64,000 nt of DNA from the NCBI GenBank assembly GCA_003643835.1, contig QMKX01000002.1, positions 24,193 to 88,192 of the forward strand, given 5' to 3'. Both the position numbers and the translations under genes were made by a program. Shown in pieces: positions 1 through 64,000 of this stretch (positions within the stretch are counted from its first letter, which is position 1; the number at the start of each line of letters is the position of its first letter). Under the pieces are notes generated by a model. The model was given only the letters and a program-made list of their open reading frames with translations. It had not been told where the DNA came from and searched no databases. This DNA comes from Campylobacterota bacterium (GTDB lineage: Bacteria > Campylobacterota > Campylobacteria > Campylobacterales > Arcobacteraceae).

Positions 1-1
1 A

Positions 2-643
2 AGATTAGGTGTCAAAAATATAATCATGACCGATAGCAAAGGTGTTTTAAATCACAAACGAGACGACCTAAACAAATACAAAAAAAAGTTTGCTATAGAC
101 ACAACTTGCGAAACTTTAAGCGATGCTATGAAGGGAGCTGATATGTTTTTGGGCCTGAGTGCCGCAAAAATTGTCTCAAAAGATATGGTCAAGTCTATGG
201 CTAATAAACCTATAATATTTGCTTTGTCAAATCCTACACCTGAGATACTGCCAAAAGATATCAAAGCTGTCCGCGATGATGCTATCATAGCTACTGGACG
301 AAGCGATTATGTCAATCAAGTGAACAATGTGTTGGGCTTTCCTTTTATATTTCGTGGGGCATTAGATGTGCAAGCTACAAAAATCACAGAAAATATGAAG
401 CTTGAAGCTTGTTATGCGTTAGCCAGTATCGCCAAAGACCCAGTGCCACAATATGTCAAAGATATATACAACAACCAAGATATGCATTTTGGCAAAGATT
501 ATATAATACCAACACCATTCAATAAAGAAAACTTAATCCAAGTATCATCAGCTGTGGCATTGGCAGCATTTGAAGATGGAGTTAGCGGTTTAGATAGTTT
601 TGACATAACCAAATACAAAGAACAATTGAGAAATCTTTTATAA
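2..643 (+). CDS. NAD(P)-dependent malic enzyme, C-terminal part (5' end outside window)
   Basis: Frame is open from the window edge (RLGVKNII precedes the ATG at 26). FALSNPTPEI and GFPFIFRGALD are typical of the malic enzyme NAD-binding domain. Confidence 0.8.
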   Translation, partial: RLGVKNIIMTDSKGVLNHKRDDLNKYKKKFAIDTTCETLSDAMKGADMFLGLSAAKIVSKDMVKSMANKPIIFALSNPTPEILPKDIKAVRDDAIIATGRSDYVNQVNNVLGFPFIFRGALDVQATKITENMKLEACYALASIAKDPVPQYVKDIYNNQDMHFGKDYIIPTPFNKENLIQVSSAVALAAFEDGVSGLDSFDITKYKEQLRNLL

Positions 644-665
644 AAAATAGCCACAAGCAGTGTAT

Positions 666-2525
666 CTACTTATCTACGATGAGATTATAAATTTGTCCTT
701 GTTTGGCATTTTTGCTACTTTTGCCATCGTGTATTGATAGGCCACCGGCAAATATATCTTTGAGTGTGCCTATTTTTATTTGCGAGTTAAATATACTAAA
801 CTTCATATCTATAGTGCTATTTCGTTTGAAAGAAGAATCATTCTTGAGGTAACTTTTGTATCTATTTTCTATAAAAATATCAAACATCACTCCTGATTTA
901 TAAAAGCTTATATCTTGCACTGCTCCTATTTGTTTGTATCTATAAAACAAAGGAGTGCCTATTGATATACTTTTGCTATTTTTATGATATAGTTTAACTC
1001 TAAAACCATCTATGTATGTGTATTTATTTAGGTTTATTTGATGCAGTTTGAAACTATCTTTAAATCCTCCAACACTCGATACAAGATGAAGTTTGTCGCC
1101 TAACACAGCGCTACTTAAATTTTGCACTCCATCAAGCCCTACTTTCAATCCTTCTGAATATATCTTTGAATTTTTGCCAAAATATTTTTTGAACTTGTTT
1201 TGAACTTTTATCTTTATGTTGATTTTGTTGTTGTTTAGATTTATCGTTTTTATGGAACCTATTTTAAAATTTTTATAAAACAAAGAAGATGATGTTTTTA
1301 TGTTTAATAGGTTGTTCGCACTCAAAGTTATGTCAAAGTAGTTGTAGCTGTTTTGTTTGGTTTTTATATCATCTAAACTTTTATATAGTTTATAACTTTT
1401 TTTGTATTTTTTATTTGTTGAATCTCTATATACAAACGATATGCCTCCTGTGGCTATCTCTTTGATATCTGGCACTTTTAGCTTGAAACCATCTAATCCC
1501 AGACTTGCTTGGATATTGTTGATTTTATAAAATTTTGTGTGAGAGTTTATGAGATATTTGTATCTATTCTCTATGTGTGCGGTTGATATTTTATCTTGAT
1601 TTTTAAGTCTTTGGGATTTGATGAAACCTATTTTGATTGATTTATAATATATAGTCTCGCTATTTTTTGCCATATCGCCAACAATATCAAAACTAAAATA
1701 AAACTTTTCTGTTTTGTATAGTTCCGCTTGGGAGTTGTATATTTTTTTGTTGTTTATATCTTGTATTGTGCTGTCTTTGACTATATGTAATCCACCTTTG
1801 AGTATAGTGTTTATGGGTTCTACTATCACATCTATGCTGTCAAATTTTAGATCTATATCAACAGGTGGCTTTATATAAAAATAGCAATTTTGACTTATGA
1901 TATGTTGATATTTTTCATATATGAGCACCGATGTGTGGGATATGTTGTTTTGTAGAAAATTCTTCAAAACTTCGCCTATTTTTATATCTTGAAAATACAC
2001 ACCATCGCCTACTTTTGGGTTTGTTTGGGCTGATATTAGGTCTATAGTGGTGCCTATAGAGTTCTTTTTTTTGAAACCTGCTACAAAAATATCTTGATTT
2101 TTGAGAGTTTTTAAAATTTTTATATCAAATGATGGTGGCGATATTTGTATATAATTACCCTTTAAAATAGTGTCTAAATTTTCTGTTTTGTCTAAAGATA
2201 TGTTTGCTGATACCTTCCAAAATATCGTGCCTTGTTTTATAAGATAGGCATAATCTTTGTATATCTTCACCTCTAACTTAAATCTTGTGATATCGTCTTT
2301 GTCTGGGTTTATTGATACAATATCGCCTATGTCTATGCCTCTATATTTGATATGGCTTTTTCTTATGTCTAATCCATTTACGTCTTTGACAAATACTGTG
2401 ATATCTTTGCTGTATTTTTGAAAACTATTTTTTATCATATCATACGATATAAGCAAAGCCACAACTGGCAGCACCAAACTTATGATCAAAAGGGATATTT
2501 TATTTTTTTTAGTATAATTTTTCAT
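666..2525 (-). CDS. PqiB/MCE-family intermembrane transport protein
   Basis: 619 aa with an N-terminal TM helix followed by repeated MlaD/MCE-like beta-rich modules. Overlaps the upstream pqiA-like gene by 4 nt. Confidence 0.7.
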   Translation of the reverse strand: MKNYTKKNKISLLIISLVLPVVALLISYDMIKNSFQKYSKDITVFVKDVNGLDIRKSHIKYRGIDIGDIVSINPDKDDITRFKLEVKIYKDYAYLIKQGTIFWKVSANISLDKTENLDTILKGNYIQISPPSFDIKILKTLKNQDIFVAGFKKKNSIGTTIDLISAQTNPKVGDGVYFQDIKIGEVLKNFLQNNISHTSVLIYEKYQHIISQNCYFYIKPPVDIDLKFDSIDVIVEPINTILKGGLHIVKDSTIQDINNKKIYNSQAELYKTEKFYFSFDIVGDMAKNSETIYYKSIKIGFIKSQRLKNQDKISTAHIENRYKYLINSHTKFYKINNIQASLGLDGFKLKVPDIKEIATGGISFVYRDSTNKKYKKSYKLYKSLDDIKTKQNSYNYFDITLSANNLLNIKTSSSLFYKNFKIGSIKTINLNNNKINIKIKVQNKFKKYFGKNSKIYSEGLKVGLDGVQNLSSAVLGDKLHLVSSVGGFKDSFKLHQINLNKYTYIDGFRVKLYHKNSKSISIGTPLFYRYKQIGAVQDISFYKSGVMFDIFIENRYKSYLKNDSSFKRNSTIDMKFSIFNSQIKIGTLKDIFAGGLSIHDGKSSKNAKQGQIYNLIVDK

Positions 2526-3601
2526 GGTTTATTATACCACAACAATCTTGTATCAAAACTTTTAGACGCAATCATTGTAAATATCACAACCAATATAAAT
2601 GGCACAAATGCTTCACCTGGTTGTATATTTACAAGGTCGTTAAACTGTATATATGATGAAGCTAATATCACTACAAACACATCAAGCAAAGAGTATTTGC
2701 CAAAAAAATCCAACAATATATATATTTTTGTAGCTAGTTTTCTGTGTCCTTTAAATATATTATATTTAGTCATAATTATCATAAATATCAAACTAACTAT
2801 TTTGATAGCTGGTATGATAATACTAGCGACAAATATAATTACAGGGACAACCAAATCACCATCTTGCATAAATGAGTTTATACCTTCGTATATATTGGTT
2901 GGATACAACACTCCGTGTTTGGAGAAGTTCATCATAGGTAAGCTATAAGCTGGATATATAAATATGATAGCCAAACACAAAAATAGCACAGCTTTATACA
3001 AAGAATTTTTGCTGATTTTTTTATATTCCTGAAAATCAGTTGGCAGCGGGTTGAAAACTAAACTCAAAATATACAAGTTCAATATATACAAGATAGTTAG
3101 ATAAAAACCACTCAATATAGCGACATCCGACAGCTCATACAACTTAATCATAGCGAGAAGCAAACCTATAAAATACACCTCTATCATATGCCATGGTTTT
3201 ATTTTGTAGTATATTTTTATCAGTATATCTGTTGTGTGTTTTGGTATCTTTAAATTTGTTTGGTAGTTTATATTGAATATAAGCAACATCATAAAAAGTG
3301 GCAACACAATAATGGTTGCAAATATAAGCAATGCGCTGACTATATCGCTATGAAACAAAAACTTAACAGAACTATAAAATGATGAAGTAATATGATCAAA
3401 TATATAAACATCTAACAAATCAGCAAACAAAGCAAAAAAATACAAACATAAGCTCAATACACTTAAAATGCCCACAAAAGTTTTGCTTTGGGTTGTTTTA
3501 TAAACTATATTGTTGCAAGCGTTGCAGTATATATCAAAATCATTATTTATTATTTTTGTATTGTTTATAATTAATTTTTGGTTACACCATTTACATCTCA
3601 T
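2522..3601 (-). CDS. PqiA-family (paraquat-inducible protein A-like) membrane protein
   Basis: N-terminal CxxC...CxxC zinc ribbon (CKWC, CNAC) followed by multiple TM helices. Operonic with the MCE protein. Confidence 0.65.
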   Translation of the reverse strand: MRCKWCNQKLIINNTKIINNDFDIYCNACNNIVYKTTQSKTFVGILSVLSLCLYFFALFADLLDVYIFDHITSSFYSSVKFLFHSDIVSALLIFATIIVLPLFMMLLIFNINYQTNLKIPKHTTDILIKIYYKIKPWHMIEVYFIGLLLAMIKLYELSDVAILSGFYLTILYILNLYILSLVFNPLPTDFQEYKKISKNSLYKAVLFLCLAIIFIYPAYSLPMMNFSKHGVLYPTNIYEGINSFMQDGDLVVPVIIFVASIIIPAIKIVSLIFMIIMTKYNIFKGHRKLATKIYILLDFFGKYSLLDVFVVILASSYIQFNDLVNIQPGEAFVPFILVVIFTMIASKSFDTRLLWYNKP

Positions 3602-3733
3602 AAGAGTATTGTATCCTTATGAACTTAACTCAACTATTTGCCACATTATAATTCAAGTTAAAATTTTATATTTTTTAACATAGGTGCGACAATTTTATCT
3701 ATGAACCTTTTTTTGTATTATACAATACAAAAA

Positions 3734-4288
3734 CTATTTTGCACCTTGTTCGTTGAGTATCTTATAAAATTTGCATCCGGCTTTTGTGCCACCATCGCAT
3801 GCTTTTTTATACAACTCTTTGGCTTTTTGGTTGTCTTGTTTTGTTCCGTGTCCTTTGGCAAACATATGTGCTAAATTTAGACACCCAAACATATCGCCAC
3901 CGCTACATGCCTTTGTGAACAGCTGGACGGCCTTTTGTTTGTCTTGTTTGACTCCGCTACCTTTTATATATAAATATCCTAAATAATAACATGCTTTCAT
4001 GTATTTGCCGTCGCATGCTTTTTGGTATAGTTTGGCTGCTTTTTGTTTGTCTGATTTACCATCTACGCCATATTCGTAACTATAGCCCAGCTCAAAGCAC
4101 CCTGCCATATCTCCGTTATCGCATGCTTGTTGTGGGTTTTGTGTCTTTTGTGGTGTTTTATCTACTATCTTTTCGCTTTGTTTGTTTGTATTTTGCTTTG
4201 AACTTTTATCGCTATTAGGCAAAAATTCACAACCAGTCGTCAGCAACACTGACAAAAATGCTACAGTTATCATACTTTTTGCTGGCAT
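3734..4288 (-). CDS. Sel1-repeat, cysteine-rich lipoprotein (Hcp-like)
   Basis: Lipobox LLTTGC. Repeated units with paired Cys, such as ACDGKYMKACYYLGYLYIKGSGVKQDKQKAVQLF, as in Helicobacter cysteine-rich Sel1 proteins. Confidence 0.8.
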   Translation of the reverse strand: MPAKSMITVAFLSVLLTTGCEFLPNSDKSSKQNTNKQSEKIVDKTPQKTQNPQQACDNGDMAGCFELGYSYEYGVDGKSDKQKAAKLYQKACDGKYMKACYYLGYLYIKGSGVKQDKQKAVQLFTKACSGGDMFGCLNLAHMFAKGHGTKQDNQKAKELYKKACDGGTKAGCKFYKILNEQGAK

Positions 4289-4394
4289 ATATTATTCCTT
4301 GTTTGTATATTTTGTTATTGTATCGTATTAAAATAAATTTGCTCTATTGTTTTATGTTTTTGTGATACAATATCAAAACCAAAAAAGGAAACAA

Positions 4395-5831
4395 ATGGAA
4401 ATATTAAATATACTTAACTCCTTTGTATTGGCAGTTGCTTTGAGCTTGTATTTGATAACCAACTTACAGTGGTATAATTATAGTTTATCTCGTGTTGTGT
4501 TCTATCATCACAAAAAGTTGTGGCATATTTATTATTTTTTACTGCCTGTTGGGTTGTATTATTTTATAGATGATATATATTTTGCTATATTTTTATATCT
4601 TTTTTATCTACCTTTATTTATATGGTGGTTCAAAAAACTTGACAAAAAACTAAACTTCACATCTCGTATCAAGCGGTTTTGTGTGCTATTTGTAGCGGTA
4701 TTTGCTGTAGTTTATACTCTGTGTTTTGTTAATAGTTGTGGCTTTTATCCTGTTGTTTTACCGCTCATGGCAGTGGTGTTGGTATCAAACATATGGGAGA
4801 CGATAGTTATGTTAAAGTTCAAACACCAAGCTAAACACAAGTTAGAAAGTATGCTAAACCTAAAAATAGTGCTCATAACCGCATCATATGGCAAGACATC
4901 TATCAAAAATTATCTGTATGAAACTTTAAAAACAAAATACAACTGCCATATGACCCCTCGAAGTGTCAATACTACAAACGGTATCATCCAAGATATCAAC
5001 GATAACTTACAAGCAACACACCAGTTTTATATAGTAGAAGCAGGAGCCCGCCAAAAAGGCGATATACTAGATATCACTCAACTTTTACAGCCTCAATATG
5101 TCATAGTAGGTCAAATAGGACCAGCTCATATAGAATACTTCAAAACTATAGACAATATTTTATTGACTAAAACTGAAGCCTTGCAAAGTAGTCGGCTCGA
5201 TACGGCTATAGTTCACGACAGTGTGCCACTTTTAAAATACAACAATATACAAAAGTTTGGTTTAGAAGCGGACAATATAACATGTAGTATAAAAGATAAA
5301 CTAAAGTTTAGTTTCACGATAGATGGCAAGACTATAGATATATCTGCCCCACTTTTAGGCAAGTTCAATGCCACAAATCTATATGCCGTGTGTTTGATGA
5401 GCTTGAAGTTGGGTATAAGCATAGAGCAGATACAAAAAAGTTTCACTACCCTCAAACCAGTCTCACATAGGCTAGAGCTAATCGAAGCAAATGGCAAGAC
5501 TATTTTAGACGATAGTTTCAACGGCAACATACAAGGTATGCTCGAAGCCGTGTCGCTGTGTAGTGAGTTTGATGGTGTCAAAACTATAGTGACATGCGGT
5601 CTAATAGAATCTACTGGAGAAGCCAACGAAAAACTGTGCTATGCCATAGAGGCGGTGTTTGACCAAGTGATACTCACAAGCGGCTTAAACGAAAAAGTAT
5701 TCAAGCAAATCATAAACAAAGACAAACTACTGATATTAAGAGACAAAAATAATTTAGTAGATACATTGGCAAACAAAACCAAAGCAGGTGAGTTGATATT
5801 GTTTGCAAATGATGCCCCTAATTATGTGTGA
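4395..5831 (+). CDS. murF: MurF-like UDP-MurNAc-tripeptide--D-Ala-D-Ala ligase with hydrophobic N-terminal region
   Basis: Mur ligase P-loop ITASYGKTS and C-terminal ILDDSFNGN (DDSYNAN-like). ATG at 4395 has an AAAGGA RBS; the ORF track starts earlier at 4347. The first ~150 aa are predicted TM helices. Confidence 0.75.
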   Translation: MEILNILNSFVLAVALSLYLITNLQWYNYSLSRVVFYHHKKLWHIYYFLLPVGLYYFIDDIYFAIFLYLFYLPLFIWWFKKLDKKLNFTSRIKRFCVLFVAVFAVVYTLCFVNSCGFYPVVLPLMAVVLVSNIWETIVMLKFKHQAKHKLESMLNLKIVLITASYGKTSIKNYLYETLKTKYNCHMTPRSVNTTNGIIQDINDNLQATHQFYIVEAGARQKGDILDITQLLQPQYVIVGQIGPAHIEYFKTIDNILLTKTEALQSSRLDTAIVHDSVPLLKYNNIQKFGLEADNITCSIKDKLKFSFTIDGKTIDISAPLLGKFNATNLYAVCLMSLKLGISIEQIQKSFTTLKPVSHRLELIEANGKTILDDSFNGNIQGMLEAVSLCSEFDGVKTIVTCGLIESTGEANEKLCYAIEAVFDQVILTSGLNEKVFKQIINKDKLLILRDKNNLVDTLANKTKAGELILFANDAPNYV

Positions 5832-5848
5832 GACAAAAAAGGATCAAA

Positions 5849-7299
5849 ATGTTTGAACAAATTTTTAAAAATATAGATGATATACTTCACAAAGATGCAG
5901 GGTGTTCAAGTGAGCTTGACTATATAGAACAAACTTCGTGGATGTTGTTTTTGAAATATCTTGATGACATAGAACAAGAAAATGAAACATCTGCACTATT
6001 GTCTGGCAAAACTTATCAAAAAATCATACAACCACAATACAGATGGGCAAACTGGGCTACACCCAAGTTAAAAGATGGCAAGATAGACTACAATGCCATG
6101 ACAGGACAACAACTTTTGGAGTTTGTAGACAATAAACTTTTTCTATATTTGAAAAAGTTTAAAGACACAGCGACAAGTGTGGACACGATAGAGTATAAAA
6201 TTGGCGAGATATTTAGTGAGCTTAAAAATAAAATACAAAGCGGATACAATATAAAAGAGATAGCCATCATGATAGATGAGTTGCAGTTTAAAACACAAAA
6301 AGACAAACACGAGATGAGCCATCTGTATGAAAGCAAGATCAAAAACATGGGCAACGCAGGACGAAATGGTGGAGAGTATTACACTCCACGAGCCCTGATC
6401 AAAACAATCATAAAAGCAATAGGCCCAAAGATTGGCGATACTATATACGATCCAGCAGTTGGTAGTGCTGGATTTTTGGTCGAAGCATACGAATATCTAA
6501 ATACAAAAAATTATCAACCACAGATATAACAGTATTGCAAAAAAGCACTTTTTTTGCTAAAGAGAAAAAATCTTTAGCATATATCATAGCTACTATGAAT
6601 ATGATATTTCATGGTATTAAAGCCCCAAATATAGTTCATACAAACACACTAACAGAAAATCTCAACGATATACAAGAGAAAGACAGACACGATATAATTT
6701 TAGCAAACCCACCATTTGGTGGCAAAGAGAGAGCCCAAGTACAACAAAACTTTCCTATAAAAACTGGTGAGACTGCTTCGCTTTTTTTGCAACATTTTAT
6801 CAAAATCCTCAAAACAGGTGGCAAAGCAGGAGTTGTCATCAAAAATACTTTTTTGAGCAATACAGACAATGCTTCTATAGCTTTGCGAAAAGAACTATTA
6901 AACTCATGCAATCTACACACAATCTTAGATATGCCATCTGGCACATTTACAGGAGCTGGTGTCAAAACTGTTGTGCTGTTTTTCAAAAAAGGCAAACCCA
7001 CGAAAAATATTTGGTTTTATCAACTAAATTTAGATAGAAATCTTGGCAAGACCAACCCATTGAATACTAACGATTTAAGCGAATTTTTAAAATTGCAAAA
7101 AACCCAAAAAACAAGCCCAAACTCATGGGTATTTGATATAAAAAATATAGATCAAGAAACCTATGACTTGTCTGCCAAAAACCCAAATACACCAACAGAA
7201 CCACCATTGCGAAAACCTGCCGAAATATTAGAAAATATGACAAAATTGGATCAAAAAAGTGCAAGTATTTTAAAAGAAATTAAGGGTTTATTGTCGTGA
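5849..7299 (+). pseudogene. hsdM: Type I R-M methyltransferase HsdM, split by a -1 frameshift at an A6 tract (two ORFs, 5828-6529 and 6535-7299)
   Basis: The N half carries the HsdM_N-like WMLFLKYLDD and motif I DPAVGSAGFL. The C half carries motif IV ILANPPFGG. Reading LNTKK-LSTTDITVLQKSTFF is restored if A6 (6505-6510) were A7. Confidence 0.8.
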
Positions 7300-8168
7300 A
7301 AAATGAAATAATTTTATATCAAACCGATAAACTTACTTCACGAATAGAAGTCAAAATAGAAGATGAAACAGTCTGGCTCACCCAAGACCAGATGGCAACC
7401 TTGTTTGGCAGAAATAGAGTAGCTATCACTCAACATATCGGCAATATTTTCAAAGAGGTAGAACTTGACCCAAAAGTGGTTAGTAAGGATTTCTTACTAA
7501 CCACTCCACACGGTGCTATAAAGGGCAAAACTCAAACCATAAAAATGAAAATATACAATCTTGATGTAATAATATCTGTAGGATACAGGGTCAAATCCAA
7601 ACAAGGCACACAATTTAGAATTTGGGCTAATAGAATACTCAAAGATTATCTACTCAAAGGTTATTCTCTAAACAACAGAATGAATCGTATAGAAGACAAT
7701 CTACAAAACCTATCAACAAAAGTAGATGGAATAGATTTGCAGATAAATGCAAGTTTGCCACCAAATCAGGATATATTTTTTCAAGGTCAAATTTTTGATG
7801 CTTATACTTTTGTATCCGATTTAATAAAAACAGCAAAAACTTCAATCATGTTGATAGATAATTATATTGATGATAGTGTGTTAACACATTTTTCTAAACG
7901 AAATAAAGATGTGAATCTTATCATGCTTATTAAAAACATATCAAAGCAATTAAACTTAGATATAAAAAAACACAACGAGCAGTATCCTGTCGTAGTAGCA
8001 AAAGTATTTAAAGACGCTCACGATCGCTTTTTGATAATAGATGAAAAAGAGATTTATCATTTTGGAGCTAGTTTAAAAGACTTAGGCAAAAAATGGTTCG
8101 CATTTTCTAAGATAGATATCTCCTCTGTCAAAATCTTGGATAAATTAAAAGAGGAAGGTTTGGCTTGA
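7296..8168 (+). CDS. R-M-linked protein: RhuM-like N-terminal domain fused to a PLD-like (H-x-R) C-terminal domain
   Basis: N-terminus ETVWLTQDQMATLF...VISVGYRVKSKQGTQFRIWA resembles the RhuM family. C-terminus AHDRFLIIDEKEIYHFGASLKD fits H-x-[KR]-x4-D-x6-G-x-S. GTGA overlap with the hsdM stop and TGATG overlap with the hsdS start. Confidence 0.55.
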   Translation: MKNEIILYQTDKLTSRIEVKIEDETVWLTQDQMATLFGRNRVAITQHIGNIFKEVELDPKVVSKDFLLTTPHGAIKGKTQTIKMKIYNLDVIISVGYRVKSKQGTQFRIWANRILKDYLLKGYSLNNRMNRIEDNLQNLSTKVDGIDLQINASLPPNQDIFFQGQIFDAYTFVSDLIKTAKTSIMLIDNYIDDSVLTHFSKRNKDVNLIMLIKNISKQLNLDIKKHNEQYPVVVAKVFKDAHDRFLIIDEKEIYHFGASLKDLGKKWFAFSKIDISSVKILDKLKEEGLA

Positions 8169-9499
8169 TGGAAAATGGAAAACAGTTAAAACAATGGAAA
8201 ATGGAAAGTGAAAAATGGAAAGCAGCTATAACAATGGAAAATAAAAAAATGAAAATTGAAAATAAAAAAACTAATTATCAACTAAAAAAAGGTTGGCAAA
8301 TAAAAAAACTCGGTGATGTTTGTAAAATTGAATTTGGAAAAACTCCTTATCGTCAAGATGAAACTTTTTGGGATACCGACAAAGCATTTAATAATACTTG
8401 GCTTAAAATTGCAGACTTAAAAAATGCAAAAAACAAGAAAATTTATGACAGTAAAGAATTTATAACCAACAAGGCTGTTAAAATATCTAAACTTGTAAAA
8501 AAAGGAACATTGCTTTGTAGTTTCAAACTAACATTAGGAAGATTGGCTTTCGCAGGTAAAGATTTATTTACTAATGAGGCAATAGCAGCTCTGACTATAA
8601 AAGATAAAATTCAATTAGATAAGCATTTTTTATATTATTATTTGTCTTTTTTTGATTGGGACAAAGCAACAGAGGGCGACATAAAAGTTAAAGGCAAAAC
8701 TTTGAATAAAGCAAAACTCAATAAACTAGAAGTTTTTTTTCCAAAATCATTTAAAGAGCAAAAAAGGATCGTCAAAAAATTAGATGAAAGTTTTGCTAAA
8801 ATTGCCAAATTGAAAGCCAATACTCAACAAAACTTGAAAAATACTCAGGAACTTTTTCAGTCAAAATTGCAACAGATAATAGATGATGGAAAATTGAAAA
8901 TAGAGAATGGAGAATGGCAAGATAAAAAACTCGGTGATGTTTGTGAGATTACAAATGGCGGAACACCAAAAACAGGAAACAGCAAATATTGGGGTGGCAA
9001 TATTAAATGGATTACACCAAAAGATTTAGGAAAACTTACAAATAAATATGTTGGCGACACTCCAAGAAAAATTACAAGTCTTGGATTACAAAAATCATCA
9101 GCAAAACTAATTCCAAAAAATTCAATTATATTATCAACAAGAGCACCAATTGGGCATATTGCAATAAATACTCATGAAATAACAACCAATCAGGGGTGTA
9201 GAGGTATTATTCCATCAAGCACAATAACAACAGAATACCTGTATTATTTTTTAAGCAATTCCGTGAAACTTTTAAATGAACTAGGTAGAGGTGCAACATT
9301 TAAAGAACTCTCTACCAATGCACTATCTTTTGTTAAAATACCAATCCCACCAATCGCCGAGCAAAAAAGGATCGTCAAAAAGTTAGATCAATTATCAAAA
9401 CAAACACAAGAATTGACGAAAATATATCAACAAAAAATGGAAAATGTAGTAGAATTACAAAAATCAATCTTGCAACAAGCATTTGACGATGAAATATAA
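8165..9499 (+). CDS. hsdS: Type I R-M specificity subunit HsdS (two target recognition domains)
   Basis: Two TRD halves each begin KKLGDVC(K/E)I and end with the conserved helix EQKRIVKKLD. The true start is uncertain within the repetitive 5' end. Confidence 0.9.
   Translation: MMENGKQLKQWKMESEKWKAAITMENKKMKIENKKTNYQLKKGWQIKKLGDVCKIEFGKTPYRQDETFWDTDKAFNNTWLKIADLKNAKNKKIYDSKEFITNKAVKISKLVKKGTLLCSFKLTLGRLAFAGKDLFTNEAIAALTIKDKIQLDKHFLYYYLSFFDWDKATEGDIKVKGKTLNKAKLNKLEVFFPKSFKEQKRIVKKLDESFAKIAKLKANTQQNLKNTQELFQSKLQQIIDDGKLKIENGEWQDKKLGDVCEITNGGTPKTGNSKYWGGNIKWITPKDLGKLTNKYVGDTPRKITSLGLQKSSAKLIPKNSIILSTRAPIGHIAINTHEITTNQGCRGIIPSSTITTEYLYYFLSNSVKLLNELGRGATFKELSTNALSFVKIPIPPIAEQKRIVKKLDQLSKQTQELTKIYQQKMENVVELQKSILQQAFDDEI
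8756..8785 (+). repeat. 30-nt direct repeat inside hsdS (central conserved region), partner at 9359-9388
   Basis: GAGCAAAAAAGGATCGTCAAAAA(A/G)TTAGAT, 29/30 identical; encodes EQKRIVKKLD in both halves. Confidence 0.85.
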
Positions 9500-9517
9500 C
9501 AATATCAAAAAAAGGAA

Positions 9518-9565
9518 CAGCCATGAATGAAGCAGAAAGAATAGCAGCCATGAATGAAGCAGAAA
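9518..9565 (+). repeat. 27-bp tandem duplication spanning the hsdR start codon
   Basis: CAGCCATGAATGAAGCAGAAA occurs at 9518-9538 and again at 9545-9565, giving MNEAERIAA-MNEAETRAEL. Confidence 0.85.
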
Positions 9566-11949
9566 CAAGAGCAGAACTGATAGACCAAAAACTCAAAAAC
9601 AACGGCTGGGGTGTAGTAGATGGCTCACGAGTATTGAGAGAGCGAGATGTATGTAGTATAACCACTGGCAAGATAAATCCAGGTGGTAGTAGAGGTGTGT
9701 CGCTTTTTGCGGATTATATACTGGTCTATAGAGGTGTGAAGTTAGCTGTAGTAGAAGCCAAAAGCATACAAAAAGAGACAACGGAGGGTGTAGCTCAAGC
9801 TAAACTCTATGCTCAAAAACTAAGCTTAGGTTATACATACTCCACAAATGGCAAAGAGATATACCAGATATGTATGAAGACAGGAGCAGAAAAAGAGGTA
9901 GAAAACTTTCTCACACCCGATGAGCTTTGGAGTGAAACATACGGCGACCAAAACGAGTGGCGAGATAGATTTTTGGATGTTGGTTTTGAAGACAAGTCAG
10001 GTACTTGGCGACTACGGTATTATCAAGAGATCGCTATCAACAAGACACTTGAAGCCATAGCCCAAAACCAAAAACGAATTTTGCTGACACTTGCCACTGG
10101 CACAGGCAAGACCTCTATAGCTTTTCAGATATCTTGGAAGCTTTTTCATGCTCACTGGAATATACAAAAAGATATCGCCAGACCTCCTAGAATTTTGTTT
10201 TTATCGGACCGTAATATATTGTCAGACCAAGCATACAATCAATTTTCAGCATTTGATGAAGATGCTATGGTCCGTATAAAACCAAACGAGATAAGAAAAA
10301 AGGGCAAAGTACCAACAAATGGCAACATATTTTTCACTATATTTCAGACATTTATGTCAGGAAAAGATAGCGATGGTGAGGCTACACCATATTTTGGAGA
10401 ATACCCGAAGGATTATTTTGATTTTATCATCATAGACGAGTGCCACAGAGGAGGAGCAAACGATCAAAGTAGCTGGAGAGAGATATTGGACTACTTTTCA
10501 CCGGCAGTTCAGCTAGGACTTACTGCCACACCAAAGAAAGATGAAAATATAGATACATATGAGTATTTTGGAGAGCCTGTGTATATCTACTCACTAAAAG
10601 ATGGTATAGACGATGGGTTTTTGACACCTTTTAAACTGAAGCGAATCACAACTACTATAGATGATTATATCTATACAGACGATGATACTATAATACAAGG
10701 CGAGATAGAACAAGGCAAAAATTATGAAGAGAACGACTTCAATAAAATCATAGAAATAAAAGACAGAGAGAGAAAACGAGTAGAGATATTTATGGATGAT
10801 ATAGATCAAGATGACAAGACAATTGTATTTTGTGCTACTCAAAAACATGCAGGTATGATCCGCGATATGATAAATCAATACAAAAAAAGCAAACACACAG
10901 ACTATTGTGTCCGTGTCACAGCAGACGATGGTAGTATAGGCGACCAATTTTTGAGAACATTTCAAGACAATGAAAAAATGATACCGACCATACTAACTAC
11001 ATCGGAAAAACTCTCTACCGGTGTAGATGCGAGAAATATACGAAATATCGTTTTGCTACGACCTGTCAATCAAATAATAGAGTTCAAACAAATAGTAGGA
11101 AGAGGCACGAGACTTTTCGAAGGCAAAGAGTTTTTTACTATTTATGATTTTGTCGATGCTTATCAAAGATTTTCTGACCCACAATGGGATGGCGAACCAG
11201 AGCCTGACAGCCCATGCGAAACCTGTGGAGGGATACCTTGTATTTGTAAATCCCGGCCGCCAAAAGTATGTCGCAAATGTGGCGAGAGACCATGTGTTTG
11301 CGAAAAGAGCCCACAAAATCCTTGTGAAATATGTTCTGAAATACCTTGTATATGTCCAAAAAAAGTAAAAATAAAACTAAAAGATGGCAAAATACGAGAG
11401 ATAGAACATACCACAGAGACGCTCTTTTGGGGCAAAGATGGCAAGCCTATATCTACACAAGAATTTATGGAAAATTTATTTGGTGATTTGCCAAATTTTT
11501 TCAAAGATGAAAACCAGCTACGAGAAATTTGGAGCGACCCAGATACGAGAAAAGCACTACTGAAGAAATTGAATGATGCAGGTTATGGCAAAGACAAACT
11601 AACAGTAGTTCAAAAGCTGATAAATGCTCAAAATTGTGACCTGTTTGATGTATTGGTGTATATTTTTGATAGCGACAACAAGCCAATCACAAGAAAAATT
11701 AGAGTCAAAATGGCAAAAAAAACAATATATAGCTCTCTAAACCATGACCAAAAGAAGTTTATAGAGTTTGTGTTGGATAAATATATTGAAGTTGGCACAA
11801 CAGAATTAGAACAAGAAAAGCTACCAGTATTGATAGAAAGCATGTATCAATCACAAGAAGATGGGATATCAAAGTTAGGCGGTGATATTTTATCTATCAA
11901 AAATATGTTTATAGAGTTCCAACAACACTTATATGCAAAGATAGCATAG
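9523..11949 (+). CDS. hsdR: Type I restriction enzyme R subunit HsdR (EcoEI-R C-terminal type)
   Basis: N-terminal NEAETRAELIDQKL, helicase motifs LATGTGKT and IIDECHRG, QIVGRGTR, and an EcoEI_R_C-like tail. Contains a Cys-rich insert at 11212-11358. Confidence 0.9.
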   Translation: MNEAERIAAMNEAETRAELIDQKLKNNGWGVVDGSRVLRERDVCSITTGKINPGGSRGVSLFADYILVYRGVKLAVVEAKSIQKETTEGVAQAKLYAQKLSLGYTYSTNGKEIYQICMKTGAEKEVENFLTPDELWSETYGDQNEWRDRFLDVGFEDKSGTWRLRYYQEIAINKTLEAIAQNQKRILLTLATGTGKTSIAFQISWKLFHAHWNIQKDIARPPRILFLSDRNILSDQAYNQFSAFDEDAMVRIKPNEIRKKGKVPTNGNIFFTIFQTFMSGKDSDGEATPYFGEYPKDYFDFIIIDECHRGGANDQSSWREILDYFSPAVQLGLTATPKKDENIDTYEYFGEPVYIYSLKDGIDDGFLTPFKLKRITTTIDDYIYTDDDTIIQGEIEQGKNYEENDFNKIIEIKDRERKRVEIFMDDIDQDDKTIVFCATQKHAGMIRDMINQYKKSKHTDYCVRVTADDGSIGDQFLRTFQDNEKMIPTILTTSEKLSTGVDARNIRNIVLLRPVNQIIEFKQIVGRGTRLFEGKEFFTIYDFVDAYQRFSDPQWDGEPEPDSPCETCGGIPCICKSRPPKVCRKCGERPCVCEKSPQNPCEICSEIPCICPKKVKIKLKDGKIREIEHTTETLFWGKDGKPISTQEFMENLFGDLPNFFKDENQLREIWSDPDTRKALLKKLNDAGYGKDKLTVVQKLINAQNCDLFDVLVYIFDSDNKPITRKIRVKMAKKTIYSSLNHDQKKFIEFVLDKYIEVGTTELEQEKLPVLIESMYQSQEDGISKLGGDILSIKNMFIEFQQHLYAKIA

Positions 11950-11978
11950 TGAAAAAAATATTGGCACAAAGATAATTT

Positions 11979-14900
11979 ATGATAAAATACCTCATAAACT
12001 TTAGTCTCAAAAAACCCATACTAAACCATATGTTGCTACTACTTATATTTGCAACATCTATATACTCATATATAAATATACCCAAAGAGATCTTTCCACC
12101 ATCTAAACTCGATGCGGTGTCTATAACTGGTGGCTACATAGGCACTAGTAGTGCGGTGTTGGATAAACTTATAGTAGTAGATATAGAAGAAGAGCTCCAA
12201 GCCTTGAACGATATAAGCGATATAACCACGACTATAAAGACAGGATATTTTAGTATCAAAGCAGACCTAAAAAGTGGTGCAAATATGGCTAATGCCATAG
12301 ATGATATCAAAGATATAGTCACCAAAACCAAGAGCAACCTACCTAGCGATATGGACGAGCCAAAGGTTAAAGAGATAGTCTATTCGTTTCCACTCATCAC
12401 CGTCGCTATCACAGGAACTAAAACCAAAGAAACTCTCATAAATATAGCCAAAAAACTCAAAAACAACATAACAAAGTTAGGAGATTTGAGCGATGTTCGC
12501 ATATGGGAAGATAGCGACAAACAAATATCTATAAAGCTTGATATAGACAAGATAGAAGCATATGATATAGAGTATTCTCAAGTGGTATCGGCATTGTCAC
12601 AAATCAGTAGCATATTTCCAGCAGGTATTATCAAAGAAAAGACAGCGCACTACTATATAAGTAGCGAAAATGGCACACAAGACATAGATAAACTAGACAA
12701 CACTATCATAAAAATAGGTGGCAAAGCAGTGTATCTAAAAGATATTTGTGATATAAGCTACAAGTTTGAAGATGTAGCGACCATATCTAGATTTAACGGT
12801 GCTAAAAATATATCTATAGGTATAAACAAGGGTCTTACTGGCGATAGTATAGAGCTTGTCAAACAGATAAAAGATATTTTGAAAAAAGAACAAAAAAACT
12901 ACCCCGATGTGTCATTGGATACATATACCGATACATCTGTATGGATAAAAAATAGGTTAAATACAGTTGTGTCAAATATCATATTTGGGGTGATACTGCT
13001 AACCACGGCTTTGCTGTTTTTTATCAATGCGCGAATAGCTTTTGTTGTAGCAGTGGGCATACCTACTAGCTTTATGATAGGACTTATCACAGCTCAACAG
13101 TTAGGCTATAGCTTAAATATGCTCTCGCTTTTAGGCGCATTGTTGGCTCTTGGTATGCTTGTAGACGAAGCTATAGTTGTAGCTGAAAATATATATAGAC
13201 ACCTAGAGATGGGCAAAGACAAATACACAGCGGCCATAGATGGGGCAGTGGAGATGTATCCTGCTGTTTTGACTGCTACTGCTACGACTATATTTGCATT
13301 TTTGCCGATATTGCTCATGAGTGGAGAGACAGGAGTGTTTATGCGAATACTTCCTATCATGATATCGGTGTTGATATTAAGCTCACTTGTAGAGGCATTT
13401 TTCTTTTTGCCACTTCATGCGAACCACCTACTCAAAATCAACAAAGAGGGTAAAAGATCTGAAAAATTTTGGAAGTTAAACAAAAAATTATATGACACAA
13501 TGTTAACCTTTGCTTTAAAATACAAATACAAATCATTGTCACTTCTAATAACGGTAATCATATTGATAAGTGTTGGACTTATAAGTATAAGTAAGTTTAC
13601 TTTTATGCCAGAGTTTGACACAACACAAATATATATAAGCGGGGATGTAGAAGTAGGAAATACTCTATCCCAAACCCAAGAAAAAGTAGCAAAACTAGAA
13701 AAAAAGTTGTTAGATGAGTTTGAGTTAGGCGACACTATAGACTCTGTTAGCACCATAATAGGTATGAAACTAGACGGCAAACAGATGGCAAAGTTTGAGG
13801 AGTTTTATTTTCATATATTTGTAAATCTCAAAGAAGCAAAACCACACAACTTTTTTGATATATATATCAACCCTATATTAAGTCCAAAATACGACGATAC
13901 CGATATGACAAGAGACAAAACAGCAAAAGAGATAAACTCTCAAATACAAGATAGTTTAAAATCTTTTCAAAATAGCTTTAAAGAATTAAAAATCTATGTC
14001 CCAGGTGCTGGCATAGTCAAAAACGATATAGAAATAGCCCTACACAGTGAGGACAAAACCCGACTAAAAGAGGCTATAGCAGATATAAAAGCCGAGCTAT
14101 CTGCCACCAAAGGTGTGCAAAATGTAGCCGACGATATCGTATCTGGCAACAAAGACCTCAAACTTAAGTTAAATAGCTATGGACAGAGTTTGGGTTTTAG
14201 TGAAAATATCATCATAGATAGCTTGCGACCGCTCTATCTTGAAGCTGGGTTTGCAAAGATGTTTAGCAAAGATGGTATAGTGCAAGTGGTGCTTTCATCG
14301 ACAAATAAAGATATCAAAAACTCGTTAGCAAACTTGGAAATAGTTGTGTCAAACACAACTCAAAAAATAGCTCTCAAAGATATTGTTGCATTTGATGAAA
14401 TTTTAAGCAAAAGTCAGCTAAACAAAGCCGATGCCAAAGAGATAATCACCATAACTGCTTCTATAGCCGATACTACTAGTAGTGATGTGTTTGTCAAGCT
14501 TCAGCCTACCATAGACAAACACAAAAAAACTATAGATATAGAGATAAAAGGTGAAGAGCAAGAAAATGCTAAAGTCAAAAAAGAGATGGCAGTAGCCTTT
14601 GCTTTGTCTTTGTTTTTGATATTTTTGTCTCTTGTGTGGATGTTTGACTCGCTTTTAAAATCCTTTTTGATACTTAGCACCATTCCGCTATCTATTGTAG
14701 GTGTGCTTATAGGGCACTTTGTAGTTGGATTAAACTTGACTATGCCTGGTATCATAGGGGTGATAGGTTTGGCTGGTGTCATCGTAAACGATGGTATCAT
14801 CATGGTGGATTTTGTCCAAAAAGCCACCACAATTGAGGAGCTCAAAGCTCAAGCTGCTTTGCGACTTCGCCCAATTCTACTGACTTCACTTACTACTATA

Positions 14901-15056
14901 TTGGGGCTCAGCACTTTGATATTTTTTGCTTCAGGACAAGCACTCATACTACAGCCTATGGCAGTGTCGCTAGGGTTTGGGCTGATGTTTGCTACTATTT
15001 TGAACTTGTTTTATCTACCTATGGTTTATAGAGTATTTTATATTAAAAAGGTATAA
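11979..15056 (+). CDS. RND-family efflux transporter permease (AcrB/AcrD/AcrF-like)
   Basis: 1025 aa with a 12-TM architecture and two large periplasmic loops, duplicated halves as in RND pumps. Confidence 0.8.
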   Translation: MIKYLINFSLKKPILNHMLLLLIFATSIYSYINIPKEIFPPSKLDAVSITGGYIGTSSAVLDKLIVVDIEEELQALNDISDITTTIKTGYFSIKADLKSGANMANAIDDIKDIVTKTKSNLPSDMDEPKVKEIVYSFPLITVAITGTKTKETLINIAKKLKNNITKLGDLSDVRIWEDSDKQISIKLDIDKIEAYDIEYSQVVSALSQISSIFPAGIIKEKTAHYYISSENGTQDIDKLDNTIIKIGGKAVYLKDICDISYKFEDVATISRFNGAKNISIGINKGLTGDSIELVKQIKDILKKEQKNYPDVSLDTYTDTSVWIKNRLNTVVSNIIFGVILLTTALLFFINARIAFVVAVGIPTSFMIGLITAQQLGYSLNMLSLLGALLALGMLVDEAIVVAENIYRHLEMGKDKYTAAIDGAVEMYPAVLTATATTIFAFLPILLMSGETGVFMRILPIMISVLILSSLVEAFFFLPLHANHLLKINKEGKRSEKFWKLNKKLYDTMLTFALKYKYKSLSLLITVIILISVGLISISKFTFMPEFDTTQIYISGDVEVGNTLSQTQEKVAKLEKKLLDEFELGDTIDSVSTIIGMKLDGKQMAKFEEFYFHIFVNLKEAKPHNFFDIYINPILSPKYDDTDMTRDKTAKEINSQIQDSLKSFQNSFKELKIYVPGAGIVKNDIEIALHSEDKTRLKEAIADIKAELSATKGVQNVADDIVSGNKDLKLKLNSYGQSLGFSENIIIDSLRPLYLEAGFAKMFSKDGIVQVVLSSTNKDIKNSLANLEIVVSNTTQKIALKDIVAFDEILSKSQLNKADAKEIITITASIADTTSSDVFVKLQPTIDKHKKTIDIEIKGEEQENAKVKKEMAVAFALSLFLIFLSLVWMFDSLLKSFLILSTIPLSIVGVLIGHFVVGLNLTMPGIIGVIGLAGVIVNDGIIMVDFVQKATTIEELKAQAALRLRPILLTSLTTILGLSTLIFFASGQALILQPMAVSLGFGLMFATILNLFYLPMVYRVFYIKKV

Positions 15057-15069
15057 TAAGGCGAAATCT

Positions 15070-15846
15070 ATGAAAAAATTCAAACCTATAAACTTCCAAA
15101 AATACAGCTCCATAAAGATAGGTGGTAGCCACGATGTGTTGATGATCGACAAGATAGGCGACTACAAAGAGTATCAAATCATAGGCGATGCGAATAATCT
15201 TTTGATATCAAAGAAGCCAAAACCTATGGCAAAGCTGGGCGATAGCTTCAAGTATATTAAACAAGACAGAGACTCTCTCACAGTAGGCGGTGGGACAAGT
15301 AGCGGTAAGCTAAACTCATATGCGAAAAACCACGACATAGGTGGCTTTGAGTTTATGGCAGCGTTGCCAGGTTGCGTTGGAGGGCTGGTCGCTATGAATG
15401 CAGGATTGAAGCAGTTTGAGATATTTGATATCATCCATAGTATCAATATAGACGGCAAAGTTTTAGACAAACACGATATAATACACCACTACCGATATAC
15501 CGATATATCTGGTGTCATATACGAAGTGGTATTTGATATATCAAAAGGCTACGATATAGACAAAGTTGATATGTTTAAAGCCATGAGGGCAAACCAACCT
15601 ACAAATGCTAGTGCAGGAAGTTGCTTCAAAAACCCTGTTGGACACTCTGCTGGATATCTTATAGAGCAAGTAGGTTTAAAAGGTTTTCGTTTAGGCGATA
15701 TGGCATATAGTGATATTCATGCTAACTTTTTGATCAATATAGGCGGCGGAATTTACGGTGATGCTATCAAACTCATAAGCATAGCCAAACAAAAAGTCAA
15801 ACAAAAGTTTGATATAGAATTAGAATTGGAGATAAAAATAATATGA
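15070..15846 (+). CDS. murB: UDP-N-acetylenolpyruvoylglucosamine reductase (short form)
   Basis: 258 aa. IKIGG near the N-terminus, ASAGSCFKNP and HANFLIN motifs typical of MurB. Confidence 0.85.
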   Translation: MKKFKPINFQKYSSIKIGGSHDVLMIDKIGDYKEYQIIGDANNLLISKKPKPMAKLGDSFKYIKQDRDSLTVGGGTSSGKLNSYAKNHDIGGFEFMAALPGCVGGLVAMNAGLKQFEIFDIIHSINIDGKVLDKHDIIHHYRYTDISGVIYEVVFDISKGYDIDKVDMFKAMRANQPTNASAGSCFKNPVGHSAGYLIEQVGLKGFRLGDMAYSDIHANFLINIGGGIYGDAIKLISIAKQKVKQKFDIELELEIKII

Positions 15847-15927
15847 TAGAAGATGTCAAAAAGAGAATAGAAGAGATGTTGCAAAAACAAAAAAAACAAA
15901 AACAAAAGATACTAAAGGAGAGAAAAG

Positions 15928-16224
15928 ATGTCAAAATATGATGCTTTGTTTGAATATGAAAACGATATATTTGGTGGCACTCCACTGTCCAAGTTTTATG
16001 ATATAGCACGGCAATCAAGTGATGATGTAGTTAAAACTCAATTTGAGTTTATAGCAAAAAAATTTGCTAAACTCGAGATGGAGTTATCTAAACTCACAAG
16101 CGACGACAATGTGGAAAAACTATTAAAAAGTGCTAATTTTGACGAGACAAAAGAGTTAAACAACAAAGCAAAAAGCCTACTGTTAGAGTGGACGGGTGAT
16201 ATTGTCATGAGGCTTGATAGTTGA
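15928..16224 (+). CDS. Hypothetical small acidic protein
   Basis: 98-aa ORF with an AAGGAGAGAAAAG RBS upstream. No recognisable motif. Confidence 0.4.
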   Translation: MSKYDALFEYENDIFGGTPLSKFYDIARQSSDDVVKTQFEFIAKKFAKLEMELSKLTSDDNVEKLLKSANFDETKELNNKAKSLLLEWTGDIVMRLDS

Positions 16225-17120
16225 TGTTAAGCCAAGTGGCACAAACTATGCACAAGTTTGTCAAACAGTGCGAAAATAAACAAGTTTTAAACTTATACAA
16301 CCAAATAGAACAAGGCAAGATGTTGCGAAGCAAGTTGATATTATTGATAGCCGGCCAAACCCCACAAGCCGTGGAACTATGTGCTGTTGTTGAGTTAATA
16401 CACTTAAGTTCACTTTTACATGACGATGTTTTAGATGAAGCCTCTACAAGACGTGGCAAACCAACCATACATATACTTTTTGATACTAAAACTGCTATCA
16501 TGTTAGGTGATGTGTTGTATTCTAAAGCATTTTCACAACTATCACTTATACATAAAGATGTGGCATATTGTATCTCATCTGCTGTTACTGCGTTGAGTAT
16601 TGGTGAACTTCTTGATATTGAGTTATCAAAATCCTTTAACACAAATCAAGAGTTGTATATGGATATGATAAATAAAAAAACAGCTTCGCTTATAGAAGCA
16701 TCTACAAAAAGTGCAGCGATACTATCAAACAAAGATAGAGACAAATTTGCTATATATGGAAAATCTCTGGGGCTTTCTTTTCAAATAATTGATGATATTT
16801 TAGACATAACGCAAAACAGCGAAACTTTGGGAAAACCTGCTATGAGTGATTTTAAAGATGGCAAAACTACTTTGTCGTATATGCTTTTGTATCAAGAGTT
16901 ATCAAACGATGATAAAACAAAACTTAAATCATATTTCAAAAAAAGTTTAACAAAAGATGAGTTAAGCTGGATAAAAAACAACATGACAAAACACGATATT
17001 TTAAATAAAACAAAGCAAATTGCTCGACAATTAGCACAAAATGGTCTCAATGCGATAAAAAACGAACAAAATAAAAAACTTTTTGATATAATAAACGATA
17101 TTTTAAATAGGGAGAGATGA
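16221..17120 (+). CDS. Polyprenyl diphosphate synthase (IspB-like)
   Basis: First DDxxD box LLHDDVLDEASTRRG and second box IIDDILD. Confidence 0.85.
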   Translation: MMLSQVAQTMHKFVKQCENKQVLNLYNQIEQGKMLRSKLILLIAGQTPQAVELCAVVELIHLSSLLHDDVLDEASTRRGKPTIHILFDTKTAIMLGDVLYSKAFSQLSLIHKDVAYCISSAVTALSIGELLDIELSKSFNTNQELYMDMINKKTASLIEASTKSAAILSNKDRDKFAIYGKSLGLSFQIIDDILDITQNSETLGKPAMSDFKDGKTTLSYMLLYQELSNDDKTKLKSYFKKSLTKDELSWIKNNMTKHDILNKTKQIARQLAQNGLNAIKNEQNKKLFDIINDILNRER

Positions 17121-17494
17121 TGAATATAGACAAAGTAATAGCAGGATTTTTTATAATTCTGGCGATGACGGTGAATTTTGGATTTTTTTATGGCGATATG
17201 GGCGATATGGAACTACATAGCAAATACGAACTTTTTGCTGCAATTATCGTCAATATCATAGCAACACTTTTGAAGTTAGGCGACAGAACTCAAATGGGTT
17301 CTGTGCTACTGGCTACTTCACTTGTAGCCGTGATACAGCTTGTAATTGCAGCATCGGTATGGACTATATTTGGTTATGAAACTATAAGCCGTGAAGTATT
17401 TGGTATTGTTGTATCTTTAAGTGGTGGGGCGTTGCTTGCAAATATCACATCTGTGATGCTTTATATAAGTGAAACAGTTAAATCAAAACGATAA
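17117..17494 (+). CDS. Small integral membrane protein, function unknown
   Basis: 125 aa with 3-4 hydrophobic helices. ATGA overlap with the upstream gene. Confidence 0.45.
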   Translation: MMNIDKVIAGFFIILAMTVNFGFFYGDMGDMELHSKYELFAAIIVNIIATLLKLGDRTQMGSVLLATSLVAVIQLVIAASVWTIFGYETISREVFGIVVSLSGGALLANITSVMLYISETVKSKR

Positions 17495-17497
17495 AAT

Positions 17498-19171
17498 ATG
17501 AACGATAGTGCTTTATGGTTAGTCCTTCACAAGATGAAGGTGCCATTTTTAGCTATAGTGATATCATATACGATATCAATAGTCGGGCTTTTGCTCATAG
17601 ATGGAGTGGATAGTTATGGCAATATATACCATATGAGTATATTTGATGCTTTCTATTTTGTGACATACACGGCATCTACTATTGGTTTTGGTGAATATCC
17701 TTTTGAGTTTACTTATCAGCAGAGGCTTTGGGTAAGTGCTATGATATATGTATCTGTTGTGTCTTGGTTTTATGCTATAGGAACATTGATTAGCTTACTT
17801 CAAGACAAACTATTTATATCACAAATAAAACAGTATAGATTTAAAAAACAAGTAGGAAAACTAAAACAAAAATTTATAATAGTATTAGGATACAACTACA
17901 TCACCAGTGAAATAATCAAAATTATCAACGACTCTGACTTTAGAGTAGTAGTAATTGAAAATGACAAAGACAAAGTAGATAACCTAATACTCGAAAACTT
18001 TACTCCCCATGTGCCTGTGCTTCGTGCCAACTCTTATGACTCACAAAATTTGGAACTATCGGGAGTTAAGTCTATGTTTTGTAAAGCATTAGTTACATTA
18101 TACAAAGACGATGAACTAAACTTAAGAATAGCAGTAGCTGCAAAGATGCTAAACTCAAACATAATAATAGCAGCAAAATCAACTACAAAAAATCATACCG
18201 AAAACTTAAAAGATCTCGATGTGGAGATTGTGGAAAATCCATTTAAAATCATAGCTTCACAGATAAACTTAGCTCTAATGGCACCAAATATCTTAAAGCT
18301 CGAGCGGTGGATATATCAAATAGGTAAACTAAACGATAGCTTGCCAACACTTCCACAAGGTAGATATATCATTTGTGGCTTCGGTAGATTTGGTCAAGAG
18401 ATATACAAAGTGTTTAAAGCAAACAACATAAAAGCTGTATTTATAGAGATAAAAGAGACTAAAAAAAGAGCAAACAAAGACATAATATTTGGCAATAGTG
18501 ACGACAAACATATCTTAAAAGATGCTGGTATAGATAAAAGTGTAGCGATAATAGCTGGAACACAAGATGACACAACAAATATCTCAATTTTAAGAACAGC
18601 AAAAAAACTAAACAAAGACATAGTAACAATAGCAAGAGAAAACCATATTGAAGATTTTTCAATATTCAAAAATGCTGACATAGACGAGATATTTATGCCA
18701 TCAAAAATACTCATAAACAAAACAACAAATGCCCTAATCAAGCCATCTGCTGACAAATTTATAAAATATATGCGAACACAAGATGAAGAATGGGGACAAA
18801 GTTTAGTCAAAAAACTTGTGCAAGATATAGATGAAAATCCAAGTATATATTTACTACACCTTGTAGAAAAACGGGCAATTGCTATATTAAATAAACTTAA
18901 AACTACAACTTTGAAACTATCAATATTTAAAACTTCATTATCAAACAATAATCTTGCCAATAACATAATTGTGCTTATGATATACAATAGCTCAACCAAA
19001 AAAGAGATTGTGCTACCACCATGGGATACAAATATAGAGAAAGACGATAAAATACTTTTTGCTTGTGATGACTACAGCATAAATGAGATAGAATACATAG
19101 CCAACAATGTATTTGAGCTTCATTATGCGATGACTGGACAAGAAAAAAGATATTTAAGTTTCAAATTCTAA
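17498..19171 (+). CDS. Potassium channel protein with tandem RCK/TrkA-N domains
   Basis: Pore-loop sequence TASTIGFGEYP between two TM helices. Rossmann GFGRFGQ in the second RCK domain. Confidence 0.7.
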   Translation: MNDSALWLVLHKMKVPFLAIVISYTISIVGLLLIDGVDSYGNIYHMSIFDAFYFVTYTASTIGFGEYPFEFTYQQRLWVSAMIYVSVVSWFYAIGTLISLLQDKLFISQIKQYRFKKQVGKLKQKFIIVLGYNYITSEIIKIINDSDFRVVVIENDKDKVDNLILENFTPHVPVLRANSYDSQNLELSGVKSMFCKALVTLYKDDELNLRIAVAAKMLNSNIIIAAKSTTKNHTENLKDLDVEIVENPFKIIASQINLALMAPNILKLERWIYQIGKLNDSLPTLPQGRYIICGFGRFGQEIYKVFKANNIKAVFIEIKETKKRANKDIIFGNSDDKHILKDAGIDKSVAIIAGTQDDTTNISILRTAKKLNKDIVTIARENHIEDFSIFKNADIDEIFMPSKILINKTTNALIKPSADKFIKYMRTQDEEWGQSLVKKLVQDIDENPSIYLLHLVEKRAIAILNKLKTTTLKLSIFKTSLSNNNLANNIIVLMIYNSSTKKEIVLPPWDTNIEKDDKILFACDDYSINEIEYIANNVFELHYAMTGQEKRYLSFKF

Positions 19172-19174
19172 TCA

Positions 19175-19528
19175 ATGTTAAAAGTAATTTTGTTTACACT
19201 CTTGTGTGGTTTTGGGTCTGCTGAGTTGCTGACAAATAGTGAAGATAAATTTATATCTAAAAAAGAGTATGGACAAATGTTGTATAAAAACCCACGCGGT
19301 ATAGGGTGCAACTTATGTCATGGCAAAGATGGCAAAGGCAAAATCATAGCAAAATACAAACACAAAAACAAGACAAAAACTCTAATCACTACAAATATAC
19401 GAAATATGAATTATAAAAAATTTACAAAAGCTATAAATAAAAAAGAGGATGTCAAAAGTATTATGCCAGAGTATTTTTTGACAGATGAAGAGATTATATC
19501 TATATATTATTTTTTAAATCACAAATAG
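19175..19528 (+). CDS. Small periplasmic c-type cytochrome
   Basis: Signal peptide, single heme motif CNLCHG, distal Met candidate in SIMPEY. Confidence 0.65.
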   Translation: MLKVILFTLLCGFGSAELLTNSEDKFISKKEYGQMLYKNPRGIGCNLCHGKDGKGKIIAKYKHKNKTKTLITTNIRNMNYKKFTKAINKKEDVKSIMPEYFLTDEEIISIYYFLNHK

Positions 19529-20112
19529 TTTAACCATTGATTTAATTGTATTTTCTCTTGTTTTAGTGTGGTGCTTGGCCCATGTCCTGGATATATATTA
19601 AACTCATGTTTCCATGTCAAAATTTTTTCGATACTTTTTTTCATATCAACACTACTTGAGTATGGAAAATCAGATCGTCCTATGCTATTTTGGAATATAA
19701 AATCACCAGAAAACATATTGTCGTCTATTGTGATAGCACTACATCCTGGAGTGTGTCCGCTAAAATGATAAAATACAATATCAATACCTTCGATTGTGAC
19801 CGTCTCGTCTGGCTTGACTTCAATATCTGCTTGGCAAATAGGTGTTCCATACGAAAATGGGTCATTTTCGAGCATAAAGCAGTCACCTTGAGGACAAAAA
19901 ATTGGTATATTTAACTTCTCTTTTAGTTCTTTATTTGACCAAATATGATCAAAATGTCCGTGAGTATTTAAAATAGCTTTTAAGTTTGTGGTATTTTCAA
20001 GCACCCAAGCTGTTGCTCCTATACCTGGGTCTATGACGATATCAAAACTATCAAACTTGATTATATAACAATTTGTTTGGTATTCACCCATAGCTTTAGA
20101 TAGTATTGTCAT
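19519..20112 (-). CDS. MBL-fold metallo-hydrolase
   Basis: HGHFDH metal-binding motif plus downstream His/Asp ligands; 197 aa. Confidence 0.85.
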   Translation of the reverse strand: MTILSKAMGEYQTNCYIIKFDSFDIVIDPGIGATAWVLENTTNLKAILNTHGHFDHIWSNKELKEKLNIPIFCPQGDCFMLENDPFSYGTPICQADIEVKPDETVTIEGIDIVFYHFSGHTPGCSAITIDDNMFSGDFIFQNSIGRSDFPYSSSVDMKKSIEKILTWKHEFNIYPGHGPSTTLKQEKIQLNQWLNYL

Positions 20113-20120
20113 ATCTTAAC

Positions 20121-21149
20121 TTATTTGGTGCTCAATGAGTAAAGTAATTTTTTATCTTCAAGAACTTTTGCTGTTCCTCGAGCAACTGCAAGAAGTGGGT
20201 CTTTACAAAGTTTTGCTTTGAGTTTTATATGTTCTTGAATATACTTATCAAAACCACGAAGTAGTGAGCCTCCACCTGTAAGCACTATGCCATTGTCTAT
20301 AATATCACCTGCCAAATCTGGTGGAATTTGATCCAAAACAGTCCGTATAGAAAAAGATATTTCACGAAGTGGCTCTGCTAAAGCTTCTGTCATATCTTGG
20401 CTCGTAATCTCTTTTTCCAACAACAAGCCAGCACCATCTCGCCCTTTGACCATAGCTGATTTTCCTTCAATCGGATGTGCTGACCCAATAGAAAATTTTA
20501 ATTTTTCGGCTGTTTGTTCTCCTATATATAGGTTGTGTTTAATTCTTATATAATCGATGATAGCTTTATCAAATCTATCTCCTCCGACTCTTGTTGAGTT
20601 ACTGACTATTTGACCACCAAGCGATGTGACGCCTATCTCTGTTGTGCCTCCGCCTATATCTATGACCATATTGCCAGTCGATGAATGTATAGATATTCCA
20701 GCACCCAAAGCTGCCGCCATAGGTTCTTCTACAAGAAATACATCTCGTGCCCCCACACTATAAGCGGCATCTCTAACTGCGCGTCTTTCAACTCCTGTGA
20801 TGCCATGCGGTATACATATAGCGATTCTTGGTCTCAGAAATGCTGATCTTTTATGTGCTTTTTTTATGAAATATTTTATCATAATAGCAGTGATGTCAAA
20901 ATCTGCTATAACTCCGTCTCTCAAAGGACGAATTAATTCCATATTTCGTGGTATTTTTCCTGCCATAATTTTTGCTTGCTTGCCAACCGCTAAAACTTTA
21001 GCTTCTGCATACTTTTGGTGTTTTACAACTACAACCGAAGGTTCATTGATGACAATACCTTTGTCTTTTATAGATACAAGTGTATTTGCTGTGCCTAAGT
21101 CTATAGCCATATCAGTAGAAAACAGTCCCAGCAAACTATCAAATATCAT
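20121..21149 (-). CDS. mreB: Rod shape-determining protein MreB
   Basis: Actin-fold motifs DLGTANT, DIGGGTTE, GIVLTGGGSLLRG. Confidence 0.95.
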   Translation of the reverse strand: MIFDSLLGLFSTDMAIDLGTANTLVSIKDKGIVINEPSVVVVKHQKYAEAKVLAVGKQAKIMAGKIPRNMELIRPLRDGVIADFDITAIMIKYFIKKAHKRSAFLRPRIAICIPHGITGVERRAVRDAAYSVGARDVFLVEEPMAAALGAGISIHSSTGNMVIDIGGGTTEIGVTSLGGQIVSNSTRVGGDRFDKAIIDYIRIKHNLYIGEQTAEKLKFSIGSAHPIEGKSAMVKGRDGAGLLLEKEITSQDMTEALAEPLREISFSIRTVLDQIPPDLAGDIIDNGIVLTGGGSLLRGFDKYIQEHIKLKAKLCKDPLLAVARGTAKVLEDKKLLYSLSTK

Positions 21150-21251
21150 GTATATTTCCTTTTAAAAAGTATAAAAAATAAATACACAAAATACTTATTT
21201 TCTACATTTTATAATAATTAGATAAAATTAACAAACTTTTTTGGAGATTCG

Positions 21252-22130
21252 ATGAAAAAAGATGAAATTGTAATCACATTTTCAAATATGTCAAATACAA
21301 AATCATACAATTTAAACACCTTTATACAAAAGTTTATTATATATGTCGCAAGTTTTATAATTGTGATATTGGTGAGTGTTTTTTTCTTTTTGTCTTATCT
21401 AAACAACAAAGTTGATGATCTTACAAAACAAAACAAATTGCAAAAGCTAAAAATAATCGAAAAGAGAAAGGAGCTTGCAAAACTTGATGACACTTTAGAA
21501 GATTTAAAAACAATCGTGGGTATAAAAACAGATGATATCGAGCACTTGATAGAAGAAGCGACTTTAAAAAAGCTTTCAATATCACAAAAGCATCTGATGC
21601 TCGCAGTGATACCAAGTGGGAAACCTATGCAATATGAAATTATATCATCGGCATTTGGTTTTAGAATACATCCAAAAAGCAAGACAAGGAAGTTTCACAA
21701 GGGTATTGACCTAAAAGCACCCTCAAACACACCTATATATGCCACAGCAGATGGTGTAATAAAATATGTGCAAAATAAAAATATAGGCGGTTATGGCAGG
21801 CGAATTATAATACTGCACAATTATGGCTTTGAGACAGCTTTTGGACACTTAAGGCGAGCATCTGTGAAGGTTGGTGATTTTGTAAAAAAGGGTGATCTTA
21901 TAGGATTTAGCGGGAACTCTGGTAGAAGCACAGGGCCACATCTTCATTATGAAATTTTGCATGCAAAACGCGTGCTGAATCCATACAATTTTATAGTATG
22001 GAATATAGATAATTATGAAAATTTATTTAGGAAAGAGAGGAAAGTAAAATGGGATTCCTTAATTGGGATATTAGACAGGCAAAACAAGATGGCAAATATA
22101 ATAACAAGTCAAACAAACACACTGCAATAA
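21252..22130 (+). CDS. M23-family (LytM-domain) peptidase, membrane-anchored with coiled coil
   Basis: HKGIDL...GPHLHYEI metal-binding motifs. Confidence 0.85.
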   Translation: MKKDEIVITFSNMSNTKSYNLNTFIQKFIIYVASFIIVILVSVFFFLSYLNNKVDDLTKQNKLQKLKIIEKRKELAKLDDTLEDLKTIVGIKTDDIEHLIEEATLKKLSISQKHLMLAVIPSGKPMQYEIISSAFGFRIHPKSKTRKFHKGIDLKAPSNTPIYATADGVIKYVQNKNIGGYGRRIIILHNYGFETAFGHLRRASVKVGDFVKKGDLIGFSGNSGRSTGPHLHYEILHAKRVLNPYNFIVWNIDNYENLFRKERKVKWDSLIGILDRQNKMANIITSQTNTLQ

Positions 22131-22147
22131 TAAAGGATAAAAAATAT

Positions 22148-22564
22148 ATGTTTAAAATCGAGCAAGATAAAACAAAAACAAATGGCTCTACAATCATAGC
22201 TGAAGGTGCCCTTATAAAAGGTGGTATTGATTCAGCAGGTTCTGTCATAATAAACGGAAAATTTGAAGGTAAGATAGCTGTAGCACAAACCCTCACCATA
22301 GGCAAAAAAGGTGAGGTAATAGGCGAAGTAAAGTGCAAAAACTTAGTAGTCAATGGTGTGTTAGATGGTATAACCATCGCAACCGATGTTCATATTTTAG
22401 AGATAGGTAGAATATTTGGCAAGCTACAATACGAAAGCTTAGAGATCGATAAACACGGCACATTTGAAGGTGAAGGCAAAAAGAAAAACTCAAACTACAA
22501 AACAACAAAAAACAACAAAATCACAAACAAAACTAAAAAGCAGGAAATACTAATTGAAGATTAG
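22148..22564 (+). CDS. ccmA: Bactofilin (CcmA-like polymer-forming cytoskeletal protein)
   Basis: Beta-helical repeat pattern TIIAEGALIKGGIDSAGSVIINGKFEGKI...GEVKCKNLVVNG and a Lys-rich tail. ATG at 22148 preferred over the ORF-track start at 22049. Confidence 0.75.
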   Translation: MFKIEQDKTKTNGSTIIAEGALIKGGIDSAGSVIINGKFEGKIAVAQTLTIGKKGEVIGEVKCKNLVVNGVLDGITIATDVHILEIGRIFGKLQYESLEIDKHGTFEGEGKKKNSNYKTTKNNKITNKTKKQEILIED

Positions 22565-23729
22565 CTATGTGTTTATATTGATTGTATGTTTTAGTTTAAA
22601 TCTAAATGCATCAGTTGTTCAAAAGTTTTCGTGGGTTAGCGGCGAATCATTTTTGTGGTTTTTAAAACGCAACAATATATCAAAAGATTTGTATTTTAAC
22701 TTGCCTCCAACTGACAAAGAGTTGTGTTCTGAGATTATAGCAAATAGTGAATATACTGTATTAAAAGATGGCAAAACTATCAAACAAATTTTAATACCAA
22801 TAAGTCACAAAATGCAAATACACATAAGAAAAGAAAAAATCGGCCACTCTATTGATTTTATAGCCATAAACTCCAAAAATATTGGCAAACAAGTTCTCAT
22901 AACCTTAAACACAAGTATCCATAAAGATATGTATAACAAAACACACAATAGAACTCTGGCAGGTAACTTGGTATCTATATTTGGCAAAAATATGTTTAAA
23001 ATTATGCAAAAAGGGGATAAAATAGCTATCAACTACACCCAAACTATAAAAGATGGCAAACTTTTAGGCACTCCTGCTATCGTGTCTGCTATGGTTGAAG
23101 TAAACAAAAAAGCATACTTTAGATTTAAAAATCCACACGATGAAAAGTATTATAACAAAAAAGCACAAAGTGCTTCAAACTTTTTTTTGAAAATTCCTTT
23201 AAAATATAGCAGAGTTTCAAGTGATTTTTCGTATAGACGATTTCACCCTATCTTGAAGAAATATAGAGCTCATCATGGTATAGATTATGCAGCTCCAAGA
23301 GGTAGGCATATATATGCATCAGGAGATGGCAGAGTTGTATTCAAAGGACGAAAAGGTGGTTATGGTAAGACTTTGATAATACAACACAAACATAACTATA
23401 GAACCTTGTATGCACATATGAGAGCATACAAAAAAGGACTAAAAAGAGGTAAAACAGTTTCTCAAGGAGCTCTTATAGGATATGTAGGGAGCACGGGAGT
23501 TAGCACAGGGCCACACTTGCATTTTGGTTTGTATAGTGGTAGCAAGGCTATAAACCCAAATCGCGTTGTGCGAAAAGCTCTAAAAACAAAACTCAAAGGC
23601 AAAGAAAAAAAGTTATTTGATATGTTTGCTATAAAACAATTAGATCTGTTAAGAGATATATCTTTAAACAACCCATATCATAAACCATATAAAAATATAA
23701 AAAACAACTGTGCTATAAGAAAATCATGA
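22554..23729 (+). CDS. M23-family peptidase with signal peptide and long N-terminal domain
   Basis: HHGIDYAAP...GPHLHFGL motifs. Confidence 0.85.
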   Translation: MKISYVFILIVCFSLNLNASVVQKFSWVSGESFLWFLKRNNISKDLYFNLPPTDKELCSEIIANSEYTVLKDGKTIKQILIPISHKMQIHIRKEKIGHSIDFIAINSKNIGKQVLITLNTSIHKDMYNKTHNRTLAGNLVSIFGKNMFKIMQKGDKIAINYTQTIKDGKLLGTPAIVSAMVEVNKKAYFRFKNPHDEKYYNKKAQSASNFFLKIPLKYSRVSSDFSYRRFHPILKKYRAHHGIDYAAPRGRHIYASGDGRVVFKGRKGGYGKTLIIQHKHNYRTLYAHMRAYKKGLKRGKTVSQGALIGYVGSTGVSTGPHLHFGLYSGSKAINPNRVVRKALKTKLKGKEKKLFDMFAIKQLDLLRDISLNNPYHKPYKNIKNNCAIRKS

Positions 23730-25030
23730 GATATACAAATATATTTATACCTACAACAAAAGAGATACCAAGCGATGCTGTTTTGCCATCACACAAATAC
23801 CTACTAAAAGCTGGGTTTGTATGTAGCACTGGCTCTGGACTATATGACTACTTGCCACTTGGTAAAATAGTTTTAGACAATATCAAAAATATCGTCAAAA
23901 ACAATATGGACAAAGCAAAAGCAAATGAAATATCGCTCAGTTTTGTAACTCCATTGAAGCTTTGGGAGCAAAGCGGTAGAATAGAAGATATGGGTCAAGA
24001 GATGTTGAAGTTCAAAGACAGACATCAAAATAATTTCGTGTTAAGTCCTACAAACGAAGAGGCGGTGGTCACTGTAGTCAAAAATAGAATCAAAAGTTAT
24101 AAACACTTACCAGTAAATCTATATCAAATCAATACAAAGTTTAGAGACGAGGTTCGTCCACGATTTGGCATACTAAGAGCGAGAGAGTTTTTGATGAAAG
24201 ATGCCTATTCGTTTAGTGATAGTCAAGAGTGTTTGCAACAGCAGTTTGATATCATGGAAACAACATACAAAAATATCTTAAACGAGATGGGTTTGAAATA
24301 CAAAGTAGTCAAAGCAGATAGCGGAGCTATAGGAGGCGATGGTAGCCTGGAGTTTCATATAGTTGCCAATAGTGGCGAAGATACTATCGTAGTGTGTATG
24401 GATTGTGAGTTCGGAGCAAATATCGAAACTATGGAGGACATAGACGACAAACTCAACGAGACACCATATAACGAGTTGGAAAATATAAACATACAACAAA
24501 AATGCAGTTGCGGTGGCAAGTTGGTATTTAAAAAAGGTATAGAAGTAGGACATATATTTCAGCTAAAAGACAAATACTCCAAAGCTTTAGATGCTACATT
24601 TTTGGATAGCAACGGCAAACAACAGCACTTTATGATGGGTTGTTATGGTATGGGTATCAGTAGAATAATTGCAGCTGCTGTTGAACAAAATCACGATGAC
24701 AAAGGTGCAATATGGCCACTCAATTTAACACCATACAAAGTATGTATCATAGTATCAAATGGCAAAGATAACACCCAACAAAAAGTAGCCACAGATATAT
24801 CAAACACTCTTGAAAAAGCAGGCATATCAAATATCATAGACGATAGAGTCAAAGAAAGATTTGGTTTCAAGATGGCTGACTTTGAGCTTATAGGCTACCC
24901 ATATGCTATAGTTGTAGGCAAAAATATCGCAGATGGCAAAGTAGAGATAGTAGATAGAAAAACATTGGAAAAATCTATATGTGATATAGACAAGATATTA
25001 GAGACTGTATTGTCAAATTTTAATACATAG
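23726..25030 (+). CDS. proS: Prolyl-tRNA synthetase, bacterial type but lacking the INS editing domain
   Basis: Class II motifs (FRDEVRPRFGILRAREF, GIEVGHIFQL, GCYGMGISRI) and a C-terminal anticodon-binding domain. Only 434 aa; about 40 aa with four Cys lie where the ~180 aa INS domain sits in E. coli ProRS. Confidence 0.85.
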   Translation: MRYTNIFIPTTKEIPSDAVLPSHKYLLKAGFVCSTGSGLYDYLPLGKIVLDNIKNIVKNNMDKAKANEISLSFVTPLKLWEQSGRIEDMGQEMLKFKDRHQNNFVLSPTNEEAVVTVVKNRIKSYKHLPVNLYQINTKFRDEVRPRFGILRAREFLMKDAYSFSDSQECLQQQFDIMETTYKNILNEMGLKYKVVKADSGAIGGDGSLEFHIVANSGEDTIVVCMDCEFGANIETMEDIDDKLNETPYNELENINIQQKCSCGGKLVFKKGIEVGHIFQLKDKYSKALDATFLDSNGKQQHFMMGCYGMGISRIIAAAVEQNHDDKGAIWPLNLTPYKVCIIVSNGKDNTQQKVATDISNTLEKAGISNIIDDRVKERFGFKMADFELIGYPYAIVVGKNIADGKVEIVDRKTLEKSICDIDKILETVLSNFNT

Positions 25031-25169
25031 TTTTTATCAAGGCATGAACGCAACAACAAAAGCACGCTGTGCGACCGTGAAACGAAAGAACAAAGCAGAT
25101 TTCACATCTGCTAAGCGATAACACGAACGAGACATCTACTGGTGTTCATCTTTTGGTAGTTATATTTTT

Positions 25170-26243
25170 TTATATTATAGGATTATCTATTTTCTCGCCG
25201 GCGAGCTGACCACATGCTGCCATGATATCTAAACCCTTTGATTTTCTTATACTACAAAATATACCTTTTTTGTTGATATAGAGCTTAAATACCTCCATAG
25301 ATTTGTCTGTCGGTCTTTCGTATCTTGACCCTGGGTATGGGTTGAAATATATCAAATTCACTTTTGCATTTATGCCTTGTAAAATATCGCACAATTTTTT
25401 AGCATCGTTTATATTATCGTTTTTGTCTTTTATGACGAGGTATTCAAAAAGTATTTTTTTTCTTGTATCTACTGGAAATTTTTTAACCGCATTTATGATT
25501 GATTGTATATTGTATGCTTTGTTTAAAGGCACCAGTTCATCTCGCATGCTATCACAGACCGCATGAAGTGATATGGCTAACTGCACTCCTGTATCTAACT
25601 CGCCTAACTTTAAAATATTTGGTGTCAAACCGCTAGTAGAGACTGTCTGCCGCCTGTGAGCTATATCTAACCCGTAGCTATCGGCTATGATATCCATAGC
25701 TTTTGTTAAGTTCTCAAAGTTGTCAAGTGGCTCACCCATGCCCATATATACTATATTTACATTTTTGTTTTCACTCAATTTTAAATACTCTTTCATACGA
25801 ACCACTTGAGCTACTATCTCTCCTACACTCAAGTCCCTGCTCCAGCCACCCTCGCCTGTCTTACAAAAACTACATGCCATCTTGCAACCTACTTGTGTAG
25901 ATATACAAAATGTAATCTGTTCGCTTTTGATTATTTTTTGTCCTGTTTTATCTTTCTTTTTTTCCGCCATAAGCAATGCTACTGATTCTATGATATATTT
26001 ATCTTTTAGTTCAAAAAGAAATTTGGTAGTTTTGTCTAATGATATTTTCACATCAGCTATACTCAATGTATCTAAAGTATATTTTTCTTTGAGATTGCTT
26101 ATCTCTTTTGGTGATATATTTGTCATATCTTGATAGTTTGTGGTGTATTTTTTATATGCCCAGTTGTATAACTGTTTGGCGATATATTTTGGTTTTGTGT
26201 TTTGCTCTAACTCTCTTAAACTATAGTTATAAAAGCTATTCAC
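25170..26243 (-). CDS. rlmN: 23S rRNA/tRNA A2503/A37 C2-methyltransferase RlmN (radical SAM)
   Basis: CKMACSFCKTG radical-SAM cluster motif, GMGEPLDN, and a C-terminal catalytic Cys in MAACGQL. Confidence 0.9.
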   Translation of the reverse strand: MNSFYNYSLRELEQNTKPKYIAKQLYNWAYKKYTTNYQDMTNISPKEISNLKEKYTLDTLSIADVKISLDKTTKFLFELKDKYIIESVALLMAEKKKDKTGQKIIKSEQITFCISTQVGCKMACSFCKTGEGGWSRDLSVGEIVAQVVRMKEYLKLSENKNVNIVYMGMGEPLDNFENLTKAMDIIADSYGLDIAHRRQTVSTSGLTPNILKLGELDTGVQLAISLHAVCDSMRDELVPLNKAYNIQSIINAVKKFPVDTRKKILFEYLVIKDKNDNINDAKKLCDILQGINAKVNLIYFNPYPGSRYERPTDKSMEVFKLYINKKGIFCSIRKSKGLDIMAACGQLAGEKIDNPII

Positions 26244-26847
26244 CTACCATATCTTTAAATAGATATTTATGGGTGTCGGGCAAAACTTCGTATATATTGT
26301 GAGCTAAGTTTTGTATCTCTTGTAGAGCTGATTTGTTGGTGCGGAGGTTTAGGAAGTTTTGTAAGCTTCTGGCATTGATACTCCATGTTAGCTCCGTTTT
26401 GTAGCTTTCGGGCATACAATACTTTGCTTTGTCGTTTGATATACCTTCGTTTAAAACCAGCCTCAAGTTTTCTAAAGCTTTGAGGCTCATATCATCGACC
26501 ATATCATCGCCAGTTGCGACCAGATATTTTGTAGCTCTATCGTCAAACAGCTCAAATCTTTTTTCGTCTTTTAGCTCTTTTATGGTGTATCGGCTACTTT
26601 TGACACTCAAGCTTGCAATTCGGTGTCGTGCCAACTCCTGTAAGCATGCCCTACTTATGCCACTGATATAAAATGTATAAAACAAGTGCTCCAGCGTTGA
26701 GCCGTGCTTAAACTGGTTGCCTACTCTATCTATGAGCTTGAGGTCTTTTTCGCCACCTTGGTCACTTTTGTCAAAACTTTGCCAGCAAGTTCGTATGGCA
26801 GTTGCTGTTATATCGAGTGTCGTGTTTTGTAGTAAAGTGATTTTCAT
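26236..26847 (-). CDS. thyX: FAD-dependent thymidylate synthase ThyX
   Basis: ThyX signature RHRIASLSVKSSRY. Confidence 0.9.
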   Translation of the reverse strand: MKITLLQNTTLDITATAIRTCWQSFDKSDQGGEKDLKLIDRVGNQFKHGSTLEHLFYTFYISGISRACLQELARHRIASLSVKSSRYTIKELKDEKRFELFDDRATKYLVATGDDMVDDMSLKALENLRLVLNEGISNDKAKYCMPESYKTELTWSINARSLQNFLNLRTNKSALQEIQNLAHNIYEVLPDTHKYLFKDMVGE

Positions 26848-26879
26848 AACACATTATATCATATGTTGCTTAAGCAATT

Positions 26880-27436
26880 TTGGATAAAATAATAAAAAGG
26901 ACATATTTGCAAGAACTTATACAAGACTGGGGTTATATAGTGCTGTTTGGCTACTCGTTTGGGGGTGGGTTTTTTGCTCTGGCAGTCGCTGGTGTGCTAA
27001 GCTTCGCAGGAGAGCTAAACATATACACAACCATAGTCGTAGCACTATCGGCCAACTTCATAGGAGATCAGTTTTTGTTTATGCTAGCAAAAAACAACAA
27101 ACCGTATGCAAAAAAGTTGATGAAAACCACCAACGAAAGATAGCATACTCGCAACTGCTTATGCGAAAATACGGTCCAGCTGTGATACTGCTACAAAAAT
27201 ACATATATGGTGTCAAAACTCTAGTGCCACTGGCTATGGGCTTGACCAAATACGATGTCAAGAAGTTTGCCGTGTATAACTTCATAGGGGCAGTGATATG
27301 GGCTGTAGTGATAGGAACTTTGGCTTATATATTGGGTGAACTTGTCTATACATATGTGGAGGACTTCAAGACCTATGGTATGGCATTTATCGTGGTATTG
27401 TTGCTGTTTATAGCATATATGTTTAGAAAGATATAG
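26880..27436 (+). pseudogene. DedA-family membrane protein, interrupted by a frameshift (ORFs 26880-27143 and 27161-27436)
   Basis: The first ORF ends ...AKKLMKTTNER*. The other frame reads without a stop through QRKIAYSQLLMRKYGPAVILLQKYIYGVKTLVP (DedA KYG...R/K motif region). Combined length of ~185 aa matches DedA. Confidence 0.6.
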
Positions 27437-27438
27437 AT

Positions 27439-30400
27439 GTGATAAAATACATAGACAACATAAGCAGACTATACAACACAGGTAAAGCAACCGAGCATAG
27501 CTACAGAGGAGACTTACAACAGCTACTAAACGATATTATAGACAACACCGATATAATAGTCACAAACGAACCATCGAGGATACGAGATGTCGGAGCTCCT
27601 GACTATAGTATCACCAAAAAAGATATACCCATAGGATATATCGAAGCCAAAGATATAGGAGCTACTGACTTGGTAGGACAAAAGACAAACAAAGAGCAGT
27701 TTGACAGATACAAAGACGCACTTGACAATCTCATCATCACAGACTACTTGGACTTTTTGTTTTATAAAAACGGCAAGTTAATACAAAAGATATCTATAGC
27801 AAAGATACAAAACAACAAAATCATACCTATAGAAGAAAATTTCTCACTTTTTACAAACAATATCTTGGACTTCACTACATTTGTATCTCAGACTATCACT
27901 AGCCCATCACGCCTTGCGAAGCTTATGGCAGGCAAAGCACGACTGCTGGAAGTCATCATAGAAAATGCTATATTAAGCGATGTGCAAAGCGATGAAAACA
28001 ATTCGTTGAGAAACGAGATGAATATATTTAAAACCACACTCATACACGATATCACGGCTGCTAGTTTTGCAGATATTTATGCTCAAACTATAGCTTATGG
28101 ACTCTTTACAGCACGACTTCACGACAAGACACTGGAGGATTTCACCAGACAAGAAGCACAATACCTCATACCAAAGTCAAATCCATTTTTGAGAGGACTT
28201 TTCAACTACATAGGCGGAGCCGAGTGCGATGATAGGCTTATATGGATCATAGATAGTCTATCAGAGATATTTCTCGCTACAAATATAGAGAAGCTTTTTG
28301 TGGATTATGGCACAAAAGGCGGTATGGAAGACCCTATCATACATTTTTATGAAACTTTTTTGGGCGAATATAACCCAAAGCTGAGAAAGTCCAGAGGAGT
28401 ATGGTACACACCAGCTTCTGTCGTGAACTTCATAGTGCGAGCATGTGACGAAGTGCTCAAAGATGAGTTTGATTTAGAAGATGGGCTTACAGATGATAGT
28501 AAAATTAAGATAAAAGTAGATGATACAGATACAGGATACACAAAAAGTGGAATTTTAAGACAAAAAGAAAAAGAGGTACACAAAGTCCAGATACTAGACC
28601 CTGCTACTGGCACTGGCACATTTCTAGCAGAGACGATCAAGCTTATCAAAAAAGATTTTTGGGGTGGTTCGTGGAGTAGCTATGTAGAAAAAGACCTAGT
28701 CCCTAGACTAAACGGCTTTGAGCTACTCATGGCGAGCTATGCTATGGCACATCTGAAGCTGGATTTGCTTTTGATGGAGACAGGCTACAAGCCGACTACA
28801 GAAAAACAAAAAAGATTTAACATATTTCTCACAAACTCTTTGGAAGAATATCACGAACAAACAGGTAGTTTGTTTAGCACATATCTAGCAAACGAATCCA
28901 AAGAAGCAGATAGGATAAAAAAAGAAACACCAGTGATGGTAGTGATGGGTAATCCACCGTATGCTGTAAGTTCAAGCAATAAATCAAATTGGATACAAAA
29001 TCTAATCCAAGATTATAAAAAGAATTTAAACGAAAGAAAGATAAACCTAGACGACGACTATATCAAATTTATAAGATACGGACAGCACTATATAGAAAAA
29101 AATGGCGAAGGAATATTGGCTTATATCTCAAACAACTCTTTCATAGATGGTATCACACATAGACAGATGAGAAAGTCACTGCTAGAATGTTTTGATAAAA
29201 TCTATATACTAGATCTACATGGAAATAGTAAGAAAAAAGAAGTATGCCCAGATGGTAGCAAAGATGAAAATGTATTTGACATAATGCAAGGTGTCAGTAT
29301 AAATATATTTATAAAGAAAAAAGAAAACTTTAAAAAACTAGCCGAAGTGTTTCATGCAGATTTATATGGCAAAAGAGATTTTAAATACAGTTTTTTAAAT
29401 GATAATAATCTCAAAAGTATAAAGTGGAATAAGTTAGATTATATAGAGCCTTATTATTTTTTTGTACCTAAGGATTTTGAAGCAATTGAAGAATATGAAA
29501 AATATTTTAAAGTTGATAAATTATTTTCAGAAAGAGTTTCAGGAGTTGAAACAGTAAGAGATAAAATAACTATACATTTTGACAAAGGAAGTCTTAAAAA
29601 AGTAATAGATGATTTTGTGAAACTAGATCAGGCAGAAATAGCCGAAAAATATAAAACAACGGATGCAAGAGATTGGAAAATCAATAGAGCCAAAGATGAT
29701 ATATTAAAAAATATTGATAATCAAAATGTGTGGCAAAAGATATCTTATAGAATGTTTGATACACGAGAAACTTTTTATAGTGGTAAGCAAAATGGATTTG
29801 TTTGCAATGGTAGATTTAATGTGATGAAACATATGACCAAAGAAAACTTATCAATTATATTGCCAAGAATTTGTAAAGGATCAAAAGGATTTAAGCATGG
29901 CTTCGTATCTAAATTTATAGTTGATAGAGCATTTGGAGATGCATATTCAGGTGCTGGAACTAATGTATTTCCCTTATATCTCTACCAAGACGAAAGCTCA
30001 CTAGGCAGCACAAGAACACCAAACCTAAACCTAGAAATAATAGCAGATATAGAAAAAGCACTAAATCTAAAATTCACTCCAGAAAAAATTCAAAATTCAA
30101 AATCCAACATTCAAAATTCCACCTTCGCTCCTATAGATATATTGGATTATATCTATGCAGTTTTACATAGTCCAAAGTATAGAGACAGATACAAAGAATT
30201 TTTAAAGATAGACTTTCCAAGAGTTCCATATCCATCTATTGATAATTTTTGGCGATTTGTAGAGTTAGGTGGGAAAATAAGAGCCTCACACTTAATGGAA
30301 GATGCCAGACTAGATGATAGGATCATAGATATAAGTGGCGATGGCGATATGACTATCACAAACAAGCTAAACAAAAAAGACACCACCATAGAAGCGGACA

Positions 30401-30615
30401 AAGTATCTCTAAAAATAAACGAAAATATATCAATAGCAAATATACCACTCATAGCATGGGAGTTTTATATAGGAGGCTACCAACCAGCCCAAAAATGGCT
30501 CAAAGACAGAGTAGGCAGAGAATTGACAAGAAGTGATTTAAAACACTACAACAAGATCATAAACGCACTAGTGAGGACCGATGGATTGATGAAAGAGATA
30601 GATGAGATCATATAG
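27439..30615 (+). CDS. Type IIG / type ISP-C-like fused restriction endonuclease-N6-adenine DNA methyltransferase
   Basis: N-terminal PD-(D/E)xK candidate GAPDYSI...IGYIEAKDIG, SAM motif I ILDPATGTGTFL, motif IV VMGNPPYAVSS. C-terminal tail LDYIYAVLHSPKYRDRYKEFLKIDFPRVPY and IGGYQPAQKWLKDRVGRELT, as in YeeA/type ISP C-terminal specificity domains. No helicase domain. Confidence 0.8.
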   Translation: MIKYIDNISRLYNTGKATEHSYRGDLQQLLNDIIDNTDIIVTNEPSRIRDVGAPDYSITKKDIPIGYIEAKDIGATDLVGQKTNKEQFDRYKDALDNLIITDYLDFLFYKNGKLIQKISIAKIQNNKIIPIEENFSLFTNNILDFTTFVSQTITSPSRLAKLMAGKARLLEVIIENAILSDVQSDENNSLRNEMNIFKTTLIHDITAASFADIYAQTIAYGLFTARLHDKTLEDFTRQEAQYLIPKSNPFLRGLFNYIGGAECDDRLIWIIDSLSEIFLATNIEKLFVDYGTKGGMEDPIIHFYETFLGEYNPKLRKSRGVWYTPASVVNFIVRACDEVLKDEFDLEDGLTDDSKIKIKVDDTDTGYTKSGILRQKEKEVHKVQILDPATGTGTFLAETIKLIKKDFWGGSWSSYVEKDLVPRLNGFELLMASYAMAHLKLDLLLMETGYKPTTEKQKRFNIFLTNSLEEYHEQTGSLFSTYLANESKEADRIKKETPVMVVMGNPPYAVSSSNKSNWIQNLIQDYKKNLNERKINLDDDYIKFIRYGQHYIEKNGEGILAYISNNSFIDGITHRQMRKSLLECFDKIYILDLHGNSKKKEVCPDGSKDENVFDIMQGVSINIFIKKKENFKKLAEVFHADLYGKRDFKYSFLNDNNLKSIKWNKLDYIEPYYFFVPKDFEAIEEYEKYFKVDKLFSERVSGVETVRDKITIHFDKGSLKKVIDDFVKLDQAEIAEKYKTTDARDWKINRAKDDILKNIDNQNVWQKISYRMFDTRETFYSGKQNGFVCNGRFNVMKHMTKENLSIILPRICKGSKGFKHGFVSKFIVDRAFGDAYSGAGTNVFPLYLYQDESSLGSTRTPNLNLEIIADIEKALNLKFTPEKIQNSKSNIQNSTFAPIDILDYIYAVLHSPKYRDRYKEFLKIDFPRVPYPSIDNFWRFVELGGKIRASHLMEDARLDDRIIDISGDGDMTITNKLNKKDTTIEADKVSLKINENISIANIPLIAWEFYIGGYQPAQKWLKDRVGRELTRSDLKHYNKIINALVRTDGLMKEIDEII

Positions 30616-30659
30616 ACACATGATATCTAAAAACGACAAGGATAGGATAGAATTTTTGT

Positions 30660-31580
30660 TTGAGTTGTATGAGGAGTATTTGGATGGATGAGGCAATAAA
30701 TAAAATAAGAAATATCTACAGTAAAAATAGCCAGTTTGCTTCTTTAATAGAAACTTACAACAATAGAGGATTGAGTGCTTTTTTTAAGCAACAGCAAAAA
30801 CTTTCCAGCTTTTCAAGCTCCATATCTATACCAACACTTGACATGTCTGGATTGCAAAATATACATAAGCTAAACAGCCAAATAGGCACTATGACTAATC
30901 TTTTCAATAATAAAGGCATGAATAAATTCTTTGAAAAACAACAAGGAATTTCAAAGTTAATAGATTTTTCAAGTCATCCACTCGCTAAAAAATCCGAAGA
31001 GCTGCATAGAATATTTGAACCAATCATCAAGCAAAATCAATTTTTGGCTGAACAATTTGATAGTTTACAAAAAATAGATAAATCTTTTGTAGATAATTTT
31101 AATAAGTTAGAAAAAAACTTAAAACCTATAGAGTTTGACAAAGAGTTTTTTGATTTAGATAATGTAGATTCTATTGTAATACAGAAAGATATAGAAACAA
31201 TAAACAATAAGATAATCAATAAAAAAATTTTAACTAAAGAAGATATATCTTTAATTGTAGCAATATTGAGTTTTATGCTTACACTTGCTATGTATTTATT
31301 TCCAAACAATCAACAACAAACAATACATCAAACAATAAATAATTCTATTACATTACCAAACAAAGGTGTTTATTATGAAGTAGTCAAGCAGGTGCATGTG
31401 AGAAAATATCCAAATAGTTCAGCTACATCAGAAATACTTGATATTGTTTACCCAAATCAAAAACTACTCATAATTGAAGATAAGACAGATTGGATAAAGG
31501 TTGAATATTTTAATGAAAAACTACAAGAAACAATCGTAGGCTGGGTATTTAAAAAATATACAAAAAGATCAAAAGAATAG
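30660..31580 (+). CDS. Hypothetical membrane protein with C-terminal bacterial SH3 domain
   Basis: One TM helix (ISLIVAILSFMLTLAMYLF). C-terminus VHVRKYPNSSATSEILDIVYPNQKLLIIEDKTDWIKVEY...GWVFKKY resembles SH3b. Start uncertain (TTG at 30660, or an internal ATG). Confidence 0.5.
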   Translation: MSCMRSIWMDEAINKIRNIYSKNSQFASLIETYNNRGLSAFFKQQQKLSSFSSSISIPTLDMSGLQNIHKLNSQIGTMTNLFNNKGMNKFFEKQQGISKLIDFSSHPLAKKSEELHRIFEPIIKQNQFLAEQFDSLQKIDKSFVDNFNKLEKNLKPIEFDKEFFDLDNVDSIVIQKDIETINNKIINKKILTKEDISLIVAILSFMLTLAMYLFPNNQQQTIHQTINNSITLPNKGVYYEVVKQVHVRKYPNSSATSEILDIVYPNQKLLIIEDKTDWIKVEYFNEKLQETIVGWVFKKYTKRSKE

Positions 31581-31975
31581 TAGTTGATAACGATAGATAA
31601 TATGACCAAAAATATAGAAAAACAGCACTATATCAAATGACCCATGCCACCTATCCTATATAGGAAGCCACCCTTGGTGCCTTGTCGGAAGCTGGGAACC
31701 TTTCGACAATTTTATCAAAACAAACTTAAAAAAAGTCAAAAAATCGCATATTTTTATAAAAATTGTCAAATACCGATAGTTTTTGATAAAATCAAAAACA
31801 AAAGAAAACTTATATTTGGAAGTTTTAGACAATATACAAAAACTATCAAAAACCAACGACCAAATATCAAATACACAATCATAGAGATTTTAGAGGTGTC
31901 CTTAATAAATAAATGATATTATAAGCGACAGTCTCCAAAGTGGAAACAGTTCAAGACAAAAACAAAAGGAAAAAT

Positions 31976-33262
31976 ATGTTAAATAAAAGCAAAGAGGCAT
32001 TTGGTCAAGCAAAAAAAGTCATACCCGGTGGTGTAGATAGTCCTGTGAGAAGTTTCGCTGGCGTTGGTGGCACACCGCCTTTTATATCACATGGAGCAGG
32101 TGCATATATGTTTGACATAGATGGCAACCGATATGTGGATTTTGTGCAAAGTTGGGGGCCGTTGGTATTTGGTCACTGCGATGAAGATATCCAAGACGAA
32201 GTTATAAAAGCAGTCAAACGAGGTTTGTCGTTTGGCGCTCCTACAACCATAGAGACACAGTTGGCCAAAGAGATAGTAGATATGTTTGAGTTTATCGACA
32301 AGGTGCGATTTGTAAGTAGTGGCACGGAAGCGGTCATGAGTGCTATACGCTTGGCTCGTGGTGTCACAAACAGAGACAATATAGTCAAGTTTGACGGATG
32401 TTATCATGGACACAGCGATAGTTTGCTGGTATCTGCTGGTAGTGGTATGGCGACATTTGGCACACCTAGTAGCCCTGGAGTTCCTACCGACCTTGTCAAG
32501 CATACGATACTTAGTGAATACAACAACATAGCTAAACTTGAAGAGTGCTTTGCCAACAACGCCGACATAGCATGTATAGTAGTAGAGCCCATAGCTGGCA
32601 ATATGGGTCTAGTGCCTGCATCGAGTGAGTTTTTGCGAGCTTGCCGAGAGCTATGCGACCGACACGGAGCTATGCTGATATTTGATGAAGTTATGAGTGG
32701 ATTTCGTGCTAGTTTATATGGTGCTTGTGGCTTATATGACACTACACCAGATATCATAACATGGGGCAAAGTCATAGGAGCAGGTATGCCTGTAGGGGCA
32801 TTTGCCAGTAGTGAGAAAATTATGAATCAACTCAGCCCAGATGGTCCTATATATCAAGCAGGAACTCTAAGTGGCAATCCAGTAGCCATGAGTGCTGGTC
32901 TAAAAAGTTTGCAGAAACTCAAAGCCGACAAAACTATATACGATAGGCTAAACCAAAAAGCCAAAAAGTTAGTCCAAGGGCTTAAAAATATGGCAGACAA
33001 ATACGATGTGCCACTACAAGTCGCCACACGAGGCAGTATGTTTGGATTTTTCTTTTGTGATGTAGTTCCAACCAATATGGCACAAGTCGGCAAGTGTGAT
33101 TTTGATAGATTTAATATATTTTTCAACCATATGCTGACACACGGCTACTACTTTGCATGTAGTCAATATGAAACTGGGTTTATCAACACAGTTATAAGCG
33201 ATGATGACATAGACGGGTGTATCGCTACAAGCAAAGAGGTATTTGCCTTGATGGGTCGTTAG
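31976..33262 (+). CDS. hemL: Glutamate-1-semialdehyde 2,1-aminomutase
   Basis: N-terminus [25 protein letters not shown]; PLP lysine region [15 protein letters not shown] at 31976 preferred over the ORF-track start at 31940. Confidence 0.95.
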
Positions 33263-34245
33263 ACCCCAAGTCCTTCATCGAGCCCACACATTATGTTTGC
33301 GTTGACCACCGCTTGACTGCTGGCACCTCTGCTTAAGTTGTCTATACTTGTGTTTATAAACAAATTTTGACCCTTTAAAGCTACAAATATATCACAAAAG
33401 TTGGTGCCAGCTGTGTCTTTTATAGTTGGTGGGTTGGTTCGTATCCTGACAAATTTCTGTGAGTTATAGTAGTCTGTCAATATTTTTGTAGCATCTATCT
33501 TGTTGTCAAGTTGCAGATATATAGAGCAGAGCATACCACGAGATATAGGCAAAAGATGAGGCACGAAGTTTATGTCATAACTTTTTTTGGTGAAGTTTTT
33601 GAGTATATACTCTATCTCATAGCCGTGTCTATGTGTCAAAGGTGAGTAGGCGAAGCTGTTTTCTTGCATATTCATAAAAGCTGTAGTTTGGTTAAGCTTC
33701 TTGCCGGCACCACTGACACCACTTTTTGCATCGATAAATATAGGCGTGTCTGGTTTGATATATGACACAAACGGCATAAGCCCCAGTAGTGTAGCAGTAG
33801 GATAGCATCCGGGATTTGCCACTAACGATGTGTTGGCTATATCTTTGCTGTAAAACTCTGGCAACCCATATGTAGCATTTTGTAGATTTTCCTTGTCTGT
33901 ATGGGCACAATAGGCAGCCTCATAAGTAGCCACATCAAGTCTATAGTCCGCACTTAGATCCACTACTTTGAGACCTTTTTGCAAAAGTTTCGGCACTATA
34001 CTCATAGCAGTTTGATGTGGCACGGCTAAAAACACAAGCTGGGATTTATCCGCTATATCGTCTATACTGGTTTTTGATACCGCTATATCTAGCACTCCAT
34101 GTAGCTCGGGGTGTATCTGTGCTAGGCTTTGTCCGCCTGTGCTGTTTGATACATAGTTTATACGAAATTTGCTATGATGCAGAAGTATCTGCACAAGCTC
34201 GAGTCCAGTGAAACCGCTCACACCTACTATGGCTACATTTATCAT
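33259..34245 (-). CDS. argC: N-acetyl-gamma-glutamyl-phosphate reductase
   Basis: [11 protein letters not shown] Rossmann motif and active-site NPGCYPTA. Confidence 0.9.
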
Positions 34246-34445
34246 ATCAGCACCTGCCTTCGCAATTGGTTATATCACAAATAATATTTGTGTTTTTGTT
34301 GTTGATTTGTTTCATAATAAAGTATTTTATCAAATTTTTATAAATTTTACTACTGTTTTTAAGTGTATTAAGATAAAATAGTGCGAAATAGGTATTGAGT
34401 ATATGTCATAATATCCTGAATACCTCTTTTTAGACCCAAACAATC

Positions 34446-35921
34446 TTGCTTAAAGAAACTGCCCCAGGATGGGAACATAGCAAGGCGGCTTTTTTCAAGG
34501 TGTGTTCGGGTATCTGGAAAGGGGGACTTATCTTACAATTTTATAACCATATTATCAAAGCTAAGATTCCTTTCGTGCCACAAGTAGCCGGCAAAGTTTC
34601 TATATATGTGTGTGGTCCCACTGTGTATGATTATACTCATTTAGGACACTGTCGCAGTGCTGTGGTATTTGATATACTTCATAGAGTTTTGAAAATGTCA
34701 AATTATCAAGTAGCTATGGTCAAAAATTTCACAGACATAGATGACAAAATTATAAACAAACTACAAACTACAAATCAAACTTTAGAGCAACTAACCTCAT
34801 ACTATATACAAAAATATCAAAATGATATGAAAGCTTTAAACATATTGCCAAATACTTTAGAACCAAAAGCAACTGACAATATACCTGCTATGATCACTAT
34901 GATAAAAAAACTATTGGAAAACTCACAAGCTTACAGCCTTCAAGACGGCATATATTTTGATACTTCAAACGACAAGCTTTATGGCGCTATAAGTGGTAAA
35001 ACCACAGATGAAAATGACCAACAAAGAGTAAAACACAACAAAGATAAAAAAGATAAAAAAGATTTTGTGCTGTGGAAATTTGATAACAATAGCATATATT
35101 ATGAAGCCCCATTTGGTGCAGGTAGGCCCGGCTGGCATACAGAATGTAGTGCTATGATAGACAAGCATCTAAGCGACAAAAATTTGCCATATGCTGTCGA
35201 TATACACGGTGGAGGTGCTGACTTGAAGTTTCCTCACCACGAAAATGAAGCCTCGCAAACAAGAGTTTGCCACGGTCAAGAGCTCTCAAAATACTGGATA
35301 CACAATGGATTTGTAAACACCGATGGCATAAAGATGAGTAAGTCACTTGGCAATAGCTTTTATTTTAAAGATGTATTAAAAAAATATCAAGGTGAAGTGG
35401 TGCGGTTTTATATGCTTGGCACCAACTATGCAACTGATTTTAACTTTAGCGAAAATGGTTTAACATCAAGCAAAAAACGATTAGATAGACTGTATCGCCT
35501 GAAAAAACTGGTATATAATATAACGTCAAATGATATAGAAGTGATACAAGATATACAAAACTCACTACACGACGATATGAATAGTTCTAAAGCCTTAGTA
35601 GCTTTAGATATATTTGTAGCTCAAAGTTTTGAAAAACTTCAAGACAAACCAAAAAACAACGAATTAAAACTTGATATCAAAAGAAAATTTAATTATATAG
35701 AAAAGATATTAGGTATTGGATATCAAGACCCATATAGATATTTTCAGTTTGGTATATGCGAAGAACAAAAAAGAAAAATAGAAAAACTTATAAACACAAG
35801 AGATAAAGCCAAAATCGAAAAAAACTACAAAATAGCTGATGATGTGAGAGATAAGCTAACCAAAGAAGGGATCAATATTTTAGATACAAAAGATGGAACA
35901 ATATGGGAAAAACAGGTCTAA
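34446..35921 (+). CDS. cysS: Cysteinyl-tRNA synthetase (true start probably near 34500-34533)
   Basis: HIGH-type YDYTHLGH, KMSKS, GWHTECS zinc site. The conserved N-terminus LQFYNH... begins 30 codons into the ORF. Confidence 0.9.
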   Translation: MLKETAPGWEHSKAAFFKVCSGIWKGGLILQFYNHIIKAKIPFVPQVAGKVSIYVCGPTVYDYTHLGHCRSAVVFDILHRVLKMSNYQVAMVKNFTDIDDKIINKLQTTNQTLEQLTSYYIQKYQNDMKALNILPNTLEPKATDNIPAMITMIKKLLENSQAYSLQDGIYFDTSNDKLYGAISGKTTDENDQQRVKHNKDKKDKKDFVLWKFDNNSIYYEAPFGAGRPGWHTECSAMIDKHLSDKNLPYAVDIHGGGADLKFPHHENEASQTRVCHGQELSKYWIHNGFVNTDGIKMSKSLGNSFYFKDVLKKYQGEVVRFYMLGTNYATDFNFSENGLTSSKKRLDRLYRLKKLVYNITSNDIEVIQDIQNSLHDDMNSSKALVALDIFVAQSFEKLQDKPKNNELKLDIKRKFNYIEKILGIGYQDPYRYFQFGICEEQKRKIEKLINTRDKAKIEKNYKIADDVRDKLTKEGINILDTKDGTIWEKQV

Positions 35922-35923
35922 TA

Positions 35924-37081
35924 TCATAAACTTTGTGCTACTATTGCTCCGCTACTCCAAGCAAACTGCAAATTAAATCCACCGCAGTTGGCATCTATAT
36001 CGAGAAGTTCGCCACAAAAATACAGATTTTTCACTTTTTTTGATTGTAGGGTATTTGTATCTATCTCCTTGATATCAACTCCGCCACTACAAACTTCGCC
36101 ATACTTGAAACCTCTTGTGCCTATTATTTTAAATTCGATGTTTTTTAGTTTTTTTGCTATTGTGGATAAGTTATCATTGTGTGATACTATGCTTATAAAC
36201 TTTTCATGAACCAAACCTAAAAGTAACTCTTTGTTTGTTTTGTTTTGAAATATTTTTGCTCTATGTTTTAGATAATTTATCAGTTCATATTCACTAAACT
36301 CGTGAAAAATATCTACCACTATAGAGATATCTTGAGTGTTGTATTGTCGCAAAAATCTACTTTGTTCAAGTATAGCCAGCCCAGATAAACCATAGTTTGT
36401 AAACAATAGATCGCCACAGACAATATGTTTTGGCTTGTCGTCTATAAGCATCGTTGTTTTTGTGTCTATTTTTATGCCTGACAACATAACGCAAAGAGGG
36501 TTATTTGACAAAAGTGGAACCAAACTTGCTTTTGTATTTATGATATTGTGAGAAAGTTTTGAAGCTATTTCATAGCCAATTGTAGCTCCTAATTTATGTG
36601 CCATAGAGCCTGTAGACAAAACAACCTTGTCAAAATTGTATAAGATATTGTTTGAAGTTTCTAATAAAAACATATTCTTTTCTTTTGTGATATTTGTGAT
36701 TGTTGTGTTGTAATTTAATTGTATGTTTAAGTTTTTTATCTCAAGAGATAAAAGTTTTGACACAGTTTTTGCTTGCAGTGTTTTAGGATACAATCTGTGT
36801 GGCTTTTTGTCAAGTATCAACTCTAACCCAATAGACTTAAAAAACTTGATAGTGTCATCTAATCCAAATATATCAAATATTTTTTTCACAAACTCTTTAT
36901 TGTTGTATTGGTGTGATTCTATCTTTTCGTTTGTCAAGTTGCATCTGCCATTGCCTGTGGTGTTTAATTTTTTTGCACAACTGTCTTGTCTCTCAAATAG
37001 CACTACATTTTTGCCTAATCTACTTGCGATTATAGCACATATCAACCCAGATGCCCCTGCTCCTATTATGGCGGTTTTCAA
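35924..37081 (-). CDS. HI0933/BaiN-like FAD-dependent oxidoreductase
   Basis: IIGAGASGL dinucleotide fold and a C-terminal GELLDIDANCGGFNLQFAWSSG motif typical of the HI0933 family. Confidence 0.8.
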   Translation of the reverse strand: MKTAIIGAGASGLICAIIASRLGKNVVLFERQDSCAKKLNTTGNGRCNLTNEKIESHQYNNKEFVKKIFDIFGLDDTIKFFKSIGLELILDKKPHRLYPKTLQAKTVSKLLSLEIKNLNIQLNYNTTITNITKEKNMFLLETSNNILYNFDKVVLSTGSMAHKLGATIGYEIASKLSHNIINTKASLVPLLSNNPLCVMLSGIKIDTKTTMLIDDKPKHIVCGDLLFTNYGLSGLAILEQSRFLRQYNTQDISIVVDIFHEFSEYELINYLKHRAKIFQNKTNKELLLGLVHEKFISIVSHNDNLSTIAKKLKNIEFKIIGTRGFKYGEVCSGGVDIKEIDTNTLQSKKVKNLYFCGELLDIDANCGGFNLQFAWSSGAIVAQSL

Positions 37082-38418
37082 ACTTTTTTATCTTTTAATG
37101 TTTGGGCTATCAACTCTATAGGATTTTTAAACACTACATTGTTTTTACTTCGTCCTAAACCATCTGTGATTTGCATTTTACAAGCACTACACTCGGCACT
37201 TACTATATTTACTTTTGTATTTAATATGTTATCTGCTTTTATTCTGCCTATTTGTTTTGCATAACCATAATTTGATGTTTGCATAGATACACCTCCAAAA
37301 CCACAACAACTATCGGCATTTTCCATCTCTTTTATGTTGTAGCTATTTTTTAGAAGTTCTCGTGGTTCTTTGTATATGCCTTGGATCTTTTTGGCATGAC
37401 AAGAGTCATGATATGTTATAGCCAATTTAGACAAATTTATATCGCTGTTTTGTTTGAGAATATCGTTTAATTGGGTGTTGTCATAAAGCCACTTTGTAGC
37501 CATATGAACTTTTGAGGTGATTTTTTTGGCTCTTTTTTGCCACGAAGGTTGGTCGTGCAAATAGTGCTGCCAATCGTGCTTAATCATAGCACTACAAGTT
37601 GCTTCAGGTATAACAATAGCATCAAAATCATCTATAATCGACTCAAAATAGTTTATGTTTTGTTTGACAAGATAATCAACTGTCTCAAAATCACCTGTAA
37701 AATACGCAGGGGCTGCGCAACATAATTGTTTTTTGGGTATCATCACATCAATCTTGAGATATTTTAAAATTTCAAGCAAACTTTTACCGATATTTGTGTA
37801 TGAATAGTTTGCCATACAACCTATAAATATAGCAACTTTTTGTGGTTTTGGTGATGTTGAGTTTTGTATAAACTCGTCGTGTGAGTTTAAAAATGAAACT
37901 TTTTTCGCAAATGGTATTGTCCTATCTTTTATAAACTTTATAGGTAAGTTTAATCTAAATTTAGCACCTTCTTTTTGGTTGTCTATCTTTAAACCACAAG
38001 CTTGAAATACAAAACCAAACTTCGCAGTTATATCCATAATCTTACGATGTCGTAGCAAATAAAAAAAGAGTCGTTTATACCACGATATACCAAACTTTTT
38101 TTTGATATCGTATCGAACTTGCTCGATGATCATATCTGTTGGCAAACTATTTGGACAAACCTCTACACACGAGGTGCATAAAAAACAGCTTTCAAATATC
38201 TTTTTAGTGTTTTTGTCTATATGCAACCTGTCTTGTTTGTAAGCTCCAAGCAAATCTATAAACCCTCTGGGACTTTGGGTTTCATCGCCTGTGATACTAA
38301 ATATAGGACATACTGGTTTGCATTTTCCGCATTTGATACAGTTGTCATTGATATCTTGGTAGTTAAATTTGTCGTTTGTTGTCATAGAGGCATTATACAT
38401 AAATATCTTTAAAGCCAA
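37078..38418 (-). CDS. (Fe-S)-binding protein, GlcF/heterodisulfide-reductase-like with CCG domains
   Basis: Two ferredoxin motifs (CIKCGKCKPVCP, CTSCVEVCP) and two Cys-rich CCG-like regions (LCCAAP, SCCGFGG). Confidence 0.75.
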   Translation of the reverse strand: MALKIFMYNASMTTNDKFNYQDINDNCIKCGKCKPVCPIFSITGDETQSPRGFIDLLGAYKQDRLHIDKNTKKIFESCFLCTSCVEVCPNSLPTDMIIEQVRYDIKKKFGISWYKRLFFYLLRHRKIMDITAKFGFVFQACGLKIDNQKEGAKFRLNLPIKFIKDRTIPFAKKVSFLNSHDEFIQNSTSPKPQKVAIFIGCMANYSYTNIGKSLLEILKYLKIDVMIPKKQLCCAAPAYFTGDFETVDYLVKQNINYFESIIDDFDAIVIPEATCSAMIKHDWQHYLHDQPSWQKRAKKITSKVHMATKWLYDNTQLNDILKQNSDINLSKLAITYHDSCHAKKIQGIYKEPRELLKNSYNIKEMENADSCCGFGGVSMQTSNYGYAKQIGRIKADNILNTKVNIVSAECSACKMQITDGLGRSKNNVVFKNPIELIAQTLKDKKV

Positions 38419-39432
38419 CTATAGTATCAACATAGCATCACCATAAGAATAAAAACGATAGTTTTGTTTGATAGCTTCTTTGTATAACTTGATAGTTTTT
38501 TCAACTCCTATAAATGACGCCACAAGCATAATCAAAGTAGATTTTGGCAAGTGAAAATTTGTAAGAAACATATCAGTTATTTGTGGAGGGTTATTTGGAT
38601 GCAAAAACAGATCGCACAATCCTTGTGGTTTTTTGTTTTGGTTATAATACTCCAAAGTCCTCACAACTGTTGTGCCTACACACAACTTTTTGTTGTTATT
38701 TAGCGATTTTATAGTGCTTTGAGGTATCTCATAACACTCTTTATGTATCTTAAAATCTCTTATATCTTCAACATCTACAGGTTTAAATGTGCCAGCACCT
38801 ATATGAAGAGTAAGATAGTTTATATCAAATTTTTGTTTAAACTTTTCAAACAAATTTTGACTAAAATGTAGTGAAGCAGTGGGCGATGCTACTGCCCCAT
38901 ATGTTTTGGCAAAGATAGTTTGATAATCTTTTATATCATCAATATCATCATCTCTTTTGATATATGATGGCAAGGGTATATGCCCTATTTTATCAAGTAT
39001 TTTCACAAGTTCGTCAAATAACACTACTTTTTTATCTTGATAAAACTGCACTATTTTACTACCATCTTTTGATATATCTAAAACTATTGCGTATAGGTTG
39101 TCTTGAAATACAAGTTTCGCACCAATAGCTACTTTGCCTTTGATAAACACCAAACAATTAGTATCATCTATATATCTAATCACCAGCAACTCAATTTTGC
39201 CACCTGTTGGTTTAATACCATAAATTCTCGCTTTGATTACCTTGGTGTCATTTAGATATACGCTTAAATTGTCTGGCAAGTAGTTTAAGATATTTTTAAA
39301 AATCTCGTGTGTTGTTTTTTTTGTTTGTCTGTCGTATATCAGTAGTTTTGCATCGTCTGCTCTTTTAGTTGGTTTGTTTGCGATACAACGTGAAGGCAAA
39401 TTAAAGTCATATGAGGAGGTGAAAAAACTAAT
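38419..39432 (-). CDS. queA: S-adenosylmethionine:tRNA ribosyltransferase-isomerase QueA (start ambiguous: TTG 39399 or ATT 39432)
   Basis: GAVASPTASLHF, CVGTTVVR, FHLPKSTLIML motifs. The conserved N-terminal SSYDFNLP lies upstream of the TTG used by the ORF track. Confidence 0.85.
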   Translation of the reverse strand: MSFFTSSYDFNLPSRCIANKPTKRADDAKLLIYDRQTKKTTHEIFKNILNYLPDNLSVYLNDTKVIKARIYGIKPTGGKIELLVIRYIDDTNCLVFIKGKVAIGAKLVFQDNLYAIVLDISKDGSKIVQFYQDKKVVLFDELVKILDKIGHIPLPSYIKRDDDIDDIKDYQTIFAKTYGAVASPTASLHFSQNLFEKFKQKFDINYLTLHIGAGTFKPVDVEDIRDFKIHKECYEIPQSTIKSLNNNKKLCVGTTVVRTLEYYNQNKKPQGLCDLFLHPNNPPQITDMFLTNFHLPKSTLIMLVASFIGVEKTIKLYKEAIKQNYRFYSYGDAMLIL

Positions 39433-40174
39433 ACTCTTGCTCGCTACTTTGTTCTATATCCTCTTCTTTGTGTGGATTTACTGCTTTGGCTATGAGGATA
39501 GATACACCATATAGCAAAATAAGTGGCCCTGACATCAAAAATTGGGTCAAGACATCTGGAGGGGTTAAAAGTGCTGACAATATAAATATCATAATGATAG
39601 CATATCTAAAAAAGTCTGTCAAGGTTTTGTCTGTAACCAACCCTACGGTTGCTAAGAAAAATGTAATCACAGGCAACTCAAATGCCACACCAAAACCAAA
39701 CAATAGTTTAGTAAAAAACCCAACATATTTTCCGATACTTGGTAACACGGTTACTACTGTGCTGCCAAAGTTTATCAAAAATTCAAACCCTATTGGCACT
39801 ACTATATAGTATGCAAAGCTAGCACCGGTTAAAAACATCAAAGTAGCAAAAAATACAAACGGTATGACAAACTTTTTTTCATTTTCGTATAGTCCCGGAG
39901 CTACAAACAACCAAAACTGCCAAAAAATTATAGGCAAAGACACTATAAATCCAGCAAAAAATGCCACTTTGAGTGCAGTGAAAAATGTCTCTTGCACTTC
40001 AATAGCAACCATATGAGAACCATCTGGCAATACTTCGTTTACTGGCACCATCATCCAGATTAGTATCGGTTCGTATATAGCAAAACAAGCAAAAAATGCG
40101 ACTACTAACACAAGTAGTGATATAGTCAGTCTTTTTCTCAAATCCGCCAAGTGTGGTTTGATATTGTCAAACAC
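39428..40174 (-). CDS. tatC: Twin-arginine translocase subunit TatC
   Basis: 6-TM protein with N-terminal HLADLRKRL and PGLY..EKK motifs. Confidence 0.9.
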   Translation of the reverse strand: MFDNIKPHLADLRKRLTISLLVLVVAFFACFAIYEPILIWMMVPVNEVLPDGSHMVAIEVQETFFTALKVAFFAGFIVSLPIIFWQFWLFVAPGLYENEKKFVIPFVFFATLMFLTGASFAYYIVVPIGFEFLINFGSTVVTVLPSIGKYVGFFTKLLFGFGVAFELPVITFFLATVGLVTDKTLTDFFRYAIIMIFILSALLTPPDVLTQFLMSGPLILLYGVSILIAKAVNPHKEEDIEQSSEQEY

Positions 40175-40515
40175 TATTTACTCTCGTCTTTATCTTTGAA
40201 ATCAATTTTTTCCTGTTTTTTTGCTTTTTTCTTAGGTTTTGGTTTGTTTATATCATCGTTTAATATATTGTCCATACCGCTATTTAAGCTCATAGTTGTG
40301 TTGTGTATGTTTGCTTTTAAGCTTGAAGCTTCTTCTTTCATCTGTGATATATGAAGCTCGTTGTCAAGCGATGATTTAGCATCTTCAATTGTGTGTTTGA
40401 TTTTTTTAAATGTTTTGGCCATTTGCACCAAAGCATTTGGTAGTTTTTCTGGCCCTAAAGCAATTATAGCGATGACAGCTATAAACAATATCTCCATAAA
40501 ACCCATACCAAACAC
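40174..40515 (-). CDS. tatB: Twin-arginine translocase subunit TatB (TatA/E family)
   Basis: MFGMGFMEILFIAVIAIIALGPEKLP followed by an amphipathic helix and a long charged tail. Confidence 0.8.
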   Translation of the reverse strand: MFGMGFMEILFIAVIAIIALGPEKLPNALVQMAKTFKKIKHTIEDAKSSLDNELHISQMKEEASSLKANIHNTTMSLNSGMDNILNDDINKPKPKKKAKKQEKIDFKDKDESK

Positions 40516-40539
40516 GATAAAACCCCGCTTTTTTCTACG

Positions 40540-41091
40540 CTAAAAACCGATTATGGCTTCTACTTTACCATCGTTTACTTGCACACTTTTGACGAAACCA
40601 GTTTTATAATCGTTTTTATCCAGAGTATATATTTTCTCTTGTTTGAGTGCTTTTACCAAAAGTCCCGTGATCATCTCTCTTTTTTCTTTTGAGATATATT
40701 TTGACAATTTTGTATTGCCAAGTGTCATCTCTTGGACTTCTGGGTTGTCTAAATATAAAGATTTAGATGATTCTTCGTATCTGATACCACTTGCTAACGA
40801 TACTCCACCTTTGATAACCTGTGGCAACAAAGAAGTTTTGAAAGAAAAATTCGAACCTATAGCCAATTTGTCAGAGCCGCTTTTTCCTGCTACTACTGGG
40901 TCAAGCAATGTAACTACTCCACCGAACATACCTTCACCTACTTTTTTGTCCATAGGAAAATTTTTCTTCACATTTTCATTGATTGTTTTCATAGGTATTG
41001 GCACTATGAGACCTCGTCCTTGTTTGTCCATTTTGGCACAGCCTATAAACAGTGCGACTACTGCGATGATTAAACTTAATCTTTTTAGCAT
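40540..41091 (-). CDS. Lipoprotein, possibly DUF1439-like
   Basis: Lipobox LFIGCAK; 183 aa. The family assignment is from memory of overall pattern only. Confidence 0.4.
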   Translation of the reverse strand: MLKRLSLIIAVVALFIGCAKMDKQGRGLIVPIPMKTINENVKKNFPMDKKVGEGMFGGVVTLLDPVVAGKSGSDKLAIGSNFSFKTSLLPQVIKGGVSLASGIRYEESSKSLYLDNPEVQEMTLGNTKLSKYISKEKREMITGLLVKALKQEKIYTLDKNDYKTGFVKSVQVNDGKVEAIIGF

Positions 41092-41822
41092 ATTTGCTCC
41101 TTTATTTTTTTTGTTTTGCTACAAATTATATCCAACTTTTCTTTAAAGTTCAAACTTTCATCAAGAATATCTCTCATAAAAGCACTTCCTACGATAACTC
41201 CATCTACATTTTGTGACTTTTCTTTGGCATTGTTTTCATCTACACCGAAGCCTAAATACACAGGTGTATCAGTAGTTTGTCGTATATTTGCTATAGTTTG
41301 TGATAGGTCTGTTTGTTTGTTTTGTCCGGTGATGCCGGCATATGCTACAAGATAGATAAAGTTTGAACTATATTGTAAAATATGTTTGATCCTTCTCTTG
41401 TCGTCAGTAGGAGCTACAAAATCTATAAACTTATGGCCGTATCGCTTTTGTATATCTTGATACACTATCGCTTCTTCAAATGGCATATCTGGTATAAGCG
41501 TGCCTTTGATATTAACACTATTTGCTTTTTTTATGTAGTTTTCTATACCGTATCTATAAAACATATTTGCATATCCCATTGTGTATGTATCTATTTTGTT
41601 TGATACTTGTTTGCATATTTTGAAAATATCATCAAATTTAAAGCCTGCTTTTATGGCTTCTTGGCTCGCTTTCTCTATGATCTTGCCATCTGCTACTGGG
41701 TCGCTAAACGGCGCTCCTATCTCTACGATATCAAGACCAGCTTCTGCCATACTTGACACCAAATCAATAGTGAAATTTAGGTTTGGCAAACTTGCTGTCA
41801 CAAAACCTACGAGCTTTTTCAC
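41085..41822 (-). CDS. trpA: Tryptophan synthase alpha chain
   Basis: DIVEIGAPFSDPVADG and GFGV...VDGVIVGSA motifs. Confidence 0.85.
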   Translation of the reverse strand: MKKLVGFVTASLPNLNFTIDLVSSMAEAGLDIVEIGAPFSDPVADGKIIEKASQEAIKAGFKFDDIFKICKQVSNKIDTYTMGYANMFYRYGIENYIKKANSVNIKGTLIPDMPFEEAIVYQDIQKRYGHKFIDFVAPTDDKRRIKHILQYSSNFIYLVAYAGITGQNKQTDLSQTIANIRQTTDTPVYLGFGVDENNAKEKSQNVDGVIVGSAFMRDILDESLNFKEKLDIICSKTKKIKEQIC

Positions 41823-43750
41823 TATTTGTCTATAACTCTACTTAACATACTATTGATACGATTTATATACGATACTGTATCTTTGATATCAAGTCCTTCG
41901 CTTAGTTTTGCTTGGTCAAGAAGTAAGTGCGATATATCTTCTATAAGTTTTTTATCTTTGCTTTCATTCAATGACTTTAGTATCTTATGGTTTGGGTTTA
42001 TTTGCAAAATTGGTGGTGAAACAGGCACCTCTTGTCCCATAGCTTTCATCATACCAGCCATTTGTGCCATAGGGTCATTTGGGTCTTTGACTACGCATGA
42101 TGGTGAGCTGTCAAGTCTATCTGTGATTTGCACCTCTTTTACCTCATCGCCAAGTATATCTTTGATTTTTTTAGTCAAAGGTTCAAACTCTTTTTTTGTT
42201 TTTTCTTGTTTTTTCTCATCTTTTTTAGTCTCTGGAGCATCTACTGCTGATATATCTTTAAGCTCCCACTCTTTGTAACTTCCAAGCGATGGTGTCACAA
42301 CTTCGTCTATCTCTTTGTCATCAAGTATCAGTACTTCTATTTTGTTTTTGGTATAACTCTCAAGCAGCGGTGAATTTCTTAGCATATTTTCGCTGTCGCC
42401 TATTAGATAATATATAGCTTTTTGGTCTGTGTTTGCCCTACTTTTATAATCCTCAAGCGATGTCAGGATTTTGTCATCGTTGGTTGATTTGTATCTTATA
42501 AGTTCTACTATCATATCTTTGTTTGTGTAGTCTTGGTATGCTCCTTCTTTGAGTGGGCGGTTGTATTGGCTTATAAACTCTTTGTAAATATCATCTTTTT
42601 TTGATAGTTTTTTTATCTCGTTTAGAACCTTTTTGATCGATGATTGTTTGATATTTACCATGATTTTATTTTCTTGGAGTAACTCACGGCTGACATTTAA
42701 AGGCAAATCATCGCTATCTATCACGCCTTTGACAAATCGCAAATATGTAGGTAGTAGCTCTTTTTCATCATCTGTGATAAACACTCGCTTGACATATAGT
42801 TTCACACCTGGTTTATAATCTACTCTATACATATCCATAGGTGCTTTTTTTGGTATATAAAAAAGTGTCGTGTAGTTATTGACCCCTTCTGCTTTGGTAT
42901 GCACATATGCCATAGGTTCGTCGCTATCGTGCGATAATGTTTTGTAAAAGTCTTGATACTCTTGCTTTTTTAGTTTGGCTTTTGGTTGTGTCCATAAAGC
43001 TTTGGCTTCGTTTATCTGTTCTCGTTTTTGTTTCAGTTTTGTAGTTGGTTTGATCTTGTCTTTTTCGTCTTTGGTTTCGTTTGCTTTTTTCTCTTTTTCG
43101 CTTAACTCTTGTGTAACCTCTTCTTGATAGTTCAAATATATTGGATATGCTATGTGGTTTGAGTATTTTTTGACTACCTCTTGGACCTTATATTTTGAGG
43201 TGTAGTCACTTTTTTCTTCATCTTTTAGCTTGATATACACGACAGTGCCTTCACTATCTTTGGTGCAGCTTGTTATATCAAACTCGCCACTTCCATCGCT
43301 TGACCACTTGTATGCTTTTTTTTGTCCTGCCTTTTTTGATATGACATCTACTTTCGATGCTACCATAAACACGCTATAAAACCCGACACCAAACTGACCT
43401 ATGAGGTTGCTGTCTTTTTTAGCATCGCCGCTCATAGCTTCGACAAATGACTTGGTGCCTGATTTGGCTATAGTTCCAATTGAACTTATAAGTTCTGCCT
43501 CATCCATGCCTATGCCATTGTCTGCTATAGTTATAGAGCTATCTTTTTCGTCTATCTTTATATTTATAGTTCCGGTCCACTTGTCGTCTTTGAGTTTCTC
43601 CTGTGTAAGTCGCAAATAGTTTAGCTTGTCTATAGCATCGCTTGCGTTTGATACAAGCTCTCGTATAAATATCTCTTTGTGCGAATAAAGCGAGTGTGTC
43701 ATGAGATGAAGTAGCTGCCCTACTTCTGTCTGAAATTGATGTTTTGCCAT
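41822..43750 (-). CDS. htpG: Chaperone HtpG (Hsp90)
   Basis: FQTEVGQLLHLMTHSLYSHKEIFIRELVSNASDA and GQFGVGFYS. ATG at 43750 has an AAGGA RBS; the ORF track starts earlier at 43801. Confidence 0.95.
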   Translation of the reverse strand: MAKHQFQTEVGQLLHLMTHSLYSHKEIFIRELVSNASDAIDKLNYLRLTQEKLKDDKWTGTINIKIDEKDSSITIADNGIGMDEAELISSIGTIAKSGTKSFVEAMSGDAKKDSNLIGQFGVGFYSVFMVASKVDVISKKAGQKKAYKWSSDGSGEFDITSCTKDSEGTVVYIKLKDEEKSDYTSKYKVQEVVKKYSNHIAYPIYLNYQEEVTQELSEKEKKANETKDEKDKIKPTTKLKQKREQINEAKALWTQPKAKLKKQEYQDFYKTLSHDSDEPMAYVHTKAEGVNNYTTLFYIPKKAPMDMYRVDYKPGVKLYVKRVFITDDEKELLPTYLRFVKGVIDSDDLPLNVSRELLQENKIMVNIKQSSIKKVLNEIKKLSKKDDIYKEFISQYNRPLKEGAYQDYTNKDMIVELIRYKSTNDDKILTSLEDYKSRANTDQKAIYYLIGDSENMLRNSPLLESYTKNKIEVLILDDKEIDEVVTPSLGSYKEWELKDISAVDAPETKKDEKKQEKTKKEFEPLTKKIKDILGDEVKEVQITDRLDSSPSCVVKDPNDPMAQMAGMMKAMGQEVPVSPPILQINPNHKILKSLNESKDKKLIEDISHLLLDQAKLSEGLDIKDTVSYINRINSMLSRVIDK

Positions 43751-43974
43751 TGTTGTTGTCCTTTTTGTTTTTAAAATTTGAATATGATTATATCTAAACA
43801 ATATAAATTTAACAAATTTTTATTTTTTTAAGTTCAAGTGATATTTTAGATCACCATTTAATATATTTATGTTATAATAGACAACTTTTATCTATTTTCA
43901 TAGTTTAGATAAGAGACATGTTGGTTGTGGCAAGATAGCCATAAAATTTATACTGATACGAAAAAGGAGAAATT

Positions 43975-45564
43975 ATGAAAAATAATGAGTCGTGGGGTAA
44001 ATCAAAATTTACTTCTATAGTAGGGTGTGCTGTGTTGATGGTAGGTTTAGTTCAAGCAGCTCAAGCTGGCAAGCTAGAAAAAGCAGGATTTGACAAAGCA
44101 AGTGTAGATTCGCTTTTTGTTGAAAACTGTGCCACTTGTCACGGAGCTGATAGAGGTAAGTTTATAGGACCTGCTCTAAATAGTGCAAAATACAAAGATA
44201 CTCCAGTATCTGCGATAGAAGCTATGATAAGCGAAAGTTCAAACTTGAAAAGCTTGATGCCAGCTTGGAAACATAGACTTAGCAAAAAGCAGATCAAATC
44301 TCTGGCTATGTTAGTCAAATATTATCCAAAAGAAAATCTGTCTTGGAGTAAAAGGGATATGATAAACTCTTTGGAGATCAATATAGCAGATGAAACAAAG
44401 TTGCCAAAAAGCCCTATCTTTGATATCAGAAAGATGGAAGACTTGATGGCAGTTACTAGCCGTGGAACTTACTCAAATGGAAAAAACTCTAAAGTGGTAT
44501 TTTATAATCATAAAAACCAAAGAGCAGGAGAGATTTATACGAGAAAAGCTCCACACATAGTAAACTTCGATCCAAGCCATGAAAGATGGGCTTATATCAA
44601 AACAGACGGCGGAAGATTGTTTAAAGTTGACTTGTATTCTATGCAAACAGTTAGAAGTATAAAAGTAGGATATACAGGACCGTCTCTGGCAGTATCATTT
44701 GATGGTAAATATGTCATCACTGGTTCGTTTATACCAAATACAGTAGCTGTACTAGATGCAAAAACATTGTTGCCAGTGAAGATCATGAAGCTAGAGGGTG
44801 AAGATCTAGAAGGCAAGATGATAGAGTCTGACTCTGGAAGCATCACCGCAACTCCATACAAAAATTATGTGGCTATCGCATTGGAGATGTCAGGTCAAGT
44901 TTGGATTATGGATACTAGCAAAGCATCACTACCTGTCACAAAGATCAAAAATGTAGGACGACACTTGCACGATGCTATGTTGACACCAGACGGCAAAAAG
45001 CTTATCATAGCTGCCTATGACGACAACAAACTAGCAGTGATAGACTTCGACAAGAAAAAGGTCATCAAAGACATACCAGCAGGATGTGTGCCTCACACAG
45101 GATCTGGTGCTATCACAAAAATAGGTTCACGACTTGTAGGATTTGGCACCAACTTTGGTAGCGCAAAAAGTTGCAAAAAGACTGTAGTGACTGCATTTGA
45201 TGCAAAAACTTTTGAAGTCATCAAGCAAATAGATGTAGCAGGCGGATCAGAATCACCAGCAGCAAACCCAAATGCCCCATACATAGCTATAGATATTATA
45301 AGCGACAGAGGTGGAGTAGGGAAAATCCAATTTATAGACAAAAAAACTCTAGAAGTAGCCAAGACTGTAGATGTGGGAGGTCACTCTCATTTTCCTGAAT
45401 ACACAGCAGATGGTAGATATCTATATGTAAGTGCCGGATATTTTGGCAACAAACTTGTGATACTAGACTCAAAAACACTAAAAGTAGTGAAAGAGTTTAA
45501 ACTAGAAGTTCCTGCTGGGATATTTTCTCATGCAAGACCAAAAAATGTAGTCGTAGGAAACTAA
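43975..45564 (+). CDS. Cytochrome cd1-family protein (NirS/NirN/NirF-like: heme c domain plus beta-propeller)
   Basis: Signal peptide and CATCHG heme c site, followed by ~400 aa of repetitive beta-propeller-like sequence resembling d1-heme domains. Confidence 0.65.
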   Translation: MKNNESWGKSKFTSIVGCAVLMVGLVQAAQAGKLEKAGFDKASVDSLFVENCATCHGADRGKFIGPALNSAKYKDTPVSAIEAMISESSNLKSLMPAWKHRLSKKQIKSLAMLVKYYPKENLSWSKRDMINSLEINIADETKLPKSPIFDIRKMEDLMAVTSRGTYSNGKNSKVVFYNHKNQRAGEIYTRKAPHIVNFDPSHERWAYIKTDGGRLFKVDLYSMQTVRSIKVGYTGPSLAVSFDGKYVITGSFIPNTVAVLDAKTLLPVKIMKLEGEDLEGKMIESDSGSITATPYKNYVAIALEMSGQVWIMDTSKASLPVTKIKNVGRHLHDAMLTPDGKKLIIAAYDDNKLAVIDFDKKKVIKDIPAGCVPHTGSGAITKIGSRLVGFGTNFGSAKSCKKTVVTAFDAKTFEVIKQIDVAGGSESPAANPNAPYIAIDIISDRGGVGKIQFIDKKTLEVAKTVDVGGHSHFPEYTADGRYLYVSAGYFGNKLVILDSKTLKVVKEFKLEVPAGIFSHARPKNVVVGN

Positions 45565-45582
45565 TCTTTAGTTCCTTTCTAT

Positions 45583-45604
45583 ACAGACCAGACTTTTGGT
45601 CTGT
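45583..45604 (+). terminator. Hairpin after the cd1-family gene
   Basis: ACAGACCA-gacttt-TGGTCTGT, an 8-bp perfect stem 19 nt after the stop. No clean U-tract follows. Confidence 0.4.
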
Positions 45605-45699
45605 GTCTTGTCTGACTTGCCTTTGATATCTATCAAAAACAAGTTAAGACGAGACAAATCGACCACACGGTCACAATCTACACAATATTAAGAAAGTTT

Positions 45700-45708
45700 T
45701 GTTATAAT
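45700..45708 (+). promoter_or_regulatory. Extended -10 promoter element TGtTATAAT upstream of the mod remnant and RT
   Basis: TGTTATAAT lies 42 nt upstream of the ATG at 45750 and is preceded by a T-rich stretch. Confidence 0.4.
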
Positions 45709-45749
45709 CACACCAAAGGCGATATATAGATAAACTCACAGGCAAAAGT

Positions 45750-46332
45750 ATGGACTTAGTAGACGACAACGGACAAAAACTAAAGCAGATTTTCCCAGAA
45801 GTGTTTAGTGAGGGCAAGATAGATTTTAAAAAACTTCGCCAAGAGTTAGGCGAACATATAGACAAAAACCCAAGAGGCGAGCGATACAACACCACATGGA
45901 ACGGCAAAAATATGGATAGAATACAAGCCCATGCACCATCTACAGGGACTTTGCGACCGTGCCAAGAGCAGAGCAAAGAGTGGGACACTACACAAAATCT
46001 ATACATAGAGAGCGACAACAACTTAGAGGTGCTCAAACTACTACAAAAAGGTCAAGATGATAAACGACAAGATAGTAAGATGCATACGATACCAGACAAA
46101 CATATTGCCTATGGATGAGGACGAAGAGGCAAACTTCGCTTTGTTGGCTGTGTGTCTTGATAGTGGCATAGGTTTAGATGTGGTGCATGGTATAGCGAAG
46201 CTCAAAAAAGAGTTTGGAGCCAAAACTATGAGAGTGGTATTTAGAGATAGTTGCTTTGATGATACTGTCGTCAAGACAAATACATATTGTATCTTGAAAG
46301 ACAACGGAGCTGATTGGATAGAGTGTATATGA
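45750..46332 (+). pseudogene. mod: Type III R-M methyltransferase (Mod) remnant: N-terminal ~100 codons, frameshift, large internal deletion, C-terminal ~85 codons
   Basis: N part IFPEVFSEGKIDFKKLRQELG...STGTLRPC...NLYIESDNNLEVLKLLQK. KVKMI follows in the +1 frame, then jumps directly to a Mod C-terminus MRVVFRDSCFDD..KTN..ILKDNGADWIECI*. No DPPY/NPPY catalytic motif or TRD remains. Confidence 0.7.
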
Positions 46333-48005
46333 TGATGGATTTTGAGCAATTAAATCAAAATCTTGTTGAGGAATTAGAATGTATGAATAGAAAAAAAAAC
46401 TATTATTGCTGTCTCAAGGAAATAACACGCCAAGAATTATTTGATGGATTATTAGGTTATGGTTTATTTGCAGATAAAATTCCTCCTTTTCTTACGTCTG
46501 AAAACTTTTTATATTTTTGTAAAGACACTTCTAATACAACTGGTTTTTCAAAAAAAAAGAAAAATTATATTCATTATGAAAGTATGAGAAATATAAATGT
46601 TCCAAGAGTTTTTGCTATTCCAGAACCAGTAGCATATTATTATCAATGTAAAATTTTATCGGATTATTGGGACGATTTACTTAAATATTTTCACGAAAAA
46701 ACTAAACTTCATACTCATAAAGTTAGTAGAATACATATTAGAAAAATTGATGGTGCGTTAGAGATAATGAGTAGTTGTTATGATAATTTATATGATATAG
46801 ATTTAGATGATATAGATTTAGATGATTATCAGTCATCAGTTCAAGACCATCTTTTCGAAATGAACCACACAAACTTTTGTAAAGACGATTATCCTGAACC
46901 TAAATTACTAATTGGAAAAAATTATCTTGTAAAAGCAGATATTTCCAATTATTTTCCTAGTATATACACGCATTCTATACCTTGGGCATTAGTTGGTAAA
47001 AAGGTTGCTAAATTAAAATCAACTCCTTTGTATAGCGGAGAGTGGTTTAATAAAATAGATGAATATACAAGAAAAGTAAAAGAAGATGAAACTCATGGAA
47101 TTCTAATAGGAAGTCATTCATCAAATCTAATTTCAGAAATTATTTTAGTAGCTGTTGATGATGAATTATGGAAAAAGGAATATAAGTATATTAGAAAAGT
47201 AGATGACTATATTTGTTATGTAAACAATCAAGAAGATGCTGAACAGTTTTTAGTTGATTTATCATCCGAATTAAAGAAGTATGGACTAACCCTTAATCAC
47301 AAAAAAACGAAAATTGAAAAATTACCAAAAGCTTCAAGGGAATCTTGGGTAAGAAAACTTAATTCTTTTGTTTTCCCACATAGTGAAGATGATAAGCTAA
47401 AATTAAAAGAAGTTAGAGCATACTTAGATATTGCCCTTGAGTTAATGTTCAACAATAAAGAAAACAGTGCAATTTTAAATTATGCTATTCAAGTTTTATC
47501 AAAGAAACCAATGTCAAAAGGTGCAAAAGAATATTTTACAGATACTGCTCATCATTTAGTAATTCTATATCCCTATCTTATCCCTATACTAGATAAAAAG
47601 ATTTTTGAAATATTTAAAATAGATACAAATCGAATTAAAAGAATTTCACTTGATATTTTTGAGCTTGGAAATAAAAGAAAACTATTTGAAGCTATGAGCT
47701 ATGCTTTATTTTTTAGCTTAAAATACAACTTTTTACTAAAAGAAGAGTTATTTGAGAAAGTTGAATATTCAAATGATACAATTCTACTATTATTAGCATA
47801 CTTGCATGATGAAAAATTTATTAACCATTCCAAAGTAAGAAAAAAATATAAAATCCTTGCAAAATCATTACTATCAGATATAGATGAATACTGGGTTTTT
47901 GTATATGAGGTTTTGAAAAAGAGTGATTTAAAAGACCATTGGAGCATAATGAAAGATAAAAAAGTAAGTTTTTTAAAAGATGACTTTAAAGTTGGTAAAA
48001 AATGA
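46329..48005 (+). CDS. Stand-alone reverse transcriptase, Abi/UG (defence-associated) type
   Basis: RT motifs ADISNYFPSIYTHSIPWAL, HGILIGSHSSNLISEIIL, YIRKVDDYICY and GLTLNHKKTKI. ~200 aa N-terminal and ~230 aa helical C-terminal extensions. ATGA overlaps at both ends. The ORF track starts at TTG 46314. Confidence 0.8.
   Translation: MMMDFEQLNQNLVEELECMNRKKNYYCCLKEITRQELFDGLLGYGLFADKIPPFLTSENFLYFCKDTSNTTGFSKKKKNYIHYESMRNINVPRVFAIPEPVAYYYQCKILSDYWDDLLKYFHEKTKLHTHKVSRIHIRKIDGALEIMSSCYDNLYDIDLDDIDLDDYQSSVQDHLFEMNHTNFCKDDYPEPKLLIGKNYLVKADISNYFPSIYTHSIPWALVGKKVAKLKSTPLYSGEWFNKIDEYTRKVKEDETHGILIGSHSSNLISEIILVAVDDELWKKEYKYIRKVDDYICYVNNQEDAEQFLVDLSSELKKYGLTLNHKKTKIEKLPKASRESWVRKLNSFVFPHSEDDKLKLKEVRAYLDIALELMFNNKENSAILNYAIQVLSKKPMSKGAKEYFTDTAHHLVILYPYLIPILDKKIFEIFKIDTNRIKRISLDIFELGNKRKLFEAMSYALFFSLKYNFLLKEELFEKVEYSNDTILLLLAYLHDEKFINHSKVRKKYKILAKSLLSDIDEYWVFVYEVLKKSDLKDHWSIMKDKKVSFLKDDFKVGKK
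46794..46823 (+). repeat. Perfect 15-nt tandem duplication inside the RT gene (GATATAGATTTAGAT x2)
   Basis: Read directly from the sequence; encodes DIDLD-DIDLD. Confidence 0.9.
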
Positions 48006-48274
48006 AAATACAATTTGAAAGTAATTTAAACTACCAAAATAGTGCTATAAGCTCATTATTAAATATAGTTGAGGGCTTTACAACTATGAAAACCGACTTA
48101 GAAACTGAAAAGCGATCTATGGCTAGGATTTGGAAGCAGAGAGATAAGCAAATAGATAAGGTTCTCGAAAATACTACAGGCATGTATGGGTCTATAAAAG
48201 GTATAGCCGGCAATGCCATAGGAAATGTAAAGGCTCTTGAGTTGCCTTATAGTGATGTCGAGGATGATAAATAA
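48002..48274 (+). pseudogene. Chimeric remnant: type III Res N-terminal stub (~25 codons) fused to a DUF2130-like C-terminal fragment
   Basis: MKIQFESNLNYQNSAISSLLNIVEG resembles type III Res N-termini. EKRSMARIWKQRDKQIDKVLENTTGMYGSIKGIAG resembles the DUF2130 C-terminus. Confidence 0.5.
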
Positions 48275-48276
48275 TA

Positions 48277-48471
48277 ATGAAAATTCAAAATAACAATATC
48301 TTATTAGACAAAGCAATATCCATAATATATAGTGGTATAAAAAAAACAATAAAAGCTATAGTTAGAGATTATAGAAAAAGCCAGTCATTGACCGACCAAT
48401 TCAAATTTGAGCAGTATTTTACACTTAATGAGACGAACACTTTTTATCGTAAATATGAAAGGGCAACCTAA
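48277..48471 (+). CDS. Small hypothetical ORF translationally coupled to the KilA-N gene
   Basis: 64 codons; its stop overlaps the KilA-N start (TAATG). No recognisable motif. Confidence 0.3.
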   Translation: MKIQNNNILLDKAISIIYSGIKKTIKAIVRDYRKSQSLTDQFKFEQYFTLNETNTFYRKYERAT

Positions 48472-49298
48472 TGGCAAAAATAAAAGTTTTAGAGCAAGAT
48501 ATCACAATCATACAGCAAAACAAAGAAGACTATATATCTTTGACTGATATTGCAAATAGTAAAGATGGTGAACAAAGAGCAGCAGATATTATAAAAAATT
48601 GGATTAGAAATAGAGGAACCTTAGAGTTTATAGGTACTTGGGAGAAAATGTATAATTTTGATTTTAAAGTGGTCGAATTTGACCACTTTAAAATGTCTGC
48701 TGGTTTGCCATCTTTTGTATTAAGTCCTGGAAAGTGGATTGAGAAAACAAATGCCAAGGGTCTAATAGTAAAAGCTGGAAGATATGGGGGAACTTATGTG
48801 CATAAAGATATAGCTTTTGAATTTGCATCAGCTATTAACCCTGTATTTAAGCTGTATCTGATCAAAGAGTTTCAAAGGCTAAAAGAAGAGGAACTCAGAC
48901 AGCTCGGTTGGGATATAAAAAGAAATCTCACAAAAATAAATTATAGAATTCATACTAATGCTATCAAAGAAAATCTCATTCCAAAAAGTTTAATACCACA
49001 ACAAATAAGTTTTATATATGCAAGCGAAGCAGATGTTTTAAATGTAGCACTATTTGGAACAACAGCAAAACAATGGAGAGACAACAATCCTAAAAATAAG
49101 GGCAATATAAGAGATGAAGCAAATGTATATCAGCTTGTATGTTTGGCAAATCTAGAGTCGCTAAATGCCCATCTTGTCAGTGAGGGGATGTCTCAATCTA
49201 CAAGAATAGTTAAGCTAAACCAGGTTGCCATATCTCAGATACAAATACTTTTAAAAGATAAAAATATCAAGAAGTTAGATTTGATAGGAAGTGATTAA
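48471..49298 (+). CDS. KilA-N domain-containing protein
   Basis: N-terminus ISLTDIANSK...IKNWIRNRGTLEFIGTWE...GGTYVHKDIAFEFASAINPVFKLYLIKEF matches the KilA-N DNA-binding domain pattern. Confidence 0.7.
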   Translation: MAKIKVLEQDITIIQQNKEDYISLTDIANSKDGEQRAADIIKNWIRNRGTLEFIGTWEKMYNFDFKVVEFDHFKMSAGLPSFVLSPGKWIEKTNAKGLIVKAGRYGGTYVHKDIAFEFASAINPVFKLYLIKEFQRLKEEELRQLGWDIKRNLTKINYRIHTNAIKENLIPKSLIPQQISFIYASEADVLNVALFGTTAKQWRDNNPKNKGNIRDEANVYQLVCLANLESLNAHLVSEGMSQSTRIVKLNQVAISQIQILLKDKNIKKLDLIGSD

Positions 49299-49403
49299 AT
49301 GAAAATACAATTTGAAAGTAGTTTAAAATATAAAAACAATGCCATAATCTCAATATTAAATATATTTAAAGGACAAGAAATATGTCAAAAACAAAAGTCC
49401 TAG
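49299..49403 (+). pseudogene. Second type III Res N-terminal stub (34 codons)
   Basis: MKIQFESSLKYKNNAIISILNIFKGQE then stop. About 80 percent identical at the DNA level to 48002-48076; the first 22 nt are identical. Confidence 0.5.
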
Positions 49404-49411
49404 ATACAACT

Positions 49412-50066
49412 ATGCAAGAGTTTCCAAATTTTGTGATATTTAAGATAAACAAGTCAAAGATAAATATAGATGTGCTTTTTGAAGATGAAACACTGTGGCT
49501 AACACAAAAAAAAGATAGCAGAACTTTTCGAGACAACACCACAAAATATCACCTCTCATCTAAAAAATATCTACAAAGAGCAAGAACTTTTAGAGCATAC
49601 AACTTGTAAGGATTTTTTACAAGTTCAAAAAGAGGGTGACAGACAAGTCAGACGAAAAAGTAAGTATTATGCCCTACAGGCTATCACGGCTGTAGGTTAT
49701 AAAGTAAATTCTCATCGGGCGACAGAGTTTCGAAAATGGGCTACAGGTATATTGAGTGAATATATCATCAAAGGTTTTGCCATGGATGATGAGAGACTGA
49801 AGAGGGTTCATCATTTTGGTATAGATTATTTTGATGAGCAGTTGGAGCGAATACGAGAGATACGATTAAGTGAGAGAATATTTTATCAAAAAATCACAGA
49901 TATTTATGCCTTGAGTGCCTATTATGACAAAAATAGTCTCACAACTCAACAGTTTTGTGCAACTGTTTAGAACAAAATGCATTGGGCAATATGTGGCAAA
50001 ACTGCTGCTGATATAAATTTTGTCCAAGCAGATACTTTTGACAATTTGAAAGAAAATTTTGGTTGA
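49412..50066 (+). pseudogene. RhuM-family gene remnant (frameshift, in-frame stop, 3' truncation)
   Basis: After a +1 shift at A8 (49506-49513) it reads ETLWLTQKK|IAELFETTPQNITSHLKNIYKEQELLEHTTCKDFLQVQKEGDRQVRRKSKYYALQAITAVGYKVNSHRATEFRKWATGILSEYIIKGFAMDDERLK. TAG at 49968-49970 interrupts ATV*NKMHWAICGKTAA, and the sequence ends prematurely. Confidence 0.7.
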
Positions 50067-50109
50067 CTTTATTCGCCTTTAGATATTATTTAACTTCTTT
50101 TTGAATTGA

Positions 50110-50712
50110 TTATTTTACACCTGTCAATAAAAATATAGCATAATCCCCATAAGGTTTTTTTGCTACACTTACTGTTTGTATGGCAACATTTTTAAAGCCC
50201 ACTTGTTTTGTGAGTTTTTGTATCTCTTTTTTGTCAAAACCAAAATGAAACACGCCAGTATCTTCTGTATGAAAACTTCCATCTTCTGTTTCTAAATCAG
50301 CTAAAGCTATAGCTCCATTTTTATTTAACATATCATAAAAATCGTTCAAGAGTTTTTTTGTGTCTTTTATATGGTGTATAGTCATAGATGATATGATAGC
50401 GTCAAATTTTTGTTTTGGTTTCTCTTTTGATAAATCTATTTGTAATATATCTAACTCACAACCTATCATATCTTTTTTATTTTTGAGTTGTTCGTTCATA
50501 GATGGTGACATATCAACTGCTGTGATTTTTTTCACAAATGGTGCGATTTGTTCCAACAACAAACCAGTTCCTGAACCAAAATCCATAATCTCCATTGAGT
50601 TATTGAAGTTTATACTTTTTGTTATAGCTCTGGCTATATTTTTGACATTTTGAACTCTGTTTTTGTTTTGTTCGTACTTGCTTGCTTTGTGCGAAAATAG
50701 GTCTTTTTTCAT
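50110..50712 (-). CDS. Class I SAM-dependent methyltransferase
   Basis: Motif I IMDFGSGTGLL; 200 aa. Confidence 0.8.
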   Translation of the reverse strand: MKKDLFSHKASKYEQNKNRVQNVKNIARAITKSINFNNSMEIMDFGSGTGLLLEQIAPFVKKITAVDMSPSMNEQLKNKKDMIGCELDILQIDLSKEKPKQKFDAIISSMTIHHIKDTKKLLNDFYDMLNKNGAIALADLETEDGSFHTEDTGVFHFGFDKKEIQKLTKQVGFKNVAIQTVSVAKKPYGDYAIFLLTGVK

Positions 50713-50788
50713 CTTAAATACTCCTTTATTTACACTGCACTATAACAAATGTATCTTAAAAATTGTTCAAAGCATATTTAGGCACAAA

Positions 50789-50818
50789 GTTTAAAACTAT
50801 TTTGTTATAATTTTAAAC
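50789..50818 (+). promoter_or_regulatory. prpE promoter region: extended -10 TGtTATAAT (50803-50811) bracketed by an 8-bp inverted repeat GTTTAAAA/TTTTAAAC
   Basis: Read directly from the sequence, 30 nt upstream of the prpE ATG. The inverted repeat could be an operator. Confidence 0.4.
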
Positions 50819-50840
50819 ATACAAAATCAAAGGAGATAAA

Positions 50841-52745
50841 ATGAAAAAGTTATATGACGAAGTTTATAAAGAATCTATAGAAAATCCAGAAAAATTTTGG
50901 GCAAATGAAGCCAATAAAATTCACTGGTATCAAAAGTGGGACAAAGTGCTTGATATCGTAGATGGTCACTATAGATGGTTTGTAGGTGGCAAGATGAACA
51001 CTTGCTACAATGCTTTGGATATCCATATAGATCAAGGACGAGGTGGCGAAAATGCTCTCATATATGACTCCCCTGTGACAAATACAAAAAAGATTTACAC
51101 TTACTATGAGTTGAGAGATGAAGTAGCAAAAACAGCAGGAATGTTAGCTAACAAAGGTGTCAAAAAAGGTGATACTGTTGTCATATATATGCCTATGATT
51201 CCTCAAGCGGTTACTGCTATGCTTGCATGTGCACGAATAGGAGCAATTCACTCTGTGGTATTTGGTGGTTTTGCAGCAAATGAATTAGCCATAAGAATAA
51301 ACGATGCCAAACCAGATGTGATATTAAGTGCCAGTTGTGGTATAGAGGTCGCTAAAGTGATACAATACAAACCACTACTCGATGAAGCTATCAAGCTATC
51401 AACACACAAGCCTACAACTTGTTTTATATACCAAAGAGAACAATATGTAGCCGATATGACAACCGATAGAGATGTGGACTGGCTACAAGAGATGACAAAA
51501 ACCAAAGCCGTTGATTGTGTGCCAGTAGATGCTATTGATCCTCTTTATATTTTGTATACCTCTGGCACCACTGGCACACCAAAAGGTGTCATAAGAAGCA
51601 ATGGTGGGCATTGTGTAGCTATGAAGTGGTCTATGGACAATGTCTACAATGCAAAAACAGGCGATGTGTATTGGGCGGCTAGTGATGTAGGCTGGGTAGT
51701 AGGACATTCATATATAGTATATGGACCACTTATTGGTGGGTGTGCTACTATGATATATGAAGGTAAACCAGTTCGCACACCAGATCCTGGGGCATTTTGG
51801 CGAGTATGCGAAGAGTATAAAGTCAACCAACTATTTGCAGCTCCAACTGCATTTCGAGCTATAAGACGAGAGGACCCAGAAGGTGAGTGGGCAAAAAAAT
51901 ATGATCTAAGTAGTTTGAAAACTATATTCGTAGCAGGTGAGAGATGCGATAGTCCTACTTTACACTGGACAAAAAAAATAACCAGCAAAGATGTTATGGA
52001 CCACTGGTGGCAAACAGAAACAGGTTGGGCTATTGTAGCTAATCCTATCGGGCTTGAGCCTATGGAGGTAAAACCGGGAAGTCCTACAAAAGCTATGCCC
52101 GGGTTTAACCTACAGGTTCTTGATGCAGACGGCAAAGAGTGTGAAGCAGGAACCTTGGGCAATCTTGTGCTTAAACTTCCTTTGCCGCCGAGTTGTCTTA
52201 TGGGAATTTGGCAAAATGACACAAGATACAAACGCTCGTATTTGGAATTTTATGATGGGTATTATCTCACTGGTGATTCTGGATATATAGACAAAGATGA
52301 TTATGTGTGGGTCATGGGACGAATGGACGGTGTCATCAATGTAGCAGGACACAGGTTATCAACTGGAGAGATGGAAGAGGTTGTAGCCAAACATCCAGAT
52401 ATAGCAGAGTGTGCGGTTATTGGTATAGACGATCAACTCAAAGGTGAACAACCTATGGGATTTGTCGTGCTGAAAGAGGGAGCTACCATAGACGATGAAA
52501 CACTCATCAAAGATGTAGTTCAACTTGTAAGAAAAGAGATAGGACCAGTTGCTTGCTTCAAAATAGCAACAGTAGTAGATAAGCTGCCAAAAACAAGAAG
52601 TGGCAAAATCTTGCGAGGTACCATGAGAAGTATGGCAGATGGCAAGCAGTGGAATATGCCTTCTACTATAGAAGATAAAACAGTGTTACCAGACATAGAA
52701 AAATCTATCAATGATTTAGGTTTTCCTATCAAAAACAAAGGATAA
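50841..52745 (+). CDS. prpE: Propionate--CoA ligase (acyl-CoA synthetase family)
   Basis: AMP-binding motif [11 protein letters not shown]; 634 aa. The N-terminal SIENPEKFW pattern and the operon context with prpBC support the call. Confidence 0.8.
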
Positions 52746-52749
52746 ATTT

Positions 52750-53637
52750 ATGAGTGCAGGAAAAAAATTTAGAAATGAATTACAAAAAAACAAACCTTTG
52801 CAAATACTGGGTGTGATAAACGCATATAGTGCGATACAAGCTAAAAAAGCAGGAGCCAAAGCTATATATTTATCAGGTGCTGGAGTGGCAAATGCTAGTT
52901 ATGGTTTGCCTGATTTGGGTATGACTATGTTAGAAGATGTCTGTATAGACATAAGACGAATCACAAGCAGAAGCGATGTGCCACTTTTGGTCGATGCTGA
53001 CACTGGTTGGGGTGGGGCTTTTAATATAGCGCGAACAGTCAAAGAGATGACCAAAGCAGGAGCAGCAGGGTGTCATATAGAGGATCAAGTTGCTACTAAA
53101 AGATGTGGCCACAGACCAAACAAGGAGCTTGTATCAAAACAAGAGATGTGTGATAGGATAAAAGCAGCAGTTGATGCAAAAACTGATATGGATTTTATAG
53201 TTATGGCACGAACAGATGCACATGCAAGTTTAGGACAAAAAGAAGCCTTGGATAGAGCGAAAGCATATGTCAAAGCAGGTGCTGATATGATCTTCGCTGA
53301 AGCTATACACAGCTTAAAAGAATATAAGGAATTCACCAAACAAATAGATGTGCCGGTGCTTGCAAATATCACAGAGTTTGGAGCTACTCCTATGTTCACG
53401 GTTGATGAGCTTAAAAGTGTAGGTATCTCTATGGTTTTGTATCCGCTGTCTGGATTTAGAGCTATGAACAAAGCGGCTTTAGATGTATTTGAAACTATTT
53501 TAAAAAAAGGCACACAATCAAGTGTCTTGGATACTATGCAAACAAGAGTCCAACTATATGAGATGCTGGATTATCACTCATATGAAGAAAAATTAGATAA
53601 ACTTTTTTCGCAAACAAAGGAGCATAAAAATGCATAA
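52750..53637 (+). CDS. prpB: 2-methylisocitrate lyase
   Basis: [10 protein letters not shown] and [13 protein letters not shown] motifs. Confidence 0.9.
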
Positions 53638-54781
53638 CACACAAACAATAAGAAAGCCAAAAAAATCAGTAGCATTATCTGGCATGACTGCTGGAAACAC
53701 AGCTATATGCACCGTTGGAATCAATGGCAACGACCTGCACTACAGAGGTTATGATATATTAGAGTTTGCTACACAAGCCCAATTTGAAGAGATAGCATAT
53801 CTGCTCATATATGAAAAACTACCAAACAAAAAAGAGTTAGAAAACTACAAAAAAAGACTTCGTTCATATAGAGATATACCAAATGCTGTAAAAACTGCAC
53901 TAGAACAACTACCGAAAAAGACAAACCCTATGGATGTCATGAGAACTGGGTGTTCTATGTTAGGGTGTATAGAACCAGAGGACAAAGACCTCAACAAACC
54001 AAAAGCACAACAAATAACAGATAGACTTTTATCATCATTTGGGTCAATTTTATTGTATTGGTATCATTATAGCCACAACAATAAAAAAATTGATTTAGTG
54101 ACAGATGACGATACAATAGCTGGGCATTTTTTGCATCTTTTGCACCAAAAGCCTCCACGCCAATCATGGATAGATGCTATGCATGTATCATTGATACTGT
54201 ATGCAGAACATGAGTTTAACGCTTCCACATTTACTTCGCGTGTAATATCAAGCACATTGTCTGATATATATTCGTGTATGGCTGGAGGCATAGGGGCTTT
54301 AAGAGGTCCAAAACACGGCGGAGCAAATGAAGAAGCATGTAAAATACAGCAAAGATATAGCTCCTCTCAAGAGGCCGAAAAAGATATAAAACAAAGAATG
54401 GCAAACAAAGAGATAATCATAGGGTTTGGGCACCCTGTATATACTACAAGCGATCCACGAAATGTAGTCATAAAAAAGGTTGCCAGGGAGTTATCAGTCG
54501 AAAACAACAATACACTTATGTATGATGTAGCCAAAGAGCTCGAAACAGTTATGTGGCATGAGAAAAAAATGTTTCCGAATCTTGACTGGTTTTCTGCTGT
54601 TTCATACAACCAAATGCATATACCGACAGAGCTTTTCACTCCTATATTTGTGATAGCAAGAACAACAGGTTGGGGAGCACATGTCATAGAACAAAGAGAA
54701 GATGGCAAAATAATACGGCCATCGGCTATGTATGTAGGTGAAGAGAACTTAAAATTCGTTCCGCTTGACAAAAGAGATTAA
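53630..54781 (+). CDS. prpC: 2-methylcitrate synthase (citrate synthase family)
   Basis: [13 protein letters not shown] and HEFNASTF motifs. Confidence 0.9.
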
Positions 54782-54782
54782 A

Positions 54783-57371
54783 ATGGCGAGCAGTTATTTA
54801 AAACAATTAAAAGGTTTGGATTTAAACTATTTTGATATAAAGCAAGCGGTTGAAGATATAAAAAAGGGCTCATTTGAGAAACTTAACTATACTTCAAGGG
54901 TATTAGCAGAAAATCTCATACGAAAAACAAAAGGCGATGAACAAAAAGAGTCATTGATACAGCTTATAGAACAAAAAACAGACAAAGACTTTCCTTGGTA
55001 TCCAAGTCGTGTAGTAACTCACGATATATTAGGTCTTACTGCTTTGGTTGATCTTGCTGGTTTGCGAGAAGCTATAGCCAAACAAGGCGGAGACCCTACA
55101 AAAGTAAATCCAGTAGTTCCAACACAACTGATAGTTGACCACTCTTTAGCGGTTGAGTGCGGAGGGTCGGATGAACATGCTTTTACAAAAAATAGAGAGA
55201 TAGAAGATAGACGAAATGCGGATAGATTTCATTTTATCAACTGGACCAAAGAAGCATTTGACAATGTAGATGTGATACCACCGGGCAATGGTATTATGCA
55301 CCAGATAAACTTAGAAAAGATGTCACCTATCATACATATAAGCGATGGTATAGCTTTCATTGATACACTCGTAGGCACAGACTCACACACGCCTCATGTA
55401 GATGCTCTTGGTGTTTTAGGTATTGGTGTAGGAGGTTTGGAAGCAGAAAATGTGATGCTGGGTAATCCTTCTTATATGAGGTTGCCAGAGATAATCGGTG
55501 TAGAGATAAAAGGCAAAAGAGATGATGGCATAACAGCTACAGATATAGCTTTGACTTTGACTTCATTTTTGCGACAAAACGATGTCATATCGGCATTTTT
55601 AGAGTTCTTTGGTGAAGGTTTGTCGTATTTAAGTTTAGCAGATAGGGCTACTATATCAAATATGACACCAGAATATGGTGCGAGTGCGGCTATGTTTGCT
55701 ATAGATGAGCAAACATTGAATTATCTTAAATTGACAGGGCGAGACAGCAAACAGATACAAATAGTAGAAAATTATGCGAAAGCAAATGGCCTATGGCATA
55801 GCTCTTTGAAAAATGCTACATATATAAGAACACTTGAGTTTGATCTCTCGAGTGTCAAAAGGTCGCTTGCTGGTCCATCAAAACCACATCATCTATTGCC
55901 AGTAGATGAGCTTGTCAAACAAAACATAGTCAAAAATTATGAAACGGAACCAAACAAGATGCCTGATGGTGCTGTGCTTATAGCTGCTATAACATCATGC
56001 ACCAATACCTCAAATCCAGCAAATGTAGTATCTGCTGGATTGTTAGCAAGAAATGCAAATAGATTAGGTTTAGTTTCAAAGCCTTGGGTTAAGACATCGT
56101 TGGCACCTGGCTCTAAAGTAGTAGAACTATATCTAAAAGAAGCAAATCTTTTAGGTGAATTGGAAAAACTGGGGTTTGGAATAGTTGGTTTTGCGTGCAC
56201 AACTTGCAACGGTATGAGCGGAGCACTTGATGAAGATATACAAAAAGAGGTGATAGAAAATGATATATACACAACCGCCGTGCTATCGGGCAACAGAAAC
56301 TTCGATGGACGAATTCACCCATATGTAAAAGAGGCATTTTTGTCATCTCCTGCTTTGGTTGTAGCATATGCTATAGCTGGAAGCATACGATTTGATATAG
56401 AAAATCAAGCATTGGGTGTAGATAAACAAGGACAAAAAATATATCTCAAAGATATTTGGCCAAACGATGATGAGATAGAAAAGATAGTGCAACAGTGTGT
56501 CAAACCACAAATGTTTGAAGATGTTTATGAACCTATGTTTGCTAAAACTACTACAGACAGCATAAAGATATCACCATTTTATAACTGGAACACAAAAAGT
56601 ACATATATAAACAACCCACCATATTGGGATGAAAAGTTTATGAGCAAACCAGCTTTGACAAATATGCGACCACTGGGTCTGTTTGGCGACAATATCACTA
56701 CAGACCATTTGTCACCATCAAATGCCATAGTTTTAAATTCAGCAGCCGGTGAGTATTGTCAGAAGATGGGATTGCCGCAAGTTGATTTTAACTCATATGC
56801 CACACATAGAGGCGACCACAACACAGCCCAAAGAGCAACACTAGCAAATCCAAAACTATACAATGAGATGGTCAAAGACGAAAATGGCAACATAATACAA
56901 GGTTCACTTACTACTATTATGCCCCAAAATAAACAAAGCAGAATGTGGGAAGCTATAGAGACATATATGAGTAGAAAACAACCGCTTATCATAATAGCAG
57001 GGACAAATTATGGGCAAGGAAGCTCACGAGATTGGGCTGCAAAAGGTGTGAGATTGGCTGGTGTGGAAGTAGTCGTAGCTAAAAGTATAGAGAGAATTCA
57101 CCGCACAAACTTAGTAGGTATGGGTGTGTTGCCTTTACAATTTCAAAAAGATGATACAAAAGAAACATACGATATAGATGGTAGTGAAACTTATGAAGTG
57201 ATTGGTGATATCAAACCGGAAGCTATGTTGGAACTTGTCATGACTAGAAAAGATGGTGAGGTCATAACTATACCTGTGATTTGTAGGTTAGATACTGATG
57301 CTGAAGTTGAAGTATATCTATCTGGGGGGATTTTACAAAAATTTGCAAAAGATTTTGTAAAAAATACATAA
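54783..57371 (+). CDS. acnD: Fe/S-dependent 2-methylisocitrate dehydratase AcnD (aconitase family)
   Basis: ~860 aa aconitase with TDSHTP, ITSCTNTSNP, CTTCNGMSG cluster ligands, immediately followed by prpF. Confidence 0.9.
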   Translation: MASSYLKQLKGLDLNYFDIKQAVEDIKKGSFEKLNYTSRVLAENLIRKTKGDEQKESLIQLIEQKTDKDFPWYPSRVVTHDILGLTALVDLAGLREAIAKQGGDPTKVNPVVPTQLIVDHSLAVECGGSDEHAFTKNREIEDRRNADRFHFINWTKEAFDNVDVIPPGNGIMHQINLEKMSPIIHISDGIAFIDTLVGTDSHTPHVDALGVLGIGVGGLEAENVMLGNPSYMRLPEIIGVEIKGKRDDGITATDIALTLTSFLRQNDVISAFLEFFGEGLSYLSLADRATISNMTPEYGASAAMFAIDEQTLNYLKLTGRDSKQIQIVENYAKANGLWHSSLKNATYIRTLEFDLSSVKRSLAGPSKPHHLLPVDELVKQNIVKNYETEPNKMPDGAVLIAAITSCTNTSNPANVVSAGLLARNANRLGLVSKPWVKTSLAPGSKVVELYLKEANLLGELEKLGFGIVGFACTTCNGMSGALDEDIQKEVIENDIYTTAVLSGNRNFDGRIHPYVKEAFLSSPALVVAYAIAGSIRFDIENQALGVDKQGQKIYLKDIWPNDDEIEKIVQQCVKPQMFEDVYEPMFAKTTTDSIKISPFYNWNTKSTYINNPPYWDEKFMSKPALTNMRPLGLFGDNITTDHLSPSNAIVLNSAAGEYCQKMGLPQVDFNSYATHRGDHNTAQRATLANPKLYNEMVKDENGNIIQGSLTTIMPQNKQSRMWEAIETYMSRKQPLIIIAGTNYGQGSSRDWAAKGVRLAGVEVVVAKSIERIHRTNLVGMGVLPLQFQKDDTKETYDIDGSETYEVIGDIKPEAMLELVMTRKDGEVITIPVICRLDTDAEVEVYLSGGILQKFAKDFVKNT

Positions 57372-57374
57372 GTC

Positions 57375-58550
57375 ATGAAACACACACAACAAACAACAAT
57401 AAAAGCAACATATATGCGAGGTGGCACAAGCAAGGGCTTGTTTTTTTGTATTGATGATTTGCCAAAAGAAGTGGGGCAAAACAAAATACTACAAGACAAA
57501 ATACTTATGCGAATAGTAGGAAGCCCTGACCCATATGGCAAACAGATAGACGGCATGGGAGCTGCGACTTCAAGCACAAGCAAGGTAGTGATAGTAGGTA
57601 AAAGCTCTCAACCAGAGCATGATGTGGATTATTATTTCGGGCAAGTATCTATAGACAAACCTTTTATAGACTGGAGTGGTAATTGTGGCAACTTATCGTC
57701 AGCAGTTGGACCATTTGCTATCACAAGTGGCTTGATAGATAAAAACAATTTAAAAAAAGATGGTATAGTCAAGATACGAATATGGCAAGCAAATATCAAA
57801 AAAACAATCCTATCATATGTCAAGATGAAAGACGGACAAGTTCAAGAGATAGGAGACTATTATATTGATGGTGTGGCATTTGGGGCACCAGAGATAAAAC
57901 TGGAGTTTGTTCGTCCTGTTGATCCTACCGAAGCTTTGTTTCCAACTGGCAACTTAGTGGACAAGATAGAAGTGCCAAATATAGGAGTATTTGAAACTAC
58001 TATGATAACTGCTGGCATACCTACTGTGTTTTTATACGCAGATAGTTTAGGATATAAAGGCACTGAACTACAAGAGCATATCAATCAAGACAAAGAGGCG
58101 CTCAAAAAATTTGAAACTATAAGAGCATATGCCTCACTAAAGATGGGTCTAATAAAAGATATCAAAGAGGCACAAACTTTACAACACACACCAAAGATAG
58201 CATTTGTATCAAAAAAACAAAGCTACACAACCTCAAGTGGCAAACAAATCGCCATAGACGATATAGACCTAAATGTGCGAGCTTTGTCTATGGGACTTTT
58301 ACATCATGCCATGATGGGCACAGCATCAGTGGCTATAGGTGTGGCTGCTTGTATAAAAGGCACTATATTGAACAATTTGTTAGATAAAAAAGATACAGAC
58401 AATATAACTTTTGGACATCCATCTGGGACACTCAAAGTAGGTGCTGTTGTAGAATATGTAGACGGTAAACTTGTAGTTCAAAAAGCCTCTATGAGTAGAA
58501 GTGCGAGAGTTATCATGAGTGGGTATGTGCATATACCACATATAAAATAA
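57375..58550 (+). CDS. prpF: 2-methylaconitate cis-trans isomerase PrpF
   Basis: N-terminal YMRGGTSKGLFF motif, 391 aa, paired with acnD. Confidence 0.85.
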   Translation: MKHTQQTTIKATYMRGGTSKGLFFCIDDLPKEVGQNKILQDKILMRIVGSPDPYGKQIDGMGAATSSTSKVVIVGKSSQPEHDVDYYFGQVSIDKPFIDWSGNCGNLSSAVGPFAITSGLIDKNNLKKDGIVKIRIWQANIKKTILSYVKMKDGQVQEIGDYYIDGVAFGAPEIKLEFVRPVDPTEALFPTGNLVDKIEVPNIGVFETTMITAGIPTVFLYADSLGYKGTELQEHINQDKEALKKFETIRAYASLKMGLIKDIKEAQTLQHTPKIAFVSKKQSYTTSSGKQIAIDDIDLNVRALSMGLLHHAMMGTASVAIGVAACIKGTILNNLLDKKDTDNITFGHPSGTLKVGAVVEYVDGKLVVQKASMSRSARVIMSGYVHIPHIK

Positions 58551-58559
58551 AGGAAAACT

Positions 58560-59558
58560 ATGAAAAATGACAAGATGAAAGCATATGTAGTGGAACAAGT
58601 CGAACCAAAAAAATTTATAAGTTCAATTCAAGAAGTAGATATACCAACCATAACACAAGATGAAGTTTTGATATGCTCATCGCACTCATCGCTTAATTAT
58701 AAAGATGCTTTAAGCTCAGTTGGCAACCCAGGTGTATCGAGAAATTTTCCGCATATCACTGGTATAGATGTAGCTGGAACCATAACACAAACAAACTCCA
58801 AAGAGTTTAACATAGGCGACAAAGTGGTCGTAACTGGTTATGATTTGGGTATGAATACAAAAGGTGGTCATAGTCAATATGTCAAAGTGCCAGCCGCTTG
58901 GGTAGTCAAGCTTCCTGATGGTTTATCACAAAAACAAAGTATGATATATGGCACAGCTGGTTTCACGGCATCGTTATGTGTAGATGCCTTACTTGCCAAT
59001 GGCATCAAAAATGGCAAGATATTGGTCTCTGGTGCTACAGGTGGAGTTGGCAGTATAAGCATAACGATACTTAGTAAGCTTGGCTTTGAACCTATAGCAA
59101 TAACGAGCAAAAAAGAGAAGATACCATTTTTGAAAAGCATAGGTGCTATCGAAGTGCTATTGACAGGTGATATGGACACACAAAATAAAAAGCCGCTTTT
59201 AAGCGAACAATACGATGGTATGATAGACACATTAGGTGGTGATATATTAGCACATAGCTTGAAAGCTATACGATATGATGGAGTAGTGGCTTGTTGTGGT
59301 ATAGCGGCGTCATTTGAACTACACACTACTATGTTTGCTTTTATATTAAGAGCTGTTAAGCTCATAGGTATAGACTCTGTCCAATGCCCCATAGAGAAAA
59401 AAAGAGCGGTTTGGCACAAGATAGCAAGCGAGTTTCGTATAGATGACAATATCTTGGAAAATCTTACTACACACATAGAGTTGGAGGATATCAAACCCAT
59501 ATACGACAAGATGTTAAGTGGTCAAATCACTGGTAGGTATTTAGTCAATATATCGTGA
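58560..59558 (+). CDS. YhdH/AcuI-family MDR oxidoreductase (putative acrylyl-CoA reductase)
   Basis: Medium-chain dehydrogenase fold lacking zinc ligands. VSGATGGVGS nucleotide motif and C-terminal GRYLVNI, as in the YhdH/YhfP family. Confidence 0.7.
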   Translation: MKNDKMKAYVVEQVEPKKFISSIQEVDIPTITQDEVLICSSHSSLNYKDALSSVGNPGVSRNFPHITGIDVAGTITQTNSKEFNIGDKVVVTGYDLGMNTKGGHSQYVKVPAAWVVKLPDGLSQKQSMIYGTAGFTASLCVDALLANGIKNGKILVSGATGGVGSISITILSKLGFEPIAITSKKEKIPFLKSIGAIEVLLTGDMDTQNKKPLLSEQYDGMIDTLGGDILAHSLKAIRYDGVVACCGIAASFELHTTMFAFILRAVKLIGIDSVQCPIEKKRAVWHKIASEFRIDDNILENLTTHIELEDIKPIYDKMLSGQITGRYLVNIS

Positions 59559-59597
59559 TTTAAGCTTAATACGATACGATAAGCAAAAAGGAATAAT

Positions 59598-60896
59598 ATG
59601 AAGTTTTTTAGCTTGTTGATGTTGCCTATGTTTGTGTTTGGCGAAGATGTTTTAAACACTGGGGATACAGCTTGGATGATGATATCAACTGCTTTGGTGT
59701 TACTTATGACTCCTGCTGGCTTGGCTATGTTTTATGGAGGTATGACGCGATCTAAAAATGTCTTAAATACATATGCTATGGTTGTAGGAGCTTTTGTCGT
59801 AGGGTTTTTGGTATGGATAGTAGCTGGCTACTCTATAGCTTTTGGAGTCAATGAAAACTCTATATTGCAAAATGTATTTGGTGGGTTTAATCATCTGTTT
59901 TTAGATGGTATCAAATGGACCGATATCAGTGGTTCGTATCCTACATATGTATTTATAACTTTTCAAGGAACATTTGCTGCTATCGCTATAGCTATAGCAT
60001 CTGGTTCTGTGATAGGTCGTATGAAGTTTTCTACTTGGATAACTATAGTAGCTTTGTGGGGAGTGATAGTATATGCTCCTATAGCACATATGGTATGGGG
60101 CGGAACTGGGGCATATTTGTTTGATGCGGGGGCACTTGATTTTGCAGGTGGCACAGTAGTGCATATGAACGGGGGTTTAGCCGGCCTTGTGTTAGCTATA
60201 CTCGTAGGTAAAAGAGCAGGATATCCACATATCGCTATGAAACCATTTAGCATACTATTTACAGCTTTTGGTGCTGCTTTGTTGTGGTTTGGTTGGTATG
60301 GATTTAACGGTGGTTCTGCTTTTGGAGCAAACGCCATAGCTGGTTTGGCTGTATTGACTACTACTATAGCTACGAGCGCTGGAGCTATCACTTGGATGCT
60401 TTTGGAATGGGTCATATACAAACGACCCACACTTTTGGGTATAGCCTCTGGTATCATAGCAGGACTTGTGGCTATCACACCTGCTGCTGGTTTTGTAAGT
60501 ATTGGTGGGTCATTTGTGCTAGGTATTGTGGGTTCAGTTGTGGCATTTTATGGTGTCGTGTATATGAAGAAAAAGTTACGATACGACGACTCACTCGATG
60601 CCTTTGGCATACACTTCTTGGCAGGTCTTTGGGGGGCACTGGCTACTGCATTTTTGGCTATTGATGACAAAGAGTTGCTATGGGATGGACCACTCAAAGC
60701 AAGTGGCGATAGGCTGGGACAATTTTTTGTGCAAGTAGAGTCTGTAGTCATAGTAGGATTATGGACACTTGTAGGCACTGTGGTTGTGTATTATATAGCA
60801 TCGTTTGTGACAACGGGAGCAAGAGTAGATGACGAAACAGAAGATATAGGCTTGGACAAAGCAATCCACGCAGAAAAAGTATTAAACCAAGGATAA
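59598..60896 (+). CDS. amt: Ammonium transporter
   Basis: 11-TM protein with DFAGGTVVHMNGG and GFNGGSA motifs. Confidence 0.9.
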   Translation: MKFFSLLMLPMFVFGEDVLNTGDTAWMMISTALVLLMTPAGLAMFYGGMTRSKNVLNTYAMVVGAFVVGFLVWIVAGYSIAFGVNENSILQNVFGGFNHLFLDGIKWTDISGSYPTYVFITFQGTFAAIAIAIASGSVIGRMKFSTWITIVALWGVIVYAPIAHMVWGGTGAYLFDAGALDFAGGTVVHMNGGLAGLVLAILVGKRAGYPHIAMKPFSILFTAFGAALLWFGWYGFNGGSAFGANAIAGLAVLTTTIATSAGAITWMLLEWVIYKRPTLLGIASGIIAGLVAITPAAGFVSIGGSFVLGIVGSVVAFYGVVYMKKKLRYDDSLDAFGIHFLAGLWGALATAFLAIDDKELLWDGPLKASGDRLGQFFVQVESVVIVGLWTLVGTVVVYYIASFVTTGARVDDETEDIGLDKAIHAEKVLNQG

Positions 60897-60899
60897 CAT

Positions 60900-61241
60900 A
60901 TGAAAAAAATAGAAGCGATTATCAAACCACACAAACTCGAAAGTGTCAAAGATGCCCTAATCAAAGCAAATATAGAAGGTATGACAGTAAGCGAAGTCAA
61001 AGGATATGGCAGACAACAAGGGCAAAGTGAGTTATATAGAGGTGCTGAGTATAAAGTGGAGTTTGTCTCAAAGATAAAGATAGAGATAGTAGTAAGTAAC
61101 AACCAGTTTGCCCAAAAAGCGATAGATGCCATAAAAACACATGCCAAATCAGGCAAGATAGGCGATGGCAAGATATTTGTATATGATATCGCCAAAACTA
61201 TCAGGATACGAACAGACGAAGAGGACGAAGATGCGTTATAG
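60900..61241 (+). CDS. glnK: Nitrogen regulatory protein P-II (GlnK/GlnB)
   Basis: MKKIEAIIKPHKL...GYGRQQGQSELYRGAEY T-loop with Tyr51. Confidence 0.9.
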   Translation: MKKIEAIIKPHKLESVKDALIKANIEGMTVSEVKGYGRQQGQSELYRGAEYKVEFVSKIKIEIVVSNNQFAQKAIDAIKTHAKSGKIGDGKIFVYDIAKTIRIRTDEEDEDAL

Positions 61242-61482
61242 ATGTCTCAAGCAAGCGAGTTGATACTACTGGATGTCTCGTTAGTATTTTAACTCACACA
61301 ACCCCACAACTTGCTCTGGGACAAAGTTTCAGCATGCTGTATCCTTAAATAAATATATAGGTCACCTCTAAAAACCTCTATGCTCATAGCTTTATACGAC
61401 AAAAACTTAAATAATACAATATCAACCTTGCGTTCAATACTTTGTTGCCCATTTTGTTTGCTGGATATTTTTATTACATTTT

Positions 61483-62529
61483 TTATTTTTTGCTATTTGA
61501 GGTGTCCTTAAGTTTTTTATAAAACTTATCTAGTTTATTGATAGCTTGATTTACATATTTATCGATATCATACAAAGCCACATGAGTAGCACCTTCTATC
61601 AAAAAAAGCTCTTTTGGTTCGTTTGCTCTTTTTACAGCAGCTTTGCTCAATCCTAATGTTAGAGCTTTTGTTCCTGCTATAGCCAAATATGGTCTTGGTG
61701 AAAGAAGAGACAGTTGATTTGTGATCTCGAAACTTCTTCGTGTATCTCTACTCATGACGGCCATTTTGTTTTCGCCATAATTTGGACACAATCCCCTAGA
61801 GGTGCAATAATACTCATAAGCTTCTTTTCTTAGTTGGTTTGAATTTTTATCAACATTTGGCATTTGCTTGATATATTCAACCTTTCCAGTTTCAAAATAT
61901 TTTTGTCGTGCTTTTGTAGATTGTTTCATAATTTTTAACAAATTTGCTTTGTCTCCTGCCTTGCCATTTACTATTTGACTTCTGAGATCAAAAAGCCCAG
62001 ATACAGATGCATATGCCTTGACTCTTCCGTCATAAATGGCCGCAGCAGCACCAAAGCCACCACCATTGCAAACGCCTAACATAGCTATTTTATTTTTATT
62101 TACTATATTGAGCGAACCTATATAACTAGTCGCATTTTTCACATCTTCTATCTTCATATAAGGGTTTTCATAGTGTCTTGGTTCTCCGCCACTTTCTCCG
62201 TATGTCCTGTGGTCAATAACCAAAGTTACAAAACCTTTTTTTGATAATTTTTTAGCATATATGCCAGCTGTTTGTTCTTTGACCGCTCCTTTTGGACCAA
62301 CTACAACTATAGCTGTATATTTTCTACCTTTTTTGTAGTTTGAAGGCACATATAGATTGCCAACGACTTTTGTCCCTTCGCTATAAAACCAAACTTTATT
62401 TTTGCCAGCTTTAAATACAGTTGGGCTATCTGGTGCAACTCGCCCACCAAACTGACTTGATTGTTTTGCATATCCTTGAGATGCTATTGTCATCAATAAT
62501 ATCATTGAACTTAATAATACTTTTTTCAT
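61483..62529 (-). CDS. Secreted alpha/beta hydrolase, dienelactone-hydrolase-like with a Cys at the nucleophile elbow
   Basis: Signal peptide, and GVCNGGG in place of G-x-S-x-G. Confidence 0.65.
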   Translation of the reverse strand: MKKVLLSSMILLMTIASQGYAKQSSQFGGRVAPDSPTVFKAGKNKVWFYSEGTKVVGNLYVPSNYKKGRKYTAIVVVGPKGAVKEQTAGIYAKKLSKKGFVTLVIDHRTYGESGGEPRHYENPYMKIEDVKNATSYIGSLNIVNKNKIAMLGVCNGGGFGAAAAIYDGRVKAYASVSGLFDLRSQIVNGKAGDKANLLKIMKQSTKARQKYFETGKVEYIKQMPNVDKNSNQLRKEAYEYYCTSRGLCPNYGENKMAVMSRDTRRSFEITNQLSLLSPRPYLAIAGTKALTLGLSKAAVKRANEPKELFLIEGATHVALYDIDKYVNQAINKLDKFYKKLKDTSNSKK

Positions 62530-62658
62530 TTTAGACTCCTTTTGTCTGTTGCCATAACCTAAATTTTCAATATATTGGCAATACTATATAGAGGCACAAT
62601 AAACCACGCTTCCATTTTTTATAATGAAAGTGGATAAGTATACTATATTTAGAAAATA

Positions 62659-62685
62659 ATATCAACCGACTAAACAAATTAGAAC
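62659..62685 (+). repeat. 27-nt direct repeat, copy 1 (ATATCAACCGACTAAACAAATTAGAAC)
   Basis: 26/27 identical to 62776-62802. Lies in the intergenic region upstream of the hydrolase gene. Confidence 0.85.
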
Positions 62686-62775
62686 CAATTAAACACTCTG
62701 ATAAAACAATAAGCTTATAGATTGGGCGGTTCTTAAGGAAAGTTTTTATTATGAGAAAATCTCCGGGCTACTTTT

Positions 62776-62802
62776 ATATCGACCGACTAAACAAATTAGA
62801 AC
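62776..62802 (+). repeat. 27-nt direct repeat, copy 2 (ATATCGACCGACTAAACAAATTAGAAC)
   Basis: Located 8 nt beyond the stop of the AraC-family gene and 117 nt from copy 1. Confidence 0.85.
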
Positions 62803-62809
62803 TAAATTT

Positions 62810-63898
62810 TTATTTTTTATACTTACTTGGTGTAGTGTTTGTGTGTTTTTTAAATGCTGTATTGAATACAGATTTAGAATTAAACCCAACCTCAAAAGCG
62901 ATTTGCAAGATTGTTAGAGTTTGTGTAGCTGGATTGGTCAATTTGATTTTTGCTTCTTCTATTCTATGGCTATTTATCAAATCATAAAAATTTTGCTTTA
63001 GCTGTGTGTTTATCGTTTGGGACAACTCTTGCTTTGATAATTCAAGCTCATCTGCCAAGTCCTGAAGTGTCAAGTTGCTATCAAGATATGACTTTGTCTT
63101 TTTTAAGTATTTTAGCAACCTGTGTTTGTTTTTTTCTAAATCCAAATCACACAATTTGGAATTTTTATATTTTTTATTGATAATATTTGATACCTTGAAA
63201 ATATTTGATTGTATCAAAGCATAATAAGTCATAAAATAAATAATACCAGAAAGTGCCACAGGAGGCAGGATAAAATGACCTACATATTCAATTCCAAGAA
63301 AAAATCTTATGATAGCAAGAGTCCATACAAATGCAAATAAAATCAATAAATTTTTAAGCCAATTAAGTTTTTTGGTTTTGATATCAGAAAAATTATTTTT
63401 TATATATCGCTTGTGTTTTATTAGAAGCCTATATGACAATGATACATATATTATCAATAAAATCGTTTGAAACACTATCGCAATAGTATAATGCAGTGGA
63501 ATCGATGGCGATAAGTGTAAAATTTTTTCAAAACTACTTGAGTTAAAAAATGGCAACAGAAACAATGTATATACTACAAATGGCACAATATGAATGATCT
63601 CTTTTTGTTTAAACTCAAACAATGGGTTAGTCATACTTTTGACATAAAAATAAAACAAAGGCCAAATCAAAAATGCTATTGGCTTATAAGTTTGCAAAAA
63701 ATACGGATAGTCTAAAACAAAATCAGTTCTATGTAAAAATTTTATCAGGATATAAATAGTAAATAAAACAATAATAGCACTTAATATATAGTTTGATTTC
63801 TCATTGTTTGTTGTATTTTTAAAAAGCATAATAGTAAGTAGAGTGCTATTTGCAACACCTACAAATAGGATATTTAGATATATTGAATTTTCAATCAT
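62810..63898 (-). CDS. Membrane-anchored AraC-family transcriptional regulator
   Basis: ~220 aa with 6-7 TM helices. The C-terminal AraC HTH pair reads LTLQDLADELELSKQELSQ...ILQIAFEVGFNSKSVFNTAFKK. Confidence 0.8.
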   Translation of the reverse strand: MIENSIYLNILFVGVANSTLLTIMLFKNTTNNEKSNYILSAIIVLFTIYILIKFLHRTDFVLDYPYFLQTYKPIAFLIWPLFYFYVKSMTNPLFEFKQKEIIHIVPFVVYTLFLLPFFNSSSFEKILHLSPSIPLHYTIAIVFQTILLIIYVSLSYRLLIKHKRYIKNNFSDIKTKKLNWLKNLLILFAFVWTLAIIRFFLGIEYVGHFILPPVALSGIIYFMTYYALIQSNIFKVSNIINKKYKNSKLCDLDLEKNKHRLLKYLKKTKSYLDSNLTLQDLADELELSKQELSQTINTQLKQNFYDLINSHRIEEAKIKLTNPATQTLTILQIAFEVGFNSKSVFNTAFKKHTNTTPSKYKK

Positions 63899-64000
63899 TT
63901 GTTTTATACCAACAAGAGTTTATTTTTTAAGACAAAGCTCATTGGCAAACTCCTCTATTTTTTAATATCATTTTCGCTTTGAAATCAGCGGTATGTGTCT

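Follow-up and report, generated by a model that had tools for sequence, protein, structure and literature searches.

An intact reverse transcriptase gene within the remains of a type III R-M operon

The window, the 64-kb stretch of DNA analysed here, contains an intact reverse transcriptase (RT) gene lodged between remnants of the mod and res genes of a type III restriction-modification (R-M) operon (Table 1). The RT frame stops at 48005 and is open from either TTG 46314 or ATG 46329, the length of 558 residues being counted from the ATG. A first-pass annotation had described an intact RT ORF of ~560 codons, quoted four RT motifs from it and reported ATGA overlaps at both of its boundaries; reading of the sequence confirmed an open frame of 558 codons, all four motifs were found in the translation, and both overlaps were present. 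At the mod/RT junction the RT ATG (46329-31) overlaps the TGA (46330-32) of a 91-codon frame encoding the mod C-terminus, and at the RT/res junction the RT TGA (48003-05) overlaps the ATG of a res stub at 48002.

Table 1 Features of the RT locus, with coordinates in the 64-kb window
Feature	Coordinates	Strand	Evidence or remarks
Promoter-like site TACACA-18-TATAAT with TG extension	45679..45708	+	Consensus scan, 10/12 matches, extended -10
Type III mod N-terminal remnant (aa 1-106)	45726..46052	+	tblastn, PADLOC
Type III mod C-terminal remnant (aa 553-617), other frame	46135..46332	+	tblastn, PADLOC
Intact DRT4/UG15-clade RT, 558 aa	46329..48005	+	Fingers/palm and C-terminal alpha-Rep
Acidic Tyr-bearing loop Y-DNL-Y-DIDLD-DIDLD-D-Y	46779..46829	+	Codons 151-167; TRF, alignments
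RT codon H180	46866..46868	+	Position of E. coli DRT4 priming Tyr125
RT codon D204	46938..46940	+	Catalytic
RT codons D292/D293	47202..47207	+	Catalytic
res 5' stub copy 1, ~21-25 codons	48002..48075	+	tblastn against the L002 Res N-terminus
DUF2130 remnant, last 68 aa of ~426	48065..48274	+	In-frame fusion to res stub 1
KilA-N domain gene, intact (PADLOC candidate PDC-S22)	48471..49298	+	Abuts res stub 2
res 5' stub copy 2, 30 codons	49299..49388	+	tblastn, 77% identity to Res aa 1-30
RhuM pseudogene	49421..50063	+	tblastn in two frames

The neighbouring R-M genes are in a very different state. The N-terminal mod remnant is 60% identical to the Mod of the related locus L002 over aa 3-106 (45732-46052) and matches PADLOC MTase_III (E=1.9e-32), and its start codon position reads ATA. 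The C-terminal remnant (58% tblastn identity over aa 553-612, 46135-46314; PADLOC MTase_III positions 564-620 of 621) lies in a different frame, with ~445 mod codons deleted between the two pieces. No Res body was found by tblastn anywhere in the 64-kb window, so that neither a complete Mod (N6_N4_Mtase) nor a complete Res (ResIII helicase, endonuclease) is kept and Res is represented by two stubs of at most 30 codons. These results uphold the earlier statements that mod and res are destroyed and that the RT frame is intact beside them, tblastn having recovered mod and res as fragments alone. A transcript reaching the RT would probably start at the predicted promoter ahead of the mod remnant.

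Downstream of the RT, the ORF starting at 48002 had been taken as a res stub, which holds for its first 21-25 codons; the remainder (48065-48268) is the end of a DUF2130 gene (Pfam DUF2130, 2.1e-11), 82-87% identical by tblastn to the DUF2130 cargo of loci L093 and L099. The KilA-N gene that follows (Pfam KilA-N, 1.7e-22; PADLOC PDC-S22, 5.4e-126) shares 84% full-length identity with cargo of L093. The two res stubs form a 76-nt direct repeat (D1) with 84% identity. The RhuM pseudogene carries a frameshift near 49506-49528 and is truncated at ~aa 216 of 335, Pfam RhuM matching a fragment at 49752-49970. Judged from its sequence, the island is a collapsed stack of mod-res cargo cassettes.

Two A9 tracts noted earlier in the RT gene (46391-99 and 46550-58) are present and are the only homopolymers of at least 9 nt in the window; composition predicts ~0.28 such tracts in the RT. 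Phase variation at these sites is unsupported, since tract length is constant in four assemblies, AAA lysine codons account for the tracts, and the relative at L002 has A7. The 15-nt tandem duplication reported at 46794-46823 is indeed perfect, and TRF extends the repeat to 2.7 copies over 46786-46826. These copies encode an acidic loop one unit longer than that of the nearest relatives, the extra content being one DIDLD unit and Tyr155. Loop length and the number of candidate tyrosines could change by replication slippage because the loop is built from a 5-residue (15-nt) repeat.

The RT belongs to the DRT4 (UG15) clade

Within the class 1 UG/Abi reverse transcriptases, the RT falls in the DRT4 (UG15) clade. 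DRT4 acts by abortive infection, is encoded by one gene and synthesizes ssDNA without a template, starting from a protein primer; the E. coli enzyme defends alone (PMC12783706). The first-pass annotation had proposed a profile-HMM and PADLOC comparison, in which Drt4 was the best match: model PDLC02178 aligns its positions 2-504 of 506 to RT residues 22-553 at E=1.1e-194, with four other Drt4 models also matching and weaker matches to Drt6 (3.1e-83) and AbiK (1.5e-42). A profile built from 35 relatives matches solved DRT4/UG15 structures in the PDB (E=1.8e-76). The NCBIfam Drt4 equivalog NF041749 scores 389.2 bits, under its cutoff of 450, and covers residues 170-548 only. The placement among UG/Abi-type RTs was therefore correct, but the statement that no named group could be assigned no longer stands, as the full-length match assigns the RT to DRT4/UG15.

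Structure prediction, likewise proposed earlier, yielded an RT fold. The AF2 monomer model has a pLDDT of 83, and its best Foldseek matches are DRT4 (9vdo_A) and UG15 (9l9s), both at TM 0.81, followed by DRT6, AbiK and Abi-P2. The comparison with E. coli DRT4 gave E=2e-23 at TM 0.81; RTs of group II introns, retrons and DGRs come no closer than E ~1e-5 and TM ~0.3. The model is all-helical from residue 339 (pLDDT ~90), with an alpha-Rep domain in place of a thumb; in the alignment, RT residues ~335-552 correspond to E. coli DRT4 285-506. Of the two regions thought to flank the RT domain, the N-terminal one turned out to be the fingers and palm of the DRT4 RT domain itself, and the C-terminal one is the alpha-Rep domain. 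Compared with the family, the RT keeps a full-length C-terminus; UG15 needs its last 38 aa. An additional HEPN, nuclease, primase or protease domain, the absence of which had already been remarked on, was rejected because Pfam gives RVT_1 alone and the DRT4 RT and alpha-Rep domains account for the full length.

A histidine occupies the position of the priming tyrosine

In E. coli DRT4, Tyr125 is the priming residue; the Y125F variant is dead, and the tyrosine was reported to be invariant in 174 DRT4 systems (PMC12783706). In an ungapped profile alignment 'IIMNYED' lies opposite 'FEMNHTN', which places His180 of the RT at this position. His is found here in 95 of 116 close relatives, and by this count H180 is the normal state of the clade and not a private lesion. 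Across 184 relatives, the canonical Tyr is missing only in proteins with the inserted acidic, Tyr-bearing loop, where the figures for Tyr loss are raw counts with rough parsimony and the maximal Tyr-less clades came out fragmented on an NJ tree. The AF2 model gives pLDDT <50 at residues 153-172, which include most of this loop.

As the canonical priming Tyr is His in the RT, priming presumably occurs from an adjacent loop tyrosine (Y151, Y155 or Y167) or from Y188. A replacement by Y188 alone is not favoured, as 7 of the 98 sequences that lack the canonical Tyr lack Y188 also. We tentatively suggest, at slightly less than an even chance, that in a large and mostly Campylobacterota branch of DRT4 the priming site has moved from the palm Tyr to a Tyr on the inserted disordered acidic loop. 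Relocation has precedent, in that the priming tyrosines of other class 1 enzymes differ in place (AbiK Y44, Abi-P2 Y61, and AbiA Y298 or Y303 on a flexible linker). A more radical possibility, in which His180 itself is the primer and forms a P-N bond, appears very unlikely.

Proposed function and condition of the RT gene

We consider it highly probable that the RT is an abortive-infection enzyme of the known DRT4/UG15 kind and former cargo of a decayed type III mod-RT-res operon, presumably priming elsewhere than at His180. By homology to E. coli DRT4, an RT hexamer would constantly make short, random, untemplated ssDNA off a protein side chain, and host 3'-5' exonucleases would normally clear it. 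On infection, a phage ssDNA-binding protein would shield the ssDNA, which would accumulate and kill the cell. The RT gene would have arrived as cargo between mod and res, co-transcribed from the mod promoter and with translational coupling to both of its neighbours; deletions would later have stripped away the bulk of mod and almost the whole of res, and joined the locus to remains of other cassettes. The RT, needing no partner, would have remained intact meanwhile. We infer RT activity, expression, defence phenotype and trigger by analogy, and loss of the mod start codon makes translational coupling and expression of the RT uncertain.

We also considered that the RT may be a non-functional relic, open only since the operon began to decay recently and destined to be pseudogenised like mod and res. 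Around it, only fragments are left of the R-M genes and of two other cargo genes, and coupled translation may have stopped with the loss of the mod start codon. Some residues are unusual as well. The Tyr238 of the E. coli YIDD box corresponds to Lys290, so that the box reads K-V-D-D; of 116 relatives, 101 have Asn at this position, 6 have His, 4 Tyr and 3 Lys. Tyr208 is Cys in 110 of the 116, and His180 is a further oddity. However, the catalytic residues are all intact. E. coli R75, D149, D240/D241, N271 and K274 correspond to R93, D204, D292/D293, N323 and K326 of the RT, with D204 conserved as Asp in 115 of the 116 relatives and the others in all of them. Y337 corresponds to Y385 (115/116) and N124 to N179 (N in 78/116). 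At 151 conserved columns the RT shows 4 deviations, all conservative, which is unremarkable against a family median of 2 (rank 28 of 116) and speaks against a decayed enzyme.

The His at position 180 is moreover normal for the clade, 558 codons have stayed open in AT-rich DNA, the locus keeps the predicted mod promoter as well as a short ORF that precedes the RT and ends at the ATGA overlap, and the KilA-N gene of the same island is intact too. The RT allele is nearly identical in four assemblies. Strain comparison gave 2 differences in 1677 nt, one synonymous and one non-synonymous, a divergence too low for dN/dS; it leaves room for a relic and cannot show the previously suggested selection on the RT alone, which is plausible. 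On balance we regard a relic as unlikely.

RT relatives recur in R-M operons but mostly stand apart from them

In three of the four nearest relatives (72-77% identical), the RT is nested intact between the same mod and res. The intact mod-RT-res arrangement is seen at L002, and the flanks of L152 and L153 show it too, in agreement with the earlier proposal of a translationally coupled mod-RT-res operon. We surveyed the neighbourhoods of 83 loci with an intact RT ORF. The expectation that homologues might recur between type III mod and res holds for the nearest subclade and is not general to the family: L002 is the only such case among the 83, and addition of the window, L152 and L153 brings the number to four, all in the nearest subclade, so that type III embedding was rejected as the family's general habitat. 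Nesting in type I R-M operons, between hsdS and hsdR (18 of 83), and stand-alone contexts are both commoner. Approximately three quarters of the surveyed relatives have no R-M genes nearby, and relatives occur with many different neighbours or none.

These neighbourhoods bear on whether the RT depends on the type III enzyme to work, acting for instance as a reserve defence when a phage inhibits Mod or Res, and is now inert. The tight overlaps with mod and res at four independent loci and the type I nesting would fit such a dependence, and PrrC in EcoPrrI is a precedent for an R-M-embedded guard. We nevertheless find it quite improbable, given the many relatives far from any R-M gene and given that E. 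coli DRT4 defends by itself and is triggered by phage ssDNA-binding protein, not by R-M inhibition. The mod-res slot also accepts diverse genes. Of 25 metagenomic loci in this type III family, 24 hold 0.5-5.6 kb of defence cargo at the mod-res junction, and the many unrelated cargo types point to a shared location and not to specific partnerships.

That the RT is a templated retroelement enzyme (retron, group II intron, DGR or class 2 DRT) with a missed RNA partner can be dismissed as extremely improbable, as its weak RT-domain similarity to NCBIfam models (group_II_RT_mat, 52 bits; retron St85, 37 bits) falls far under their cutoffs of 300 and 235, Rfam gave nothing at E<=1 on either strand across 43.0-51.5 kb, the ATGA overlaps on both sides leave no space for an ncRNA, and all of its structural neighbours belong to the untemplated class 1 enzymes. 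PADLOC, NCBIfam and Rfam agree in this respect with the first reading of the gene as a single-gene defence RT of the UG/Abi kind and not a retron, group II intron or DGR.

Nothing in the current understanding is overturned by the locus. With the RT read as a DRT4-type enzyme, the window is what is left when a host operon decays around a self-sufficient cargo gene. It extends 'guilt by embedding' to type III R-M and marks the mod-res junction as a place to mine for new systems. DRT4 has become a model for the mechanism by which immune enzymes make DNA from a protein primer without a template, and a large natural branch with a compensating loop and without the supposedly invariant Tyr offers a ready experiment on how a priming site is chosen or moved.

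Comparison with known systems

The closest characterized system is DRT4/UG15 of E. coli 12-c8-a (PDB 9vdo, 9vdv, 9l9s, 21ou; Wang et al. 2025, PMC12783706), a hexamer formed as a dimer of trimers in which Tyr238 of the YIDD box stacks on the DNA 3' end (PMC12783706). Like it, the RT is one polypeptide that is predicted to combine RT fingers and palm with a C-terminal alpha-Rep domain instead of a thumb, and it keeps the metal-binding Asp triad and the dNTP-binding R/N/K. It differs in having His180 for Tyr125 and Lys290 for Tyr238, ~20 extra N-terminal residues, and ~30 extra residues immediately before the priming position, which make up the acidic Tyr-bearing loop. It is known here from sequence and predicted fold, is 27% identical to the E. 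coli enzyme with an N-terminal third that aligns weakly, and lies under the NCBIfam equivalog cutoff; we counted the His180 and Lys290 substitutions, this divergence and the sub-cutoff score against a DRT4-type explanation.

AbiK, Abi-P2, AbiA and DRT6 are likewise class 1 UG/Abi enzymes with alpha-Rep domains, and are protein-primed and template-independent. AbiA, unlike the RT, carries a HEPN domain too, and the AbiK and DRT6 profiles match the RT much more weakly than Drt4 does. As regards genomic setting, defence genes embedded in multi-gene systems are known from EcoPrrI (PrrC), from the type I R-M system of VPI-2 (TgvAB) and from the HEC/PDC candidates that Payne et al. 2024 described; the RT resembles them as a co-oriented defence gene nested in an R-M operon, and one of the embedded candidates, PDC-S22, matches the neighbouring KilA-N gene in PADLOC. 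The host systems covered in the methods of Payne et al. 2024 are Hma, BREX, DISARM and type I only (10.1101/2024.01.29.577857). By contrast, the host operon here is a type III mod-res pair that has decayed and left its cargo behind.

Identity of the reverse transcriptase

The RT frame is open throughout in both the ORF list and the raw sequence, which contains all four palm motifs described in the first-pass annotation. Its junctions overlap as had been proposed: ATGATGATGG at 46329 places the RT ATG one base ahead of the TGA at 46330-32, which closes a 91-codon upstream frame, and at AAATGAAAA (48000) the ATG of the next ORF is covered by the RT TGA. The perfect 15-nt duplication and two A9 tracts noted in the same annotation were also found. 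The A9 tracts are the sole homopolymers of at least 9 nt within the 64 kb (~0.28 expected in the RT). Lysine codons (AAA) give rise to them, the relative L002 has A7 instead, and four assemblies showed no variation in them.

The RT had been assigned to the defence-associated RTs without a named group. We found that the class assignment holds and that the group can be named. Pfam detected RVT_1 alone (residues 192-330), whereas the PADLOC Drt4 model PDLC02178 spanned residues 22-553 (E=1.1e-194), with far weaker matches to the other Drt4 models, Drt6, AbiK and Abi-P2. Searches of solved structures returned E. coli DRT4/UG15 both with the single sequence (5e-49) and, over nearly the full length, with a profile of 35 relatives (1.8e-76). 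An AlphaFold2 model (pLDDT 83, pTM 0.85) gave DRT4 9vdo_A (TM 0.81, 27% identity) and the UG15 crystal structure 9l9s as best Foldseek matches, followed by DRT6, AbiK and Abi-P2. A group II intron, retron or DGR origin is very unlikely: structures of class 2 DRTs and of group II, retron and DGR RTs reached E ~1e-5 at best, NCBIfam group II intron and retron scores were 52 and 37 bits (cutoffs 300 and 235), and a search of both strands across 43.0-51.5 kb yielded no Rfam family at E<=1. The overlapping gene boundaries moreover leave no space for an ncRNA. By profile and structural model, the window RT therefore belongs to the DRT4/UG15 clade, an established type of enzyme whose mechanism has been studied. 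The regions previously described as flanking the RT domain exist, but the DRT4 matches assign the N-terminal one to the RT domain itself, as its fingers plus first palm segment, and identify the helical C-terminal one as the alpha-Rep domain; in UG15 the last 38 residues are required (Mestre et al., 10.1101/2021.12.02.470933).

Across 151 alignment columns with a conservation of 93% or more in 116 relatives, the window RT departs at four (L95F, C208Y, I291V, L412I), all conservatively, compared with a family median of two (28th of 116). The window is 99.98% identical to assemblies L089 and L090; a third strain, L001, matches it at 99.16% and has the same island layout. Strain differences in the RT (2/1677 positions, one synonymous and one not) are too few for dN/dS, and divergence is as low as in core genes. 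About 45 inter-strain differences cluster within 300 nt at the KilA-N 3' end and second res stub, in two strains 99.2% identical overall; this suggests that recombination imported a tract here, where two cassettes meet.

Catalytic residues and the priming position

E. coli DRT4 is a single-gene abortive-infection system that assembles as a dimer of trimers and constitutively synthesizes random ssDNA, template-free and primed from Tyr125; host 3'-5' exonucleases keep it harmless until phage T5 ORF55 shields the ssDNA 3' end and renders it lethal (Wang et al. 2025, PMC12783706). D149, D240/D241, R75, N124 and K24 are required, and Y125F is dead (PMC12783706). We mapped E. coli residues onto the window RT by alignment, with conservation mostly counted over the 116 relatives. 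The stretch from 'MN' to 'ADIS', one side of which reads FEMNHTNFCKDDYPEPKLLIGKNYLVKADIS, aligns without gaps, so that the assignment of H180 to the priming position is well anchored.

Residues of E. coli DRT4 and their counterparts in the window RT
E. coli DRT4	Window RT	State in 116 relatives
R75	R93	invariant
N124	N179	N in 78
Y125 (priming)	H180	His 95, Tyr 18
D149	D204	conserved in 115
Y238 (YIDD box)	K290	Asn 101, His 6, Tyr 4, Lys 3
D240/D241	D292/D293	invariant
N271	N323	invariant
K274	K326	invariant
Y337	Y385	conserved in 115

Directly upstream of H180, the branch containing the window RT carries an acidic insertion of 25-30 residues with LDDI[DE]-like units and near-conserved tyrosines (consensus C-Y-x-D-L-D-D-I-D-L-D-D-Y). 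Through the 15-nt duplication the window loop is one unit longer, reading C-Y-D-N-L-Y-DIDLD-DIDLD-D-Y compared with C-Y-D-D-L-D-D-I-E-L-D-D-Y in its nearest relatives, and it is predicted to be disordered (pLDDT <50 at residues 153-172, AlphaFold2). Among 184 non-identical relatives, in raw counts that ignore kinship, the canonical tyrosine was kept in 65/65 sequences with a short 7-residue connector and in just 14/119 with the long loop, where H, F, G or S replaced it. Rough parsimony on an NJ tree built without the loop and priming region gave 16 changes at this position. Psychrobacter L078 and L087 have Phe, and their sister L080 keeps Tyr. The relatives P0070 and L013, with a loop free of tyrosine, retain the canonical residue. 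Sequences without the canonical tyrosine had a loop tyrosine in 95/98 cases and Y188 in 91/98, and none of the 98 lacked both. Priming tyrosines vary in site among class 1 RTs, with that of AbiA in a flexible linker (PMC12783706). From these patterns we infer that priming may have shifted to the loop, or to Y188, in this branch.

Genomic context and the decayed host operon

The mod-RT-res operon proposed in the first-pass annotation has an intact counterpart in L002, where Mod (617 aa), an RT 72% identical to that of the window and Res (~993 aa) are joined by TAATG and overlapping junctions. The two nearest relatives, L152 and L153, lie on short contigs with the RT flanked by a Mod C-terminus and a Res 5' end. 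Recurrence between mod and res was thus seen in four independent cases including the window, all in the nearest subclade, but did not extend beyond it among the loci surveyed: the next relative, L151, has a different context, and other homologues are linked to type I systems or lie elsewhere. The RT ORF was intact at 83 loci, made up of five additional loci and the majority of 80 from GTDB genomes. In 18 of the 83, hsd genes of a type I system lay no more than four genes from the RT, typically ordered hsdM-hsdS-RT-(SLFN-type ATPase or GmrSD)-hsdR; others had TIR, RhuM or integrase genes as neighbours or stood by themselves beside housekeeping genes. In the type I-nested loci L003/L010, L065, L044, L050 and L068 there was often a second embedded gene (SLFN/AlbA_2-HATPase_c_4 or GmrSD), and in L003 and L010 a DUF3644 gene precedes the RT. 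In Aliarcobacter L011 and L070 the RT follows HD-CE/HATPase_c_3 (954 aa) and TIR_2 (382 aa) genes with overlapping boundaries, which may be a different multi-gene arrangement.

Remnants of the host operon were traced by tblastn with L002 Mod and Res. At the place of the Mod start codon stands ATA, with a promoter-like site bearing an extended -10 about 20 nt ahead, and the Res body was absent throughout the window. Two res 5' stubs survive, which repeat each other directly over 76 nt (84% identity). Besides the RT, KilA-N is the sole intact island gene.

Features of the RT and its island, with a further RhuM-like match in the window
Feature	Position	Remark
RhuM-like match	~7.3-7.8 kb (7293-7817)	second in window; tblastn
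Mod aa 3-106 remnant	45732-46052	
Mod aa 553-612 remnant	46135-46314	other frame than aa 3-106
RT	46314 (TTG) or 46329 (ATG) to 48003-05 (TGA)	558 codons from ATG
A9 tracts	46391-46399, 46550-46558	
15-nt unit, 2.7 copies	46786-46826	TRF
Perfect 15-nt duplication	46794-46808 = 46809-46823	
res 5' stub 1	48002-48075	
DUF2130 remnant	48065-48268	last 68 residues; fused to res stub 1
64-codon ORF	48277-48471	no family match; missing at the corresponding L093 and L099 junction
KilA-N gene	48471-49298	intact; PADLOC candidate PDC-S22 (5e-126); adjoins res stub 2
Clustered strain differences	49077-49373	
res 5' stub 2	49299-49388	
RhuM pseudogene	49421-50063	frameshifted, truncated; frameshift at or near A8 tract 49506-49513

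Both window stubs share the first 20 nt of res, starting ATGAAAATACAATTTGAAAG, exactly with L002. Scanning metagenome contigs for this exact start yielded 60 loci, 45 with a Res ORF beginning there. Where the Mod C-terminus was also present, mod and res were adjacent in 1/25 loci; in 24/25 a stretch of 0.5-5.6 kb lay between them, densely filled with defence-type cargo genes in the same orientation. The 84 cargo ORFs include PtuA/AriA-kind AAA_21/AAA_15 ATPases (15), DUF2130 (8), Abi_2 (5), PIN (4), RhuM (3), YhcG nuclease (3), SIR2 (2), KilA-N (2), GmrSD, Fic and HerA; the RT described here was found in 0/60 loci. L093 and L099 carry DUF2130-KilA-N-res, the order of the window remnants, and in L106, L119 and L120 RhuM lies immediately 5' of res. 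Given these shared cassette orders, we interpret the island (45.7-50.1 kb) as a stack of such cassettes that has collapsed, with the joins at res 5' ends.

Comparison with known systems

The first-pass observation is thus confirmed and its interpretation essentially right. The defence signatures in use for UG/Abi RTs already include 'Operonization with a type I R-M system' (10.1101/2021.12.02.470933), and embedding in type I R-M, BREX, DISARM and Hma is documented in a survey of embedded defences whose hosts did not include type III operons (Payne et al. 2024, 10.1101/2024.01.29.577857); the nested type III context and cargo slot extend this known principle. Compared with the characterized E. 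coli DRT4, the window RT differs at the priming position and the YxDD tyrosine and scores 389 bits (residues 170-548) against the NCBIfam Drt4 equivalog cutoff of 450, and we therefore consider it a variant rather than an equivalog of that enzyme.
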